Shown here: piece by piece, positions 1-36,297 of the stretch | Layout of the letters: each line of letters starts with the position of its first letter | Numbering within the stretch: position 1 is the stretch's first letter | Assembly: GCF_051486985.1 (NCBI RefSeq) | Contig: NZ_JAHVDV010000040.1 | Location: 2,241-38,537 of the forward strand | DNA: 36,297 nt | From: Yokenella regensburgei | GTDB taxonomy: Bacteria; Pseudomonadota; Gammaproteobacteria; Enterobacterales; Enterobacteriaceae | Reading direction: 5' to 3' | The notes under the pieces: model-generated | Databases searched by the model: none | Told to the model about the DNA's origin: nothing | The model's input: only the letters and a program-made list of their open reading frames with translations | Program-made: the position numbers and the translations under genes

Positions 1-693
<693 letters not shown>

Positions 694-716
694 ACAACGC
701 CGAAGCTGTTTTGGCG

Positions 717-820
717 TGAGGTGGTCCCACCTGACCCCATGCCGAACTCAGAAGTGAAACGCCGTAGCGCCGATGGTAGTGTGGGGTCTCCCCATGCGAG
801 AGTAGGGAACTGCCAGGCAT
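717..820 (+). rRNA. rrf: 5S ribosomal RNA, 5'-truncated copy (about 100 of 120 nt present; first ~20 nt and most of the 23S-5S spacer absent)
   Basis: Positions 721-820 match E. coli 5S from ggtggtcccacctgacc.. through the 3' end ..gggaactgccaggcat. The expected 5' segment tgcctggcggcagtagcgcg is replaced by a 23S-distal spacer fragment (..gctgttttggcg) joined through tgag. Confidence 0.8.
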
Positions 821-835
821 CAAACAAACAGAAAA

Positions 836-863
836 GCCTCATGCGAAAGCATGGGGCTTTTTT
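836..863 (+). terminator. rho-independent terminator of the rrn operon
   Basis: 9-bp stem gcctcatgc/gcatggggc, loop gaaa, followed by tttttt. Confidence 0.8.
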
Positions 864-912
864 GCTATTGTTATATCTCAAAACGTTGAACGTATTGCTA
901 AAGGAATTGGCT

Positions 913-1341
913 ATGACTGTTCTGTACGCTCAGATTTATAAAAACCGAATGGTGGTTCGTAACCTTAATACGCGCCAGCAGGTCACCGGTACCCACATAT
1001 TCAGCAATCAACGCATCATTATTGCCGATTTCTTTGAAGCGGAAGGTTTCCTGGCCCATCTTATTAAGCAGGTTGCACCCCGATCTTTCTGGCATGTGCT
1101 ACCCGGCGCGGGAAACTTGCAGATCCTCAGCCACGCCCTGGAAATGAACGAGGGCGGGCTGTCGGCGGTAGAAGAAAGAGCCTTGCTTGAAATGACCTTC
1201 GGGGCCTCACAGGGGCGGTGTAAATATCCCAAAGTCATCGATGATGAGACGCTTCTGAACGATGAACAGGTCCTGGCGGCGCTCAGTCGGCAGGGTAAAG
1301 ACGCTAATCCCCCCGCCAGTAAGCCTAAAATTATCTCCTGA
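913..1341 (+). CDS. hypothetical protein (142 aa) at the position occupied by yjaA in E. coli
   Basis: ATG at 913 after aagga. The upstream part of the 220-aa track ORF overlaps the 5S gene and is rejected. I do not recognise the protein family. Confidence 0.5.
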   Translation: MTVLYAQIYKNRMVVRNLNTRQQVTGTHIFSNQRIIIADFFEAEGFLAHLIKQVAPRSFWHVLPGAGNLQILSHALEMNEGGLSAVEERALLEMTFGASQGRCKYPKVIDDETLLNDEQVLAALSRQGKDANPPASKPKIIS

Positions 1342-1436
1342 CCACAAATTGCCACGTTGCGACACAGTCGCGACGTGAAACTTCCTCACCTTCCACATGC
1401 AGACTCGACATTTACAGAAATCCTGGGTATCTTTCC

Positions 1437-1468
1437 AGCTGTCTGGATGTCTAAACGTTTAAACGTAT
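1437..1468 (+). promoter_or_regulatory. putative MetJ operator: four tandem 8-bp met boxes upstream of metA
   Basis: agctgtct ggatgtct aaacgttt aaacgtat are consecutive 8-mers resembling the AGACGTCT met-box consensus, 19 bp upstream of the metA ATG. Confidence 0.5.
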
Positions 1469-1486
1469 GCAGTGAGGATATAAGTT

Positions 1487-2416
1487 ATGCCGATTCGGGT
1501 GCAGGACGAGCTACCAGCCGTCAATTTCTTACGTGATGAAAACGTCTTTGTAATGACGACGTCACGTGCAACTGGTCAGGAAATTCGTCCGCTGAAGGTA
1601 CTTATTCTCAATCTGATGCCGAAGAAAATCGAGACGGAGAACCAGTTTTTACGCCTGCTTTCCAACTCTCCCCTGCAGGTTGACGTTAAACTGCTGCGTA
1701 TTGATACACGAGAATCCCGCAATACACCCGTTGAGCATCTGAACAATTTCTACTGCAATTTCGATGAAATCAGCGAAGAGAATTTCGATGGACTGATCGT
1801 TACAGGCGCGCCGCTGGGGCTGGTCGAGTTTAACGATGTGGCCTACTGGCCGCAGATCCAGCAGGTGCTGGAGTGGGCCAAAGATCACGTCACCTCAACG
1901 CTTTTTGTCTGTTGGGCCGTACAGGCGGCGCTCAATATTCTGTATGGTATCCCCAAGCAAACTCGTGAAGGAAAACTCTCCGGCGTTTACGAGCACCGCA
2001 TTCTGCACCCTCATGCGCTGCTGACCCGTGGTTTTGACGATACCTTCCTGGCGCCGCACTCCCGTTACGCCGACTTCCCGGCCGCGTTGATTCGTGACTA
2101 TACCGATCTTGAAATCCTGGCTGAAACAGACGATGGAGACGCTTACCTCTTCGCCAGTAAAGACAAGCGTATCGCCTTTGTTACCGGCCACCCTGAGTAT
2201 GATGCCAACACCCTGGCGGGAGAATATTTCCGCGATGTGGAGGCGGGGCTGTCACCAGAGGTTCCCTATAACTATTTTCCTAAAAACGATCCGCAGAACA
2301 AACCGCATGCTACCTGGCGTAGCCATGGAAACCTGCTGTTTATCAACTGGTTGAACTACTATGTTTACCAGATCACCCCTTACGATCTGCGCCACATGAA
2401 CCCCACTCTGGACTGA
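1487..2416 (+). CDS. metA: homoserine O-succinyltransferase
   Basis: 309 aa, [28 protein letters not shown].., colinear with E. coli MetA. Confidence 0.97.
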
Positions 2417-2455
2417 TCCATTTGCGGGATCGTTAACCGTTTCAGCAGCATTTTA

Positions 2456-2479
2456 AGGCACCTTCGGGTGCCTTTTTTA
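2456..2479 (+). terminator. metA rho-independent terminator
   Basis: aggcacc-ttcg-ggtgcct hairpin followed by tttttt. Confidence 0.8.
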
Positions 2480-2556
2480 TTTCCGAAACCCCCTCCATGA
2501 ACGATACAAACTTTAAATCATTTGTTATCAATACGTTAAATTGATTTTAAATTAAA

Positions 2557-2581
2557 AATGGAAATTGTTTTTGATTTTGGA
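2557..2581 (+). promoter_or_regulatory. IclR operator in the aceBAK promoter
   Basis: aaatggaaattgtttttgattttgg matches the E. coli aceB IclR box (TGGAAAT-N-ATTT half-site type); AT-rich promoter context. Confidence 0.55.
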
Positions 2582-2677
2582 TTTTAATTGAGTAGTCTTA
2601 TTTCTGCTGAACGAAAAAACGACAACCTGTCTCTTTCAGCGTGGGGACGTATTCGGATCACTGACGAGGGCTGCGTA

Positions 2678-4279
2678 ATGACACAACAGGCAACGACAAC
2701 GGACGAACTGACGTTTATTAAACCTTCTGGCGAGCGGGAAGAGCATATTCTTACGCCCGGTGCGGTAGAGTTTTTGACTGAACTGGTTACGCGCTTTACG
2801 CCACAACGTAATAAACTGCTGGCGGCACGCATCCAGCAACAACAGGCTATTGACGAAGGGACGCTTCCTGATTTTATTTCGGAAACGGATTCCATTAGAA
2901 ATAGTGAATGGAAGATCCGTGGGATTCCGGCTGACCTCATGGATCGCCGCGTAGAGATCACCGGGCCGGTAGAGCGCAAGATGGTGATCAACGCGCTCAA
3001 CGCCAATGTGAAGGTCTTCATGGCGGATTTTGAAGATTCCCTCTCACCCGACTGGGACAAAGTTATTGAGGGACAGGTTAACCTGCGCGATGCAGTGAAC
3101 GGCACCATCAGTTACACCAACGATGCCGGGAAAATTTACCAACTTAAGCCCAATCCGGCGGTACTGATTTGCCGTGTGCGCGGTCTGCATCTGCCAGAAA
3201 AACATGTTACCTGGCGGGGTGAAGCCATTCCCGGTAGCCTGTTTGATTTCGCGCTCTACTTCTTCCACAACTATAAAGCGCTCCTGGCTAAAGGCAGCGG
3301 CCCCTATTTCTATCTGCCAAAAACCCAGGCCTGGCAGGAAGCCGCATGGTGGAGTGAGGTTTTCAGCTATAGCGAAGATCGCTTTAATCTGCCTCGCGGC
3401 ACCATCAAAGCCACCCTGTTGATTGAAACGCTGCCTGCGGTTTTCCAGATGGATGAGATCCTGCACGCGTTGCGCGACCATATTGTGGGGCTTAACTGTG
3501 GTCGCTGGGACTATATTTTCAGCTATATCAAGACACTGAAAAACCACCCGGACCGGGTGTTGCCTGACCGTCAGGTCGTTACTATGGACAAACCTTTCCT
3601 CAATGCCTATTCGCGTCTGTTGATCAAAACCTGCCACAAACGCGGCGCGTTTGCGATGGGCGGTATGGCGGCCTTCATTCCGAGTAAAGATACTGAGCGC
3701 AACAATCAGGTGCTGGAGAAAGTTAAAGCGGACAAAGCGCTGGAAGCCAACAATGGGCATGACGGAACCTGGATTGCGCACCCTGGTCTTGCCGACACGG
3801 CGATGGACGTCTTTAGCAAAGCGTTGGGTGAGAATCCTAATCAGCTCTCTGTCACCCGGGAAGAAGATGCACCTATTACCGCAGAACAACTGTTAGCGCC
3901 AGCTGACGGTGAACGAACTGAAAAGGGGATGCGCGCCAATATCCGCGTGGCGGTGCAGTACATCGAAGCCTGGATCTCCGGCAATGGGTGTGTGCCGATC
4001 TATGGTCTGATGGAGGACGCGGCCACGGCTGAAATCTCCCGCACCTCCATCTGGCAGTGGATCCACCACGAGAAAACACTCAGTAACGGTAAGCCTGTGA
4101 CCAAAGCCCTGTTCCGCCAGATGCTTGCTGAAGAGATGCGGGTCATTCAGGACGAGCTGGGGGAGCACCGCTTCAGCAGCGGTCGTTTCAACGATGCCGC
4201 GCGGTTGATGGAACAAATCACCACTTCTGATGAGCTGATTGATTTCCTGACCTTGCCGGGCTACCGCCTGCTCGCATAA
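2678..4279 (+). CDS. aceB: malate synthase A
   Basis: 533 aa starting MTQQATTTDELTFIKP, colinear with E. coli AceB (MTEQATTTDELAF..). The upstream in-frame extension from 2588 is rejected. Confidence 0.97.
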   Translation: MTQQATTTDELTFIKPSGEREEHILTPGAVEFLTELVTRFTPQRNKLLAARIQQQQAIDEGTLPDFISETDSIRNSEWKIRGIPADLMDRRVEITGPVERKMVINALNANVKVFMADFEDSLSPDWDKVIEGQVNLRDAVNGTISYTNDAGKIYQLKPNPAVLICRVRGLHLPEKHVTWRGEAIPGSLFDFALYFFHNYKALLAKGSGPYFYLPKTQAWQEAAWWSEVFSYSEDRFNLPRGTIKATLLIETLPAVFQMDEILHALRDHIVGLNCGRWDYIFSYIKTLKNHPDRVLPDRQVVTMDKPFLNAYSRLLIKTCHKRGAFAMGGMAAFIPSKDTERNNQVLEKVKADKALEANNGHDGTWIAHPGLADTAMDVFSKALGENPNQLSVTREEDAPITAEQLLAPADGERTEKGMRANIRVAVQYIEAWISGNGCVPIYGLMEDAATAEISRTSIWQWIHHEKTLSNGKPVTKALFRQMLAEEMRVIQDELGEHRFSSGRFNDAARLMEQITTSDELIDFLTLPGYRLLA

Positions 4280-4447
4280 CGCCCAGGCTATTTTGTTCGC
4301 CATTTTGACTTCGGGCAGTTCTGAGACAAAACGCAACACGTTTTAAACGCCCTGGGGTGGTCCCGAAGGGATAAGCGGCTTCCCGAAAGCAAACTGCCTT
4401 CACTAATAACGCCTGGGTTGCCAGGATAAAAAATGGAGCATCTGCAC

Positions 4448-5752
4448 ATGAAAACCCGTACCCAACAAATCGAAGAATTACAAAAAGAATGGACTCACTC
4501 TCGCTGGGAAGGCATTACACGTCCTTACAGCGCGGAAGAGGTGGTGAAATTACGTGGCTCGGTGAACCCGGAATATACGCTGGCGCAGCTGGGTGCCGCG
4601 AAAATGTGGCGTTTATTGCATGGCGAATCGAAGAAAGGCTATGTCAACAGTCTGGGCGCGCTGACCGGTGGGCAGGCACTGCAGCAGGCGAAGGCGGGCG
4701 TGGAAGCCATTTATTTGTCCGGCTGGCAGGTGGCCGCAGATGCGAACCTCGCATCCAGCATGTATCCGGATCAATCGCTCTATCCGGCTAACTCCGTGCC
4801 CTCCGTGGTGGATCGGATCAACAACACCTTCCGCCGCGCGGATCAGATCCAGTGGTCATCCGGTATTGAACCCAACGATCCGCGCTACGTGGACTACTTC
4901 CTGCCGATCGTCGCCGATGCGGAAGCCGGATTTGGCGGTGTACTGAATGCCTTCGAGCTGATGAAATCGATGATTGAAGCCGGTGCAGCGGCGGTTCACT
5001 TCGAAGATCAACTCGCCTCGGTGAAAAAATGCGGACATATGGGCGGCAAGGTACTGGTTCCGACGCAGGAAGCAGTGCAGAAACTGGTGGCCGCACGCCT
5101 GGCGGCAGATGTACTGGGGGTGCCAACGCTGGTGATTGCGCGTACCGATGCTGACGCGGCGGATTTGATCACTTCTGATTGCGACCCTTACGACAGCGCA
5201 TTCATTACCGGTGAGCGCACCAGCGAAGGGTTTTACCGTACTCACGCCGGTATCGAACAGGCTATCAGCCGTGGCCTGGCGTATGCGCCTTATGCTGATT
5301 TAGTGTGGTGTGAAACCTCCACACCGGACCTGGCGCTGGCGAAGCGCTTCGCCGATGCGATTCATGCGAAGTTCCCAGGGAAATTGCTGGCCTACAACTG
5401 TTCTCCCTCATTTAACTGGCAGAAAAATCTGGACGATCAAACCATCGCCAGTTTCCAGCAACAGTTGTCAGACATGGGCTACAAGTATCAGTTTATTACG
5501 CTCGCGGGTATTCACAGCATGTGGTTCAACATGTTCGATCTGGCGCGTTCTTATGCGCAGGGCGAAGGAATGCGTCACTACGTCGAAAAAGTGCAGCAAC
5601 CGGAATTTGCCGCCGCCAAAGAGGGTTATACCTTTGTGTCCCATCAGCAGGAGGTGGGGACGGGTTATTTCGATAAGGTCACCACTATCATCCAGGGTGG
5701 CGTTTCGTCGGTGACGGCGCTGACCGGGTCAACGGAAGAGTCGCAGTTTTAA
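4448..5752 (+). CDS. aceA: isocitrate lyase
   Basis: 434 aa starting [16 protein letters not shown], as E. coli AceA. GGAG lies 6 nt upstream of this ATG. The ATG at 4433 is rejected. Confidence 0.97.
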
Positions 5753-6276
5753 TTTTCCCCTCACCCTAACCCTCTCCCCATTGGGGAGAGGGAACTGGCC
5801 GTGCTCGCCTTTTTTTGTGGGGATTCCCCAACCCTTAGGGAGAGAGGATGACAGGGTTGGGTGCTCAGGATTCGTGCCGTTTTTTTCTCCCTCTCCCCAT
5901 TGGGGAGCGGGAACTGGCCGTGCTCGCTTTTTTGGTGGGGATTTCCCAATCCGCAGGGAGAGAGGATGACAGGGGTGGGTGGTCAGGATTCGTGCCGTTT
6001 TTTTCTCCCTCTCCCCATTGGGGAGCGGGAACTGGCCGTGCTCGCTTTTTTGGTGGGGATTTCCCAACCCTCAGGGAGAGAGGATGACAGGGGTGGGTGG
6101 TCAGGATTCGTGCCGTTTTTTTTCTCCCTCTCCCCATTGGGGAGAGGGAACTGGCCGTGCTCGCCTTTTTTTGTGGGGATTCCCCAACCCTCAGGGAGAG
6201 AGGATGACAGGGTTGGGGGCTCAGGATTCGTGCCGTTTTTTTCTCCCTCGCCCCTCCGGGGAGAGGGCCGGGGTGA
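5751..6276. repeat. tandem array (about 4.5 copies, period 118-119 bp) of a palindromic hairpin plus U-tract unit filling the aceA-aceK spacer
   Basis: The motif cctctccccattggggag(a/c)gggaa recurs at 5761, 5880, 5998 and 6117. The array is bounded by cccctcaccctaaccctctcccc (5751) and its inverted partner ggggagagggccggggtgagggg (6249-6271). Each unit carries hairpins followed by T7-8 runs. Confidence 0.9.
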
Positions 6277-6285
6277 GGGGACGCT

Positions 6286-8007
6286 ATGTCGCGTGGGCTG
6301 GAACTACTGATTGCACAAACCATTCTGCAGGGCTTCGACGCCCAGTATGGTCGTTTTCTGGAGGTTACCTCCGGGGCGCAGCAGCGCTTTGAACAAGCCG
6401 ACTGGCATGCGGTACAGCAGGCGATGAAACAACGCATCCATCTCTACGATCACCATGTGGGGCTGGTGGTGGAACAACTGCGCTGTATTACTGATAACCC
6501 GCGCCCTGACCCCGATTTTCTCCTTCAGGTTAAAGCGCACTATACCCAGCTTCTTCCGGACTATCCGCGCTATGAAATCGCCGAGAGTTTTTTTAACTCC
6601 GTATATTGCCGCCTGTTCGATCACCATGCGCTGACGCCCGAGCGGCTATTCATATTCAGTTCTCAGCCAGAACGCCATTTTCGTGAGCATGCCCGTCCGC
6701 TGGCAAAAGATTTTTACCCTGAAGCTTGTTGGGAAACGCTGCTGACGCGGGTGCTCAGTGATTTACCATTACGCCTGCCCTGGCAGAACCTGACGCGGGA
6801 CGTGGGCTACATCATTGCCCATCTGGTGGAAACCTTCGGTGTTGAGGTGCTACGCAAGGCGCATCTGCATATCGCCAATGAACTCTTTTATCGTAATAAA
6901 GCGGCCTGGCTGGTAGGCAAACTGGTTACGCCTGCGGGGACGCTGCCTTTTTTGTTGCCGATTCACCGTAGCGATGATGGCGAGCTTTTTGTGGATACCT
7001 GTCTGACGGCCATCGCTGAAGCCAGCATCGTATTTGGCTTCGCCCGCTCCTACTTTATGGTTTATGCACCACAGCCTGCCGCGCTGGTGGAGTGGCTGCG
7101 GGAAATCCTGCCCGGCAAAACTACCGCCGAGTTGTATATGGCAATTGGCTGCCAGAAGCATGGCAAAACCGAAAGCTACCGTGAATATCTGAGCTACCTT
7201 GCGGGCAGTGATGAGCAGTTTATCGAAGCGCCGGGCATACGCGGCATGGTGATGCTGGTGTTCACTCTGCCGGGCTTTGATCGGGTGTTTAAAATCATTA
7301 AGGACCAGTTCCCGCCGCAAAAAGAGATGAGTGCCGCCCATGTACGTGCCTGCTATCAGCTTGTCAAAGAGCACGATCGCGTAGGGCGCATGGCGGACAC
7401 CCAGGAGTTCGAAAACTTCGTGCTGGAGAAACGCCGGATAGCACCAGAATTAATGGCATTGCTATTTAAAGAGGCATCACAAAAGATCACCGACCTCGGC
7501 GATCGCATTGTCATCAGCCATCTTTATATCGAGCGGCGGATGGTGCCGCTCAATCTGTGGTTTGAGCGGGTAAGCGGTCAGCAGCTGCGCGATGCCGTTG
7601 AGGAGTATGGTAACGCGATTCGCCAGCTTGCGGCCGCGAATATTTTTCCCGGCGATATGTTGTTTAAAAACTTCGGCGTCACCCGCCACGGGCGTGTGGT
7701 GTTCTACGACTATGACGAAATTTGCTACATGACCGAGGTGAATTTCCGGGATATTCCTCCGCCGCGCTACCCGGAAGACGAGATGAGTGCGGAACCCTGG
7801 TACAGCGTCGCGCCGGGAGATGTGTTCCCGGAGGAATTTCGCCACTGGCTCTGCGCAGACCCGCAAATCGGACCTTTATTTGAGGAGATGCATGCGGACC
7901 TGCTGCGGGCAGATTACTGGCGCGGGTTACAAACACGTATTAAAAACGGCCACGTGGAGGATGTTTACGCCTACCGCCGGCGCCAGCGGTTTTGTATTAG
8001 AAGGTAA
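6286..8007 (+). CDS. aceK: isocitrate dehydrogenase kinase/phosphatase
   Basis: 573 aa, [47 protein letters not shown].., near-identical to the E. coli AceK N-terminus. Confidence 0.97.
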
Positions 8008-8012
8008 AAGCA

Positions 8013-8037
8013 AAACGGCAACATTGTTGCCGTTTTT
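8013..8037 (+). terminator. aceK rho-independent terminator
   Basis: aaacggcaac-att-gttgccgttt followed by tt. Confidence 0.75.
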
Positions 8038-8170
8038 AGGGTTTGTACCTTCTCACTGTAACTGTTTTATTCACATTGCGCTGTGTTATCGCTGTAAAGC
8101 GTAATGTTACTGAGGCCTCCTCTCCCGGTGGGCTGAGGAATCCTCATAAAAAATGCGAGCACAGACGGTT

Positions 8171-8210
8171 CCCTCTCCTCTTAGGGGAGAGGGCCAGGAT
8201 AAGGGCATCA
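8171..8210. repeat. palindromic intergenic repeat (ccctctcctcttaggggagagggccaggataagggc) between convergent aceK and iclR
   Basis: Same motif family as the flanks of the aceA-aceK array and the arrays at 35347 and 35950. Confidence 0.7.
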
Positions 8211-8213
8211 GCC

Positions 8214-9041
8214 TTAGCGCATCCCGCCCCAGGCCAGCGTCACCTCTTTCGCCCCTTTGATCGCCATCGCCCCCAGCTCCGTCACCCGGTCATCCGTGAT
8301 GCGTGAAACCGGACCCGAAATAGAGATTGCCGCGAACGGCACGCCATGTTCATCATAAATACAGGCGGCAACGCAGCGCAGACCCAGTGCATGCTCTTCG
8401 TCATCAAAGGAGTAGCCGCGCTTGCGCGTCTGGGCAAGATCTTCTTTAAGATGTATCGGCGAGACCAGCGTCGCATGGGTATAAGCATGCAGCCCTTTAC
8501 GATGCAGCAAGCCCGTGACCTGCTCCTCGCTTAACTGAGACAGAAAAGCTTTCCCCGCCCCTGAAGCGTGCATCGGCAGCTTGCCGCCAATCGGTGCGGA
8601 CATACGCATAAGCTGGGTGCACTGCACCTGGTCGATAATAATGGCCTGATGATCGCTCTGGTCGAGTACCGCCAGGTTGACCGTTTCGCCGGAGTTCTCC
8701 ATCAGGGTGCGCAAAATCGGATGCACAATCGCCATCAGATTGCGGCTTTGCAGGAAGCTGCTGCCGACGATAAAGGCATGCGCCCCTACGGACCAGTGGC
8801 CCAGTTCGCCCACCTGACGCACAAACCCCAGTTGTTGCATGGTGGTCAGTAAGCGGTGGGTGGTGGAGTTGGGCAAGCCAGCCTGCTGTGCCAGTTCGGT
8901 TAACGCCACGCTGCCGTGGGATTCAGCAATGGACTCCAGCAGCTTAAGCCCGCGCGTTAACGACTGGACCTGACCTGTGGGTTGCGTGGCAGCGGCAGTA
9001 GCGGGTTTTCTGCCGCGTTTAGCGGGTACATTGGCAACCAT
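8214..9041 (-). CDS. iclR: glyoxylate-bypass transcriptional repressor IclR
   Basis: 275 aa, MVANVPAKRGRKPATAAATQPTGQVQSLTRGLKLLE.., colinear with E. coli IclR. Confidence 0.97.
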   Translation of the reverse strand: MVANVPAKRGRKPATAAATQPTGQVQSLTRGLKLLESIAESHGSVALTELAQQAGLPNSTTHRLLTTMQQLGFVRQVGELGHWSVGAHAFIVGSSFLQSRNLMAIVHPILRTLMENSGETVNLAVLDQSDHQAIIIDQVQCTQLMRMSAPIGGKLPMHASGAGKAFLSQLSEEQVTGLLHRKGLHAYTHATLVSPIHLKEDLAQTRKRGYSFDDEEHALGLRCVAACIYDEHGVPFAAISISGPVSRITDDRVTELGAMAIKGAKEVTLAWGGMR

Positions 9042-9063
9042 AGCTGACTCCTTTTCTGTATCG

Positions 9064-9078
9064 TGGAAATCATTTTCG
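9064..9078. promoter_or_regulatory. putative IclR autoregulatory operator in the iclR promoter
   Basis: tggaaatcattttcg resembles the TGGAAATnATTTCCA IclR box and lies about 25 bp upstream of the iclR start. Confidence 0.4.
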
Positions 9079-9234
9079 TTTTATAGAATTATAACGCAAC
9101 CCCATCAACTACTGATCGGATGAGTTCAGGTGAACATCTCTCATGTTACCCCTGTGCGACTTTTCCGATCTGCCAGTTTATGCCAGTATGTCCTGCTGGC
9201 CTTTTGGCCTGGTTGAGCGTCGTCGGGAGCACGT

Positions 9235-12200
9235 GTGAGCAGCAAAGTTGAACAACTGAAGCAGCAGTTAAACGAACGCATTCTGATTCTGGATGGGGGC
9301 ATGGGCACCATGATCCAGAATCAACGTCTGAGTGAGCAGGATTTTCGCGGCGAACGTTTCGCCAACTGGCCCTGCGATCTCAAAGGTAACAATGACCTGC
9401 TGGTCATTACCCAGCCCGAGGTGATTGCGACTATCCACTCCGCCTATTTTGCTGCGGGTGCGGATATTATCGAAACCAACACCTTTAACTCGACGACTAT
9501 CGCGATGGCGGATTACCAGATGGAATCCCTGTCAGCGGAAATCAACTTTGCCGCGGCGAAGCTGGCACGCGCCTGCGCTGATGAATGGACAGCCCGCACG
9601 CCGGAAAAACCGCGCTACGTGGCCGGGGTTCTCGGGCCAACCAACCGTACTGCCTCTATCTCACCGGACGTTAACGACCCGGCGTTTCGTAATATCACCT
9701 TTGACGGGCTGGTAGAGGCGTATCGCGAGTCCACCAAAGCGCTGGTGGAAGGGGGCTGCGACCTCATCCTGATTGAGACGGTGTTCGATACCCTCAACGC
9801 CAAGGCCGCCATTTTTGCGGTAAAAGAAGAATTTGACGCGCTGGGCGTCGACCTGCCGATCATGATTTCCGGCACCATTACCGACGCCTCCGGGCGCACG
9901 CTCTCAGGGCAGACGACGGAAGCCTTTTATAACTCCCTGCGCCACGCCGATGCGCTCACTTTCGGCCTCAACTGTGCGCTGGGGCCGGACGAACTGCGCC
10001 AGTATGTGCAGGAACTCTCCCGCATCGCCGAATGCTACGTGACCGCGCACCCGAACGCCGGCCTGCCCAACGCCTTTGGTGAGTACGATCTTGATGCGGA
10101 CACCATGGCGGCGCAAATCCGCGAGTGGGCCGAAGCGGGCTTCCTTAACATCGTGGGTGGCTGTTGCGGCACCACGCCGGAGCACATCAAGGCGATGAGC
10201 GATGCTGTGGCAGGCCTGGCGCCGCGTAAGTTGCCGGATCTGCCGGTGGCCTGCCGCCTGGCCGGTCTGGAACCGCTGAACATTGGCGACGACAGCCTGT
10301 TTGTGAACGTGGGGGAACGTACCAACGTTACCGGTTCAGCCAAATTTAAACGTCTTATTAAAGAAGAGAAGTACAACGACGCGCTGGATGTCGCCCGCCA
10401 GCAGGTGGAAAGCGGTGCGCAGATTATCGATATCAACATGGATGAAGGGATGCTCGACGCGGAAGCGGCAATGGTGCGTTTCCTTAATCTCATCGCCGGT
10501 GAGCCGGATATTGCCCGCGTGCCCATCATGATTGACTCCTCCAAATGGGAGGTCATCGAAAAGGGGCTGAAATGCATCCAGGGCAAGGGCATCGTCAACT
10601 CTATCTCAATGAAAGAGGGTGTCGACACCTTTATCCATCACGCGAAGCTGGTGCGCCGTTATGGTGCCGCGATGGTGGTGATGGCCTTTGACGAAGTGGG
10701 GCAGGCGGATACCCGAGAGCGCAAAATCGAGATTTGCCGCCGGGCGTACAACATCCTGACCGAAGAGGTGGGCTTCCCGCCGGAAGATATTATTTTTGAC
10801 CCGAACATCTTCGCGGTCGCGACCGGTATCGAGGAGCACAATAACTACGCCCAGGATTTCATCGGTGCCTGTGAAGACATTAAGCGTGAACTGCCGCATG
10901 CGCTGATCTCCGGTGGCGTATCGAACGTCTCGTTCTCGTTCCGTGGTAATGACCCGGTGCGTGAAGCAATCCACGCTGTCTTCCTCTATTACGCCATCCG
11001 GAACGGGATGGATATGGGGATTGTGAACGCCGGGCAGTTGGCGATTTACGACGACCTGCCCGCCGAGCTACGCGAAGCGGTTGAAGATGTGATCCTCAAC
11101 CGCCGCGATGACGGCACCGAGCGTCTACTCGATCTGGCGGAAAAATACCGCGGCAGTAAAACCGATGAAACCGCTAACACCCAGCAGGCGGAATGGCGTA
11201 GTTGGGATGTGAAAAAGCGTCTTGAGTACTCGCTGGTCAAAGGCATCACTGAATTCATTGAGCTGGACACCGAAGAGGCTCGTCAGCAGGCTGCGCGCCC
11301 GATTGAGGTGATTGAAGGCCCGCTGATGGATGGCATGAATGTGGTGGGCGATCTCTTCGGTGAGGGCAAAATGTTCCTGCCACAGGTGGTAAAATCGGCC
11401 CGCGTCATGAAACAGGCGGTGGCCTGGCTGGAGCCCTTTATCGAAGCCAGCAAAGAGAAAGGCTCCAGCAACGGAAAAATGGTCATCGCCACGGTGAAAG
11501 GCGACGTGCATGACATCGGCAAAAATATCGTTGGCGTCGTTTTGCAGTGTAATAACTACGAAATCGTCGACCTTGGCGTGATGGTGCCGACAGAAAAAAT
11601 CCTCAAAACCGCCCGCGAAGTGAATGCCGACCTGATTGGCCTCTCCGGGCTGATTACCCCGTCGCTGGATGAGATGGTGAACGTCGCCAAAGAGATGGAG
11701 CGTCAGGGCTTTACCCTGCCGCTGCTGATTGGCGGGGCGACGACCTCGAAAGCGCACACGGCGGTGAAAATCGAGCAGAACTATAGCGGCCCGACGGTTT
11801 ACGTACAGAACGCCTCGCGGACCGTGGGTGTGGTGGCGGCGCTGTTATCGGAGACTCAACGTGATGACTTTGTGGCCCGCACCCGCAAAGAGTACGAAAC
11901 CGTGCGTATTCAGCATGCACGCAAGAAACCGCGTACCCCACCGGTAACGCTGGCCGCTGCGCGCGAAAACGATCTGGCGTTTGACTGGGCAAGCTACACG
12001 CCGCCGGTTGCGCACAAGCTGGGCGTGCAGGACGTGGAAGCCAGCATCGAAACGCTGCGCAACTACATCGACTGGACGCCGTTCTTTATGACCTGGTCGC
12101 TGGCCGGAAAATATCCGCGCATTCTCGAAGATGACGTGGTGGGGGAAGAGGCGAAACGCCTGTTCCAGGACGCCAACGATATGCTGGATATGCTCAGCCG

Positions 12201-12918
12201 TGAGAAGACGCTCAACCCGCGTGGCGTAGTCGGTCTGTTCCCGGCGAACCGCGTCGGCGACGATGTAGAAATCTACCGCGACGAGAGCCGCACGCAGGTG
12301 CTGACCGTCGCGCATCATCTGCGCCAGCAAACGGAAAAAGTCGGCTTTGCAAACTACTGTCTGGCCGATTTCGTCGCACCCAAACTCAGCGGAAAAGAAG
12401 ACTACATTGGTGCCTTTGCGGTGACCGGTGGCCTGGAAGAGGATGCACTGGCAGAGGCTTACGACGCGCAGCATGATGATTACAACAAAATCATGGTGAA
12501 AGCGGTGGCAGACCGCCTGGCGGAAGCCTTTGCCGAGTATCTGCATGAGCGTGTGCGTAAGGTCTACTGGGGTTATGCGCCAAATGAGAACCTCAGCAAT
12601 GAGGAGCTGATTCGCGAAAACTATCAGGGCATTCGCCCGGCACCGGGCTACCCGGCCTGCCCGGAGCACACCGAGAAAGGCACCATCTGGGAACTGCTGG
12701 ATGTGGAAGCCCACACCGGCATGAAACTGACGGAATCCTTCGCCATGTGGCCGGGCGCATCGGTCTCTGGCTGGTACTTTAGCCACCCTGACAGCAAATA
12801 CTTTGCCGTGGCGCAGCTGCAGCGCGACCAGGTAGAGGATTATGCCCGTCGTAAAGGGATGTCGACGCAGGAAGTGGAACGCTGGCTGGCACCGAATTTA
12901 GGCTATGACGCGGATTAA
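9235..12918 (+). CDS. metH: cobalamin-dependent methionine synthase
   Basis: 1227 aa, GTG start (as in E. coli), [28 protein letters not shown].., colinear with E. coli MetH throughout. Confidence 0.97.
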
Positions 12919-12944
12919 TACTCCTCGCTGCTCATATTCAATAC

Positions 12945-12971
12945 ATGGCCTGATTATTCAGGCCATTTTTA
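12945..12971 (+). terminator. metH rho-independent terminator
   Basis: atggcctga-ttat-tcaggccat followed by ttttt. Confidence 0.8.
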
Positions 12972-13026
12972 TTTTCATCATTTCATTCGATGGACATCGC
13001 GGTACGACAATTTTTTATTAATCGTA

Positions 13027-13044
13027 TGACAATTATAATTGTCA
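13027..13044. promoter_or_regulatory. perfect 18-bp palindrome TGACAATTATAATTGTCA in the sdaC-like promoter region (candidate operator)
   Basis: Seen directly. Lies in the AT-rich 390-bp region upstream of the sdaC-like gene. No regulator assigned. Confidence 0.3.
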
Positions 13045-13269
13045 TTAGCCGTCTTCGTATATATAACTATAGAGAGTGTTAATCCGCGTCATAATTAATA
13101 ACGTATTAAAAATGATACCTCAAAATAATATAAAAAATTAGGTACTATTTTTGATACCTTAAAAGTCACCTCTCTAAATCAGGTTATGTGATCGCCGTAA
13201 ATAACTAAGCTTAGCCTTATTTTATAAAATAACAAAATAAAGACAGCGTTCTTATTTCTTGAATATGAG

Positions 13270-13283
13270 CCAAATTAATTTGG
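13270..13283. promoter_or_regulatory. 14-bp palindrome CCAAATTAATTTGG about 30 bp upstream of the sdaC-like start (candidate operator)
   Basis: Seen directly. Confidence 0.25.
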
Positions 13284-13310
13284 CTTAAATATCTATTACA
13301 GAGGCCATAT

Positions 13311-14594
13311 ATGGAAAACGTTCAAAGTACTCTTGTCACGCGTGAAAGCAGTGGCTGGAGAAAGAGTGATACCGTCTGGATGCTGGGCCTGTACGGTACT
13401 GCAATTGGCGCTGGCGTACTCTTCCTGCCCATTAATGCCGGGGTAGGGGGTTTAATTCCGTTAATTATTATGGCCCTGCTGGCCTTCCCGATGACCTTTT
13501 TTGCTCACCGTGGCTTAACCCGTTTTGTCCTGTCCGGCAAAAACCCGGGGGAAGATATTACCGAAGTTGTCGAAGAACATTTTGGTGTGGGTGCGGGTAA
13601 ATTAATTACTCTGCTCTATTTCTTTGCCATATACCCGATTCTGTTGGTATATAGCGTAGCCATTACGAATACCGTCGACAGCTTTATTACCCATCAACTT
13701 GGCATGGTGTCACCGCCGCGCGCTATCCTGTCGCTGATCCTGATTATCGGTATGATGGCAGTCGTGCGCTTCGGTGAAAAAATGATCGTTAAAGCGATGA
13801 GCGTGCTGGTGTTCCCGTTCGTTGCGGCCCTCATGATGCTGGCGCTGTATCTTATCCCCCAATGGAACGGCGCGGTTCTTGATACCCTCTCACTGAGCAG
13901 CGCGGCGCCCACCGGCCACGGTCTGTGGATGACCCTGTGGCTGGCGATCCCGGTCATGGTGTTCTCCTTTAACCATTCGCCGATCATCTCCTCCTTTGCT
14001 GTCGCAAAACGTGAGGAGTACGGTCAGGATGCCGAACGCAAATGCTCCCGTATCCTGAGCTTTGCCCATATTATGATGGTGCTGACGGTGATGTTCTTCG
14101 TCTTCAGCTGCGTGCTGAGCCTGTCGCCGGAAAACCTGGCCGAAGCGAAAGCCCAAAACATCTCCATTCTCTCTTACCTGGCAAACCACTTTAATGCACC
14201 AGTGATTGCCTGGATGGCACCCATTATTGCCATGATCGCCATTACTAAATCCTTCCTTGGCCACTACCTGGGGGCGCGTGAAGGCTTTAACGGCATGGTG
14301 ATTAAATCTCTGCGCGGCAAAGGCAAGTCCATTGAGCTCAACAAACTGAACAAAATCACGGCGCTGTTCATGCTGGTGACCACCTGGATTGTTGCCACCC
14401 TGAACCCGAGCATCCTCGGCATGATTGAAAACCTCGGTGGCCCGATTATCGCCGTCATCCTGTTCCTGATGCCGATGTATGCCATCAATAAAGTCCCGGC
14501 GATGCGCAAATACAGTGGTGCTATCAGCAACGTGTTTGTGGTCATGATGGGCCTGATTGCCATCTCCGCCATCTTCTTCTCGCTGTTCAGCTAA
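13311..14594 (+). CDS. sdaC: serine:H+ symporter (HAAAP family, SdaC/TdcC-like)
   Basis: 427 aa. [32 protein letters not shown].. and the rest are colinear with E. coli SdaC. Confidence 0.9.
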
Positions 14595-14658
14595 GTTTCC
14601 CGCGCCGCCTGACTGAGGCGGCGTCTCTTTTCTGCTCCGTAACTCGCATGGGTGCCAC

Positions 14659-16026
14659 ATGATTAGCGTTTTCGATATTTTCAAAATCAGCATCGGGCCG
14701 TCCAGCTCTCATACCGTCGGGCCAATGAAAGCGGGAAAACAGTTTGTTGATACCCTGCAGGAAAAAGGCCTGTTACATAAAGTCACGCGGCTGGTGGTGG
14801 ACGTTTACGGTTCGCTGTCATTAACCGGCAAAGGCCACCATACGGATATCGCCATTATCCTTGGCCTTTCCGGTTATTTACCGGAGACGGTGGATATCGA
14901 CGCCATCCCGACGATTATCCGTGACGTCAACACCAACCAGCGTCTGTTTATCGAAGAAGGGAAGCGTGAAATAAAGTTTCCGGTCGCGGAATGCATGCGT
15001 TTTCATAATGAGTTCCTGCCGCTGCATGAAAACGGTATGAGCATCACCGCATTTTGCGAGGGCAAAATTGCCCATTTCCAGACCTATTATTCCATCGGTG
15101 GCGGCTTCATTGTTACCGAAGAAAACTTTGGTAAAAGCCAGGATGCGGATATTGATATTCCTTTCCCGTTCTATTCTGCGCGTAATTTACTAACCCACTG
15201 CCATGACAATTGCCTCTCTATTTCAGCCGTGATGATGAAAAACGAGATAGCTCGTCACGGTCGGGGCAATGTTGAACAGAACATGGCGAAAATATGGGAC
15301 ACCATGCGCAATGCCATCAACCGTGGGATGAGTACCGAAGGCATTCTGCCAGGCCCACTGAAGGTGCCTCGTCGCGCCTCCGCACTGCACCGTGTGCTGG
15401 CACCGCAAAGCCAGTCCATTACCCCATTAAGTGCAATGGACTGGGTTAACATGTTTGCAATGGCGGTGGGGGAAGAGAACGCCGCGGGCGGGCGTGTGGT
15501 GACGGCCCCGACCAATGGCGCCTGCGGGATCATTCCTGCTGTTCTGGCTTATTACGATCGCTTTATCAAAACCGTAACCCCGGACATTTACATGCGCTAT
15601 TTTCTGACCGCAGGCGCGGTTGGCATTCTGTATAAGATGAATGCCTCGATTTCCGGTGCGGAAGTAGGCTGCCAGGGTGAAGTGGGTGTGGCATGTTCGA
15701 TGGCCTCAGCCGGACTTGCTGAACTGCTGGGCGGTAGCCCGGAGAAGGTGTGCATTGCTGCTGAAATTGGCATGGAGCACAATCTGGGACTGACCTGTGA
15801 CCCGGTTGCCGGTCAGGTGCAGGTGCCGTGCATTGAGCGTAACGCTATTGCGGCAGTCAAAGCCATTAACTCGGCCAGCATGGCGATGTACCGCACCAGC
15901 GACCCGAAAGTCTCTCTGGATAAAGTCATCGAAACGATGTTTGAAACCGGTAAAGACATGAATGCGAAGTACCGAGAAACGGCGCGGGGTGGGCTTGCTA
16001 TCAAAGTCGCGGTGTGCGAATCCTGA
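14659..16026 (+). CDS. sdaB: L-serine dehydratase (Fe-S, SdaA/SdaB family)
   Basis: 455 aa, [29 protein letters not shown].. matches the E. coli SdaB N-terminus. Conserved [23 protein letters not shown] and [17 protein letters not shown] motifs. Confidence 0.9.
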
Positions 16027-16040
16027 TCTCCTCAATTAAA

Positions 16041-16067
16041 CCGTCTGCCTGGCAGACGGTTTTTTTC
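16041..16067. terminator. bidirectional rho-independent terminator between sdaB and the convergent XRE gene
   Basis: ccgtctgcc-t-ggcagacgg followed by ttttttt. The A-run on the other strand serves the XRE gene. Confidence 0.8.
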
Positions 16068-16072
16068 TGTCA

Positions 16073-16519
16073 TTACTCTTTCTTTGCAACATCCGGCGCC
16101 TGATGTGACCAGACGACGCTATGGGAGGCAGAGGAGGTGTACCACTCGTTAATGGTTGAGTGGGCATCGTGCTTGAGAGCCGCATCTTCGGCGAATTTCT
16201 CTTTCGACGCGGTGGCCTGTTTCTTACGAATGCGGATACGGGCAGGAACGGCGGCGTTAATCTGTGCATTAAAGGCGCGTATGTGGGAGTCATACAAAAT
16301 CGACTCCAGTTGATGCAGCCGATCCAGGCCCCGCAAAATGCCAATTAAGGTGCTGAGCGTGACGGACTCGCCCAGTTCAACGCGCTTAATGGTCGCGGCG
16401 CCAACCTGAGCGCGTTCCGCCAGTTCGATTTGCGACAGTCCGAGTTGCATACGGGTTTCTTTAATTCGGCGGCACAATTCGGCGATAATTTCATTATCGG
16501 ACATCGTACTGAAGCGCAT
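16073..16519 (-). CDS. XRE-family (Cro/C1-type HTH) transcriptional regulator with a ~70-aa C-terminal extension
   Basis: 148 aa. The N-terminus LGLSQIELAERAQVGAATIKRVE is a typical XRE helix-turn-helix. GAGGA lies 6 nt upstream of the ATG. Confidence 0.7.
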   Translation of the reverse strand: MRFSTMSDNEIIAELCRRIKETRMQLGLSQIELAERAQVGAATIKRVELGESVTLSTLIGILRGLDRLHQLESILYDSHIRAFNAQINAAVPARIRIRKKQATASKEKFAEDAALKHDAHSTINEWYTSSASHSVVWSHQAPDVAKKE

Positions 16520-16772
16520 TTCACATCCTCTACTGCGACATTAAGCAGAGCAGATTATTTAACATAATAAATTATAAATAAAGCGGATAATTTTAAATTT
16601 GCGATGGTAACAACATGCTTTTTTCATTAACAAAGTTTCTACAGGAGAGACAGCCAATAATAAAAATAATAAAATTCCCCCCAAATAAATACCGCAGACG
16701 TTCTTTATCTCATTATTGCCGCGATTGCCTTTATACTTGATACGGTTAGCCGAACAAGGATGAAGTAATGAG

Positions 16773-17213
16773 ATGAGTATAAAAGATAAAATATTTACGT
16801 TCTGGGGAATGATGGATGTGTTCGCTATCGGCAGCTACCTCTTTTTTTCCGTAAAAATGGGTAATCTGCCGTTCTGGTCTGACATTCGACACTTCTATGT
16901 CAATCTGTCGTTTATGCAAGTGAAGGGTGCTGACTATCTGTTGTTACAGTGTGTTTTCTTTATCTACCTGATGCTGATGGTTTCCCTGTTTTATTCTGGC
17001 TGGTGTTTCCTTAAGAAAAAACAGATTGGTATTTTGTTCATTAGCTTACAGGAGGTGATGCGGTTTTTCTCTCTCTCCTGCTCCGTTGCCTTCTTTCCTC
17101 TCATCTTACGGATCATGCGCATCGAGGATGCTCTGGTGGCCTTTATCCTCTTTCTGCTCTCGGAGACGCTTAAAATTGGCTCGTTGCAGTGGCTCAGGAA
17201 ACAGAAGGGTTAA
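16773..17213 (+). CDS. small integral membrane protein (146 aa, about 4 predicted TM helices), unknown function, low GC
   Basis: Hydrophobic segments IFTFWGMMDVFAIGSYLFFSV, YLLLQCVFFIYLMLMVSLFY, IGILFISLQEVMRFFSLSCSVAFFPLIL and ALVAFILFLLSETL. Divergent from the XRE gene across a 250-bp AT-rich spacer. GC is about 43% against about 55% in neighbours. Confidence 0.6.
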   Translation: MSIKDKIFTFWGMMDVFAIGSYLFFSVKMGNLPFWSDIRHFYVNLSFMQVKGADYLLLQCVFFIYLMLMVSLFYSGWCFLKKKQIGILFISLQEVMRFFSLSCSVAFFPLILRIMRIEDALVAFILFLLSETLKIGSLQWLRKQKG

Positions 17214-17379
17214 GGCGAACGGGCACCTGCTGTCTCTTTATTGTGTTTAACCTCTTATACTGAGAGTAAACCTTCCCCGCTTCCGCCCCCCGTGGTGGCA
17301 CGACCCCCTTTCTGCTGAAGTAAGGAAGGGGTAGCGAGGGAAAGACAGGAACTTATAACAATAAGGAGAATCTGCATCC

Positions 17380-19011
17380 GTGTTAATTCTGCTTCACCTG
17401 CTCTCTTCGGTTGCCCTGTTAGTCTGGGGCACACACATTGTACGTACCGGCGTGATGCGCGTATTCGGTGCGCGGCTGCGCACCGTACTCAGCCGTAGCG
17501 TCGAGAAAAAAACGCTCGCCTTTAGCGCCGGGATTGGGGTAACTGCTCTGGTTCAGAGCAGCAATGCGACCACCATGCTGGTCACCTCTTTTGTGGCCCA
17601 GGATCTGGTAGCACTGGCGCCTGCGCTGGTGATTGTGCTGGGGGCGGACGTGGGAACCGCGCTGATGGCGCGCGTGCTCACTTTCGATCTCTCCTGGTTG
17701 TCGCCTTTGCTGATTTTCGTAGGGGTCATCTTCTTTCTTGGACGTAAGCAAACGCGGGAAGGGCAGCTGGGCCGCGTGAGCATCGGCCTTGGGCTTATCC
17801 TGCTGGCGCTTGAGCTTATTGTACAGGCGGTCACGCCCATTACTCAGGCGAACGGCGTACAGGTGATTTTCGCCTCACTGACGGGCGATATCATGCTGGA
17901 TGCGCTCATTGGCGCGGTGTTCGCGATCATCAGCTATTCGAGCCTGGCCGCCGTACTGCTGACGGCGACCCTGACCACGGCGGGGATCATCTCTTTCCCG
18001 GTGGCCCTCTGCCTGGTGATTGGCGCGAACCTCGGCTCTGGCTTGCTGGCGATGCTCAACAATAGCGCAGCCAATGCCGCCGCCCGCCGCGTGGCACTGG
18101 GGAGCCTGTTGTTTAAGCTGGTGGGGAGCATCGCCATTCTGCCGTTTGTGCATATGCTGGCGGATCTGATGGACGAGCTGCCGCTGCCCAAAGCTGAGCT
18201 GGTTATCTATTTCCACGTCTTCTACAACCTGATTCGCTGTCTGGTGATGGTGCCCTTTGTGGGGGCGATGGCGACCCTTTGCCAACGATTAATCCGTGAT
18301 GAACCAGAACTGGACGCCCGGCTTAAGCCGAAGCACCTGGACAGTTCTGCGCTCGACACGCCTACCCTTGCACTGGCCAATGCCGCCCGTGAAACGCTAC
18401 GCATTGGTGACGCGATGGAGCTCATGCTTGAAGGGCTGCACAAAGTGATGCACGGTGAACCCCGTCAGGAGAAGGAGCTGCGTAAGCTCGCTGATGACAT
18501 CAACGTGCTTTATACCGCCATCAAGCTTTACCTTGCCCGTATGCCCAAAGAGGAGCTGGCCGAAGAGGAATCTAAACGCTGGGCCGAAATTATTGAGATG
18601 TCGCTCAACCTGGAGCAGGCGTCCGATATTGTCGAGCGTATGGGGAGTGAAATCGCTGATAAATCGCTGGCGGCCCGGCGGGCTTTTTCCGTCGAGGGAC
18701 TCAGGGAGCTGGATGCGCTCTATGAGCAACTGCTCACCAACCTGAAGCTGGCAATGTCGGTCTTTTTCTCCGGTGATGTCACCAGCGCCCGCCGCCTGCG
18801 TCGCAGTAAGCACCGTTTTCGCATTCTCAACCGACGCTATTCTCACGCGCATGTTGACAGGTTACATCAGCAAAACGTGCAGAGCATTGAAACCAGTTCA
18901 CTGCATATGGGCCTGCTGGGTGACATGAAACGCCTCAACTCGTTGTTCTGCTCCGTAGCTTACAGCGTGCTGGAACAGCCCGACGACGATGACGGGAAGG
19001 ACGAGTATTAA
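17380..19011 (+). CDS. yjbB: Na+/phosphate cotransporter family protein YjbB
   Basis: 543 aa, GTG start, MLILLHLLSSVALLVWGTHIVRTGVMRVFGARLRTVLSRS.., colinear with E. coli YjbB. Confidence 0.95.
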   Translation: MLILLHLLSSVALLVWGTHIVRTGVMRVFGARLRTVLSRSVEKKTLAFSAGIGVTALVQSSNATTMLVTSFVAQDLVALAPALVIVLGADVGTALMARVLTFDLSWLSPLLIFVGVIFFLGRKQTREGQLGRVSIGLGLILLALELIVQAVTPITQANGVQVIFASLTGDIMLDALIGAVFAIISYSSLAAVLLTATLTTAGIISFPVALCLVIGANLGSGLLAMLNNSAANAAARRVALGSLLFKLVGSIAILPFVHMLADLMDELPLPKAELVIYFHVFYNLIRCLVMVPFVGAMATLCQRLIRDEPELDARLKPKHLDSSALDTPTLALANAARETLRIGDAMELMLEGLHKVMHGEPRQEKELRKLADDINVLYTAIKLYLARMPKEELAEEESKRWAEIIEMSLNLEQASDIVERMGSEIADKSLAARRAFSVEGLRELDALYEQLLTNLKLAMSVFFSGDVTSARRLRRSKHRFRILNRRYSHAHVDRLHQQNVQSIETSSLHMGLLGDMKRLNSLFCSVAYSVLEQPDDDDGKDEY

Positions 19012-19157
19012 GTCTGACAGAGTGGGTGGCGCAGCGGATCCACTGCACGGCGCCATCTGCCAGTGCTTATTGTTTATAGTGCAATGACTGTCTTAATGGA
19101 TAGCGCAATGGCCAGCGCTTTCATCACGGCGAGGGTCGTTTTCAGCGTTGAATTGCC

Positions 19158-19361
19158 TTAGTCACTGACTGAGCGAGATAGCTGTTCGCGGGATAAACCC
19201 GTGCTGGCTGCAACCTGTGTCATCCCTTTCGCACGCGCCACGACGCCTAACGCTTTTGCACTGTACGCGGCATCGCCTGTTTCAAACGCATCAGCCATAA
19301 AGATGGCAATTTCATCATCAACCAGCGCAGTGGCGGGATCATAGAGGGTAAGGTTGTTCAT
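19158..19361 (-). CDS. putative addiction-module antidote protein (HigA / HI1420-like HTH antitoxin), 67 aa
   Basis: MNNLTLYDPATALVDDEIAIFMADAFETGDAAYSAKALGVVARAKGMTQVAASTGLSREQLSRSVSD. Its start overlaps the stop of an upstream toxin-like reading frame by 23 nt. May be C-terminally short relative to the family. Confidence 0.6.
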   Translation of the reverse strand: MNNLTLYDPATALVDDEIAIFMADAFETGDAAYSAKALGVVARAKGMTQVAASTGLSREQLSRSVSD

Positions 19362-19665
19362 CAGTGAATATCCCCTGCTCTGTGATTGAATTTGATAATT
19401 TTTCGGCAAGGATGATGTCGTTTTCTTGAGAACGTTTATCACCATAAAGCAGAAGAATGATAACCTTCCCCTGTTATTTATAATAAATCCTGTATCCCGG
19501 CCCCCAGTGAACCCTTGGCTCACTAATGCCCTCTCCAACGGGTTACGCATCACCCGAAAGGGGATTGGCCAGGCGGAAAAGGCGAGTGGCAATAAGTGTC
19601 TTTGCCCGTCGGTCTGTAAGATTTTTTTCCCATCTACGCAACACATCGGTTGATTCCGCGTTTGT
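19339..19665 (-). pseudogene. degraded HigB / HI1419-like (RelE/ParE superfamily) toxin gene: two in-frame TAA stops and no start codon
   Basis: The minus-strand frame reads ..[83 protein letters not shown]. In-frame TAA at 19543-19545 and 19474-19476; TGA at 19339-19341. The motifs PVGEG.SE, H.GPGYRIY and ILLL.GDK are typical of this killer-protein family. Confidence 0.65.
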
Positions 19666-19808
19666 TGCTCACACAACGTTGCGCGGTCTTTCAGGCGTCA
19701 CGTTATGCAGAAAGACGCAGCAGATCACATTTAATTGGCGAGCGCTTGTGTAGAGGATTTTTTATCTGCAGTCAGGTGAGATATATTTCACCGATTACAG
19801 GAGAATTT

Positions 19809-20687
19809 ATGCTGCCAGACTCATCAACCCGATTAAATAAATACATCAGTGAGAGCGGAATCTGCTCGCGCCGCGAGGCCGACCGCTTTATCGAACAAGG
19901 CAACGTCTTTATTAATGGTAAACGCGCTGCCATTGGCGATCAGGTTAAGCCCGGTGACGTTGTGAAGGTCAACGGCCAGTTGATTGAGCCGCGCGAAGCC
20001 GATGATTTAGTGCTGATTGCGCTGAACAAACCGGTCGGTATTGTCAGCACAACCGAAGATGGTGAGCGCGATAACATCGTGGACTTCGTTAACCACAGTA
20101 AGCGCGTTTTCCCTATTGGCCGTCTGGATAAAGACTCTCAGGGGCTGATTTTTCTTACCAACCACGGCGACCTGGTCAACAAGATTTTGCGCGCCGGTAA
20201 CGATCACGAAAAAGAGTATCTGGTGACGGTGGATAAACCCGTTACCGACGATTTCATCCGTGGCATGGGCGCGGGTGTACCGATCCTGGGTACCGTCACC
20301 AAAAAATGCAAGGTCAAGAAAGAGGCACCTTTTGTGTTTCGCATTACCCTGGTGCAGGGGCTGAACCGCCAGATCCGCCGCATGTGCGAACACTTTGGAT
20401 TTGAAGTGACCAAACTGGAGCGCACCCGCATCATGAACGTCAGCCTGACGGGCATTCCACTGGGTGAATGGCGTGATCTCACCGACGATGAGCTGATCGA
20501 CCTCTTTAAACTCATCGAGAATTCGTCGTCTGAAGCGAAGCCGAAAGCGAAGGTAAAACCGAAGGCCGCAGCGACAACCGCGAAGAAACCGGCAGCCAGC
20601 GGGGCGAAAAACATGGCAAAAACCCCGGCGGAGCTGGCGTCACGCAAACGCTTTACCGCACCGGGTCGTAAGAAGAAAGGACGTTAA
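19809..20687 (+). CDS. rluF: 23S rRNA pseudouridine(2604) synthase RluF
   Basis: 292 aa, [40 protein letters not shown].., as E. coli RluF. AGGAG RBS. The track ORF start at 19650 is rejected. Confidence 0.95.
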
Positions 20688-20956
20688 CGCCTGCCGCGCG
20701 TTGAGGTACTGGCCGACCACGAAAAGGTGGCCGCTTCATCCGGTTTGTAAGCCTGCTTTTTCTTTAACTGGCGGGCTTTTTTTGCCTCTGCTTCCCGCTC
20801 CACCATCAGTTTGTCGATGTACTCTTTTTTGACGTTATTGGTTTCGGCGTTGGTCAGCACGCGTCCGTGGGCAATGCGTGCGCGATCCAGTAACGTTTTC
20901 AGTTCACGCTGTTCGCGCTCGGTCATCTCTTTTTGCGTAATGCGGGGGAGTGCCAT
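20684..20956 (-). CDS. yjbD: DUF3811 protein YjbD
   Basis: 90 aa, [32 protein letters not shown].., near-identical to E. coli YjbD. Overlaps the rluF stop by 4 nt. Confidence 0.9.
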
Positions 20957-21055
20957 GGGTGTGCCCTCAGTGGGAAAGTGAACCCAGTGTACGGCAATGT
21001 GGCGAAGCTCACCATGATATAAGCCGGGTAAGCGTGAGCCACCCGGCTTTGCTCA

Positions 21056-21997
21056 TTACTTTTGCGTCACTCTGTCCTGCGGTTGCTGTTCAATAGGCTT
21101 ACCAGACCAGTAGCCTGCCAGCAGCGAACCGGAGAGGTTGTGCCACACCGAGAACAGTGCCCCCGGCAGGGCCGCCAGCGGGGAAAAGTAGATTTTACCG
21201 AGCGCTGCCGCCAGCCCGGAGTTTTGCATACCCACTTCAATCGCAAGCGTGCGGCAGGTGGACTCGTCAAAACCAAACAGACGTCCGCCCCAGTAGCCGC
21301 ACAGCAGACCGATGCTGTTATGCAGAATCACCGCCACTATCACCACCAGGCCGACTGACGCAATGTGTGCCGCAGAACCCGCCACCACCGCGCTGATGAT
21401 CGCCAGAATGCAGACCATTGAAAATGCCGGCAGGTACGGCTCTACAGCTTTCACCACACGTGGGAACAGATGGTGAACGACCAGACCGAGGCCAATCGGT
21501 ATCACCACAATTTGCAGGATGCTGAGCAGCATACCCATGATATCAACCTGAATATGCGCGTCCACGTAGAGGCGGGTGAGCAGCGGCGTGGCAATCACGC
21601 CCACCAGCGTGGAGACAGACGAAATCGTCACGGAGAGCGCCACATCACCCTTCGCCAGATAGATCATCACGTTGGAGGCCGTGCCGCTTGCCACGCTGCC
21701 AACCAGCACCATCCCGGCAGAAAGGTCCGGCGGCATGTTGAAAATCATCGCCAGCAGCCAGGCGGCTAATGGCATCACAAGGTAGTGCAGAAAAGTCCCT
21801 GCGGCGACGGGAGCCGGGCGCGACAGCACACGCTTAAAGTCGTCAATTTTTAAGTGTACGCCCATGCCAAACATAATCAGCATCAGAAGCGTGCTGACCC
21901 AGGGGCCAATGGGCGTAAAGGTAGAGGGCGTGTAATAAGCAACAACAGAGAGCAGCAGCGCCCATAACGGGAACAGCCGGGTCAGTACGGCGAGCAT
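21056..21997 (-). CDS. bile acid:sodium symporter (BASS) family transporter, 313 aa
   Basis: Starts [22 protein letters not shown] with AAGGAAA 5 nt upstream. Polytopic membrane protein. The upstream in-frame extension of the 354-aa track ORF runs into the ERIC element and is rejected. Confidence 0.8.
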
Positions 21998-22036
21998 AGC
22001 GATTTCCTTGCAGGTGTGGTGTTGTGTTTCGTTATG

Positions 22037-22160
22037 TACCCTAACTAATTCGAGTCGCCGGAAGGCGGCAAGTGTGTGACTCCCAGGGAGCTTACCGAAG
22101 TAAGTGACTGGGATGAGCAAACACAGCCAACACGCGTGCGGCCTGAAGTATGACGGGTAT
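22037..22160. repeat. ERIC (enterobacterial repetitive intergenic consensus) element, copy A, in the 5' leader of the BASS transporter gene
   Basis: Contains ..tgactcccagggagcttaccgaagtaagtgactgggatgagc.., matching the ERIC core (ERIC1R/ERIC2 primer regions CCCAGGAGCTTACAT / AAGTAAGTGACTGGGGTGAGCG). 124-bp imperfect palindrome. Confidence 0.85.
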
Positions 22161-22165
22161 AAAAA

Positions 22166-22190
22166 AGGCCGGGATCGAGCACGGCCATAG
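22166..22190 (-). terminator. probable rtcR terminator
   Basis: On the minus strand, a GC hairpin ggccgtgctcgatcccggcc followed by tttttt, just after the rtcR stop. Confidence 0.5.
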
Positions 22191-22244
22191 GTATTGTTTA
22201 TCGTGTGCGGAAAAAATATTCAAACAAATTATGGTGAAGAGGAT

Positions 22245-23825
22245 TCATGTGCCGGTGTGGATGCTTTCCCAGCTCAGCCCGAAACGGGCCAGATATTTGC
22301 GCAGACGGTCGGCATCGTTAGGATTGGCTTTCTTCAGCCGTGAGACGGCAAACAGCTCGCGGCCTGCCCCGGAGAGAGAGGTACTGCGGCGGCACACCTC
22401 CAGCACCGTTTCGAGCTGGCGCTGGTCAAAGAGATCAATCTCTTCATTGAGCGGCGTGGGGGCAGGTATGCTGCGCCAGTTCTGTTGTAAGCGTGTAATC
22501 TCCTCTTCAGCGCCGGCCAGGGTGATACGACCTTGCTCCGCAAGCGTTGCCATACGGGCAATGGACGAACTCAGCTCGCGGAAGTTGCCGCGCCACTGCG
22601 CCTGAGCGGAACAGGCAAAGGCCAGATAGCGCTCACGGGCTTCTTTGTCGAAGCGGATCTGCGTTTGCGCTTCTGCCGAGAAGCGTTGCAGTTCAAATTC
22701 GATATTGGGGGCGATGTCTTCCCGCCGCTCGGCAAGCCCAGGCAGGGCGAAGGTCCACATATTGATACGTGCGTAGAGATCCTCGCGAAACCGTCCTTCC
22801 ATCACCCACTGGTGCATATCCCGGTGGGTTCCGGCGATAAGCTGAAAATCGCTGTGGACCTCTTTATCTGATCCGAAGGGAAAAAAGGTTTTTTCCTCAA
22901 TGGCTTTTAGCAGCATCGCCTGTTCGTCCAGCCCCAGTTCGGCAATTTCATCCAGAAAGAGTACCCCTCCATCCGCCTCGCGCAGTAACCCCTGGCGTGA
23001 TGAGAGCGCCCCGGTAAAAGCGCCTTTCACGTGGCCAAACAGCGTGGACATGGCGTTATCGCCACGCAACGTGGCGCAGTTGACCGCCACCAGTCTGCCC
23101 GCCACCCGGTGCCGAGCCTGACGCAGCTGAAAAATACGTTTCGCCAGGAAGGATTTCCCGGCACCTGTCGGGCCGGTAAGCAGAATCGGGGCCGTGGAGC
23201 GTAAGGCGACACGTTCGATCTGTTCTATAAGCGTATTAAAGGTTGCGTTGCGGGTATCGATACCCGCTTTCAGCAGAGACACCGCGTGCTGCTGCTCGCG
23301 CTGAAAGCGGCTGGTTAAGGTGGCGTAGCGGCTCAAATCCAGGTCGATGACAGAATGTACCCCCGCCGCAACATCTTCTTCTGAGGAGCCTTTGGGTGCC
23401 GGACCGGTTTGCAGAAGGCTGGCGGGCAGATAGCGGGCCTCCGTCAGTAAAAACCAGCAAATCTGTGCCACGTGCGTGCCGGTGGTGATATGCACCAAGT
23501 ACTCTTCGTTGTCGGTATCAAAGTCATAGTGGGTCGCAAAATCGAGAAACGCAGCGTAGACCTCTTCAAAGTCCCAGGGGTCCTGGATCGTCACGCTGTG
23601 CGGACGCACCTCCGTCCCGGGGGAGAGAAGGGCAATATCTTCCGCCAGTTGTTGTGCCATACCGATGTCGCGTGGCTGATGGAGCAGTTCCAGCCGATCG
23701 ACTGGCAAATCCGGCTGCTGACACAACCCGACCGTTGGCCGCCATTTGCGCAGGCGGTTGGCCCGTTTTCCCCGCTTGTCGAGTACCGTACCAAGAACAC
23801 CAATCACTACCCTGCGTTTCTTCAT
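22245..23825 (-). CDS. rtcR: sigma-54-dependent transcriptional activator RtcR (N-terminal CARF domain, AAA+ domain, HTH)
   Basis: 526 aa from MKKRRVVIGVLGTVLDKRGKRANRLRKWRPTVGLCQQ.., colinear with E. coli RtcR including GPTGAGKSFLA and GAFTGA..GLLR motifs. The 20-aa N-terminal extension in the track ORF is rejected. Confidence 0.9.
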   Translation of the reverse strand: MKKRRVVIGVLGTVLDKRGKRANRLRKWRPTVGLCQQPDLPVDRLELLHQPRDIGMAQQLAEDIALLSPGTEVRPHSVTIQDPWDFEEVYAAFLDFATHYDFDTDNEEYLVHITTGTHVAQICWFLLTEARYLPASLLQTGPAPKGSSEEDVAAGVHSVIDLDLSRYATLTSRFQREQQHAVSLLKAGIDTRNATFNTLIEQIERVALRSTAPILLTGPTGAGKSFLAKRIFQLRQARHRVAGRLVAVNCATLRGDNAMSTLFGHVKGAFTGALSSRQGLLREADGGVLFLDEIAELGLDEQAMLLKAIEEKTFFPFGSDKEVHSDFQLIAGTHRDMHQWVMEGRFREDLYARINMWTFALPGLAERREDIAPNIEFELQRFSAEAQTQIRFDKEARERYLAFACSAQAQWRGNFRELSSSIARMATLAEQGRITLAGAEEEITRLQQNWRSIPAPTPLNEEIDLFDQRQLETVLEVCRRSTSLSGAGRELFAVSRLKKANPNDADRLRKYLARFGLSWESIHTGT

Positions 23826-23920
23826 GTTTATCCTGCAAGATAAATTCCGATAACTTAGTATAAAAATACAGCTAAGTGAACACAAGTTAGTTAAAAGCGA
23901 TTGTCATAAAATTACTTATT

Positions 23921-23934
23921 TATCAATAGCTTAA
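23921..23934. promoter_or_regulatory. IHF-like site (tATCAAtagcTTA) between rtcR and the sigma-54 promoter
   Basis: Matches WATCAANNNNTTR. Placement is typical of the IHF-bent DNA upstream of sigma-54 promoters. Confidence 0.35.
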
Positions 23935-23960
23935 ATAAATTATTTTCTTTTTTATCTTTC

Positions 23961-23976
23961 TGGCACGCTTCTGGCA
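23961..23976 (+). promoter_or_regulatory. sigma-54 (-24/-12) promoter driving the SPFH-rtcB-NTase operon
   Basis: TGGCACgcttcTGGCA against the consensus TGGCAC-N5-TTGCA (one mismatch). Divergent from rtcR, as for the E. coli rtcBA promoter. Confidence 0.75.
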
Positions 23977-23987
23977 ATAGCTAATAC

Positions 23988-24270
23988 GTCACGATGCTGA
24001 GCACGCAGGGGGTAAGGCCCCGCCAGCGCACCCGGAACGGTAAGACGTTATCCGCGGGGCGTTCTGTCAGCACCGGGACACATTAAGGGTTCGATTCCCG
24101 ACTCACCCTTCCAGGTGAACACTGGTTGTATTGGTTAATGCGCTGTCAGGTTGGTAACGACAGCAACACACCGGCGCCGATAAGGGTTCCGGGTCGCAGG
24201 CAAAACAGGCTGGCAGGAGTGGCCTGTTCCCCTCCGGCTCCGCACCTGCATCCGTGCCGGTACGTGAAAA
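23988..24270 (+). ncRNA. non-coding, GC-rich leader RNA with tRNA-like motifs (candidate Y-RNA-like / tRNA-mimic RNA) upstream of the SPFH-rtcB operon
   Basis: No ORF on this strand for about 300 nt after the sigma-54 promoter. Canonical tRNA T-arm consensus GGGTTCGATTCCC at 24087-24099. The 3' segment ctcaccc (24103-24109), followed by ttcca, can pair 6/7 with gggtaag (24010-24016) as an acceptor-like stem. A second taagggttcc module sits at 24181. I found no full canonical cloverleaf. Confidence 0.5.
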
Positions 24271-24284
24271 GATAAGGATGAAAA

Positions 24285-25403
24285 ATGAATAAGAAAATCA
24301 CTATTCGTAAAGGACAGTTGGCTCTGCTGGCAAAAGCAGGCGATTACACCCACATTTTTGAGGCAGGAGAGCACCGTCTCCCCAGGTTTGGTAAGCAGGA
24401 GGTCACCTTCGTTGATCTCAATGGCGGGGATGTGGAGAGAGAACTTGCTCACTATCTGCGCCGTTTCCGGCCGGAATGGGTCGACGCCTACTGCCTGACC
24501 GCTGATACCACCGAGCATAACGTTGCTGCGCTGTACCGTAATGACATCCTCGTGGAAATCATACCTCCCGCTTCGCGTCGGATGTTCTGGCAGGACGGCA
24601 GCCTGAGCATTGCATTGCTGGATACTAAGGATGCGCGCGTGCCTGAGCGCATCATGAATGCCGTACTGCAACCACGTACTGCCATTAAGGGACGGGAAGC
24701 CATCCAGACCGTCAACGTCGGAGCATGGCATGTCGGCGTCCTGAAAATTGATGGTGTTACACAGCCGCTGTTGCCACCGGGCATCACCGCCTACTGGCAG
24801 GTGAACCATCTGATTGAGGCGGATGTTGTCGACACGCGTTTGCAGGTGATGGAGGTCACGGGGCAGGAGATCCTGACCAAAGACAAAGTGAATTTGCGCA
24901 TCAACCTGGGCGCAAACTGGCACTACAGTGACGTCTTACGGGCGTTCAGTCAGCTTAGTAAACCGCTGGAGCATCTCTATCGCGAGTTACAGTTTGCTCT
25001 GCGTGAAGCGGTAGGGACCCGTACACTTGATGAACTCCTGGAAGACAAGCAGGTGATCGACAGCGTGGTGAGCGCCCAGGTTAAAACGCGCATGACGCCC
25101 TTTGGCATGGATATCGCCTCGCTGGGGGTGAAGGACATCGTACTGCCAGGCGACATGAAAACTATCCTGGCAAAACTGGTGGAGGCGGAAAAATCAGCAC
25201 AGGCGAATGTGATTCGTCGACGTGAAGAGACAGCGGCGACCCGATCATTACTGAACACCGCAAAAGTGATGGAAAGCAACCCGGTGGCACTGCGCTTAAA
25301 AGAGCTGGAAACCCTGGAAAGAGTGGCGGAGCGTATCGATAAGATCTCCGTCTTCGGTGGCCTGGATAATGTACTGAATGGACTGGTGAATATTAAAGGA
25401 TAA
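24285..25403 (+). CDS. SPFH/band-7 (stomatin/prohibitin-like) domain protein with a ~180-aa non-membrane N-terminal domain of unknown function
   Basis: 372 aa. The C-terminal half (QVMEVTGQEILTKDKVNLRINLGANWHYSDV..TRTLDELLEDKQVIDSVV..PFGMDIASLGVKDIVLPGDMKTILAKLVEAEKSAQANVIRRREETAA) has the SPFH signature. No N-terminal TM helix. AAGGA RBS. Confidence 0.8.
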   Translation: MNKKITIRKGQLALLAKAGDYTHIFEAGEHRLPRFGKQEVTFVDLNGGDVERELAHYLRRFRPEWVDAYCLTADTTEHNVAALYRNDILVEIIPPASRRMFWQDGSLSIALLDTKDARVPERIMNAVLQPRTAIKGREAIQTVNVGAWHVGVLKIDGVTQPLLPPGITAYWQVNHLIEADVVDTRLQVMEVTGQEILTKDKVNLRINLGANWHYSDVLRAFSQLSKPLEHLYRELQFALREAVGTRTLDELLEDKQVIDSVVSAQVKTRMTPFGMDIASLGVKDIVLPGDMKTILAKLVEAEKSAQANVIRRREETAATRSLLNTAKVMESNPVALRLKELETLERVAERIDKISVFGGLDNVLNGLVNIKG

Positions 25404-25407
25404 CCTC

Positions 25408-26634
25408 ATGCAGCATAACGAATTTCAACTGTTAACGGCGCAAAACAGCGCGCCAATAAAAATGTGGACCCACGGAGTTCCGGTCGAGCCTGAGGCGCGT
25501 GCGCAGTTGCAGAACACGGCGAAGATGCCGTTTATTTTTCAGCATCTGGCGGTGATGCCGGATGTGCATCTGGGTAAAGGCTCCACCATCGGCAGCGTGA
25601 TCCCAACCAAAGGGGCCATCATTCCGGCGGCGGTCGGCGTGGATATAGGTTGTGGCATGATCGCTGTACGTACTTCGCTTATGGCAAGCGACCTGCCCGA
25701 TAACCTGAGTGGACTGCGCAGCGCCATTGAGCAGGCGGTGCCGCACGGGCGAACCAGTACCCGCTCCGGGCGTGATAAAGGGGCCTGGGAAACGCCCCCG
25801 CAGGAAGTGGATAACCACTGGTCGCTGCTGTCAGCGCGCTTTAAGCGCCTGACGGATAGCTATCCGCAGTTACTGAAAACCAATAATTATCAGCACCTGG
25901 GTACGCTCGGGACGGGCAACCACTTTATAGAGATCTGCCTGGACGAGCAGCAGCGCGTGTGGGTGATGCTACATAGCGGATCCCGCGGCGTGGGTAACGC
26001 CATCGGTACGCTGTTTATTGCGCTGGCGCAGCAGGATATGCAGCAGCATATTGCCAACCTGCCGGATAAAAACCTGGCCTATTTCCAGGAGGGGAGTAAG
26101 CACTACGACGATTACATGGAGGCGGTCTCATGGGCGCAGGATTTTGCCCGTCATAACCGGGAAGTGATGATGGCGCGCGTGCTGGCGGCGCTGTCACGCA
26201 TCGTGACGAAGCCGTTCATGACGCAGCAGGAAGCGGTGAATTGCCACCATAACTATGTCCAAAAAGAGCGCCATTTTGGTGAAGAGGTGCTGGTGACGCG
26301 CAAAGGGGCGGTCTCCGCGCAAAAAGGCCAGATGGGGATTATTCCCGGTTCGATGGGGGCCAAAAGTTTTATCGTGCGGGGACTGGGGAACGAAGAGAGT
26401 TTCTGCTCCTGTAGTCATGGCGCAGGGCGTGCGATGAGCCGTACGGCTGCGAAAAAGCGCTTCACCGTTGATGACCAGATTCGCGCTACCGCGCATGTTG
26501 AATGTCGTAAAGACAGCGACGTCATTGATGAAATTCCGATGGCCTACAAGGATATCGATGCGGTCATGGCGGCACAGGCGTCGCTGGTGGAAATCGTTCA
26601 CACCCTGCGTCAGGTGGTGTGTGTAAAAGGATAA
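25408..26634 (+). CDS. rtcB: RNA-splicing ligase RtcB (3'-phosphate/5'-hydroxyl RNA ligase)
   Basis: 408 aa, colinear with E. coli RtcB from about residue 10 (MWT.GVPVE..AKMPFIF.H.AVMPDVHLGKGSTIGSVIPTKGAIIPAAVGVDIGCGM.., C-terminal ..IDEIPMAYKDIDAVMAAQ..LRQVVCVKG). 4-nt gap after the SPFH gene. AAAGGA RBS. Confidence 0.95.
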   Translation: MQHNEFQLLTAQNSAPIKMWTHGVPVEPEARAQLQNTAKMPFIFQHLAVMPDVHLGKGSTIGSVIPTKGAIIPAAVGVDIGCGMIAVRTSLMASDLPDNLSGLRSAIEQAVPHGRTSTRSGRDKGAWETPPQEVDNHWSLLSARFKRLTDSYPQLLKTNNYQHLGTLGTGNHFIEICLDEQQRVWVMLHSGSRGVGNAIGTLFIALAQQDMQQHIANLPDKNLAYFQEGSKHYDDYMEAVSWAQDFARHNREVMMARVLAALSRIVTKPFMTQQEAVNCHHNYVQKERHFGEEVLVTRKGAVSAQKGQMGIIPGSMGAKSFIVRGLGNEESFCSCSHGAGRAMSRTAAKKRFTVDDQIRATAHVECRKDSDVIDEIPMAYKDIDAVMAAQASLVEIVHTLRQVVCVKG

Positions 26635-26638
26635 AAAA

Positions 26639-27424
26639 ATGACGGTCAATGGTGTGGATGCTGGCATGCGCGAACGCGTGCGGCAGCATTTGAAGAGGGT
26701 TGAGCAGGACTATGGTGTTCGGGTGCTCTACGCCTGCGAGTCCGGCAGTCGGGGGTGGGGCTTTGCCTCACCGGATAGTGACTATGACGTGCGATTTTTA
26801 TACGTGCATCCACCGGAATGGTACTTACAAGTGGAGACACCACGTGACGTTATCGAACTGCCGATCAATGATGAGCTGGACGTGAGCGGTTGGGAGTGGC
26901 GCAAAGCGCTGGGCTTGCTAAAAAGCGCCAACCCGACACTGATTGAGTGGCTGGATTCGCCTGTCGTTTACCAACGGGAGGAGGCGGTGATAGCGGCGCT
27001 CAGCGCGCAGGTGCCGAAATGGTTTTCTCCCGTGCGGGCGCGCTGGCACTACTACTCTATGGCCCGCAGAAACTTTCACAGCTATTTGCAGGGCGATGAG
27101 GTGCGGTTGAAGAAGTATTTCTATGTGCTGCGTCCGTTACTGGCCGTGCGTTGGGTGGAAGCAGGAAAAGGCGTTCCTCCTATGCGCTTTGCCGAACTGC
27201 TGGCAGGCAGTGAACTGGAGGCGGAGCTGCGTCTGGAGATAAAGGAACTGCTGGCGCGTAAGCAGCGTGCCGGAGAAGCGCAGTATGGTGCACCTTTGCC
27301 ACGCTTGCATGCGTTTATCGCCGCGGAGATCGACAGGGGCACGCTTCCTCCCGTGTTACCAGATAGTCGGGATGGAGAGGTGAAAGCGCTTGATCGGTTG
27401 TTGTATCAAACGGTGATGGCATAA
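26639..27424 (+). CDS. polymerase-beta superfamily nucleotidyltransferase (261 aa), at the position where rtcA follows rtcB in E. coli
   Basis: NTase motif GSRGWGFASPDSDYDVRF (hG[GS]-x9-13-D.D). 4-nt gap after the rtcB stop. AAAGGA RBS. Confidence 0.75.
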   Translation: MTVNGVDAGMRERVRQHLKRVEQDYGVRVLYACESGSRGWGFASPDSDYDVRFLYVHPPEWYLQVETPRDVIELPINDELDVSGWEWRKALGLLKSANPTLIEWLDSPVVYQREEAVIAALSAQVPKWFSPVRARWHYYSMARRNFHSYLQGDEVRLKKYFYVLRPLLAVRWVEAGKGVPPMRFAELLAGSELEAELRLEIKELLARKQRAGEAQYGAPLPRLHAFIAAEIDRGTLPPVLPDSRDGEVKALDRLLYQTVMA

Positions 27425-27427
27425 AAC

Positions 27428-27458
27428 GAGGCCGGACAGGGTTGCCCTTCCGGCCTCT
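27428..27458. terminator. bidirectional terminator between the NTase gene and convergent lysC
   Basis: gaggccggacagggttgcccttccggcctc inverted repeat. Confidence 0.6.
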
Positions 27459-27464
27459 GCCTTG

Positions 27465-28814
27465 TTATTCGAACAGATTATGGTGCAGTTTCTGAACGAC
27501 CTGCTCCGCTTCGCTGCCCGGCACCAGGAAGCACAGGTTGTGGCTGGATGCGCCGTAGCAAATCATACGGATATTGAACGGTTCGAGTACACCAAAAACC
27601 TCTTTGCCGACGCCGCAGGCTTTCGACAGGTCATTACCAATAATCGCCACCAGCGCCAGGTTTTCTTCCACCTCTACCCGGCAGAGTGAAGAGAGCTCGG
27701 TCAACAGCGCCTGCGTCAGCAGGGTATCTCCGGTAGAGGTAGAACCGGTGGTGTCCAGCGTCAGCGCCACGCTCACTTCCGAGGTGGTAATGAGGTCAAC
27801 CGAGATGCTGTGGCGCGCCAGAATGCCGAATACTTCCGCCAGGAAACCGCGGGAGTGCAGCATGTTAAGGCTGTGCAGCGTCAGCAGGGTCTGCTTACGG
27901 CGCAGAGCCAGCGCCCGGAACAGCGGAGGATTGCTGGTTGTATTGCAGACCAGGGTGCCGCCTGCTTTTGGATCTTTACTGGAACCCACGAACACCGGGA
28001 TGTCGCTGCGTACGGCAGGAAGCAGGGTGGCAGGATGCAGCACTTTCGCGCCAAAAGTAGCCATTTCAGCCGCTTCTTCAAAGGCAATTTCGTCGATGCG
28101 TTTGGCCGAAGGCACTACGCGTGGGTCGGTGGTATAGATGCCTGGAACGTCAGTCCAGATATCAACGCGGGCGGCATGCAGGGCTTCACCAAGCAGGGCG
28201 GCGGTATAATCGCTGCCCCCGCGGCCCAGGGTCGTGGTGCGGCCTTTAGCTTCGCTGCCAATAAAGCCCTGGGTGACCACCATGCCGTCGGCGAGTCGCG
28301 GGGCGAGCTGCTGGGTGGCGAGTTCCGCCAGGGCGGCAACGTCCGGCTCGGCACGACCAAAACGATCGCTGGTGCGCATCACTTTACGTACGTCAAACCA
28401 CTGCGACTGAATATCGCGTTCGCGCAGGATTTCAACAAACAGCAGGGTCGACATCAGTTCGCCGTGGCTGACCAGTTCGTCGGTCAGTGCGGTGGAGGTT
28501 GCCAGGGAAGCGGCTTCGGCAAGCGTGGTGATGTTTTCCAGCAGGCGTTCGATCTCTTCCCGGATAACGTTCGGGTTGGCCAGGCGTTCCAGGATATCGA
28601 ACTGAATTTTACGGATAGCATCAAGTTTGACGAAGCGCTCGGTGGACTCCAGCCCTTCGGCGAGCGCAACCAGCAGATTGGTGACGCCAGCAGAAGCGGA
28701 GAGCACCACTAAGCGGGTATTCGGGTCGGCGAGCACCACATCGGCGCTGTGGTTCATGGCATCATAATTTGCCACACTGGTACCGCCAAACTTGGCGACA
28801 ACTAATTCAGACAT
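27465..28814 (-). CDS. lysC: lysine-sensitive aspartokinase III
   Basis: 449 aa, MSELVVAKFGGTSVANYDAMNHSADVVLADPNTRLVVLSASAGVTNLLVAL.., as E. coli LysC. Confidence 0.97.
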   Translation of the reverse strand: MSELVVAKFGGTSVANYDAMNHSADVVLADPNTRLVVLSASAGVTNLLVALAEGLESTERFVKLDAIRKIQFDILERLANPNVIREEIERLLENITTLAEAASLATSTALTDELVSHGELMSTLLFVEILRERDIQSQWFDVRKVMRTSDRFGRAEPDVAALAELATQQLAPRLADGMVVTQGFIGSEAKGRTTTLGRGGSDYTAALLGEALHAARVDIWTDVPGIYTTDPRVVPSAKRIDEIAFEEAAEMATFGAKVLHPATLLPAVRSDIPVFVGSSKDPKAGGTLVCNTTSNPPLFRALALRRKQTLLTLHSLNMLHSRGFLAEVFGILARHSISVDLITTSEVSVALTLDTTGSTSTGDTLLTQALLTELSSLCRVEVEENLALVAIIGNDLSKACGVGKEVFGVLEPFNIRMICYGASSHNLCFLVPGSEAEQVVQKLHHNLFE

Positions 28815-28834
28815 AACAACCTCGTGTCAGGGGA

Positions 28835-29090
28835 TCGATTATTCAGCCATGGCACAAGGGAAGAGCGAAAGGGGTAGGCGCAGCAAACTACGATTACACC
28901 CAGAAGTGCTCCACCACTTGTGAAACGCCCGACTGCGAACGTTTCTGGTGACAACTCAGGGGATTCAGCCCCTGTAGCCGATGGTGATTGCTGCCGTGCA
29001 ATCCACCACCTCGGCGGTGCTCCCCCTCACGTATCGTCTCCGGATGGGCTCCTCGAATACGGTTACCTGGGCAACGCTCCTCTTCTGGCT
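28835..29090 (-). ncRNA. lysine riboswitch (lysC leader, L-box)
   Basis: The minus-strand leader matches the E. coli lysC leader as I recall it: ..gccagaagaggagcgttgccc.. at the 5' end, ..catcggctacaggggctgaatcccctgagttgtcacc.. centrally, and ..ctcttcccttgtgccatggctgaa..cccctgacacgagg before the ATG. Confidence 0.85.
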
Positions 29091-29392
29091 ATTACCTTCG
29101 CCTTTCACACTCTCTGTAGCGAGAAATGCTCTGGTAATACACAAACTCGCCTGTAGGCGGGTAGCGCATATAGAAATAAAGGCTCGCGGCATCCCTGTCA
29201 ATGTTGTGATTATGCGGATTTTTCATGCAGAGGAATCGATTAGAAAAAGGGCTTATGTTGGGCTAATTTATTGCTTTATTTCGCCCGTTTTGCCGCGGCG
29301 TCCGGGAGTGGAAAACAAAAACCATCACAATTTTTGTTCGCAGGCGCTACAATCGACCGCAGTCACAATTCTCAAATCAGAAGAGTATTGCT

Positions 29393-31039
29393 ATGAAAAA
29401 TATCAACCCAACGCAGACTTCTGCCTGGCAGGCATTACAGAAACACTACGCTGACATGAAGGACGTTACCCTCGCGGATCTCTTCGCGAAAGATAGCGAC
29501 CGTTTTGCTAAGTTTTCCGCAAAATTTGATGATGTGATGCTGGTGGATTTTTCCAAAAACCGCATTACCGACGAGACCCTGGCCCTGCTGCAAAATCTCG
29601 CGAAAGAGACCGAACTGGCAGGGGCGATTAAGTCCATGTTCTCCGGCGAGAAAATCAACCGTACCGAAGACCGTGCCGTGCTGCACGTGGCGCTGCGTAA
29701 CCGTAGCAACACGCCGATTATGGTTGATGGCAAAGATGTCATGCCAGAAGTGAATGCCGTACTGGAGAAGATGAAAACCTTCTCGGAAGCCATCATTTCC
29801 GGTAGCTGGAAAGGCTATACCGGCAAAGCCATTACTGACGTGGTGAATATCGGTATCGGTGGTTCTGACCTTGGCCCGTTCATGGTGACCGAAGCACTGC
29901 GCCCGTATAAAAACCATCTCAACATGCACTTCGTTTCTAACGTTGATGGCACGCATATCGCTGAAGTCCTGAAAAAAGTGGAGCCGGAAACCACGCTGTT
30001 CCTCGTGGCTTCCAAAACCTTTACGACGCAGGAAACCATGACCAACGCCCACAGCGCCCGCGACTGGTTCCTGAAAACCGCCGGTGATGATAAGCACGTA
30101 GCGAAACACTTCGCCGCGCTTTCCACCAATGGTAAAGCGGTTGGTGAATTCGGTATCGACACGGCAAACATGTTCGAGTTCTGGGACTGGGTTGGGGGTC
30201 GTTATTCGCTGTGGTCGGCGATTGGCCTGTCTATCATTCTGTCCGTGGGTTTCGACAACTTTGTTGAACTGCTTTCTGGCGCGCATGCGATGGACAAACA
30301 CTTCTCCACCACCGCACCTGAGCAAAACCTGCCGGTTCTGCTGGCGCTCATCGGTATCTGGTACAACAACTTCTTCGGTGCTGAAACCGAAGCGATTCTG
30401 CCGTATGACCAGTATATGCACCGCTTTGCCGCTTACTTCCAGCAGGGCAACATGGAATCCAACGGTAAATACGTTGACCGCAACGGCAACGCCGTGGATT
30501 ACCAGACCGGCCCCATTATCTGGGGTGAGCCAGGGACCAACGGCCAGCACGCGTTTTACCAGCTGATTCACCAGGGCACCAAAATGGTACCCTGCGATTT
30601 CATTGCTCCGGCCATTACTCACAATGCGCTCTCTGACCACCATCAGAAATTGCTCTCCAACTTCTTCGCTCAGACCGAAGCGCTGGCGTTTGGTAAGTCC
30701 CGCGATGTTGTTGAGCAGGAATATGCTGACCAGGGTAAAGATCCGAAGACGCTGGAACACGTTGTGCCGTTTAAAGTCTTTGAGGGCAACCGCCCGACGA
30801 ACTCTATCCTGCTGCGTGAAATCACGCCGTTCAGCCTGGGCGCACTGATTGCGCTGTATGAGCACAAAATCTTCACCCAGGGGGCGATCCTGAATATCTT
30901 CACCTTCGATCAGTGGGGTGTGGAGCTGGGTAAACAGCTGGCGAACCGCATTCTGCCGGAACTGGGCGACGATAAAGAAATCAGTAGCCACGACAGTTCC
31001 ACCAATGGGCTTATTAATCTGTATAAAGCCTGGCGTTAA
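29393..31039 (+). CDS. pgi: glucose-6-phosphate isomerase
   Basis: 548 aa, [34 protein letters not shown].., colinear with E. coli Pgi. Confidence 0.97.
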
Positions 31040-31085
31040 TTTTTTTTGCATCCTTAGCGATGCGCCGGATATGCTATAAAAAAAT

Positions 31086-31109
31086 GCCGACATTGCGTCG
31101 GCTTTTTTT
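31086..31109 (+). terminator. pgi rho-independent terminator
   Basis: gccgac-attgc-gtcggc followed by ttttttt. Confidence 0.8.
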
Positions 31110-31397
31110 ATCGGATAAATCTTCTTCCCACTATTAATACCTAATTCCGCGCTCTGAGGTTATTCTGAAAAGCAAGAATAACCGTTTAATGTCCAGGCGT
31201 TATTTTCAGATGTTACCTATACTTCCCAACTGGGTGAGTAATTTTAACAATATGAAATATAAAGGTTTTAAATTAAATATATAATTTTTATATATCTCTT
31301 TTATCCAATTTTCTTAAAACTTCCCGCTACGTTTCCCATTCGATTAATAGCCTGCTTTAGTTGTGTATACTCGTACTCGCCTGATTATTTCAGGCAC

Positions 31398-31521
31398 ATA
31401 CCCGTCGTACTTCAGGTTGCATGTGTGTTGGCTGCATTCGTTCACCCCGGTCACTTACACCAGTAAGCTCCCGGGGATTTTCTCACTTGCCGCCTTCCTG
31501 CAACTCGAATTATTTAGGGTA
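31398..31521. repeat. ERIC element, copy B (opposite orientation to copy A), in the yjbE 5' leader
   Basis: ..caccccggtcacttacaccagtaagctcccggggatt.. with the same flanks as copy A (..tacccgtc(a/g)tacttcagg.. / ..cacttgccgccttcc.gc.actcgaatta.ttagggta). The two copies differ by compensatory changes in the central palindrome (cccag/ctggg versus ccccgg/ccgggg). Confidence 0.85.
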
Positions 31522-31553
31522 AATCTCCATTCATTCAATGAAGGGAAATTGAT

Positions 31554-31796
31554 ATGAAAAAGGCACTGTTTGGCATTTTTGCCATAACCGCGCTTGCGGC
31601 GACGTCTGCGTTTGCGGCACCGATTCAGGTCGGTGAAGCAGCAGGCTCGGCAGCGACGTCTGTCTCAGCGGGAAGTTCGTCTGCGACCAGCGTCAGCACC
31701 GTAAGTTCTGCGGTGGGTGTTGCCCTGGCGGCAACCGGTGGCGGTGATGGTTCCAATACCGGAACCACAACCACTACGACCACCAGTACTCAGTAA
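31554..31796 (+). CDS. yjbE: secreted Ser/Thr/Gly-rich protein YjbE
   Basis: 80 aa, [64 protein letters not shown], as E. coli YjbE. Confidence 0.9.
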
Positions 31797-31813
31797 TCGC
31801 GAGTACTTAATCA

Positions 31814-31836
31814 TAACCACACTTCGGTGTGGTTAT
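31814..31836 (+). promoter_or_regulatory. hairpin between yjbE and yjbF (possible partial terminator or attenuator)
   Basis: aaccacac-ttcg-gtgtggtt followed by atttcg (short U-tract). Confidence 0.4.
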
Positions 31837-31861
31837 TTCGTCACTCCCCTGGAGAAGAGTC

Positions 31862-32500
31862 GTGAAGCGACCCGCAATTATTCTGATTTGCCTGCTTATT
31901 CAGGCCTGTTCTGCCACCACCAAAGGGCTGGGGAATTCGCTGTGGGATAGCGTTTTCGGCACGCCCGGCGTCCATCTGACCGATGAAGACATTGCCAGCA
32001 TGCCTTACGCCAGCCAGTACATGCAGCTTAATGGCGGGCCGCAACTCTTTGTGGTGCTTGCCTTTGACGAGAATGGTCAGCAGAAGTGGGCGACACAGGA
32101 CCAGTCGCTGGTTGTCACTCAGCATTACCGCATCGTTAAAACCCGGCTGGGTGAAAATAACCTGCTTGAGGTGAACAATCTGGCGGCAGACCCGCTGGCT
32201 AACCCAGGCCTGATTACCGACGGGGCGAGCTGGACCCGCACGATGGGCTGGACCGAACACAATCAGGTGCGCTACGCCACGGCGCGTTCCATCTTTCGCT
32301 GGAACGGTACCGACACGGTAACCCTTGGTAGTGACGAGACGCCCGTGCGGATCCTGGATGAAGAGGTGACCACAGATAAAAAAAGCTGGCGTAACCGCTA
32401 CTGGGTGGATGAGAACGGCCTCATCCGCCAGTCGGAACAGTACCTGGGAGCGGACTGGTTCCCGGTAAAAACTACGCTGATTAAGGCGCCGAAATCATGA
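31862..32500 (+). CDS. yjbF: lipoprotein YjbF
   Basis: 212 aa from GTG at 31862 (VKRPAIILICLLIQACSATTKGLGNSLWDS..), preceded by GGAGAAGAG. Lipobox LIQAC. Colinear with E. coli YjbF (MKRPALILICLLLQACSATTK..). The track start at 31829 lies inside the upstream hairpin and is rejected. Confidence 0.9.
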   Translation: MKRPAIILICLLIQACSATTKGLGNSLWDSVFGTPGVHLTDEDIASMPYASQYMQLNGGPQLFVVLAFDENGQQKWATQDQSLVVTQHYRIVKTRLGENNLLEVNNLAADPLANPGLITDGASWTRTMGWTEHNQVRYATARSIFRWNGTDTVTLGSDETPVRILDEEVTTDKKSWRNRYWVDENGLIRQSEQYLGADWFPVKTTLIKAPKS

Positions 32501-33237
32501 AGATACGAATTTATGCAGCGCTGATCATGACCCTTTGCGCTCCCCTGGCGCTGGCCGCGGGTACCATTGAGGTACACACCGCAGGCGACACTAAACCCAG
32601 AACCCTGACCGACGCCGCCCATCTGATAGATGTGGTCGGCCAGCCGCGACTGGCGCAAAGCTGGTGGCCTGGCGCCGTCATTAGCGAGCGTCAGGCTACG
32701 GCTGTAGCAACCGAACGCCAGCAGGCCCTGCTGGGTCGGTTACGCAGCCTGGCGGCGGAAGAGAGCGGTGATGATGCAGCGGCGGTGAATGCGCTGAGTC
32801 ATCAGGTTGCGGCGCTGAAAATCACAGGTCGCCAGCAGGTTAACCTCGACCCGGACGTCGTTCGGGTAAGAGCTGGCGCAAACCCGCCTTTAGAAGGGCA
32901 TTACAGCCTGTGGGTCGGCCCCCGTCCTGACACCATTACCATTTTTGGCCTCGTCAGTAGCCCAGGAAAAAAAGCGTTCACGCCGGGACGTGACGTCGTG
33001 AGTTATCTTGACGAGATGCATTTGCTGAGCGGCGCGGATAAAAACGATGCCTGGTTGATTTACCCCAACGGCCGCACCAAAAAAGTACCGGTGGCCTACT
33101 GGAACCGACGCCACGTCGAGCCAATGCCCGGCAGCACCATTTTTGTCGGCTTTTCCCCGGCGTTATGGGGCGACCGTTATGAAACGCTGAACGCGGACAT
33201 TCTTCATTCTCTGACGCACAGGATACCGGAACAATAA
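32497..33237 (+). CDS. yjbG: YjbG (exopolysaccharide-associated periplasmic protein)
   Basis: 246 aa with a signal peptide [22 protein letters not shown]. Overlaps the yjbF stop (ATGA). Colinear with E. coli YjbG. Confidence 0.9.
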
Positions 33238-35333
33238 TGAAAAAATCCTTTGTCATCAGTGTGCTGGCGCTGGGGATTAGCGCCGCCTGCCACGCAGAAA
33301 GTTACCCGGCACCCATTGGCCCGTCGCAGTCTGACTTCGGTGGGGTGGGTCTGCTGCAAACCCCCACGGCGCGTATGGCCCGGGAAGGGGAGATCAGTCT
33401 CAACTATCGCGATAACGATCAGTATCGCTATTACTCCGGCTCAATACAGCTTTTCCCGTGGCTTGAAACCACGCTGCGTTACACCGATGTGCGTACCCGT
33501 CGCTACAGCAGTGTGGATGCCTTCTCTGGCGACCAGTCCTATAAAGATAAGGCCTTCGATCTGAAATTACGCCTGTGGGAAGAGGGGTACTGGATGCCGC
33601 AGGTTGCCGTAGGCGCACGTGATATCGGCGGAACGGGGCTGTTTGATGGCGAATATGTGGTGGCAAACAAGGCCTGGGGGCCGTTCGACTTCTCCCTTGG
33701 CCTGGGATGGGGCTATCTCGGTACGGCCGGGAATATCAAAAACCCCCTCTGTTCGTATGAAGAGAAATATTGCTACCGCGATAACAGTTATAACCAGGCA
33801 GGCTCGGTGGATGCCAGCCAGATGTTCCACGGTCCCGCGTCGCTGTTTGGCGGGGTAGAGTACCAGACACCCTGGCAGCCCCTGCGGCTTAAGCTGGAAT
33901 ATGAAGGCAACAACTATCAGCAGGACTTTGCCGGTAGCCTGCCGCAAAAGAGCAAGTTTAACGTCGGTGCCATTTACCGGGTGGCGGATTGGGCTGACGT
34001 CAATCTCAGCTATGAACGTGGTAACACCTGGATGTTTGGCTTCACGTTACGCAATAACTTCAATGACCTGCGTCCCGCCTACAATGATAACGCCCGACCG
34101 CAGTACCGCCCGCAACCGCAGGATGCCATCATTCAGCACTCTGTTGTCGCCAATCAGCTGACCTTGCTGAAATACAATGCGGGTCTGGCCGATCCGAAAA
34201 TTCAGGTGAAAGGCGATACGTTGTACGTGACGGGCGAGCAGGTAAAATACCGCAACTCGCAGGAAGGTATCGAACGCGCTAATCGCATCGTGATGAACGA
34301 CCTGCCGGAAGGTATTCGCACCATTCGGGTGACGGAAAACCGCCTTAACCTGCCGCAGGTGACCACCGAGACGGACGTTGCCAGTCTGCAGCGCCATCTG
34401 GAGGGGGAGCCGCTGGGGCAGGAGACGACGCTGGTGCAAAAACGCGTCACCCCGATAGTGCCGGAATCTACCGAGCAGGGCTGGTATATCGAAAAGTCGA
34501 GCTTTGATTTCCATATCGACCCGGTGCTCAATCAGTCGATTGGTGGCCCGGAAGGGTTCTATATGTATCAGCTTGGGGTGATGGCGACCGCCGACTGGTG
34601 GCTCACCGATCACCTGCTGACGACCGGCAGTCTGTTCGCTAACCTTGATAACAACTACGACAAATTCAACTACACCAACCCACCGAAGGATTCACAACTG
34701 CCGCGTGTGCGTACCCGCGTACGTGAATATGTGCAGAACGATGTGTATGTGAATAACCTGCAGGCCAACTACTTCCAGTATCTGGATAATAATTTCTATG
34801 GCCAGGTGTACGCCGGCTATCTGGAAACCATGTACGGCGGCGCGGGGGCTGAGGTGCTCTGGCGTCCGGTGGACAGCAACTGGGCGTTTGGTGTGGATGC
34901 CAACTACGTGAAGCAGCGTGACTGGCGCAGCGCGCAGGATCTCATGAAATTCACCGATTACAGCGTGAAGACCGGGCACTTAACGGCCTACTGGACGCCA
35001 CCGTTTGCCCAGGATGTGCTGATCAAAGCCAGCGTTGGGCAGTATCTGGCGGGTGATAAGGGCGGCACACTGGAGGTGGCGAAACACTTCGACAGCGGTG
35101 TGGTGGTGGGAGCCTATGCCACTATCACCAACGTTTCGCCGGATGAGTATGGTGAAGGGGACTTTACCAAAGGCGTATATGTCTCCATTCCGTTGGATCT
35201 CTTCTCCACCGGCGCGACCCGCAGTCGTGCGGCCGTTGGCTGGACGCCACTGACGCGTGATGGCGGGCAGCAGCTGGGACGTAAATTCGATCTTTATGGG
35301 ATTACCAGCGATAAGAGTATGAATTTCAGGTAA
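33237..35333 (+). CDS. yjbH: outer-membrane beta-barrel lipoprotein-like YjbH
   Basis: 698 aa with a signal peptide [20 protein letters not shown]. Overlaps the yjbG stop by 1 nt (TAATG). Same length and sequence as E. coli YjbH. Confidence 0.92.
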
Positions 35334-35346
35334 TTTGGCGTTCGCG

Positions 35347-35566
35347 TCCCCTCACCCTGGCCCTCTCCCCAGAGAGACGAGGGGAGCGATGGAGCCGCTT
35401 TCCCCCCTCACCCTGGCCCTCTTTCCAAAGGGGCGAGGGGATCGATCGAGCCGCTTTCCCCCTCACCCTGGCCCTCTCCCCAAAGGGGCGAGGGGAGCGA
35501 TCGAGCCGCTTTCCCCCTCACCCTGGCCCTCTCCCCAAAGAGACGAGGGGAGCGATGGAGCCTGCT
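35347..35566. repeat. 4 tandem copies of a ~56-bp unit (ccctcaccctggccctctcccc-aaag-gggcgaggggagcgatSgagccgctttcc)
   Basis: Seen directly. Period 55-57 bp, immediately downstream of yjbH. The array ends ..gagcctgctaaaaggtgtggacttttctccctct. Confidence 0.9.
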
Positions 35567-35689
35567 AAAAGGTGTGGACTTTTCTCCCTCTTTCTTTTAA
35601 TTGAAGTGCCCTCACTAATATTACGTTTTACAGCGATAACATTGCGTCATGGGAATAAAACAGTCACCGCGATGACAGGGTCCGGCTGA

Positions 35690-35900
35690 AAATCGACGAC
35701 GCGTATCCGCAAGGCCGGGGCGCCGCGCAGGGATGCGCGGCGAGGGCGGCTTTACAGGGAGGTTTCCTCCGCCCGTCCCCGACAAGCCTGAAGGATTAAG
35801 CGTCGTGGACCGCGAAGCGGCGATTTTCGTGGCCGGGAGCCCGGGTCGCCAGGGTGGTGGCGGTGAACCACCCTGGCACGTTCACGGGTTCTGGCGTGAC
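35690..35900. other. GC-rich, highly structured non-coding segment between the two repeat clusters (candidate structured RNA or mobile remnant)
   Basis: Strong local hairpins: cgccgcgca-ggga-tgcgcggcg (35728-35749), gggagg-ttt-cctcc (35758-35771), and ccagggtggt-ggcggtgaa-ccaccctgg (35849-35877). No convincing ORF. Confidence 0.35.
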
Positions 35901-35949
35901 AGAGAAGCAAGAAACATAAGGTGAACGGAATGACCACAAGAGCCGCATG

Positions 35950-36117
35950 TTTCCCCTCACCCTGGCCCTCTCCCCAAAGGGGCGAGGGGAGCGATGGAGC
36001 CGCTTTTCCCCTCACCCTGACCCTCTCCCCAGAGAGGCGAGGGGAGCGATGGAGCCGCTTTTCCCCTCACCCTGACCCTCTCCCCAGAGAGACGAGGGAA
36101 GCGATCGAGCCTGCTAA
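35950..36117. repeat. 3 tandem copies of the same ~56-bp unit (second cluster, direct orientation)
   Basis: Seen directly. Ends ..gagcctgctaaaaagcgtggttttttctccctctcc, parallel to the end of the first cluster. Confidence 0.9.
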
Positions 36118-36297
36118 AAAGCGTGGTTTTTTCTCCCTCTCCCTTTCAGGGAGAGATACCGTCTTGCGGTTCAGGCCGCAAGCGGTATCTCAGCGTCGAA
36201 TATGCGACCCGATTTCACTACGCCATAAGCCAGTTGCAACAGCTTTCTCATTCCCGCGCAGACCTGCTCTTTCCCTGATTTTCCTCGTTCAGCCAGC

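Follow-up and report, generated by a model that had tools for sequence, protein, structure and literature searches.

Amplified BoxC/PIT/TM repeats in the aceA–aceK spacer of a Yokenella-like enterobacterium and their predicted bearing on the aceK ribosome-binding site

The 533-bp spacer between aceA and aceK in the window (the whole 36,297-nucleotide stretch of DNA that was analysed) is, judged from its sequence, a tandemly amplified cluster of BoxC/PIT/TM elements (intrastrand triplex motifs), a known unstable intergenic repeat. Taken jointly, this identity and the origin by amplification are very likely. With less assurance, we also favour as probable on balance the whole explanation, in which the amplified BoxC cluster occludes the ribosome-binding site of aceK. 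The spacer would be a clear natural example of BoxC/triplex-motif instability leading to large tandem amplification inside an operon. The features are collected in Table 1.

Architecture and identity of the spacer

Tandem Repeats Finder placed an array at 5770–6267 with a period of 118, 4.2 copies, 93% matches and a score of 847. Four in-register copies were also returned by the repeat finder, together with an inverted bracket whose 38-nt arms (5756–5793 and 6244–6281) are 82% complementary. The spacer length of about 530 bp, the tandem array and the inverted pair around it, all given in the first-pass annotation, were thus recovered, while the copy number given there (4.5) was replaced by four units of 119, 118, 119 and 119 bp plus one additional hairpin. 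The palindrome cores (CCCTCTCCCC) begin at 5770, 5889, 6007 and 6126, and the terminal core at 6245; allowing one mismatch at most, the window has 26 occurrences of CCCTCTCCCC, where 2.3 would be expected. The units differ from each other by 2–9 substitutions in an A-B-B-A pattern, and uncompensated substitutions in the B-type units (2 and 3) break pairs in both hairpins. The hairpin 'ggggattcccc' proposed earlier is not possible, because its loop would be only 1 nt, and units 2 and 3 have the sequence in a degenerate form, GGGGATTTCCC. Each unit has three G3 runs with long loops (a possible G-quadruplex). Coding sequence was rejected as a candidate reading of the array: none of the open reading frames that cross it (5861–6310 (+), 5979–6392 (+), 5865–6437 (-) and 5729–6067 (-)) matched Pfam, and a unit does not divide into whole codons.

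Table 1. Features in and around the aceA–aceK spacer (window coordinates).
Feature	Coordinates	Strand	Basis
aceA (isocitrate lyase), 434 aa	4448..5752	+	NCBIfam NF011645, 795 bits; translation
aceA stop codon TAA	5750-5752	+	
aceA–aceK spacer, 533 bp, repeat modules throughout	5753..6285	+	
BoxC/PIT/TM motif, complete, type A; minus-strand reading CCCTCTCCCC-AAT-GGGGAGAGGG-TTA-GGGTGAGGGG	5757..5792	-	zero-mismatch match to GGGAGAGGGNNNGGGTGAGGG; type definitions PMC4666352
Type A third block, plus-strand reading CCCCTCACCC, begins 4 nt past aceA stop	5757-5766		
Unit 1 (A-type)	5770..5888	+	
Unit 1 hairpin core	5770-5792	+	
Unit 1 module F, AACTGGCCGTGCTCGCC+T7	5793-5816	+	
Unit 1 TIR-R-like module	5817-5847	+	
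Unit 1 body remnant GATGACAGGGT...	5847-5879	+	
Unit 1 T7+CT	5880-5888	+	
Unit 2 (B-type); GGGGAGCGGG disrupts one palindrome pair	5889..6006	+	
Unit 3 (B-type)	6007..6125	+	
Unit 4 (A-type), 95% identity to unit 1	6126..6244	+	
BoxC/PIT/TM motif, complete, type B; CCCTCGCCCC-TCC-GGGGAGAGGG-CCG-GGGTGAGGGG	6245..6280	+	zero-mismatch match; loop 2 is CCG
aceK Shine-Dalgarno GAGGGG, within type B third block; GAGG-to-ATG 7 nt	6275..6280	+	
aceK (isocitrate dehydrogenase kinase/phosphatase), 573 aa	6286..8007	+	NF002804, 918 bits
Canonical bidirectional aceK terminator	8012-8036		consensus terminator scan
Eight T-runs	5810-5816, 5880-5886, 5928-5933, 5998-6004, 6046-6051, 6116-6123, 6166-6172, 6236-6242	+	
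Single diverged dispersed copy of the unit's first ~75–87 nt (degenerate BoxC + F + TIR-R), aceK–iclR spacer	8120..8205	-	blastn 75–80% identity; alignment

The BoxC/TM motif is defined by the blocks CCCTCNCCC-loop-GGGAGAGGG-loop-GGGTGAGGG, that is, a hairpin plus a G-rich third strand. Holder et al. observed the triplex in vitro, though not in vivo (PMC4666352). Only the two end elements, 5757–5792 (-) and 6245–6280 (+), have all three blocks, with zero mismatches. No third block accompanies the four internal cores, which are therefore BoxC hairpin cores rather than complete motifs. Loop 2 defines the type of a TM (TTA for A, CCG for B), and the five inverted TM pairs of E. coli always consist of one type A and one type B (PMC4666352). 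The same rule holds here, with TTA as the second loop of the left element and CCG as that of the right one. E. coli TM_ECO no. 1 reads CCCTCTCCCTGTGGGAGAGGGCCGGGGTGAGGGC (PMC4666352), and inverted BoxC pairs were seen directly in alx-sstT and hrpB-mrcB of E. coli. The motif of purine plus third block occurs 10 times in the window, always between genes, against 0 expected; places matching only the array ends number about 14 per E. coli genome. BoxC was sought in K-12 downstream of fabI, said to be the site of its first description, and was not found there. BoxC or PIT elements of E. coli and Enterobacter were reportedly treated by Bergler in 1992, Bachellier in 1999 and Hoyne in 2000.

The likeness to the BoxC/PIT/TM_ECO elements of E. 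coli and Enterobacter covers the blocks (CCCTCTCCC-loop-GGGAGAGGG-TTA or CCG-GGGTGAGGG) as well as the strictly intergenic, multi-copy occurrence, the inverted A–B pairing and the hypervariable loci. There are also differences. The third blocks lie outward here (A then B), whereas they lie inward (B then A) in two E. coli pairs; the interval is amplified here to four 118–119-bp units that keep the hairpin core only; and the type B G-block provides the aceK Shine-Dalgarno. It had been suggested earlier that one palindromic element was amplified internally. The amplification stands, and the element is more precisely a pair of BoxC/PIT/TM elements, A and B in inverted orientation, with cores that act as 23-bp direct repeats.

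Enterobacter sp. 638 has the same hairpin in its CCCTCTCCCxx(x)GGGAGAGGG palindromes, of which there are about 100 copies, often two or three together at the 3' end of a gene; they were described only as presumed terminator hairpins, and neither a regular 118-bp tandem unit nor linker modules were reported for them (PMC2869309). REP/BIME elements share with the array its position between aceA and aceK (three PUs in E. coli K-12, two in the closest relatives) and its character of clustered palindromic intergenic repeats with mosaic linkers and a variable unit number. The array differs from them in lacking similarity to the PU consensus (GCCGGATGCGGCGT.. / GCCTGATGCGACGC..), of which the spacer of the window holds no copy, and in having direct rather than alternating units.

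Linker modules, relatives and origin of the array

Each unit consists of the BoxC Watson-Crick hairpin core and a 95-bp linker. On sequence comparison the linker is a mosaic of modules (F, terminal-inverted-repeat-like and body remnant) from a composite repeat with dispersed copies in the source genome and among related Enterobacteriaceae, and in part also in E. coli. This composite is about 560 bp long with terminal inverted repeats of about 30 bp, and it has short and long forms in several genera. In the window it is placed at 35563–35939, a stretch with E. coli homologues. Of 27 positions compared between the reverse-complemented TIR-R-like module and the composite's left end in the relative L032, 22 agree (0 of 500 shuffles reach the score); GATGACAGGGT agrees with the beginning of the composite body at 11 of 11 (0 of 500 shuffles). 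F and the TIR-R-like module were also seen beside BoxC in Enterobacteriaceae MAGs (L002, L013, L016 and L020), in L040 and on plasmids, where a search with the linker matched its F and TIR part only. In the genome collection the F-module pattern gave only single dispersed copies in Enterobacteriaceae MAGs and chance hits in high-GC genomes. The metagenome scan gave one true match (L040) and four chance matches in a coding region for the F module, and 0 matches for the second half of the unit. The composite core is absent upstream of tauA in K-12, and Rfam at gathering and permissive thresholds returned noise only for the array and for the 35.2–36.3 kb region. With linker modules from such a composite, the array may be likened to MITE-like mosaic repeats (ERIC/IRU, Correia/NEMIS, RUP), but the composite has no identified transposase partner or target-site duplication, and the array unit is a fragment of it, holding one TIR-like module only where the composite has TIR-like ends.

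In E. coli K-12 the aceA–aceK spacer is 182 bp long and contains three REP/PU, so that the length below 200 bp given in the first-pass annotation was right and the single REP was not. Relatives with 94–95% AceK identity have a spacer of about 100 bp with a REP pair, and PUs occupy the same spacer in L030–L032. Phytobacter-type relatives carry an unexpanded BoxC pair in a 101-bp spacer of invariant length (10 contigs), with the layout seen in the window: A hairpin, T-run linker, B hairpin and a Shine-Dalgarno in the G-block. A MAG (L037) has a 42-bp spacer with one BoxC-like element. Spacers thus range from 42 to 533 bp among relatives with an intact aceK, and the expansion in the window exceeds E. 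coli and every relative compared. Scans of 185,579 species genomes and of JGI metagenomes turned up no such array. Two draft genomes (MGK9175626.1 and MGK9229552.1) encode an AceK identical to that of the window. A stable palindrome lies directly 3' of aceA in all lineages examined, and it comes from unrelated repeat families. The comparison shows the junction as an apparent hot spot, colonised repeatedly by unrelated palindromic repeats (REP/BIME or BoxC).

The array is probably a neutral, lineage-specific amplification within a known repeat type. As the hairpin core reads as a palindrome, the inverted A and B motifs bring with them a 23-bp direct repeat, one core lying about 118 bp from the other. 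Through replication slippage or unequal recombination at these two cores, 'core + linker' would have grown from one unit to four. We infer that such an origin fits both the hypervariability documented for BoxC/TM loci among E. coli strains (PMC4666352) and the two further tandem arrays, built of BoxC-containing 55-bp units, in the 36-kb window (three arrays in total). Since the spacers of the relatives nearest in AceK identity contain REPs instead of BoxC, the path from a Phytobacter-like spacer would not be a simple one. As for the number of copies, it most likely arose as a neutral by-product.

T-runs and competing explanations

The T-runs noticed in the first-pass annotation are present (eight, T6–T8), but the tie to hairpins claimed for them was lost, as none adjoins a strong stem. 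The 10-bp GC hairpin of each unit ends 17 nt before the first T-run; in per-T-run folds, the T-runs abut only stems of 3 bp or of irregular shape (-5 to -11 kcal/mol), and the first T-run has a predicted partner in the GGGAGAGAGG downstream of it. We read the T-runs as parts of linker modules, none of them a canonical intrinsic-terminator tail. An intrinsic terminator was taken as a GC-rich stem of at least 5 bp with a loop of 3–8 nt and a U-tract within 0–2 nt. With permissive criteria, 0 sites were found on either strand of 5751–6285 in a scan that detects the aceK terminator (8012–8036). The array is like tandem intrinsic terminators or attenuators in that an operon-internal spacer has hairpins and T-runs on its sense strand; with no T-run directly joined to a stable stem, it falls outside the structural definition of a terminator. 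A rut site was taken as about 80 nt of C-rich, G-poor and weakly structured RNA, whereas the array has a GC skew of +0.1 to +0.29 throughout and an MFE of -272 kcal/mol (z = -3.8). Its RNA, with G>C, G/U-rich and heavily structured, is therefore a poor Rho loading site. A consensus scan found no promoter-like sites in the array or between it and aceK. The array may still cause weak cumulative pausing or attenuation.

Each unit had been likened earlier to an intrinsic terminator or attenuator module. On this model eight serial T-runs would cut aceK read-through, and the copy number would be an evolvable rheostat. Eight T6–T8 runs and five strong hairpins on the sense strand suit such a role, as does the want of promoter-like sites before aceK. 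AceK is needed at about 1/300 of AceA (PMC5435950), another attenuator would be useful in a lineage where the aceK-internal terminator of E. coli is degraded, and transcription termination has been put forward, as a speculation, for the CCCTCTCCC..GGGAGAGGG palindromes found at the 3' ends of genes in the Enterobacter sp. 638 genome (PMC2869309). We nevertheless find this reading improbable in view of the empty scan, the 17-nt gap, the weak abutting stems, the predicted pairing of the T-run with GGGAGAGAGG, the structured, G>C RNA and the report that elements of the family act neither as promoters nor as terminators (PMC4666352, citing the Maher laboratory). The homologous unexpanded spacer moreover has a constant length in 10 contigs, and Shine-Dalgarno occlusion is predicted regardless of unit number (see below). 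A 'hairpin plus T-run somewhere nearby' should not be read as a terminator. Considerably less probable again is a platform for RNA-binding proteins, on which GGA motifs and U-tracts of the aceBAK mRNA would act like CsrB and bind CsrA or Hfq, either titrating or recruiting them. CsrA affects acetate and glyoxylate-shunt metabolism. The GGA motifs of each unit (GAGGAUGA and CAGGAUU) are about 27 nt apart, giving two AGGA motifs per unit against roughly 0.3 expected from base composition, and the aceK-int RNA of E. coli is Hfq-dependent (PMC7815308). However, this enrichment is one unit counted four times, the GGA motifs are inconsistently placed in predicted loops, Rfam gives no CsrB/CsrC or other family hit, and conservation outside the source genome was not found (185,579 species genomes, JGI metagenomes).

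A stronger competitor, though we think it somewhat unlikely, is a neutral or selfish expansion from BoxC instability with no measurable effect on aceA or aceK expression. Such a view agrees with the hypervariable BoxC/TM loci of E. coli, in whose positions or regulation Holder et al. saw no consistent pattern (PMC4666352). It also agrees with the three separate BoxC-unit arrays within 36 kb, the uncompensated hairpin-breaking substitutions in units 2 and 3, and the 42- to 533-bp spacers of relatives with an intact aceK. The aceK Shine-Dalgarno is, however, physically part of the type B motif, and therefore the element cannot be irrelevant to aceK translation initiation; the palindromes after aceA in all lineages examined also suggest that the site favours such structures. 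A mis-expanded repeat in the assembly is scarcely credible. Tandem repeats are error-prone in assembly, and the sample is one lineage, but the identical 533-bp spacer is present in the window and in the 5,015,652-bp contig CP096393.1 (L033), which differ by a 185-bp indel elsewhere, near the 5S gene. The A-B-B-A differences at 2–9 positions, by which the units can be distinguished, are likewise unlike a collapse or over-expansion of identical repeats, so the artefact raised as a possibility in the first-pass annotation is not an obvious one.

Spacer RNA folding and aceK translation initiation

The preferred reading, occlusion of the aceK ribosome-binding site by the amplified cluster, draws on folding and on what is generally known of palindromes between cistrons. 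With its five GC-rich 10-bp hairpins, together with an outer clamp, the spacer of the aceBAK transcript would be long, stably folded and untranslated. In the clamp CCCCUCACCC, 4 nt past the aceA stop, would pair with GGGGUGAGGGG, which contains the aceK Shine-Dalgarno; this would hide the ribosome-binding site and keep AceK synthesis far below that of AceA. The hairpins would in addition protect the 3' ends of aceBA decay intermediates, a role classically assigned to REP/BIME elements. REP elements protect the 3' end of the upstream cistron, decouple the downstream one and interfere with ribosomes close to a stop codon. Their RNA-level effects were reportedly described by Newbury and Higgins in 1987, Stern in 1988, Espeli in 2001 and Liang, Rudd and Deutscher in 2015, and the same effects are expected of the array.

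In the folds the closing helix of the window has a pairing probability of about 1.0. The aceK Shine-Dalgarno is predicted to be fully paired with 5757–5766, with a mean unpaired probability of 0.01 compared with 0.28 in E. coli, 0.11 in L030 and 0.27 in L032, and pairing of stop-proximal sequence with the Shine-Dalgarno is also predicted in L056 (0.09) and L037 (0.02–0.12). For all BoxC-type spacers the folds predict this pairing between the C-rich block following the aceA stop and an aceK Shine-Dalgarno within the BoxC G-block. The predicted occlusion is identical with 0, 1, 2, 3 or 4 units, and therefore no copy-number rheostat is predicted at equilibrium. Together with the unexpanded spacer fixed at 101 bp in ten Phytobacter-type contigs, this speaks against the rheostat proposed earlier at the level of folding and relatives. 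The Shine-Dalgarno remains paired after in silico mutation of the left arm, so that the clamp partner is not unique. A single unit folds no better than shuffled sequence (z = -1.46), and the hairpin-breaking uncompensated changes in the B-type units argue against selection on the internal structures. The functional reading is one of equilibrium RNA folding only, and the long-range helix of about 500 nt may not form co-transcriptionally. That Shine-Dalgarno occlusion and decoupling are the main functional effect of the spacer is accordingly a plausible but tentative suggestion.

AceB, AceA and AceK are made at about 0.3:1:0.003 in E. coli (PMC5435950), where premature termination occurs inside aceK (PMC7815308). 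In the window, as also in L030 and L032, this internal terminator has a degraded hairpin, which makes the spacer and the ribosome-binding site obvious places for a downshift in this clade. An aceK ribosome-binding site built from a repeat, with a predicted clamp to sequence near the aceA stop, offers a testable hypothesis for the extreme AceA:AceK ratio in a lineage that lost the aceK-internal terminator of E. coli.

A more speculative and quite unlikely extension is that the outward-facing BoxC A/B pair acts as a translational-coupling clamp, aceK being translated only when the ribosome terminating on aceA melts it. The C-rich block 4 nt past the aceA stop may then pair with an aceK Shine-Dalgarno 42 to 530 nt downstream, and the amplified units in the clamp loop may tune kinetics only. 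If this were true, a 'junk' repeat family would supply both the ribosome-binding site and the anti-Shine-Dalgarno partner of a gene kept about 300-fold below its upstream neighbour. Folding predicts a pairing of stop-proximal sequence with the Shine-Dalgarno in the window, in the Phytobacter type and in L037, three lineages with differing sequences and spacer lengths.

The expanded aceA-aceK spacer

The aceA-aceK spacer of the window is expanded, as the first-pass annotation had noted, to 533 bp compared with 182 bp in Escherichia coli K-12. The annotation correctly placed the E. coli spacer below 200 bp, but it contains three REP/PU sequences rather than a single REP. Tandem Repeats Finder detected a repeat with period 118 at 5770–6267 (4.2 copies, 93% matches, score 847), and a repeat finder gave four in-register copies within an inverted bracket with 38-nt arms (5756–5793 and 6244–6281). 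The palindrome cores (CCCTCTCCCC-N3-GGGGAGAGGG) begin at 5770, 5889, 6007, 6126, and 6245, so that the array consists of four units (119, 118, 119, and 119 bp) and a terminal hairpin. The units are of two sequence types (1 and 4 versus 2 and 3). The array is genuine and far above chance expectation. The 'ggggattcccc' motif, previously taken for a hairpin, is unable to fold as such, and in units 2 and 3 its sequence is degenerate.

The window's AceK has 100% identity with a protein named as Yokenella regensburgei. The spacer of CP096393.1 (a 5.0-Mb contig found via MetA; locus L033) is base-for-base the same as the window's. Over 9.4 kb the two sequences differ only by a 185-bp indel where 23S and 5S meet (window ~720; L033 6048–6234): the 23S-5S spacer is missing from the window, together with ~15 nt at the start of the 5S rRNA. 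This is probably an assembly or rRNA-operon difference, and because of it the two are probably separate assemblies. Since these agree and the substitutions are unit-specific, an assembly artefact, which the annotation had considered, is unlikely.

Features of the window and of the array ends
Feature	Position	Strand	Remarks
rrl/rrf	1–818		
metA			in window
aceB			in window
metH			in window
aceA	4448–5752		
Left end element	5757–5792	minus	CCCTCTCCCC-AAT-GGGGAGAGGG-TTA-GGGTGAGGGG
Right end element	6245–6280	plus	CCCTCGCCCC-TCC-GGGGAGAGGG-CCG-GGGTGAGGGG
aceK	6286–8007		
iclR	8214–9041	minus	
Lysine riboswitch	28896–29092	minus	Rfam, 89.6 bits; ordinary
STnc430 (enterobacterial sRNA)	31073–31226	minus	Rfam, 55.1 bits; ordinary
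698-aa ORF	33237–35333		
Direct tandem array	35348–35562		55-bp unit, 3.9 copies
Composite element copy	35563–35939		~380 bp
Direct tandem array	35940–36111		55-bp unit, 3.1 copies

Across the loci compared, the junction between aceA and aceK stands out as a hot spot. A REP pair within about 100 bp is present in L030–L032, the closest relatives by AceK (94–95% identity). The Phytobacter/'Kluyvera intermedia' group (AceK 89–90%) has an unamplified 101-bp spacer with a window-like layout: a C-rich third block and hairpin right after the stop, a short T-run linker, a second hairpin, and a G-block providing the Shine-Dalgarno. Its length is constant in ten contigs, which comprise three sequence variants. 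In the MAG L037 (AceK 87%) the 42-bp spacer is one degenerate BoxC-like element. Since no other tandem array of this unit was found among 185,579 species (one genome each) or in two metagenome scans, the expansion seems specific to the window's lineage as far as the data go.

BoxC elements and linker modules

Both end elements match GGGAGAGGGNNNGGGTGAGGG without mismatch, and the window holds 10 motifs of this type versus 0 expected. By sequence the array ends belong to the family named BoxC, later PIT elements, and then TM_ECO 'intrastrand triplex motifs' (example sequence CCCTCTCCCTGTGGGAGAGGGCCGGGGTGAGGGC), in which a TTA loop defines type A and a CCG loop type B (Holder et al., 2015, PMC4666352). 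MG1655 has 23 TM copies, all intergenic (23/23), with five inverted pairs each made up of one type A and one type B, and across E. coli strains TM loci vary far more than control intergenic sites do (Holder et al., 2015, PMC4666352). Two E. coli pairs were read directly, in alx-sstT and hrpB-mrcB, and ~14 places per E. coli genome match fragments of the array ends. Enterobacter sp. 638 has ~100 CCCTCTCCCxx(x)GGGAGAGGG hairpins, which often stand in twos or threes at the 3' ends of genes (PMC2869309). The array is an inverted A/B BoxC pair whose interior holds only the BoxC hairpin core, four times, each with a 95-bp linker, which bears out the bracket and the internal amplification proposed earlier. 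The feature is a tandem amplification inside an inverted BoxC/PIT/TM pair, specific to this lineage in the data covered.

Dispersed modules make up the linker in mosaic fashion. One of them, module F (AACTGNCCGTGCTCGCNT6-7), is followed by a GTGGGGATTCCYCA..GGGAGAGG module, and both also lie beside BoxC at window 8120–8205 (minus strand), in four Enterobacteriaceae MAGs (L002, L013, L016, and L020), in a rhizosphere metagenome contig (L040), and in a few enterobacterial plasmids. Longer copies align into a composite element of ~560 bp, with the order left end, variable promoter-like segment, ~250-nt conserved core, segment ending AAGGTGAACGGAATGACC..GCATGTT, BoxC type A, F, and right end. The reverse complement of the unit's right-end module (TIR-R) matches the composite left end at 22/27 positions, equalled by 0/500 shuffles, so this module behaves like a terminal inverted repeat. 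In the unit, GATGACAGGGT... agrees with the beginning of the composite body (11/11) and with the short core-less form in L002 (19/23). Each unit is accordingly made of hairpin core, F, TIR-R, body remnant, and T-run, the T-runs of the array being parts of linker modules. The '...GTTTTCT-CCCTCTCCC' junction of the array also adjoins E. coli BoxC elements.

Terminal inverted repeats of ~30 bp delimit the composite element, which contains a promoter-like TTTACA..N17..AATAAA segment and also exists in the short core-less form (L002). Besides the window copy, copies occur in L032 (4770–5101), L040 (minus strand, ~3230–3700), and E. coli L039 (1400–1900). The GC-rich core of the window copy (~250 nt) has 80% identity to unannotated intergenic E. 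coli copies, found at a median of 3 places per genome (maximum 8). Folding four copies to a consensus gave 78 pairs, with compensatory changes in 7/78, and the window copy had no match in Rfam. The element could represent a structured RNA not described so far, or the cargo of a MITE.

Past the aceK terminator, the minus strand of the aceK-iclR spacer (8031–8225) has a degenerate BoxC (GGGAGAGGGCCAGGATAAGGG), F, a TIR-R-like module, and a truncated promoter-like segment; 8058–8115 has 84% identity to 35610–35667. No arpA is present here between aceK and iclR. In L032 the aceK-iclR spacer carries a complete composite element, oriented the other way.

Termination and the origin of the amplification

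The array had first been read as resembling stacked intrinsic terminator or attenuator modules. A permissive consensus scan found no site in it on either strand while detecting the true aceK terminator. In folds of the 45 nt leading up to each T-run (eight in all), the strong hairpin (about -20 kcal/mol) ended 17 nt upstream of the T-run, and the stems abutting the T-runs were only 3-bp or irregular. In the unit fold the first T-run is paired with GGGAGAGAGG. The sense RNA (G>C, T>>A) is heavily structured and would therefore be a poor Rho substrate. Earlier experiments found neither promoter nor terminator activity for TM elements, the lack of terminator activity being in E. coli (summarised in Holder et al., 2015, PMC4666352). 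On these grounds we reject stacked terminators as the main mechanism; weak cumulative pausing is still conceivable.

Because of the palindromic BoxC core, the two cores in an inverted A/B pair are at the same time direct repeats (19/23 identical, ~118 bp apart), ideally suited to slippage or unequal exchange. Such events between cores would account for the exact n x (core + linker) + core make-up of the array.

Two direct tandem arrays of a 55-bp unit (CCCCTCACCCTGGCCCTCTCCCCAAAGGGGCGAGGGGAGCGATCGAGCCGCTTTC), with a BoxC type motif in every unit, flank the composite core, the first beginning 15 nt past the stop of the 698-aa ORF. Amplification of BoxC units thus recurs within this genome rather than being particular to aceK, which fits the instability reported for the family. 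Complete type B motifs (CCCTCTCCCCGTGGGAGAGGGC[CT]GGGGTGAGGGC) lie directly downstream of aceK in L030/L031 (4717–4760) and L037 (4260–4391), and in L037 the aceK terminator and BoxC block appear to be tandemly duplicated, a further sign of local instability around the family.

The aceK ribosome-binding site

The aceK Shine-Dalgarno GAGGGG (6275–6280) sits within the third block of the type B motif. A partition function of the whole spacer pairs it, with probability about 1, with CCCCUCACCC (5757–5766), which begins 4 nt past the aceA stop. The mean unpaired probability at positions -15 to -5 is 0.01 in the window, 0.28 in E. coli, 0.11 in L030, and 0.27 in L032, and pairing of the stop-proximal sequence with the Shine-Dalgarno is also predicted for the Phytobacter-type spacer (0.09) and L037 (0.02–0.12). 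Because the prediction for the window is the same with 0, 1, 2, 3, or 4 units, occlusion would be due to the BoxC pair rather than to its amplification, and the copy-number rheostat suggested earlier is not predicted at equilibrium. That the outward-facing pair serves as a translational-coupling clamp from the aceA stop to the aceK Shine-Dalgarno is a model we regard as rather unlikely. In units 2 and 3, some changes break pairs without compensation; this and the non-significant single-unit fold argue that the internal units are free of structural selection.

Roles of REP/BIME sequences in 3'-end protection and cistron uncoupling are established by the work of Higgins, Hofnung, and Deutscher. 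By analogy with REP/BIME at the same position, we infer that, besides occlusion, the array hairpins may shield aceBA 3' ends and uncouple aceK.

In E. coli, AceB:AceA:AceK is about 0.3:1:0.003, with premature termination within aceK at aceK-int (PMC5435950, PMC7815308, PMC10687069). E. coli and L037 retain an intact aceK-int hairpin and U-tract, which are degraded in the window, L030, and L032. The E. coli site is CCGCTCG..CGAGCGG+T5; at window ~6604–6650 it reads CCATGCG..CGAGCGG CTATTCATATTC, with both stem and U-tract lost. The downshift in this clade would therefore have to depend to a greater extent on the spacer and on the ribosome-binding site.

What the first reader, a model, noticed from the sequence alone, without database searches (positions are those of the whole stretch)
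19158..19665. Degraded HigB/HigA-type toxin-antitoxin locus: toxin inactivated by two in-frame TAA codons, antitoxin intact; the 172-aa track ORF is a chimera
The toxin-frame translation shows strong family motifs (AKTLIATRLFRLANP.., PVGEGISE, HWGPGYRIYY, ILLLYGDKRSQENDIILAEKL). It is interrupted by TAA at 19543-45 and 19474-76, in positions where family members have sense codons, and it has no ATG/GTG at the expected N-terminus. The downstream antitoxin ORF (67 aa) is intact, overlaps the toxin stop, and has its own ATG. This is a classic toxin-decay, orphan-antitoxin state. The locus occupies the site where E. coli has pepE. The 172-aa ORF on the track is an out-of-frame read through the toxin remnant, fused in frame to the antitoxin, and should not be annotated as a gene.
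Basis: seen in the sequence. Interest (0 to 1): 0.55.

Follow-up and report, generated by a model that had tools for sequence, protein, structure and literature searches.

The report
Dead toxin-antitoxin pair, both genes broken

Summary
On the minus strand between yjbB and rluF lies a TIGR02683 (RelE/HigB-like) toxin followed by a TIGR02684/PF21716 (Xre-HTH) antitoxin. The toxin frame carries TAA at exactly 19543-45 and 19474-76. The 172-aa ORF is an out-of-frame read-through artefact.

The interpretation needs one major correction: the antitoxin is not intact. Its 67-aa ORF ends at a third in-frame TAA (19158-60), which is profile position 66 of 89. Homology continues for 27 more codons to the ancestral stop at 19074-76. 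The truncation removes the last helix of the DNA-binding domain and 11 family-invariant residues.

Alignment with the intact orthologous pair at the same site in Atlantibacter hermannii shows further lesions:
- loss of the toxin ATG and Shine-Dalgarno sequence
- a 5-bp frameshift deletion
- two single-codon deletions
- about 255 bp missing upstream
- loss of an 18-bp palindrome (likely operator/promoter) conserved in five genera

Intact pairs occupy this site in Atlantibacter, mainstream Yokenella regensburgei, Citrobacter and Enterobacter, and lie next to yjbB in an Enterobacteriaceae MAG.

Verdict: an ordinary, fully pseudogenised chromosomal type II toxin-antitoxin locus, not an orphan-antitoxin state. 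Interest is low.

The parts
19339..19650 (-). Toxin pseudogene. It corresponds to codons 7-110 of the intact 110-aa RelE/HigB-like toxin (TIGR02683) plus its ancestral TGA stop at 19341-19339.
   Evidence: TIGR02683 93.5 bits, E 7.8e-27. tblastn with the A. hermannii toxin gives 78% identity, E 3e-50. Alignments. Coordinates.
19543..19545 (-). Premature stop 1 in the toxin: TAA where the closest relative has AAA (Lys) in the motif GDxKPVGEG. Intact relatives have K, with one R.
19474..19476 (-). Premature stop 2 in the toxin: TAA where the closest relative has CAA (Gln) in YYKQQG.
19443..19444 (-). Junction of a 3-bp deletion. It removes the first Gly of the LLCGGDK motif, an invariant or near-invariant column.
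19651..19676 (-). Degenerate 5' end of the toxin gene. The ATG and the GGGAG Shine-Dalgarno sequence are mutated, and there is a 5-bp frameshift deletion at 19652|19651. This stretch also holds the TTG (19676) that opens the artefactual 172-aa ORF.
   Evidence: Pairwise and four-way DNA alignments. Coordinates.
19715..19716 (-). Junction where about 255 bp of the rluF-toxin spacer found in A. hermannii is missing. The distal part of that spacer is shared by the MAG L005, so this is a deletion in this lineage. The 18-bp palindrome TGTAGTTTATAAAATACA that precedes the ATG in all intact loci is lost separately, in the degenerate stretch just upstream of the toxin 5' end (about 19660-19680).
19074..19361 (-). 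Antitoxin pseudogene: the full ancestral reading frame of 95 codons plus the ancestral TAA at 19076-19074 (TIGR02684 / PF21716, Xre-type HTH).
   Evidence: Read-through translation scores 98.5 bits and covers profile positions 2-88 of 89. PF21716 59.8 bits. tblastn gives 86% identity, E 2.5e-48 over residues 1-96. Plasmid antitoxin genes align past the stop.
19158..19160 (-). Premature stop 3: TAA at antitoxin codon 68, where the closest relative has AAG (Lys). It cuts off the last 27 codons, including the final helix of the HTH domain and 11 invariant residues.
   Evidence: Helix map of the AlphaFold model of the intact relative.
19313..19320 (-). GAT run in which one codon has been lost (DDD to DD) in the antitoxin.
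19158..19361 (-). It is the N-terminal 70% of the antitoxin.
19158..19676 (-). 172-aa ORF. This is an artefact: the toxin remnant read in the antitoxin frame, fused to the truncated antitoxin.
   Evidence: Only residues 109-172 hit a family. The same open frame exists over intact toxin genes (145-aa ORF in L005) and is sometimes called as a gene (P0136).

Best explanation
The locus is a non-functional remnant of a chromosomal type II toxin-antitoxin operon. Both genes and the regulatory region are inactivated.

How the intact system probably works (inferred from intact relatives):
- It encodes a 110-aa RelE-fold toxin, probably a ribosome-dependent mRNA endonuclease like M. tuberculosis HigB1 and V. 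cholerae HigB2.
- This is followed, with a 23-nt overlap, by a 96-aa antitoxin with an Xre-type helix-turn-helix domain.
- The antitoxin would neutralise the toxin and repress the operon, probably at the conserved 18-bp palindrome TGTAGTTTATAAAATACA next to the ribosome-binding site.

What is shown for the window lineage:
- The toxin has lost its ATG and Shine-Dalgarno sequence.
- The toxin carries a 5-bp frameshift, two TAA codons, a deleted invariant Gly and 13 replacements at sites conserved in two intact relatives.
- The antitoxin carries a TAA at codon 68 of 95, a codon deletion and five replacements at conserved sites.
- The palindrome and about 255 bp upstream are gone.

Inferred order of events: the toxin was probably inactivated first, because it carries more lesions and because losing the antitoxin first would be lethal. 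This freed the antitoxin and the promoter to decay. No step of toxin-antitoxin function can operate now.
For: - Family membership of both conceptual translations, through the stops.
- A base-by-base alignment to the intact, syntenic A. hermannii pair lists every lesion.
- Intact pairs sit at the same rluF|TA|yjbB site in A. hermannii, mainstream Y. regensburgei, C. freundii and Enterobacter. An Enterobacteriaceae MAG has an intact pair next to yjbB.
- Lineage-specific changes were counted at sites conserved in the other two of three lineages. The toxin has 15 amino-acid changes in the window against 3 in Atlantibacter. The antitoxin has 6 against 2.
- The antitoxin substitutions hit near-invariant columns, and the truncation removes invariant G69, N70, T72, L73, K74, T76, V79, A82, L83, L87 and K90.
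- The AlphaFold model of the intact relative (pLDDT 80) has its last helix at residues 74-83, after the stop position.
- The 18-bp palindrome is conserved in five intact loci and absent from the window, with 0 matches at <= 3 mismatches.
- No hit in the homologue search was shorter than 92 aa, so no natural 67-aa form was seen.
- The protein accession run in the deposited annotation (yjbB MGK9175633 to lysC MGK9175641) is filled exactly by the 7 intervening genes. This leaves no protein product for this locus (inference).
Against: - The relaxed-selection signal is numerically weak. The nonsynonymous:synonymous ratio on the window branch against the other branches gives Fisher p = 0.07 for the toxin and 0.21 for the antitoxin.
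- The 67-aa ORF keeps an ATG and a weakened Shine-Dalgarno-like AGGGGA, so translation of a fragment from read-through transcription cannot be excluded.
- No expression data exist.
- I could not read the other two assemblies of this lineage.
Confidence: 0.9

Rival explanations
1. The toxin is dead, but the antitoxin survives as a functional orphan. The 67-aa N-terminal fragment might still bind and neutralise related toxins that arrive on plasmids or phages (anti-addiction).
For: - The 67-aa ORF still scores above the family cut-off (72.6 bits against 53.7).
- It has its own ATG.
- The antitoxin is less eroded than the toxin (6 against 15 changes at conserved sites).
- In V. cholerae HigA2 the toxin-neutralising segment is N-terminal. 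This comes from my own knowledge of the published HigB2-HigA2 work and was not tested here.
Against: - The ORF stops at profile position 66 of 89.
- The truncation removes the last helix of the HTH bundle and 11 invariant residues.
- There are substitutions at the near-invariant positions I35, Y63, P72 and G85.
- The Shine-Dalgarno sequence is weakened (AGGAGA to AGGGGA).
- The operon's promoter/operator palindrome and the toxin's translation start are lost, so there is no evident way to express it.
- No hit in the homologue search was shorter than 92 aa.
Confidence: 0.07
2. The locus is intact in the living organism, and the lesions are sequencing or assembly errors.
For: Nothing positive. 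I could not inspect reads or the two sister assemblies.
Against: - There are at least nine independent differences of several kinds: three nonsense substitutions (one needing two base changes), deletions of 5, 3 and 3 bp, about 255 bp missing, loss of the ATG and Shine-Dalgarno sequence, and many missense changes.
- The flanking genes are full length and match deposited proteins exactly in three assemblies.
Confidence: 0.02
3. The TAA codons are decoded by programmed read-through or an ochre suppressor, so full-length proteins are still made.
For: All three premature stops are TAA.
Against: - The toxin also lacks a start codon and a ribosome-binding site and carries a 5-bp frameshift at its 5' end.
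- The neighbouring genes yjbB and the ancestral antitoxin end in TAA as ordinary stops.
- No RNA family was found in the region.
Confidence: 0.01

Closest known systems
Intact orthologous pair of Atlantibacter hermannii: toxin P0016 (110 aa) plus a 96-aa antitoxin, loci L001-L004
   Same: - It occupies the same site (rluF | toxin | antitoxin | yjbB), with the same orientation and the same 23-nt gene overlap.
- Identity is 78% (toxin) and 86% (antitoxin) at the amino-acid level, and roughly 85-93% at the DNA level across the coding regions.
   Different: - The Atlantibacter genes are intact and preceded by the conserved palindrome, Shine-Dalgarno sequence and ATG.
- The window copy has three premature TAA codons, three small deletions, a lost start and about 255 bp missing upstream.
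NCBIfam TIGR02683 (upstrm_HI1419, RelE/ParE-family toxin) and TIGR02684 / Pfam PF21716 (dnstrm_HI1420, addiction module antidote)
   Same: Both conceptual translations score well above the curated cut-offs over nearly the whole profile.
   Different: Neither is encoded by an uninterrupted ORF, so they are pseudogene members, not functional ones.
M. tuberculosis HigB1 (PDB 7nbu, 7awk) and V. cholerae HigB2-HigA2 (PDB 5ja8, 8a0x)
   Same: - These are the best structural matches of the AlphaFold model of the intact relative's toxin (Foldseek E 3e-4 to 3e-3, probability 1.0).
- The toxin-first gene order and an Xre-HTH antitoxin are shared.
   Different: - Sequence identity is only 15-20%.
- There is no sequence-level hit to any solved structure.
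- The comparison concerns the intact relative, not the window's remnant.
Documented decay of chromosomal TA systems: ccdO157 in E. coli (cited in PMC2654758) and Photorhabdus TA erosion (PMC13617665)
   Same: - The process is the same: the TA is lost by pseudogenisation while the neighbourhood is conserved.
- In Photorhabdus, 'toxin only' (185 copies) and 'both toxin and antitoxin' (186 copies) pseudogenised states are about equally common. The window shows the 'both' state.
   Different: The TA family and the host differ. Nothing differs mechanistically.

Membership tests
TIGR02683 (upstrm_HI1419) RelE/ParE-family toxin | Profile score above the curated cut-off (62.85 bits) over most of the profile | tested here: met
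   93.5 bits, E 7.8e-27, profile positions 3-93 of 95, on the conceptual translation with X at the two stops.
TIGR02683 (upstrm_HI1419) RelE/ParE-family toxin | Uninterrupted ORF of about 100-110 aa with a start codon and a ribosome-binding site | tested here: not met
   Two in-frame TAA codons, a lost ATG and Shine-Dalgarno sequence, and a 5-bp frameshift at codons 5-6.
TIGR02683 (upstrm_HI1419) RelE/ParE-family toxin | RelE/HigB-type fold (beta-alpha-alpha-beta4-alpha) | tested here: inconclusive
   Met for the intact relative P0016: pLDDT 86, with top PDB matches HigB1, HigB2 and RelE. It has no meaning for the window copy, which cannot be translated as one chain.
TIGR02683 (upstrm_HI1419) RelE/ParE-family toxin | Toxicity (mRNA cleavage) neutralised by the cognate antitoxin | not testable with these tools
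   This needs a kill-rescue assay.
TIGR02684 / PF21716 (dnstrm_HI1420) antitoxin | Profile score above the curated cut-off (53.7 bits NCBIfam; 27 bits Pfam) | tested here: met
   98.5 bits with read-through and 72.6 bits for the 67-aa ORF. PF21716 gives 59.8 and 46.1 bits.
TIGR02684 / PF21716 (dnstrm_HI1420) antitoxin | Full-length ORF (92-100 aa) containing the complete Xre-type HTH domain | tested here: not met
   The ORF covers profile positions 2-66 of 89. The TAA is at codon 68. The last helix (residues 74-83 of the modelled relative) and 11 invariant residues lie beyond the stop.
Type II TA operon of this family | Toxin gene first, with the antitoxin immediately downstream and overlapping | tested here: met
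   The ATG at 19361 lies 23 nt upstream of the end of the toxin frame at 19339, as in L001.
Type II TA operon of this family | Conserved 18-bp palindrome TGTAGTTTATAAAATACA (putative operator / -10) next to the Shine-Dalgarno sequence | tested here: not met
   It is present in five intact loci from five lineages. The window has 0 matches at <= 3 mismatches.
Canonical HigB/HigA (Proteus vulgaris Rts1 type) | Sequence membership in the Pfam HigB-like toxin families | tested here: not met
   The toxin translation matches no Pfam family at E <= 0.01. P. vulgaris HigB ranks only 48th in the fold search (E 0.16). The similarity is limited to gene order and the RelE superfamily fold.
'Orphan antitoxin' state (toxin decayed, antitoxin functional) | Antitoxin gene intact and expressible | tested here: not met
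   The antitoxin has a premature TAA, a codon deletion and four substitutions at near-invariant positions. The upstream regulatory region is lost.

The most novel reading that the evidence does not exclude
The 67-aa N-terminal antitoxin fragment might still be made from read-through transcription. It might act as a stand-alone neutraliser (anti-addiction peptide) against related TIGR02683 toxins arriving on mobile elements.

Separately, the pair is kept at one fixed site in several enterobacterial genera. This lineage could therefore serve as a natural double knock-out for asking what a long-resident chromosomal TA pair does.
Probability: 0.05. Interest if true: 0.4.

Novelty: new member of a known kind. 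Interest (0 to 1): 0.13.

Why it matters
The finding matters mainly for annotation:
- The 172-aa ORF and the 67-aa ORF should not be called as genes. The locus should be marked as two pseudogenes spanning 19074-19676.
- It is a clean, fully resolved example of late-stage erosion of a chromosomal toxin-antitoxin pair whose intact orthologues sit at the same site in sister genera.
- It adds a data point to a well-documented process and raises no new biological question.

Tried and rejected
- **Exact look-ups.** The 67-aa and 172-aa ORFs are not in the protein collection. YjbB of the window has no contig on record. I therefore could not read the locus in the two sister assemblies.
- **Genome-collection scan with the antitoxin.** It returned one close enterobacterial MAG and otherwise distant Pseudomonas and Burkholderiales loci. 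It missed A. hermannii because every peptide pattern differs by one residue. It did not return the window's own genome.
- **Solved structures.** Sequence and profile searches found nothing significant for either protein. Only fold comparison of AlphaFold models gave matches.
- **Promoter and terminator scans.** Counts were at chance level in both the window and the intact locus, so they were not used as evidence.
- **Rfam.** No match in 18900-19900.
- **Remnants of pepE or ccdAB.** tblastn with the Citrobacter proteins found none in the window or in the A. hermannii spacer.
- **Extra spacer in A. hermannii.** The 255 bp contain no notable ORF.
- **Plasmids.** A distant DNA search found only antitoxin genes at 66-75% identity, so there is no evidence of a plasmid origin.
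- **Relaxed-selection test.** The trend goes the expected way but is not significant on so few sites.

Full report
**What is in the sequence**

The finding lies on the minus strand between yjbB (17380-19011, plus strand) and rluF. The true rluF start is the ATG at 19809, on the plus strand.

Six-frame translation shows one frame reading ...[102 protein letters not shown] second frame reads MNNLTLYDPATALVDDEIAIFMADAFETGDAAYSAKALGVVARAKGMTQVAASTGLSREQLSRSVSD*GNSTLKTTLAVMKALAIALSIKTVIAL*.

The 67-aa ORF (19361-19158) and the 172-aa ORF (19676-19158) are both in the ORF list.

**Family assignment and significance**

With X at the stops, the toxin frame scores 93.5 bits (E 7.8e-27; cut-off 62.85) against NCBIfam TIGR02683 over profile positions 3-93 of 95.

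The antitoxin frame scores 98.5 bits (E 1.9e-28; cut-off 53.7) against TIGR02684 over positions 2-88 of 89. The 67-aa ORF alone reaches only positions 2-66 and 72.6 bits. Pfam PF21716 behaves the same way, and the toxin matches no Pfam family.

In the 172-aa ORF only residues 109-172 match anything. Its first 105 residues are the toxin remnant read in the antitoxin frame. However, the antitoxin is interrupted by a third in-frame TAA (19160-19158), and homology continues for 27 more codons to the ancestral stop at 19076-19074.

**Intact relatives at the same site**

The closest intact toxin (P0016, 110 aa, 78% identity) comes from Atlantibacter hermannii. There the order is rluF (minus), toxin (110 aa), antitoxin (96 aa, overlapping by 23 nt), yjbB (minus). 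This is the same site and orientation as in the window.

The same arrangement with intact genes occurs elsewhere:
- in mainstream Yokenella regensburgei (105 + 92 aa)
- in Enterobacter (100 + 95 aa)
- in Citrobacter freundii, where the site reads rluF-ccdBA-toxin-antitoxin-pepE-yjbB
- next to yjbB in an uncultured Enterobacteriaceae MAG

In E. coli, all the listed top matches have only pepE between yjbB and rluF; all 5426 genomes matched the flanks. Because the TA pair and pepE coexist in Citrobacter, however, the pair is not a replacement of pepE.

**Inventory of lesions**

The DNA alignment of the window with A. hermannii (coordinates) shows the following.
1. The ATG and the GGGAG Shine-Dalgarno sequence of the toxin are mutated, and 5 bp are deleted at 19652|19651 (codons 5-6).
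2. AAA (Lys) has become TAA at 19545-43.
3. CAA (Gln) has become TAA at 19476-74.
4. A 3-bp deletion at 19444|19443 removes the first Gly of LLCGGDK.
5. In the antitoxin, one GAT of a GAT run is lost (19320-19313).
6. AAG (Lys) has become TAA at 19160-58, which needs two base changes.
7. About 255 bp present in A. hermannii are missing at 19716|19715. The distal part of this stretch is shared with the MAG, so it is a deletion in the window lineage.
8. An 18-bp palindrome, TGTAGTTTATAAAATACA, lies about 10 bp upstream of the toxin ATG in all five intact loci, although the rest of their upstream DNA does not align. It has no match in the whole window even at three mismatches. I take it to be the operator and/or -10 element. 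That is an inference.

**Amino-acid erosion**

I used A. hermannii and the MAG as two intact references. The window toxin has 15 changes at positions where the two references agree, including the two stops and L45P. A. hermannii has 3 such changes.

The antitoxin has 6 such changes: the stop plus H6L, I35S, Y63S, P72S and G85A. A. hermannii has 2. I35, Y63, P72 and G85 are invariant or near-invariant columns in 23 family members.

The excess of nonsynonymous changes on the window branch goes in the expected direction but is not significant (p = 0.07 and 0.21).

**What the truncation removes**

An AlphaFold model of an intact relative of the antitoxin (P0137, pLDDT 80) has helices at residues 9-12, 16-29, 32-46, 48-55, 59-65 and 74-83. 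Its fold matches Xre-type HTH proteins such as HipB, C.Esp1396I and M. tuberculosis HigA2, with weak E-values but probabilities up to 1.0.

The window's stop falls after the helix at 59-65. The last helix and invariant residues G69, N70, T72, L73, K74, T76, V79, A82, L83, L87 and K90 are therefore lost. No hit in the antitoxin homologue search (E <= 1e-20; best 120 listed) was shorter than 92 aa.

The toxin relative P0016 models with pLDDT 86 as beta-alpha-alpha-beta4-alpha. Its best PDB matches are M. tuberculosis HigB1 on the ribosome (7nbu, E 3e-4), V. cholerae HigB2 (5ja8, 8a0x) and RelE proteins. The Proteus HigB prototype ranks only 48th.

Sequence-only searches of the PDB found nothing. 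'HigB/HigA-type' is thus right for gene order and fold class. The precise family is TIGR02683/TIGR02684.

**Mechanism**

The following is inferred for the intact system. The toxin is a RelE-fold, ribosome-dependent mRNA endonuclease. An Xre-HTH antitoxin neutralises it and also represses the operon at the palindrome.

The following is shown for the window. Every component is damaged: promoter/operator, toxin start, toxin reading frame and the antitoxin DNA-binding domain.

The order of events is inferred. The toxin probably died first. It carries the most lesions, and loss of the antitoxin in the presence of an active toxin would be lethal. The antitoxin and the promoter then drifted.

This is the 'both pseudogenised' end state. 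In Photorhabdus it is about as frequent as the toxin-only state, with 186 against 185 copies (PMC13617665). It was described earlier for ccdO157 in E. coli (cited in PMC2654758).

**Rivals**

A functional orphan antitoxin, or a neutralising N-terminal fragment, cannot be strictly excluded, because the 67-aa ORF keeps an ATG and a weakened Shine-Dalgarno sequence (AGGGGA). It lacks a recognisable promoter, a complete fold and conservation at key residues, so I give it 0.07.

Sequencing error (0.02) is implausible given at least nine independent lesions of different kinds and perfect flanking genes. Stop-codon read-through (0.01) is also implausible, because the toxin has no start and carries a 5' frameshift.

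**Source organism**

The flanking proteins match exactly proteins deposited as Yokenella regensburgei in three assemblies. The accession run from yjbB to lysC leaves no number for a protein at this locus. This suggests it was not annotated as a protein there, which is an inference.

However, the window's yjbB and rluF are only 76-79% identical at the DNA level to those of mainstream Y. regensburgei, which includes the protein KFD25168. They are 82-86% identical to those of A. hermannii. The species label of the source is therefore doubtful.

**Verdict**

This is a real but ordinary feature: a fully eroded chromosomal type II toxin-antitoxin locus.

Noticed in passing
L001 3974-3991; L005 3164-3181; L030 3664-3681; L035 3470-3489; L037 3474-3491; absent from window: An 18-bp palindrome, TGTAGTTTATAAAATACA, sits just upstream of the Shine-Dalgarno sequence and ATG of the toxin gene. 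It is conserved in intact loci of five enterobacterial lineages, although the surrounding upstream DNA does not align. It is a likely operator overlapping a -10-like TATAAA.
   Followed up: partly
window 19074-19650 versus flanks 17380-19011 and 19809-20687: Synonymous divergence between the window and A. hermannii is much lower in the TA cassette than in the flanks. It is 0.33 for the toxin and 0.24 for the antitoxin, against 0.91 for yjbB and 1.67 for rluF. Against the MAG L005, cassette and flank values agree. This suggests the cassette was exchanged between these lineages after they split, by recombination at this site. The decay would then be relatively recent.
   Followed up: partly
whole window; compare L029-L033: The window's proteins are deposited as Yokenella regensburgei in three assemblies. 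Its yjbB and rluF are only 76-79% identical in DNA to those of mainstream Y. regensburgei, against 82-86% to Atlantibacter hermannii. The source may be mislabelled or a distinct taxon.
   Followed up: partly
L035/L036 2695-4887 (Citrobacter freundii): In Citrobacter the rluF-yjbB interval holds a ccdA/ccdB pair, the TIGR02683/4 pair and pepE side by side. The interval is a small hotspot that collects toxin-antitoxin modules.
   Followed up: no
window 13311-16026: A HAAAP serine/threonine permease and an L-serine ammonia-lyase lie between metH and yjbB. Their 90% clusters are dominated by Klebsiella and Raoultella. In the Y. regensburgei, Citrobacter and Enterobacter loci, metH is directly next to yjbB. 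This is probably an acquired insertion.
   Followed up: no
L005 3354-3791; L034 4001-4438; proteins P0136, P0146, P0162, P0165, P0200: The antitoxin frame stays open for about 50 codons upstream across intact toxin genes. Public gene calls of 144-150 aa include this out-of-frame extension, sometimes instead of the toxin. This is the same artefact as the window's 172-aa ORF.
   Followed up: partly
window 19650-19808 and 20500-20687: The mechanical ORF for rluF starts at the TTG at 19650, but homology places the start at the ATG at 19809 (MLPDSS). The lysine-rich C-terminal tail of RluF is far more diverged from Atlantibacter (59-65% DNA identity) than the rest of the gene.
   Followed up: no
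window 16073-16519 (minus) and 16773-17213 (plus): A 148-aa HTH_3-type regulator and a 146-aa hydrophobic ORF lie next to yjbB. They are shared with A. hermannii and the MAG L005 but not with the Y. regensburgei, Citrobacter or Enterobacter loci.
   Followed up: no

Follow-up and report, generated by a model that had tools for sequence, protein, structure and literature searches.

E. coli K-12 has yjbD and lysC as direct neighbors, with an empty site between them. In the Yokenella regensburgei DNA analyzed here (36,297 nt, referred to as the window), the same interval contains panS, an ERIC repeat, rtcR, a sigma-54 promoter, a leader, and an SPFH-RtcB-RlaP operon. This raises the question of what the cluster does, and whether it is a distinct and possibly undescribed variant of an RNA-damage-response operon, as the original prediction from this DNA proposed. 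All of the elements listed in that prediction are present where it had placed them, as judged by ORFs and profile matches, and the K-12 adjacency it gave is confirmed. The RNA-repair cluster is real but it is not new, since a system of this kind was predicted in 2016, as far as later papers convey that work, and since several enterobacterial genera have it at the same chromosomal location. Its features, in window coordinates, are:

20684-20956, minus strand: yjbD (PF11656)
about 21056-21995, minus strand: panS, BASS-family ketopantoate/pantoate/pantothenate transporter (NF047939, E 2.4e-164, ORF residues 43-341; PF01758 SBF)
22041-22168, between panS and rtcR: ERIC/IRU-type dispersed repeat
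22245-23825, minus strand, divergent from the operon: rtcR, CARF-domain sigma-54-dependent activator
23921-23933, plus strand: candidate IHF-like site TATCAATAGCTTA upstream of the sigma-54 promoter, proposed from sequence
23961-23976, plus strand: predicted sigma-54 promoter TGGCACGCTTCTGGCA, -24 box TGGCAC and -12 box TGGCA
about 23986-24284, plus strand: structured leader of ~300 nt upstream of SPFH
23996-24071, plus strand: leader domain 1, three-way junction (P1 23996-24000/24067-24071, H1 24005-24023, H2 24024-24066; RNAalifold)
24087-24099, plus strand: T-arm-like hairpin GGGTTCGATTCCC, GGG-TTCGATT-CCC, with a T-stem of 3 bp
24103-24118, plus strand: hairpin H4, TCACC-CTTCCA-GGTGA, directly 3' of the T-arm
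24142-24164, plus strand: hairpin H5, GCTGTC...GACAGC with a GTTRRC-type loop (enteric alignment columns 293-318, compensatory changes judged by eye)
24172-24259, plus strand: leader domain 2, long interrupted stem ending about 25 nt before the SPFH start codon
24285-25403, plus strand: SPFH/Band_7 protein ("slipin family"), predicted soluble (PF01145, E 1e-21)
25408-26634, plus strand: RtcB 3'-phosphate/5'-OH RNA ligase (PF01139, E 1e-132)
[quoted passage not shown]
27429-27457, between convergent rlaP and lysC: putative bidirectional terminator, GC-rich hairpin GAGGCCGGA...TCCGGCCTC, read from sequence
27465-28814, minus strand: lysC

Profile searches of the three operon ORFs returned SPFH (PF01145), RtcB (PF01139), and a nucleotidyltransferase (PF10127), the families that had been proposed for them. 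Both gene junctions have 4-nt gaps with AAAGGA ahead, in agreement with the gaps and ribosome binding sites described earlier, and SPFH-RtcB-RlaP reads as a translationally coupled operon. RtcB is 72% identical to E. coli RtcB and contains the catalytic motifs GCG (Cys), GNHF, HSGSRG, and HGAGR (His337). RlaP covers profile positions 1-248 of the 249 in PF10127 and carries the Pol-beta core motif GSRGWGFASPDSDYD (GS-x10-DxD, residues 36-50; pattern hG[GS]-x9-13-Dh[DE]). It is 51-58% identical to RlaP from Pseudomonas, Dechloromonas, and Azonexus rtc operons, and 52-55% identical to that of the Pseudomonas loci L010, L013, and L019. RlaP homologs from Pseudomonas add NMPs to RNA 3'-OH ends, and the resulting 3'-OH end is not ligatable by RtcB, a problem flagged by the RlaP authors (PMC12776372).

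The original prediction noted neither RtcA nor Rsr in this locus, and this is borne out. A tblastn search with E. coli RtcA gave no match in the 36-kb window, with the convergent lysC directly after rlaP, and the Rsr (Ro60/TROVE) gene and YrlA/YrlB RNAs are absent, every ORF in 20957-27460 being assigned to other families and the leader matching no Rfam family at E up to 10. RtcB accepts both 3'-phosphate and 2',3'-cyclic phosphate ends, and because of this rtcA would be dispensable. The hairpin that separates rlaP from lysC is likely a bidirectional terminator; a consensus terminator scan made no call there.

The SPFH protein has no transmembrane segment (maximum 19-residue Kyte-Doolittle mean 0.96). 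It has the SPFH domain and C-terminal helices common to stomatin, HflK/C, and flotillin, lacks the N-terminal membrane anchor of those proteins, and in a structure model begins with two beta-rich repeats and has a fold that resembles cage-forming SPFH proteins. An SPFH protein of P. aeruginosa, PaFlo8, lies inside an rtc locus (2026 paper, PMC13086221). Deletion of the P. aeruginosa SPFH homolog gave no phenotype in the assays used, and we found no experimental validation of the module's soluble SPFH protein or tRNA-derived RNA in the literature.

The rtcR product matches NF038308 (E 8e-247), the PADLOC model RtcR--CARF_AAA_HTH (E 5e-261), and PF06956 RtcR, PF00158, and PF25601 (RtcR/CARF, sigma-54 AAA+, and lid domains), and is 61% identical to E. 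coli RtcR. Its start is likely MKKRRVV rather than an upstream TTG. In Salmonella, the CARF domain of RtcR is controlled by RNA fragments with cyclic-phosphate ends, and RtcR is activated by tRNA fragments (PMC7790460), which is consistent with the control by such ligands suggested for the Yokenella activator. The facing sigma-54 promoter had been described as a consensus site. TGGCACGCTTCTGGCA has one mismatch to TGGCAC-N5-TTGCW, since its -12 box is TGGCA, and a bare-pattern match in the window is not above chance, but TGGCAC-N5-TGGCA is invariant in 15/15 enterobacterial loci (positions -309 to -364 relative to the SPFH start). Transcription is predicted to start near 23986. TATCAATAGCTTA fits WATCAANNNNTTR, which we take to be the IHF consensus, and the ATCAAT..TTAAA block of this IHF-like site is partly conserved in the alignment of the 15 enteric loci.

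The leader between this promoter and SPFH has a fold that is well supported by covariation in the same alignment. Helices 1-3 of domain 1 are 93-100% paired, with compensatory changes in 16 of 22 pairs, and helices 5 and 6 of domain 2 (21 pairs) are 96% paired, with compensatory changes in 13. For the whole leader, 96.9% of cells are paired versus 37-54% with slid partners, compensatory changes occur in 30 of 46 pairs versus 5-10 with slid partners, and 0/500 shuffles reach the observed values. The stem of H4 varies by genus with its pairing kept (TCACC/GGTGA, TTCTC/GAGAA, TTCAT/ATGAA, TTCGCC/GGTGAA), and non-enteric loci have an equivalent hairpin directly after the tRNA-like module. In the supported fold, separate hairpins come after a three-way junction, and there is no cloverleaf. 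No terminator-like site was found in the leader by the consensus scan, and the leader has no Rfam match even at E 10.

The original prediction called this leader tRNA-like, a term that is valid in Yokenella for the T-arm only. ARAGORN finds 0 tRNA genes in the window, the Rfam tRNA model has no match, and the leader does not have the four-armed cloverleaf (acceptor, D, anticodon, T) of a genuine tRNA gene. GGTTC(G/A)AnTCC is found in 15/15 enteric leaders, and since its core bases are invariant while the surroundings diverge, the T-loop motif appears to be under selection. Among Rtc-linked loci, 56 of 58 have the motif upstream of SPFH, versus a background of 0.12 per kb. In other proteobacteria it forms the T-arm of full cloverleaf modules, and the non-enteric modules are called as tRNAs by ARAGORN and Rfam. 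From the order shared by the Yokenella leader and its relatives (T-arm, hairpin, GCAGTAC motif, long stem) and from Cronobacter-type intermediates, in which an acceptor stem and a remnant of the D-loop (AGTCGGT) are retained, we infer that the T-arm hairpin is probably a homologous relic of a full band-7-associated tRNA-like module. Because no detector calls a tRNA and the T-stem is only 3 bp, tRNA-like function may be lost in Yokenella. The reduction of the enteric module to a T-loop hairpin inside a structured, covarying leader without an Rfam match may be new.

A synteny survey of 88 SPFH loci places the gene content of the Yokenella operon among its relatives. This type of system (Band-7/b7a-tRNA/RtcB) is widespread in the surveyed beta- and gammaproteobacteria and patchily distributed over proteobacteria, and its usual beta-/gammaproteobacterial form is rtcR<>tRNA-like-SPFH-RtcB-RlaP-RtcA. 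The order rtcR<>SPFH-RtcB-RlaP-RtcA was found in 12/88 loci and, without rtcR, in one more; RtcA and RlaP are swapped in 5/88. SPFH-RtcB-RlaP without RtcA occurs in nine of the 88 (the Yokenella window, six other enteric loci, one Burkholderia, and one truncated locus), and the loss of rtcA in the enterobacterial form may also be new. Seven enteric loci keep leader, SPFH, and RlaP without RtcB, which suggests that SPFH need not act through the adjacent ligase; a form without rtcB is found in Klebsiella oxytoca.

A Band-7 protein beside RtcB with a predicted "band 7-associated tRNA" is credited to Burroughs and Aravind 2016 (10.1101/312249), and on this later account the variant was not undescribed. 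As relayed in 10.1101/312249, PMC12776372, and PMC6514570, Burroughs and Aravind (NAR 2016) predicted Band-7/SPFH - b7a-tRNA - RtcB (- RlaP) systems by comparative genomics. The type so relayed likewise has SPFH directly upstream of rtcB, RlaP in the operon, and a divergent rtcR, and it has a tRNA-derived non-coding element directly upstream of SPFH. Here the tRNA-like module is probably reduced to a T-loop hairpin within a larger leader, and rtcA is absent. Pseudomonas rtcR-(SPFH)-rtcB-rlaP-rtcA loci (PfRlaP and PaRlaP, PMC12776372; PaFlo8, PMC13086221) have the same protein set but keep rtcA and have two tandem full tRNA-like modules. The E. coli rtcR-rtcBA locus shares the divergent, sigma-54-dependent layout (RtcR 61% and RtcB 72% identical); it has rtcA, lacks SPFH, RlaP, and a long structured leader (its intergenic region is 189 nt), and lies at glpR-malT rather than panS-lysC. 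Salmonella rsr-yrlBA-rtcBA, with a Ro60 ortholog and Y RNAs, is likewise RtcR-controlled and encodes, alongside RtcB, a putative scaffold protein and an RNA with a tRNA-like domain (PMC7790460; 10.1101/312249). In Yokenella, in contrast, the scaffold is SPFH and not Rsr/TROVE, the RNA is in the 5' leader and not between genes, and there is neither a Y-RNA stem nor RtcA. The eukaryotic vault particle (MVP, vault RNA, and the TROVE protein TEP1) is a likeness by analogy only.

In our view the locus is probably a reduced, Enterobacteriaceae form of the "Band-7/SPFH plus tRNA-like RNA" type of RNA-repair operon, controlled by RtcR and dependent on sigma-54. Damage to translation RNAs would yield fragments with 2',3'-cyclic phosphate ends, and these, by extension from the Salmonella ortholog, would bind the CARF domain of RtcR, which would then activate sigma-54 RNA polymerase at the observed TGGCAC-N5-TGGCA. 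A single transcript would carry the ~300-nt structured leader and the three translationally coupled genes. RtcB, given its family and catalytic motifs, is expected to reseal 3'-phosphate or 2',3'-cyclic phosphate ends to 5'-OH ends, and RlaP, from its family and the activity of its Pseudomonas homologs, may extend RNA 3'-OH ends by one or two nucleotides and so replace residues lost to trimming once the RNA has been cleaved. The least certain step concerns the soluble SPFH protein, which may form a ring or cage through its SPFH domain and long helices, like other SPFH proteins, and may use RNA derived from the leader, whose T-loop is the only invariant tRNA feature, as a cofactor or scaffold for the repair enzymes.

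It is unlikely that the segment is a recently acquired, strain-specific mobile genomic island. The empty site in E. coli K-12, the lack of the module in any E. coli genome, its patchy spread over proteobacteria, and its position at a different site beside a phage-type integrase in [Enterobacter] lignolyticus would all fit such an origin. Against it, Phytobacter, Kluyvera, Cronobacter, Franconibacter, and Citrobacter all share the identical context rluF-yjbD-panS-rtcR<>SPFH-rtcB-rlaP-lysC-pgi, so that what the original prediction took as distinct is the ordinary arrangement, in order and in site, of at least five further enterobacterial genera, a kind of result that the prediction itself had listed as counting against it. 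Neither an integrase nor a tRNA attachment site nor direct repeats occur in the window, and the GC content of the inserted region equals that of its flanks, which argues against a recent Yokenella-specific insertion. The further proposal, implied by the original prediction, that RlaP functionally replaces the missing RtcA, based on its place after rtcB where E. coli has rtcA, is highly improbable. Genes for both enzymes are present in 18 of the 88 loci of the survey, as well as in P. fluorescens and P. aeruginosa; the enzymes belong to unrelated families, RlaP adding NMPs to 3'-OH ends and RtcA cyclizing 3'-phosphates; and since the usual beta-/gammaproteobacterial form has both, RlaP accompanies RtcA rather than replacing it.

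Two other explanations concern the RNA itself. The leader could act purely in cis, as a 5' UTR that sets how stable the SPFH-rtcB-rlaP mRNA is or how well it is translated, without being released or serving as a cofactor, and the T-hairpin would then be a relic; we regard this as possible but doubtful. It would suit a module reduced to a 3-bp T-hairpin that ARAGORN and Rfam do not recognize, a domain 2 that ends close to the start codon, and a leader that is wholly part of the mRNA and lacks its own promoter and terminator. However, the invariance of the T-loop in 15 enteric loci points to selection on the motif, no RBS-sequestering helix or attenuator was found in the leader, and the modules of most relatives are complete cloverleaves, which tRNA-processing enzymes should excise. 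A role of the tRNA-like RNA as a sentinel or decoy, cleaved by or titrating anticodon nucleases or ribotoxins and so feeding cyclic-phosphate fragments to RtcR or shielding real tRNAs, seems improbable to us. [quoted passage not shown] Yet many relatives have a GNRA or UUCG tetraloop or a 5-nt loop where the anticodon loop would be, the "anticodons" are freely variable, an anticodon arm is missing altogether from the enteric form, and the conserved part is the T-arm/elbow, which is not the target site of these nucleases.

Within the repair-operon interpretation, we tentatively raise a more specific possibility, itself rather doubtful, that the ~300-nt sigma-54 leader of enteric SPFH-(RtcB)-RlaP loci is a distinct uncatalogued RNA class, derived from tandem b7a-tRNA-like modules by loss of all tRNA features but the T-loop, and the partner of a soluble vault-like SPFH repair assembly. 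Leader, SPFH, and RlaP would be its functional core, because this unit persists in the seven enteric loci without rtcB. The SPFH-type Rtc module is carried by Yokenella and by several Enterobacteriaceae of clinical relevance (Citrobacter, Cronobacter, Kluyvera, Phytobacter, and, with a module that lacks rtcB, Klebsiella oxytoca). Its enteric version, which has no RtcA and a tRNA mimic reduced to the T-loop, is minimal by nature, and its hosts are genetically tractable relatives of E. coli, which itself lacks the module. This makes it a convenient system for addressing the part that SPFH and the RNA play in repair, and the way in which the 3'-OH end left by RlaP is made suitable for RtcB.

The panS gene, whose position is the same in the surveyed loci L082-L087, is a neighbor of the repair module and not a functional part of it. 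The ERIC element proposed between panS and rtcR is supported by a dispersed-repeat match: window positions 22040-22170 align to an intergenic repeat (77-82% identity, 92-98% query cover) that is present in 5426/5426 E. coli genomes at a median of 10 copies per genome. The repeat includes AAGTAAGTGACTGGGATGAGCA, a sequence similar to the ERIC2 primer site.

All the elements that the original prediction listed between yjbD and lysC are present, and the families it proposed for the three operon genes (SPFH, RtcB and a nucleotidyltransferase) were each recovered with the expected Pfam profile. The segment and its borders are as follows.

window 20684-20956, - strand: yjbD, left border of the segment
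between yjbD and rtcR: panS, BASS-family transporter (NF047939, E 2e-164)
after panS: rtcR, with RtcR/CARF, sigma-54 AAA+ and lid domains (NF038308, E 8e-247)
strand opposite rtcR: SPFH/Band_7 protein (PF01145, E 1e-21)
SPFH strand: RtcB (PF01139, E 1e-132)
after rtcB: RlaP, 261 aa, matching PF10127 "RlaP, RNA repair pathway DNA polymerase beta family" over its full length (E 9e-95)
window 27465-28814, - strand: lysC, right border, convergent to rlaP

The SPFH-rtcB and rtcB-rlaP junctions have 4-nt gaps with AAAGGA ahead of each, and a GC-rich hairpin sets rlaP apart from lysC. The SPFH protein has a 100% identical counterpart in Yokenella regensburgei. The catalytic motifs of RtcB are all in place, and RlaP carries the Pol-beta GS...DxD signature; a sequence search of the PDB with RlaP gave no match, and PADLOC gave none for SPFH, RtcB or RlaP. 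As the original prediction stated, yjbD adjoins lysC directly in E. coli K-12, and the GC content of the segment is the same as that of its flanks. The panS-rtcR gap holds a 131-bp stretch matching a dispersed intergenic repeat present in about 10 copies in each of 5426 E. coli genomes, which fits the ERIC element predicted there. The absence of rtcA is likewise borne out for the window, where tblastn with E. coli RtcA found no match.

The SPFH family is large: at E < 1e-30 it has 519 cluster representatives. We surveyed 80 loci from one-genome-per-species contigs using the SPFH-family profile, plus 7 enterobacterial loci found by exact-protein look-up, and placed RtcR, RtcB, RlaP and RtcA on all of them by tblastn. 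Among beta- and gammaproteobacteria, the Rtc-linked layout seen most often is rtcR<>SPFH-RtcB-RlaP-RtcA (12 loci, and 1 with the same order lacking rtcR; Azonexus, Pseudomonas, Chitiniphilus and Delftia are examples), and the order of RtcA and RlaP is swapped in 5 further loci (4 Undibacterium and 1 uncultured Burkholderiaceae MAG). Since RlaP and RtcA normally occur together, RlaP is no substitute for RtcA, and we reject the reading that it replaces the cyclase. SPFH-RtcB-RlaP without RtcA is the enterobacterial form: the neighbourhood rluF-yjbD-panS-rtcR<>SPFH-rtcB-rlaP-lysC-pgi is identical in Phytobacter, Cronobacter, Citrobacter, Kluyvera and Franconibacter. Pluralibacter has the module at the same site without rtcB, which is also missing in Superficieibacter, Klebsiella oxytoca, Klebsiella sp., Mangrovibacter (twice) and Lonsdalea. 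In these 7 enterobacterial loci (L002, L003, L004, L005, L060 and L006, with SPFH at 7001 and RlaP at about 8135-8950; L087:4501-6422; positions within each locus), rtcR, a structured leader, SPFH and RlaP are kept with no rtcB between, so that leader, SPFH and RlaP persist without an adjacent ligase. [Enterobacter] lignolyticus carries the module at a different site, next to a phage-type integrase. None of the E. coli genomes contains it, the search returning only canonical rtcB at 73.6% identity.

The sigma-54 element TGGCAC-N5-TGGCA is invariant in our alignment of 15 enterobacterial leaders, the leader being the region of about 300 nt between this promoter and the SPFH start. Its description as a consensus promoter holds in part: the element is there, its -12 box reads TGGCA, not TTGCA, and the bare pattern is not above chance in the window (2 found versus 1.7 expected), so it is the position and invariance of the element alone that lead us to accept the promoter. 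An IHF-like TATCAATAGCTTA upstream of it is partly conserved in the same alignment. On the rtcR strand, a sigma-70-like match no better than chance (GTGCCA-16-AATAAT; window 23939-23966, - strand) overlaps the -24 box; were it a promoter, expression of rtcR could be tied to activation of the operon.

Six helices were predicted by RNAalifold on the 15-leader alignment, and the leader contains the following elements.

window 23996-24071: three-way junction
window 24087-24099: T-hairpin, with T-loop GGTTCGATTCC
window 24103-24118: covarying hairpin
window 24142-24164: further hairpin
window 24172-24259: long stem

Covariation was counted on the unadjusted MAFFT alignment, with controls in which partners were slid by 1-3 columns and with 500 shuffles. 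In the leader helices, 96.9% of cells are paired, versus 37-54% after sliding; compensatory double changes occur in 30 of 46 pairs, versus 5-10 when slid; and none of the 500 shuffles reached either observed value. The single-sequence fold of the tRNA-like stretch is no better than shuffles (z -0.87), so the leader structure rests on comparative evidence. The leader has no terminator-like site, and this, together with its conservation and covariation, indicates a conserved structured RNA rather than a spacer.

The original prediction also called the leader tRNA-like, which survives for the T-arm only. The core of the T-loop motif GGTTC(G/A)AnTCC is invariant in all 15 enterobacterial leaders; no other tRNA feature is recognisable in the Yokenella leader, ARAGORN called no tRNA in the window, and an Rfam search of the leader, taken as far as E 10, gave no match. 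Of the 58 Rtc-linked loci, 56 carry the motif in the 650 nt ahead of SPFH; its background frequency is 0.12 per kb. Non-enteric loci usually have two T-loops upstream of SPFH, spaced 68-79 nt apart; ARAGORN calls many of these modules tRNA, with arbitrary or undefined anticodons, and Rfam scores them as plain tRNA. When the SPFH-proximal modules are aligned, the D-arm (AGCTCAG..GGTAGAGC) and the T-arm are both invariant, the acceptor stem has 4-5 bp, and the "anticodon" arm is freely variable, often ending in a GNRA or UUCG tetraloop. In many of them the anticodon loop has given way to a tetraloop (GAAA or UUCG) or to a loop of 5 nt (for example L014:6649-6765, L013:6674-6790, L036:6623-6739 and L011:6666-6782, positions within each surveyed locus). 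Such modules cannot decode. The two Rtc-linked loci lacking the motif upstream of SPFH (at 7001), L024 and L042 from Pseudomonas entomophila and P. soli, nonetheless have a long GC-rich leader.

Enteric and non-enteric leaders share an element order of T-arm, hairpin, GCAGTAC motif and long stem. Leaders of Cronobacter, Franconibacter, Superficieibacter and Mangrovibacter keep an acceptor-like stem of 5 bp (GCGAA/TTCGC or GAAAA/TTTTC), inside which lie a remnant of the D-loop, AGTCGGT, and a T-arm of 5 bp. In the Yokenella/Phytobacter/Kluyvera clade, the acceptor-like stem and D-loop remnant are gone and a 3-bp T-hairpin remains. [quoted passage not shown]

The proposal that the locus is a possibly undescribed variant fails, although its gene identities were right: several genera have this gene order as their ordinary locus, which is one of the outcomes that the original prediction itself named as refuting it, and it belongs to an already known, computationally described kind. 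The abstract of Burroughs & Aravind 2016 reportedly mentions SPFH/Band-7 modules with a novel tRNA-like molecule, as well as a novel nucleotidyltransferase. The b7a-tRNA was mentioned in no paper of the literature searched other than those named here. The discussion of a preprint that cites Burroughs & Aravind 2016 describes certain bacteria in which the neighbours of RtcB are a Band-7 protein and a "band 7-associated tRNA", the latter a prediction that it says had yet to be validated experimentally (bioRxiv 10.1101/312249). Two modest lineage-specific features distinguish the enteric locus, namely the loss of rtcA and a tRNA mimic of which only a T-loop is left, within a structured leader without a catalogue entry. 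This minimal version would be well suited to studies of the SPFH protein and its RNA.

The best-supported reading of the locus is a repair operon induced through RtcR and sigma-54; its protein families, the coupling of its genes, the conserved promoter, the structured RNA and the synteny are all observed. Salmonella RtcR responds to tRNA fragments with cyclic phosphate ends (PMC7790460), and here RtcR and sigma-54 would induce the operon, RtcB would reseal cleaved RNAs, and RlaP would rebuild trimmed 3' ends. PF10127 owes the name RlaP to the operons that it shares with RNA ligases; the RlaPs of two Pseudomonas loci extend RNA 3'-OH ends by one or two NMPs, giving a product incompatible with RtcB, which is an unsolved problem (PMC12776372). 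RlaP occurs across counter-RNase repair systems (PMC6514570). The soluble SPFH protein and a leader-derived RNA may serve as scaffold or cofactor. The part of the tRNA-like RNA that relatives conserve is the T-arm/elbow, and the anticodon arm has been replaced or lost; this argues against a nuclease sentinel and for an RNA whose elbow is recognised by a partner protein. We also rejected the possibility that the SPFH gene encodes an unrelated membrane protein, given the lack of a TM segment, the T-loop upstream in nearly all Rtc-linked loci and the Rtc linkage itself. Deletion of the SPFH gene in the P. aeruginosa rtc locus gave no phenotype in the assays used (PMC13086221).

BLASTP comparison of the two N-terminal beta repeats of the SPFH protein detected no sequence repeat. 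In some homologues, about 510-550 aa in length (L007:7001-8527, L017:3304-4869, L042:7001-8521, and proteins P0122, P0125, P0126 and P0128), the N-terminal beta-repeat region of the query finds two matches, so the number of these repeats varies within the family. Cyanobacterial homologues (L066-L081; Nostoc, Calothrix, Chlorogloeopsis, Altericista) are 43-45% identical, and none of RtcR, RtcB, RlaP and RtcA lies within 7 kb of them; in nearly all, a T-loop close upstream is missing, and the sequence directly ahead of the gene appears to be coding. In several Burkholderiales loci without rtcR, a tRNA-like-SPFH-RtcB unit follows a same-strand array of 5-16 apparently genuine tRNA genes (L012:5142-6759, L030:3904-6758, L031:1332-3294, L033:5102-6753, L037:65-1409, L044:2527-6580, L053:3807-6580, L055:5417-6403), which suggests that the module also occurs in another setting, one that may be mobile or phage-like.

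Elsewhere in the window, a 67-aa ORF between yjbB and rluF, the place of pepE in E. coli K-12, matches an antidote family; pepE is missing from that position and no toxin partner is evident. This ORF and three RNA features are listed below.

window 19158-19361, - strand: ORF matching PF21716 "probable addiction module antidote protein" (E 5e-12)
window 28896-29092, - strand: lysine riboswitch upstream of lysC (89.6 bits)
window 31073-31226, - strand: STnc430 sRNA match downstream of pgi (55.1 bits)
window 1-818, + strand: 3' end of a 23S rRNA gene and a 5S rRNA gene

Follow-up and report, generated by a model that had tools for sequence, protein, structure and literature searches.

A conserved, structured leader, probably bearing a relic of a tRNA-like module, upstream of the slipin-rtcB-rlaP operon of Yokenella regensburgei

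The window analyzed here is a DNA stretch of 36,297 nucleotides from Yokenella regensburgei, in which a non-coding leader (23988-24284, + strand) is located 5' of the genes slipin(SPFH)-rtcB-rlaP. The first of these genes (24285..25403, +) encodes a slipin/SPFH (Band-7) protein (Pfam Band_7, 1e-21; PDB stomatin, 3.7e-21). It is followed by the genes for the RNA ligase RtcB (25408..26634, +; Pfam RtcB, 1.1e-132) and for RlaP (26639..27424, +; PF10127, Pfam 8.6e-95), a Pol-beta-family nucleotidyltransferase whose biochemistry has been described in a preprint (PMC12776372). Divergent from the operon lies rtcR (22245..23825, - strand), coding for a sigma-54 activator with an RtcR/CARF N-domain; the mechanically called ORF extends to 23885, with the likely ATG start at 23825-23823. 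The rtcR product matched Pfam RtcR (3.7e-80) and Sigma54_activat, as well as the NCBIfam RtcR equivalog with 820 bits against a cut-off of 650. The sigma-54 promoter claimed in an earlier note on this DNA is present at 23961-23976 (+), where a sigma-54-type motif, TGGCACGCTTCTGGCA / TGGCACGcttcTGGCA (-24 GG, -12 GC), was read from the sequence. Of 80 related loci, 79 have a promoter of the same type at the corresponding site, and rtcR is adjacent and divergent in approximately 77 of 81. If this promoter is used, transcription is predicted to start at about 23987. As had been remarked before, the window has no Rsr; no Rsr/TROVE gene was found among its large ORFs.

The same note held that no ORF lies between the promoter and the SPFH gene. 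Mechanical ORFs do exist in the leader (for example, 49 aa with a TTG start at 24126-24275), and what stands of the claim is that none is conserved: across 22 homologous leaders, the longest + strand ORF measured 0-70 aa and shifted in position. The SPFH gene has its Shine-Dalgarno sequence AAGGA and its ATG (24274..24287, +) in an A-rich stretch that is unpaired in all consensus folds, and no terminator-like site was found between the leader and the SPFH gene. RtcR, the promoter, the leader, and SPFH form a nearly invariant set, and rtcB or rlaP is absent from many related loci. In E. coli, the leader stays with slipin and rlaP even where no rtcR or rtcB is adjacent.

Comparison of homologous loci revealed a leader composed of several structured parts. 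Its 5' domain (23988..24079, +) consists of a closing stem, GCUGA / UCAGC (23996-24000 / 24067-24071, +; 96.7% paired, 2 covarying pairs), which encloses the hairpins P1 and P2. All 6 pairs of P1 (GC.GGGG / CCCC.GC; 24005..24023, +) are compensatory, with 95.8% of cells paired across 80 distinct sequences. P2 (24024..24066, +) is a long irregular hairpin whose base has the conserved strands GCCGGYGC ... GUUCCGUC; compensatory changes were found in 15 of its 16 pairs, and 92-95% of cells were paired. Where the RNA motif GCCGGYGC could be placed, its distance 3' of the promoter was 60-75 nt in almost every lineage. A tentative outer stem, GUC / GAC (23988-90 / 24077-79, +), was 35% paired in the MAFFT register; by eye, this stem changes register among genera (GCGU/ACGC, UGCC/GGCA, GUUAU/AUAAC). 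For the 5' domain as a whole, 94.2% of cells were paired versus 73% in shuffles and 38-50% in slid controls, and 399 compensatory cells were counted versus 101 in shuffles, with 0 of 500 shuffles reaching 399. A covariance model of this domain (R1) gave one match each in 81 of 82 sources, on the + strand and at the same relative place (34.6-97 bits), and scored 78.2 bits (E 3e-17) on the window. The 5' domain is conserved from Enterobacterales to Betaproteobacteria.

Further 3' lies the T hairpin GGG-UUCGAUU-CCC, that is, GGGTTCGATTCCC (24087-24099, +), a perfect tRNA T-arm consensus, and the T-stem/loop that had been pointed out here is thereby confirmed. GGTTCGANTCC occurs once in the window versus 0.02 times expected from shuffles, and in 77 of 81 related loci, belonging to two proteobacterial classes, the T motif recurs at the same relative place 5' of slipin (SPFH). 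The hairpin is invariant in the 18-19 core-type homologues. Over 103 T motifs, the third T-stem pair is 100% paired and covaries from GC (72) to AU (30). Outside the core type, 93-96% of loci have a T stem of 5 bp; core-type stems measure 3-4 bp, and that of the window 3 bp. Three loci (L045, L047, and L075) keep the leader and have no T motif, which indicates that the motif is dispensable in some lineages.

Because MAFFT mis-registers short hairpins, pairing in the next two elements was judged from separate folds for each homologue. The hairpin PH (UCACC-CUUCCA-GGUGA; 24103..24118, +) has a counterpart in 19 of 20 core-type leaders, and its stems, each folded singly, differ among them (UCACC/GGUGA, AUUCAUU/AAUGAAU, UUCACU/AGUGAA, UUUCAU/AUGAAA). 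The GC hairpin gctgtc/gacagc mentioned in the previous reading corresponds to H5 (GCUGUC / GACAGC; 24142-24147 / 24159-24164, +), and a hairpin with differing stems occupies this place in all 20 core-type leaders. By eye, a hairpin at the H5 place was also seen in long-type and non-enteric loci. Between PH and H5 stands the unpaired motif ACUGGUUGU (24121..24129, +), near-invariant in the core-type leaders and in Superficieibacter (L007); it may be likened to a D loop (A-N-U-G-G-U-U), and a by-eye search found no conserved pairing partners for it. The 3' domain (24172..24259, +) is a helix, long and interrupted, in which GCCGRUAA, AGGCAAAA, and UUCCCCU are conserved and which has a lineage-specific inner hairpin (24206-24226, +). 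RNAalifold gave 21 pairs for this domain, 14 of them with compensatory changes. A covariance model of the domain (R2) scored 89.3 bits on the window and matched about 50 Enterobacterales loci; it had no matches in Pseudomonas or Betaproteobacteria, where similar motifs were seen by eye only. Long-range 5'-3' pairing of the kind of a Y-RNA-like terminal stem is absent from the consensus folds, and none was found conserved by eye. The MFE of the whole leader is ordinary for its composition (z = -1.44), and in this fold the T hairpin is paired unlike in the conserved structure; single-sequence MFE being uninformative, we relied on the comparative data instead. The search for conserved structure across homologous loci that had been proposed for this segment thus yielded strong covariation in the leader. 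The larger conserved structured leader around the T hairpin had gone unrecognized in the earlier note.

Existing models recognize next to nothing of this RNA. ARAGORN found 0 tRNA genes and 0 tmRNA in the window, which has no acceptor, D, or anticodon arm of a canonical tRNA and a T stem of 3 bp. A scan with Rfam, suggested previously as a check of tRNA and Y RNA character, left the YrlA and tRNA models unmatched: the sole matches are those of the 13-nt T hairpin to the T arm of tmRNA models (9.0 and 7.2 bits; gathering thresholds 84 and 47), and beyond these no family matched the leader at gathering or E-value thresholds. A tmRNA was rejected, as only these 13 nt were matched and ARAGORN predicted none. 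For YrlA, no match at E<=10 was obtained in searches with 501 nt and 76 nt, and the model was unmatched in the window and in three enterobacterial loci searched in E-value mode. The Ro-binding motif GNCGAAG does not occur between 23988 and 24284; CGAA was found by eye to be absent from the leader, which excludes the GNCGAANG form of this motif too. A riboswitch, T-box, or attenuator leader was rejected as well, on the grounds that no known model matches, no terminator-like site is present, and the Shine-Dalgarno sequence is unpaired in the consensus folds; a ligand-binding role of another kind is conceivable for the 5' domain.

The homologous loci form a series of tRNA-like modules. In Pseudomonas and Betaproteobacteria, one or two tRNA-like genes stand at the place of the T motif (ARAGORN; Rfam tRNA, 40-68 bits). 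According to ARAGORN, these non-enteric genes have anticodons that are odd or variable, and many of their loops depart from 7 nt. The anticodon-arm loops of the Pseudomonas genes are very different even among close relatives, and in many copies loops of 4-6 nt, including UUCG tetraloops, replace the 7-nt anticodon loops. Many genera of Enterobacterales have one mini module with a 5-bp acceptor stem, a D-loop remnant, and a T arm; by eye, the acceptor-like stems vary by genus (GCGAA/UUCGC, GCAAA/UUUGC, GCGAU/AUCGC, GGUG/CACC, UCGGA/UCCGA). Only a T hairpin of 3-4 bp is left in the Yokenella window, E. coli, Citrobacter, Klebsiella, Enterobacter, and Phytobacter. No anticodon arm was found in the window or in any Enterobacterales. 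Intermediates link these forms; one of them, L007, combines the mini-tRNA parts with the core-type motif.

What the computations establish is the promoter motif, the conservation of the structure, the series of homologues, and the linkage of the genes. Based on these results, we are confident that the segment 23988-24284 is a conserved multi-domain structured non-coding 5' leader RNA of an RtcR/sigma-54-controlled slipin(SPFH)-rtcB-rlaP operon, made up of the 5' junction domain, the T hairpin, PH, the single-stranded ACUGGUUGU, H5, and the long 3' helix domain. The same high confidence extends to two further points: the T hairpin is very probably the positional homologue, or remnant, of the T arm of an ancestral tRNA-like module (b7a-tRNA, for Band-7-associated tRNA), and this module appears to have been reduced stepwise, from two cloverleaves in Pseudomonas through one cloverleaf accompanied by a mini module in Betaproteobacteria to the single mini module of many Enterobacterales and, lastly, the bare T hairpin of the core type. 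With the tRNA-like character brought down to 13 nt in the window, the T hairpin could now be a relic, or a T-loop motif that works purely within the molecule.

The SPFH protein is apparently soluble, with an N-terminal beta-rich domain; its sequence, read by eye, seems to contain no TM segment. Its Foldseek matches comprise stomatin, HflK/C, prohibitin, erlin, and major vault protein cages, with low TM-scores (0.26-0.32) that confirm the SPFH family only. All the matched relatives with solved structures are ring or cage oligomers, the vault included. The alignment behind the AlphaFold model was shallow (19 sequences at >=74% identity); the model has a mean pLDDT of 55.7 and is confident for residues 1-115 only. 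Neither the structure model nor Foldseek identified an RNA-binding domain or fold in the protein, including its N-domain.

As a tentative mechanism, which we would not rate as probable when taken as a whole, the leader may act as an RNA partner of the SPFH protein. RtcR would activate the sigma-54 promoter, and the operon transcript would begin with the leader RNA, with whatever processing may follow. The leader RNA would then partner the co-encoded SPFH protein, probably a soluble ring or cage, which would be bound by the flanking domains of the leader, and the invariant T loop might provide a tRNA-elbow-like docking site or tertiary contact for RNA-repair factors or tRNA-recognizing enzymes. 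Identity and mechanism combined make up what we consider the best overall explanation, and a somewhat probable one. A bolder version is unlikely: the whole leader of about 300 nt would be an undescribed, widely conserved RNA and the RNA subunit of a soluble, vault-like ribonucleoprotein with SPFH, and the Enterobacteriaceae would have re-wired their tRNA module, not simply lost it. If true, such re-wiring would represent convergent or parallel evolution of a Y-RNA-like architecture without Ro60.

Other readings of the leader differ widely in what they can accommodate. A chance T-arm match in an ordinary intergenic spacer is refuted: a 13-nt match is possible somewhere in a genome and the MFE z-score of the leader is unremarkable, but the low expectation per window, the recurrence of the motif across two classes, and the strong covariation of its flanks tell decisively against coincidence. 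The earlier note had envisaged a YrlA-type Y RNA of about 100 nt, in which gggtaag (24010-16) pairs with ctcaccc (24102-08) as an acceptor stem, followed by a near-CCA tail and a second module at 24181-24197. This model has in its favor the perfect T-arm consensus, a helix that the window could form with 6 of 7 positions paired, and pairing of 70% of cells across homologues. It is nevertheless very improbable. The acceptor helix was rejected, since its central mismatch is fixed in 18 of 18 homologues and its covariation is 0.087 against 0.095 in shuffled data (411 of 500 shuffles score at least as high); the two strands belong instead to the covariation-supported P1 and PH. The supposed tail, ttcca, is the loop of PH. 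The supposed second module, taagggttcc (24181-24190), is not T-arm-like and forms one strand of the long 3'-domain helix, and its GGGTTCC is unconserved (AGATGCC, GGCGCC, and others in homologues). The failure of the YrlA and tRNA covariance models and of ARAGORN, and the lack of GNCGAAG and Rsr, point in the same direction. What survives of the tRNA-mimic idea is a non-coding tRNA-derived element in an RtcR/RtcB-type operon without Rsr, and what does not is the acceptor stem and the second module.

Two further readings accept the leader as a genuine RNA and assign it other roles. It could serve as a sentinel, decoy, or feedback RNA, whose module is cut by tRNA-damaging nucleases and either shields tRNAs or yields fragments that feed the CARF domain of RtcR, or RtcB/RlaP. 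The constant linkage of the leader to RtcR and its promoter, and the great divergence of the Pseudomonas anticodon-arm loops even between close relatives, would suit such a role. However, the window and all Enterobacterales have no anticodon arm to cut, and many Pseudomonas copies carry 4-6-nt loops, UUCG tetraloops among them. Sigma-54 promoters give little basal transcript, which also counts against a sentinel. The RtcR system of E. coli K-12, moreover, is said, from the work of Genschik et al. in 1998, to function without such a leader. RtcR is reported to respond to tRNA fragments, but in the same report Salmonella YrlA is described as uncut by a damage-induced nuclease (PMC7790460), and we regard this role as improbable. 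Less easily set aside, although still rather unlikely in our view, is a purely cis-acting 5' UTR, which would govern the stability, processing, or translation of the slipin-rtcB-rlaP mRNA with no trans-acting RNA, for instance as a processing platform or through a 5' stem that wards off RNase E; the T hairpin would then be a relic or an internal T-loop motif. The uninterrupted passage from the leader into the SPFH gene, with no terminator-like site, agrees with this, as does the coincidence of the predicted 5' end with the start of the structured 5' domain; the core type has no acceptor stem able to direct RNase P cleavage, and three loci lack the T motif altogether. Yet the A-rich stretch that holds the Shine-Dalgarno sequence and the start codon is unpaired, and neither has a conserved alternative pairing, and about 270 nt of covarying multi-domain structure, extending from Enterobacterales to Betaproteobacteria, exceed what a stabilizer usually needs. 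In addition, the homologous near-complete tRNA-like genes are expected to be excised, and the P. aeruginosa gene PA4581.1 was detected at tRNA-like levels without rtc induction (PMC13637947). The narrower proposal, that the region is nothing more than a long UTR carrying enhancer sites for RtcR, is at odds with the strong covariation of the leader, and any such sites would lie 5' of the promoter, outside the leader.

RtcB/RtcR operons are widespread, and it is still puzzling what their physiological substrates are and what their accessory parts (Band-7/SPFH, RlaP, and tRNA-like RNAs) do. Our analysis shows that the RNA beside the SPFH gene is a large covarying RNA, more than a tRNA look-alike, and that RtcR, the sigma-54 promoter, and SPFH accompany it more constantly than RtcB or RlaP do. 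Since first the anticodon arm and then the D arm and the acceptor stem proved dispensable, and the T loop was kept nearly everywhere, the sequence series points to the T loop or elbow as the selected feature, rather than decoding or anticodon-nuclease decoy activity.

Comparison with known systems places the leader among several RNAs with tRNA-derived parts. The tRNA-like domain of tmRNA shares the reduced architecture of the mini modules (acceptor stem, D-loop analogue, and T arm, with no anticodon arm), but the window has no mRNA-like part, pseudoknots, 3' CCA end, or acceptor stem. The vault particle, made of vault RNA and the major vault protein with its SPFH-like shoulder domain, and the Ro60-Y RNA complex combine a cage or ring protein with a small structured RNA; given the low TM-scores and the poor SPFH model, this is pure analogy. 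YrlA (RF02553; Salmonella rsr-yrlBA-rtcBA) is also a non-coding RNA with tRNA-derived parts in an RtcR-controlled rtcB operon. Its order is T stem-loop, closed "acceptor" stem-loop, and D stem-loop (PMC4201824), and in the window the T hairpin is followed by PH (present in 19/20 homologues) and then by the GG-containing, D-loop-like ACUGGUUGU, with no D stem. The partner gene in the window encodes SPFH and not Ro60, and no Rsr gene is present. Sub-threshold YrlA matches (26-37 bits, best 36.6; gathering threshold 69) fell on the tandem tRNA-like region of non-enteric loci only.

In P. aeruginosa, PA4581.1 ("tRNA-Arg4") has no encoded CCA and an unusual D loop, and it was detected by qRT-PCR (PMC13637947). 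It occupies the same genomic position as the leader, between rtcR (PA4581) and the Band-7 gene of the rtc cluster PA4582-PA4585, and the Pseudomonas loci that we fetched contain a PA4581.1-like gene, in some cases called tRNA-Arg (acg). In contrast to the window, which has no such gene, PA4581.1 forms a full cloverleaf and is annotated as a tRNA by pipelines. Annotation pipelines miss the element in Enterobacterales or call it a real tRNA in Pseudomonas, and a covariance model of the family would correct both. We found no description of the enterobacterial leader in the literature on RlaP, slipin/RtcR, and PA4582, and Rfam has no family for b7a-tRNA. The latter was predicted adjacent to Band-7 and RtcB, with its status given as not validated in 2018; according to the same source, it at times changes places with YrlA beside Rsr and might be the functional equivalent of this tRNA-like Y RNA (bioRxiv 10.1101/312249). 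The leader accompanies slipin and rlaP in about 28% of complete E. coli genomes (1505/5426), and these slipin-positive strains represent a tractable genetic system for such an RNA. The b7a-tRNA differs from the element in the window by its strong likeness to authentic tRNA, compared with a 3-bp T hairpin that no tRNA finder or model detects, and its summary in 10.1101/312249 makes no mention of conserved 5' and 3' domains; a recognizable cloverleaf, absent from the window, is present in the Pseudomonas and betaproteobacterial homologues. As in the systems described for b7a-tRNA, the element of the window lies in an RtcB locus that lacks Rsr, adjoining a Band-7/SPFH gene, and its T hairpin stands at the very position of the tRNA-like genes, with the same 5' domain on its 5' side and a hairpin on its 3' side.

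[quoted passage not shown] The tRNA-like feature reported in the earlier note is real and biologically meaningful; its structure differs from the one drawn there.

The promoter, TGGCACGcttcTGGCA, was read from the sequence at 23961-23976, and its motif predicts a transcription start near 23987, which would make 23988-24284 the leader of the operon. The slipin/SPFH (Band-7) gene (24285-25403), rtcB (25408-26634) and rlaP (PF10127; 26639-27424) follow, with lysC and its lysine riboswitch (28896-29092, 89.6 bits) downstream of rlaP, while rtcR lies on the minus strand at 22245-23825 (Pfam RtcR and Sigma54_activat; NCBIfam RtcR equivalog, 820 bits). The encoded SPFH protein matches one from Yokenella regensburgei with 100% identity, in keeping with that species as the source. 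As had been noticed from the sequence, no Rsr/TROVE gene was found within the window, and no conserved ORF separates the promoter from the SPFH gene: in 22 homologous leaders, the longest plus-strand ORF has anywhere between 0 and 70 aa, its position differs, and indel lengths are not divisible by three. Between rtcR and the promoter lies an AT-rich spacer (23826-23960) in which A(A/G)(C/T)T(A/T)AGT-like words recur (aacttagt, agctaagt, aagttagtt); they are candidates for RtcR/IHF sites, and the spacer has AAATACAG in common with the E. coli locus. Other known RNAs in the window are the 3' end of 23S rRNA with 5S rRNA (1-818) and the sRNA STnc430 (31073-31226, 55.1 bits).

The T-arm consensus claimed at 24087-24099 is present as GGGTTCGATTCCC; the window has a single match to the relaxed motif GGTTCGANTCC, where 0.02 would be expected. 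ARAGORN called no tRNA or tmRNA in the window, and Rfam recognized no family in the leader at the gathering score. Even in permissive mode, the YrlA and tRNA covariance models suggested in the earlier note did not match the leader; the only permissive Rfam matches were to the 13-nt T hairpin, by the T arm of tmRNA models (9.0 and 7.2 bits).

Scanning the SPFH protein against one genome per species yielded 80 loci, to which one from E. coli was added; they come from Enterobacteriaceae, Erwiniaceae, Pectobacteriaceae, Hafniaceae, Morganellaceae, Pseudomonas, Burkholderia, Azonexus/Dechloromonas, Thiobacillus and Neisseria. Of 80 loci, 79 have a sigma-54 promoter ahead of the SPFH gene, and the T motif lies between the two, on the same strand, in 77 of 81. 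In the 103 T motifs collected, the loop UUCGANU is essentially constant and the third pair of the stem is always formed (GC in 72, AU in 30). The stem has 5 bp in 93-96% of cases outside the core type, the leaders that retain only the T hairpin of the tRNA-like module; core-type leaders form the fourth pair in 52% of cases and the fifth in 5%.

Conserved structure was found across the homologous loci, in covarying 5' and 3' domains. The 5' domain (23988-24079) comprises the hairpins P1 (24005-24023) and P2 (24024-66), obtained from a MAFFT alignment of 40 sequences that covers every lineage, with compensatory changes in 21 of their 22 pairs. A search of 82 sources (764 kb on both strands) with the covariance model built from this alignment (R1) gave exactly one match in each of 81 of them (34.6-97 bits), invariably in the interval from the promoter to the T arm. 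In the R1 alignment, which is fitted to the model and hence favourably biased, though concordant with the MAFFT-only result, 94.2% of cells are paired (73% in shuffles, 38-50% in slid controls) and 399 are compensatory (101 in shuffles), a level reached by 0 of 500 shuffles. The closing stem GCUGA/UCAGC of this domain is 96.7% paired in the core type, with two covarying pairs. On the 3' side of the T hairpin, a short hairpin, PH (24103-24118), forms in 19 of 20 core-type leaders from differing stems, followed by the single-stranded, almost invariant ACUGGUUGU (24121-29) and by the hairpin H5 (24142-24164), present in 20 of 20, which corresponds to the hairpin noticed earlier at about 24143-24167. 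The 3' domain (24172-24259) is a long interrupted helix of 21 pairs, 14 with compensatory changes; its model, R2, matches about 50 Enterobacterales loci and none of the more distant ones. The Shine-Dalgarno sequence and start codon of the SPFH gene sit in the unpaired A-rich tail of the leader, and no terminator-like site was found.

This architecture replaces other parts of the earlier drawing. The proposed acceptor stem (24010-16/24102-08) is 70% paired, has a mismatch fixed in 18/18 homologues and covaries no more than shuffles; its strands belong instead to the supported hairpins P1 and PH. The "ttcca" taken for a near-CCA tail is the loop of PH, and the supposed second module (24181-24190), whose GGGTTCC is not conserved, supplies one of the two strands of the 3' helix.

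Comparison across lineages shows that the T hairpin is homologous to the T arm of b7a-tRNA genes. In Pseudomonas and Betaproteobacteria, one or two abutting tRNA-like genes occupy the place of the T motif. They score 40-68 bits with the Rfam tRNA model and encode no CCA; ARAGORN gives them varying anticodons (Arg, Leu, Met, Asn, Ser, Pro) or, owing to an anticodon loop of a length other than 7 nt, lists them as "tRNA-???". In Pseudomonas and relatives (L053-L081, about 3560-3760), the D and T arms are nearly constant, and the anticodon arm varies even among close relatives, with loops of 4-7 nt and several UUCG tetraloops. Pseudomonas has two cloverleaves; Betaproteobacteria have a cloverleaf and a mini module (acceptor stem, D-loop remnant and T arm, sometimes then NCC/NCCA). 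A single mini module is found in Franconibacter, Siccibacter, Kosakonia, Mangrovibacter, Enterobacillus, Erwinia, Lonsdalea, Brenneria, Hafnia, Proteus, Morganella and Xenorhabdus, for example GCGAA-AAGUCGGUUUUA-UCAGGUUCGAAUCCUGA-A-UUCGC-CACC, and its acceptor-like stem varies by genus (GCAAA/UUUGC, GCGAU/AUCGC, GGUG/CACC, UCGGA/UCCGA). Superficieibacter (L007) is intermediate, combining mini-tRNA parts with the core-type downstream motif, and the core type itself occurs in Yokenella, Phytobacter, Escherichia, Citrobacter, Klebsiella and Enterobacter. Separately, two of the 81 loci (Azovibrio and Azonexus, Betaproteobacteria; L059:5629-5841 and L077:5160-5372) contain, in the interval that separates the SPFH gene from rtcB, another conserved non-coding element some 215 nt long, which neither ARAGORN nor Rfam called. 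Its 7-bp acceptor-like stem GGGCACG/CGUGUCC (G3.U70), T arm GCGGGUUCGAGUCCCGC and encoded ACCA end enclose an insertion of about 170 nt in a tmRNA-like architecture.

It is RtcR and SPFH, not RtcB or RlaP, to which the leader is tightly linked. The rtcR gene is adjacent and divergent in almost all related loci. Many Citrobacter, Klebsiella, Superficieibacter, Lonsdalea, Brenneria, Hafnia and Mangrovibacter loci lack rtcB, with rlaP directly after the SPFH gene; rtcB is also absent from the E. coli locus, and rlaP from Proteus and several others. Since these two genes are often missing while the others stay, the nearly invariant set is RtcR, promoter, leader and SPFH. A homologous leader with its sigma-54 promoter (about 72% identity, with 23948-24130 of the window as query; locus L001, E. 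coli EC974, 5802-8254) occurs, unannotated, in 1505 of 5426 complete E. coli genomes, between yjbD and lysC, in the order leader, slipin, rlaP and zeta-toxin-family gene. That locus has no rtcR, and its promoter would have to be served in trans, presumably by the RtcR encoded with rtcBA. The T motif has been lost from two loci of Providencia and one of Xenorhabdus (L045, L047, L075), which retain the promoter and 5' domain (R1, 48.9-81.3 bits), so the T arm is dispensable in some lineages. In the Erwinia rhapontici leader (L036:3622-3680), some 20 nt are duplicated in tandem (CCCCGTCAACATGACAGTTACCCCGTCAACATG) at the 5' end, right after the promoter.

The anticodon arm varies and then vanishes, the D and acceptor stems go next, and the T loop stays, which suggests that selection acts on the T loop/elbow part and not on decoding or anticodon-loop cutting. 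Our preferred, still tentative, reading is that the leader would act as the RNA partner of an SPFH assembly. The SPFH protein is stomatin-like, its structural relatives, the vault included, all form rings or cages, and no hydrophobic segment was noticed on reading its sequence by eye. Its structure model is poor overall; residues 1-115 (24285-24630) form a beta-rich N-terminal domain (pLDDT 73-91) with no Pfam match. Foldseek alignments with major vault protein (400-490 columns, with low TM-scores) are longer than those with stomatin, possibly through alignment of this domain with vault repeats.

The main rival, a purely cis-acting UTR, appears somewhat less probable than an RNA partner. For this lineage, which retains no counterpart of an anticodon arm, a role as decoy or RtcR ligand is less likely.

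Among known systems, the closest is b7a-tRNA, which a preprint (bioRxiv 10.1101/312249) attributes to a prediction by Burroughs & Aravind (2016): a strongly tRNA-like ncRNA adjacent to a Band-7 protein and RtcB, occasionally swapped with YrlA next to Rsr and, in that account, not validated at that time. The Pseudomonas and Betaproteobacteria genes fit this second-hand description. Their P. aeruginosa counterpart is PA4581.1, annotated as tRNA-Arg4, without CCA, with an atypical D loop and detected by qRT-PCR (PMC13637947); the class has no Rfam family, and validation beyond that qRT-PCR was not found in the literature searched. The 3' acceptor strand of L007, UUCGC, has two alternative partners, GCGAA upstream and GGUGAA downstream, which suggests the former acceptor strand as the origin of PH. 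The D-loop remnant ...GGUU(A) lies upstream of the T arm in mini modules, and UGGUU lies downstream in the core type, an arrangement that, speculatively, would be compatible with a circularly permuted elbow, to which covariance models gave no support. The element order of YrlA, the tRNA-like Y RNA of the Salmonella rtc operon (T, acceptor-like stem-loop, D; PMC4201824), may, equally speculatively, be paralleled by that of the core type: T hairpin, closed hairpin PH and, in the place of D, the GG-containing single strand ACUGGUUGU.

What the first reader, a model, noticed from the sequence alone, without database searches (positions are those of the whole stretch)
26639..27424. Pol-beta nucleotidyltransferase replaces RtcA downstream of RtcB
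The ORF has the GS-x10-DxD minimal NTase motif (GSRGWGFASPDSDYDV). It starts 4 nt after the rtcB stop, which suggests translational coupling. An NTase partner could adenylylate or CCA-repair RNA ends, or modify the ligase, in place of the cyclase step. Functionally this is a different RNA-end-healing logic from RtcA-RtcB.
Basis: partly seen in the sequence, partly recalled or inferred. Interest (0 to 1): 0.6.

Follow-up and report, generated by a model that had tools for sequence, protein, structure and literature searches.

The report
RlaP nucleotidyltransferase in an rtc RNA-repair operon
The gene after the RNA ligase gene rtcB is a typical member of the known RlaP family, enzymes that add one or two nucleotides to broken RNA ends; it accompanies the cyclase RtcA in many relatives, so the finding is real but ordinary.

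Summary
ORF 26639-27424 (+) encodes 261 aa, carries G36-S37-x10-D48-x-D50, and starts 4 nt after the rtcB stop.

It is not a new partner. It matches Pfam PF10127 "RlaP, RNA repair pathway DNA polymerase beta family" end to end (E 8.6e-95). That family was named for sitting next to RNA ligases (Burroughs & Aravind 2016). A Dec 2025 preprint showed that two Pseudomonas members add 1-2 NMPs to RNA 3'-OH ends. They prefer Mn2+ and do not label DNA or protein.

The window holds a compact RtcR/sigma54 operon: a structured tRNA-like leader, a slipin (Band-7) gene, rtcB and rlaP. It has no rtcA.

"Replaces RtcA" is true only of gene position.
- The nearest relatives outside the enterobacterial loci surveyed carry Band-7 - Zn-finger - RtcB - RlaP - RtcA.
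- 17 of 40 RlaP-bearing loci in an RtcB-anchored survey also carry RtcA.
- At least 1042 complete E. coli genomes have both genes.

RlaP also occurs without rtcB. About 21 of 80 enterobacterial species loci, and the one E. coli locus examined, show slipin directly followed by rlaP.

Verdict: already known, a well-conserved ortholog, low interest. How RlaP's 3'-OH product would feed RtcB, which needs a 3'-phosphate, remains open.

The parts
22245..23825 (-). rtcR, a sigma54-dependent activator with a CARF-type RtcR domain. The likely start is ATG 23825; the mechanical ORF extends to TTG 23885.
   Evidence: Pfam RtcR + Sigma54_activat. NCBIfam RNA_repair_RtcR equivalog, 820 bits against a cutoff of 650. 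61% identical to E. coli RtcR. The gene call in the identical public contig gives 526 aa.
23961..23976 (+). Sigma54-type promoter TGGCACgcttcTGGCA, with the -24 GG and -12 GC elements.
   Evidence: One mismatch to TGGCAC-N5-TTGCW. The same element lies about 135-142 nt from the rtcR start in 45 of the 46 aligned slipin-bearing loci.
23988..24262 (+). Structured leader RNA of about 275-300 nt. It contains a tRNA T-arm-like hairpin, GGG-TTCGATT-CCC, at 24087-24099. [quoted passage not shown] The ends given are estimates.
   Evidence: Alignment of 47 loci (A2). RNAalifold gives 40 pairs, 29 with compensatory changes. 97.4% of cells are paired against 40-53% in slid controls, and 0 of 500 shuffles reach the observed values. 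The RNA is present only where the slipin gene is present. No Rfam or ARAGORN hit.
24285..25403 (+). Slipin / SPFH (Band-7) protein, 372 aa.
   Evidence: Pfam Band_7 E 1e-21. RefSeq annotates the E. coli ortholog as 'slipin family protein'. It is followed by rtcB after 4 nt.
25408..26634 (+). rtcB, the 3'-phosphate RNA ligase.
   Evidence: Pfam RtcB E 1.1e-132. 72.5% identical to E. coli RtcB.
26639..27424 (+). rlaP, an RNA ligase-associating Pol-beta nucleotidyltransferase (the finding).
   Evidence: PF10127 E 8.6e-95, profile positions 1-248 of 249. phrog_14344 'nucleotidyltransferase' E 2.6e-110. Catalytic D48/D50/D81 are invariant. The AlphaFold model has pLDDT 96.6 and shows an N-terminal alpha/beta NTase domain and a C-terminal helical domain.
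27418..27461 (.). GC-rich hairpin between the convergent genes rlaP and lysC; probably a shared terminator.
   Evidence: MFE -28.1 kcal/mol, z = -4.6 against shuffles. The lysC stop is at 27465 on the minus strand.

Best explanation
The ORF encodes an RlaP-family (PF10127) Pol-beta nucleotidyltransferase. It is the last gene of an RtcR/sigma54-controlled RNA-repair operon: structured tRNA-like leader, slipin, rtcB, rlaP.

Proposed sequence of events:
1. RNA breakage produces fragments ending in 2',3'-cyclic phosphate. These bind the RtcR CARF domain. This step is shown in Salmonella and inferred here.
2. RtcR activates the sigma54 promoter at 23961-23976. The genes are 4 nt apart and are expressed together.
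3. RtcB seals 3'-P or 2',3'-cyclic-P ends to 5'-OH ends.
4. RlaP uses D48, D50 and D81 with Mn2+ to add one or two untemplated NMPs to RNA 3'-OH ends. This is shown in vitro for two Pseudomonas homologs and inferred here from family membership and invariant catalytic residues.
5. The physiological purpose is the least certain step. The preprint's authors propose that RlaP replaces nucleotides trimmed from broken tRNAs, so that later ligation can yield a working tRNA.

RlaP is an accessory to the rtc system, not a substitute for the cyclase RtcA. This operon is the widespread Band-7 - RtcB - RlaP - RtcA arrangement without rtcA.
For: Family: PF10127 E 8.6e-95, full length. 5114 clusters (50% identity) match at E<=1e-3. 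There are 24 invariant residues, including G36, S37, D48, D50 and D81.

Gene quality: dN/dS about 0.06-0.12.

Fold: high-confidence two-domain model matching the NTase plus helical-domain description of the PfRlaP crystal structure.

Activity of homologs: RNA 3'-OH acceptor, 1-2 NMPs added, Mn2+/Co2+ preferred, no labelling of DNA or protein (PMC12776372).

Operon: rtcR equivalog, conserved sigma54 site, 4-nt gene spacing, terminal hairpin.

Conservation: the same island occurs in 80 enterobacterial species.

Accessory rather than substitute: relatives at 57% and 52% identity lie in Band_7 - zf - RtcB - RlaP - (HEAT) - RtcA operons. RlaP and RtcA share a locus in 17 of 40 RlaP-bearing loci of an RtcB-anchored survey. 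The P. aeruginosa rtc locus also has an embedded SPFH gene (PMC13086221).
Against: The activity is known only in vitro, from one preprint, for Pseudomonas proteins whose identity to this one I could not measure.

The product ends in 3'-OH, which RtcB cannot ligate. The authors flag this themselves, and nothing in this operon (no kinase, no RtcA) resolves it.

NTP choice is nearly unspecific, so most additions would be wrong.

About 21 of 80 enterobacterial loci, and the E. coli locus examined, have slipin followed directly by rlaP with no rtcB between them. RlaP therefore does not need a ligase encoded in cis.

No in vivo phenotype is reported.
Confidence: 0.7

Rival explanations
1. One reading: the NTase functionally replaces the RtcA cyclase step. 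It would prepare ends for RtcB by adenylylation or CCA repair, or it would modify the ligase itself.
For: rlaP occupies the position that rtcA holds in E. coli K-12, immediately after rtcB. No rtcA lies in the window or within 6 kb of rlaP in 80 enterobacterial loci.
Against: RlaP and RtcA co-occur in the closest relatives outside the enterobacterial loci surveyed, in 17 of 40 RlaP loci, in the Pseudomonas operons and in at least 1042 E. coli genomes. Homologs act on 3'-OH ends, not 3'-P ends, and do not label E. coli proteins. Their product cannot be ligated by RtcB.
Confidence: 0.08
2. RlaP works mainly with the slipin and the tRNA-like leader RNA, independently of RtcB. For example, it could extend or mature the 3' end of the b7a-like RNA, or of tRNAs held on a slipin scaffold.
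For: Slipin directly followed by rlaP, with no rtcB, in about 21 of 80 species loci. The E. coli locus examined, from a species in which 30% of complete genomes carry rlaP, has leader - slipin - rlaP with neither rtcR nor rtcB. Catalytic residues are kept in those loci. A related tRNA-like Y RNA undergoes CCA addition in M. smegmatis (PMC4201824).
Against: 24 of 80 loci have rtcB - rlaP with no slipin and no leader, so RlaP does not need them either. RlaP also occurs beside Thg1, inside a type I restriction-modification operon and in jumbo phages. There are no experimental data.
Confidence: 0.14
3. Short tailing by RlaP serves regulation or decay rather than repair. It could mark unrepairable fragments for 3' exonucleases, or change the pool of fragments sensed by RtcR.
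For: Low NTP specificity and a limit of 1-2 nt suit faithful repair poorly. PNPase is proposed to clear tRNA halves only after their ends are converted to 3'-OH.
Against: Tails of 1-2 nt are short for an exonuclease toehold. [quoted passage not shown] RlaP treatment raised aminoacylation of a repaired tRNA that lacked one nucleotide.
Confidence: 0.06
4. It is a small-molecule or defence nucleotidyltransferase unrelated to RNA ends: an aminoglycoside ANT-like enzyme, an MNT toxin-antitoxin component, or a HalB/CD-NTase-like signal synthase.
For: The best solved-structure matches are ANT(4')/KNTase and the Hailong protein HalB.
Against: Those matches are only superfamily level: TM about 0.44-0.48, 12-14% identity, rmsd 7-11 A. 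There is no Pfam hit other than RlaP at E<=0.01, no NCBIfam hit, only a marginal PADLOC hit at E 0.005, and no HEPN or effector neighbour.
Confidence: 0.02

Closest known systems
PfRlaP / PaRlaP (Pseudomonas fluorescens and P. aeruginosa RlaP; Carruthers, Fatma & Huang, bioRxiv Dec 2025, PMC12776372)
   Same: Same Pfam family (PF10127). Same position immediately downstream of rtcB in an RtcR-controlled operon. The three catalytic Asp residues are conserved. Same two-domain architecture: NTase domain plus helical domain.
   Different: The Pseudomonas operons continue with rtcA; this one ends at rlaP. I could not obtain the Pseudomonas sequences, so the percent identity is unknown. The crystal structure is not in the PDB copies searched.
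Band-7 / b7a-tRNA / RtcB / RlaP repair systems predicted by Burroughs & Aravind (NAR 2016). The paper is not held here and is cited through PMC12776372, PMC6514570 and bioRxiv 10.1101/312249.
   Same: The same component set: Band-7 protein, an adjacent tRNA-like non-coding RNA, RtcB ligase and RlaP nucleotidyltransferase.
   Different: ARAGORN does not call the RNA here as a tRNA. Only a T-arm-like hairpin remains, inside a covarying RNA of about 300 nt. The small zinc-finger gene and rtcA seen in relatives are missing.
E. coli K-12 rtcR-rtcBA operon
   Same: Orthologous RtcR (61% identity) and RtcB (72.5%), a sigma54 promoter, and divergent rtcR.
   Different: A different chromosomal site: yjbD-lysC here, glpR-malT in E. 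coli. No rtcA. Extra leader RNA, slipin and rlaP.
Salmonella rsr-yrlBA-rtcBA operon
   Same: An RtcR-regulated operon that pairs RtcB with a scaffold-type protein and a tRNA-mimicking non-coding RNA.
   Different: The scaffold is Ro60/Rsr with Y RNAs rather than a slipin with a b7a-like RNA. It has RtcA and lacks RlaP.
ANT(4')/kanamycin nucleotidyltransferase and Hailong HalB (nearest solved folds)
   Same: A Pol-beta NTase core followed by a helical domain.
   Different: 12-14% identity and TM about 0.45. Their substrates are aminoglycosides or dATP, and they belong to different sequence families.

Membership tests
RlaP (Pfam PF10127) | Full-length match to the family profile above the gathering score | tested here: met
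   317.6 bits against a cutoff of 23; profile positions 1-248 of 249.
RlaP (Pfam PF10127) | Pol-beta NTase catalytic signature: G-S, D-x-D and a third Asp | tested here: met
   G36, S37, D48, D50 and D81 are invariant among 49 diverse representatives and are kept in 78 of 80 orthologs.
RlaP (Pfam PF10127) | N-terminal NTase domain plus C-terminal helical domain, with a C-terminal helix packing back, as in the PfRlaP crystal structure | tested here: inconclusive
   The AlphaFold model (pLDDT 96.6) has alpha/beta residues 1-113, then helices 115-260 including a terminal helix at 248-260. This agrees with the text description, but no coordinates were available for superposition.
RlaP (Pfam PF10127) | Encoded next to an RNA ligase | tested here: met
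   4 nt downstream of rtcB.
RlaP (Pfam PF10127) | Adds 1-2 NMPs to RNA 3'-OH ends and prefers Mn2+ | not testable with these tools
   Known only for the Pseudomonas homologs.
Canonical rtcR-rtcBA operon | RtcR activator, sigma54 promoter and RtcB | tested here: met
Canonical rtcR-rtcBA operon | RtcA cyclase encoded in the operon | tested here: not met
   No RtcA-like sequence in the window (best tblastn E 0.19). None in 80 related loci.
Band-7 / b7a-tRNA RNA-repair system (Burroughs & Aravind 2016) | SPFH/Band-7 protein encoded beside RtcB | tested here: met
   Band_7 E 1e-21, 4 nt upstream of rtcB.
Band-7 / b7a-tRNA RNA-repair system (Burroughs & Aravind 2016) | Adjacent non-coding RNA that strongly resembles a tRNA | tested here: inconclusive
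   A covarying structured RNA with a T-arm-like hairpin is present, but ARAGORN and Rfam find nothing. Relatives have ARAGORN-callable tRNA-like genes in the same place. The leader profile weakly matches one of them (E 9e-5).
Aminoglycoside/lincosamide nucleotidyltransferases (ANT, Lnu) | Sequence-family membership | tested here: not met
   No Pfam or NCBIfam hit. Only fold-level similarity: TM about 0.45, 13% identity.
MNT-HEPN toxin-antitoxin minimal NTases | Small NTP_transf_2 protein paired with a HEPN partner | tested here: not met
   No NTP_transf_2 hit at E<=0.01. The neighbours are rtcB and lysC. No significant PADLOC hit.
CCA-adding / poly(A) polymerase class II NTases | PolyA_pol head domain | tested here: not met
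   No such Pfam hit at E<=0.01.

The most novel reading that the evidence does not exclude
In Enterobacterales the working unit may be the trio of tRNA-like leader RNA, slipin and RlaP, with RtcB, RtcA and even RtcR dispensable in cis. RlaP's true substrate would then be the leader-derived tRNA mimic, or tRNAs held on a slipin scaffold. That would make the trio a ligase-independent RNA end-remodelling or sensing particle, not a step before ligation.
Probability: 0.13. Interest if true: 0.55.

Novelty: already known. Interest (0 to 1): 0.22.

Why it matters
The value here is correct annotation. Genes labelled only "nucleotidyltransferase domain-containing protein" in this and many enterobacterial genomes are RlaP. 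About 30% of complete E. coli genomes carry one. They belong to an RtcR-type RNA-repair module that also includes a slipin and an unannotated structured tRNA-like RNA.

The comparative picture is useful for designing experiments on two open questions. The first is what RlaP does in vivo. The second is how its 3'-OH product is reconciled with RtcB's need for a 3'-phosphate. The relevant facts are that RlaP co-occurs with RtcA in some lineages, that RtcA is lost in Enterobacterales, and that RtcB is lost in many of them. The finding does not reveal a new kind of system.

Tried and rejected
- PDB sequence search with the protein gave no hit at E<=0.01, so the PfRlaP structure could not be used. 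Foldseek gave only superfamily-level matches.
- NCBIfam has no model for this protein.
- PADLOC gave only a marginal hit, PDC-S09 at E 0.005 over residues 1-54, which I treat as noise.
- Rfam (gathering scores on the whole window; E<=10 on 23850-24300) and ARAGORN found nothing in the leader.
- Burroughs & Aravind 2016 is not held by DOI or PMC id. It is cited through papers that quote it.
- The preprint has no supplements held, and a cluster look-up of ten representatives gave no organism names. I therefore could not measure identity to PfRlaP or PaRlaP.
- One search was a mistaken alignment and gave nothing.
- The megablast search of E. coli with the whole island found only rtcB at 73.6% identity. 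The 'distant' mode was needed to find rlaP.
- Rejected: antibiotic NTase, MNT toxin-antitoxin and CCA-adding enzyme (no profile support).
- Rejected: functional replacement of RtcA (contradicted by co-occurrence data).

Full report
**Observation**

It encodes 261 aa from an ATG. The rtcB stop TAA is at 26632-26634 and the ATG at 26639, which leaves AAAA between them. An AAGGA ribosome-binding sequence lies at 26627-26631. The motif GSRGWGFASPDSDYDV corresponds to G36 S37 ... D48 x D50.

The upstream gene is a true RtcB. Its Pfam match has E 1.1e-132, and it is 72.5% identical to E. coli RtcB. tblastn with E. coli RtcA finds nothing in the window; the best E-value is 0.19.

**Identity**

The protein matches Pfam PF10127, "RlaP, RNA repair pathway DNA polymerase beta family", over profile positions 1-248 of 249, with E 8.6e-95. 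It also matches phrog_14344 'nucleotidyltransferase' at E 2.6e-110. Nothing else reaches E<=0.01 in Pfam. NCBIfam has no model for it, and PADLOC gives only a marginal hit.

The family is large. 5114 clusters at 50% identity match at E<=1e-3. An alignment of 49 representatives down to 36% identity has 24 invariant positions, including G36, S37, D48, D50 and D81, the Pol-beta catalytic set.

dN/dS against eight orthologs is about 0.06-0.12. An AlphaFold model built from that alignment is very confident, with pLDDT 96.6. It shows an alpha/beta NTase domain followed by a helical domain. The nearest solved structures are ANT(4')/KNTase and the Hailong protein HalB, at TM about 0.45 and 12-14% identity. 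That is superfamily-level similarity only.

**What is known about the family**

[quoted passage not shown] That paper is not held here; the statement comes from PMC12776372 and PMC6514570.

A preprint of December 2025 (Carruthers, Fatma & Huang, PMC12776372) characterised the P. fluorescens and P. aeruginosa enzymes, whose genes lie between rtcB and rtcA. Its main results are:
- The enzymes label RNA but not DNA or protein.
- They require a 3'-OH acceptor and add one or two NMPs with little NTP preference.
- They prefer Mn2+ or Co2+ and favour the broken end of a nicked-tRNA mimic.
- Treatment of a tRNA lacking one anticodon-loop nucleotide before ligation partly restored its aminoacylation.
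- A 2.1 A crystal structure shows an NTase domain plus a helical domain.

The authors note an unsolved problem. The product ends in 3'-OH, whereas RtcB needs a 3'-phosphate.

**The operon in the window**

The parts, in order along the sequence, are:
1. rtcR on the minus strand at 22245-23825. It hits the NCBIfam RtcR equivalog at 820 bits against a cutoff of 650.
2. A sigma54 promoter, TGGCACgcttcTGGCA, at 23961-23976. It lies at the same distance from rtcR in 45 of the 46 aligned slipin-bearing loci.
3. A leader of about 300 nt.
4. A slipin/Band-7 gene at 24285-25403.
5. rtcB at 25408-26634.
6. rlaP at 26639-27424.
7. A strong hairpin, -28.1 kcal/mol with z = -4.6, shared with convergent lysC.

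The gaps between the three coding genes are 4 nt each. The island lies between yjbD and lysC, not at the glpR-malT site of the E. coli rtcBA operon.

**Does RlaP replace RtcA?**

Only in gene position. Four lines of evidence bear on this.
- An RlaP-anchored survey of species-representative genomes gave 80 enterobacterial loci at 53-92% identity. The closest are Enterobacteriaceae UBA3516 and Phytobacter. None has RtcA within 6 kb.
- The nearest relatives outside that set, at 57% and 52% identity, lie in operons of the form rtcR | Band_7 - zf_Tbcl - RtcB - RlaP - (HEAT) - RtcA.
- An RtcB-anchored metagenome survey is unbiased for RlaP. Among the 80 closest RtcB genes, 40 loci carry RlaP, and 17 of those also carry RtcA. 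Eleven have RtcA alone. All 14 loci with RtcB at least 82% identical, room downstream and an rtcR gene carry RlaP without RtcA.
- 1630 of 5426 complete E. coli genomes carry rlaP, and 4838 carry at least 80% of rtcR-rtcBA. At least 1042 genomes therefore have both.

The P. aeruginosa rtc locus likewise holds an SPFH gene together with RtcA, RtcB and RtcR (PMC13086221). The window's operon is thus the common Band-7 - RtcB - RlaP - RtcA arrangement without rtcA. It is not a different healing logic.

**Modularity**

Among the 80 RlaP-anchored loci the architectures are:
- about 26 with slipin - rtcB - rlaP, as in the window;
- about 21 with slipin directly followed by rlaP and no room for rtcB (Citrobacter, the Klebsiella oxytoca group, Kluyvera, Hafnia, Lonsdalea, Mangrovibacter);
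- about 24 with rtcB - rlaP and no slipin (Serratia, Erwinia, Pantoea, Leclercia, Photorhabdus);
- 9 with rlaP alone or on truncated contigs.

The E. coli O111 locus has leader - slipin - rlaP - zeta toxin with neither rtcR nor rtcB. Catalytic residues are kept throughout. The gene upstream of rlaP, whichever it is, mostly ends within 17 nt of the rlaP start (58 of 73 scored loci). RlaP therefore does not depend on a ligase encoded in cis. This leaves room for an RtcB-independent role.

**The leader RNA**

This lies outside the finding's coordinates but belongs to the same operon. The 300 nt between the promoter and the slipin gene is a conserved structured RNA.
- In an alignment of 47 loci, RNAalifold predicts 40 pairs, 29 of them with compensatory changes.
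- 97.4% of cells are paired, against 40-53% when the 3' partners are slid by 1-3 columns. None of 500 shuffles reaches the observed values.
- It contains an invariant tRNA T-arm-like hairpin, GGG-TTCGATT-CCC, at 24087-24099.
- It occurs only where the slipin gene occurs.
- Rfam and ARAGORN do not detect it.

In more distant relatives, ARAGORN calls a tRNA-like gene in the equivalent leader, often with an unusual anticodon. [quoted passage not shown] The enterobacterial RNA looks like a divergent, larger version of it.

**Mechanism and confidence**

Family membership is essentially certain. Template-independent addition of 1-2 nucleotides to RNA 3'-OH ends is likely. It is inferred from two characterised homologs and from invariant catalytic residues.

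RtcR/sigma54 control is likely from the conserved promoter and the divergent activator. [quoted passage not shown]

The physiological role is the weakest step. The proposal that RlaP restores nucleotides removed by trimming ribotoxins before ligation faces the problem of incompatible end chemistry.

The rival explanations, with the evidence for and against each, are set out separately under the rival explanations.

**Verdict**

The feature is an already known kind of gene in an already described kind of operon. Interest is low. The residual value lies in the comparative data on loss of RtcA and RtcB, and in the unannotated, strongly covarying tRNA-like leader RNA.

Noticed in passing
window 23988-24262 (+); T-arm-like hairpin at 24087-24099: A structured RNA of about 300 nt lies between the sigma54 promoter and the slipin gene. 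It has strong covariation: 29 of 40 pairs carry compensatory changes, and 97.4% of cells are paired against 40-53% in slid controls. It is absent from Rfam and is not called by ARAGORN. It occurs only together with the slipin gene. [quoted passage not shown]
   Followed up: partly
L009, L014-L020, L031, L036, L038, L049, L053, L066, L079-L083 (for example L009: slipin 4868-5992, rlaP 6001-6783): Many Enterobacterales (Citrobacter, the Klebsiella oxytoca group, Kluyvera, Hafnia, Lonsdalea, Mangrovibacter, Brenneria) have rtcR - leader - slipin - rlaP with no rtcB at all. RlaP keeps its catalytic residues in these loci.
   Followed up: partly
L084 (E. coli O111 NZ_CP077526.1), 4330-7745: About 30% of complete E. 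coli genomes (1630 of 5426) carry rlaP. In the one locus examined it sits at the yjbD-lysC site with the leader RNA, a retained sigma54-like TGGCACgcttcTCGCA and a slipin gene, plus a zeta-toxin family gene. That locus has no local rtcR or rtcB, which suggests control in trans by the RtcR of the separate rtcBA locus.
   Followed up: partly
L091 1578-1976; L092 4372-4725: Relatives outside the enterobacterial loci surveyed carry a small zf_Tbcl zinc-finger gene between Band_7 and rtcB. One also has a HEAT-repeat gene between rlaP and rtcA. Both genes are absent from the window's operon.
   Followed up: no
L088 4112-5870; L087 1287-10344; L085 and other phiKZ-like phages: RlaP homologs occur in other contexts. 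One overlaps a Thg1-family tRNA 5'-end repair gene. One sits inside a type I restriction-modification operon on an IncP plasmid. Others occur in 87 phage records, mostly Pseudomonas jumbo phages, at about 44% identity.
   Followed up: no
window 24285-25403: The slipin has an N-terminal region of about 140 aa before the Band_7 domain. I saw no obvious hydrophobic membrane segment on reading the sequence, so it may be a soluble SPFH scaffold. No transmembrane prediction was run.
   Followed up: no
window 22245-23885 (-): The mechanical ORF for rtcR starts at TTG 23885. Homology and the public gene call place the start at ATG 23825 (526 aa).
   Followed up: yes
window 1-818; 28896-29092 (-); 31073-31226 (-): Other RNA features in the window: the 3' end of 23S rRNA and a 5S rRNA, the lysine riboswitch upstream of lysC, and the enterobacterial sRNA STnc430 downstream of pgi.
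   Followed up: no
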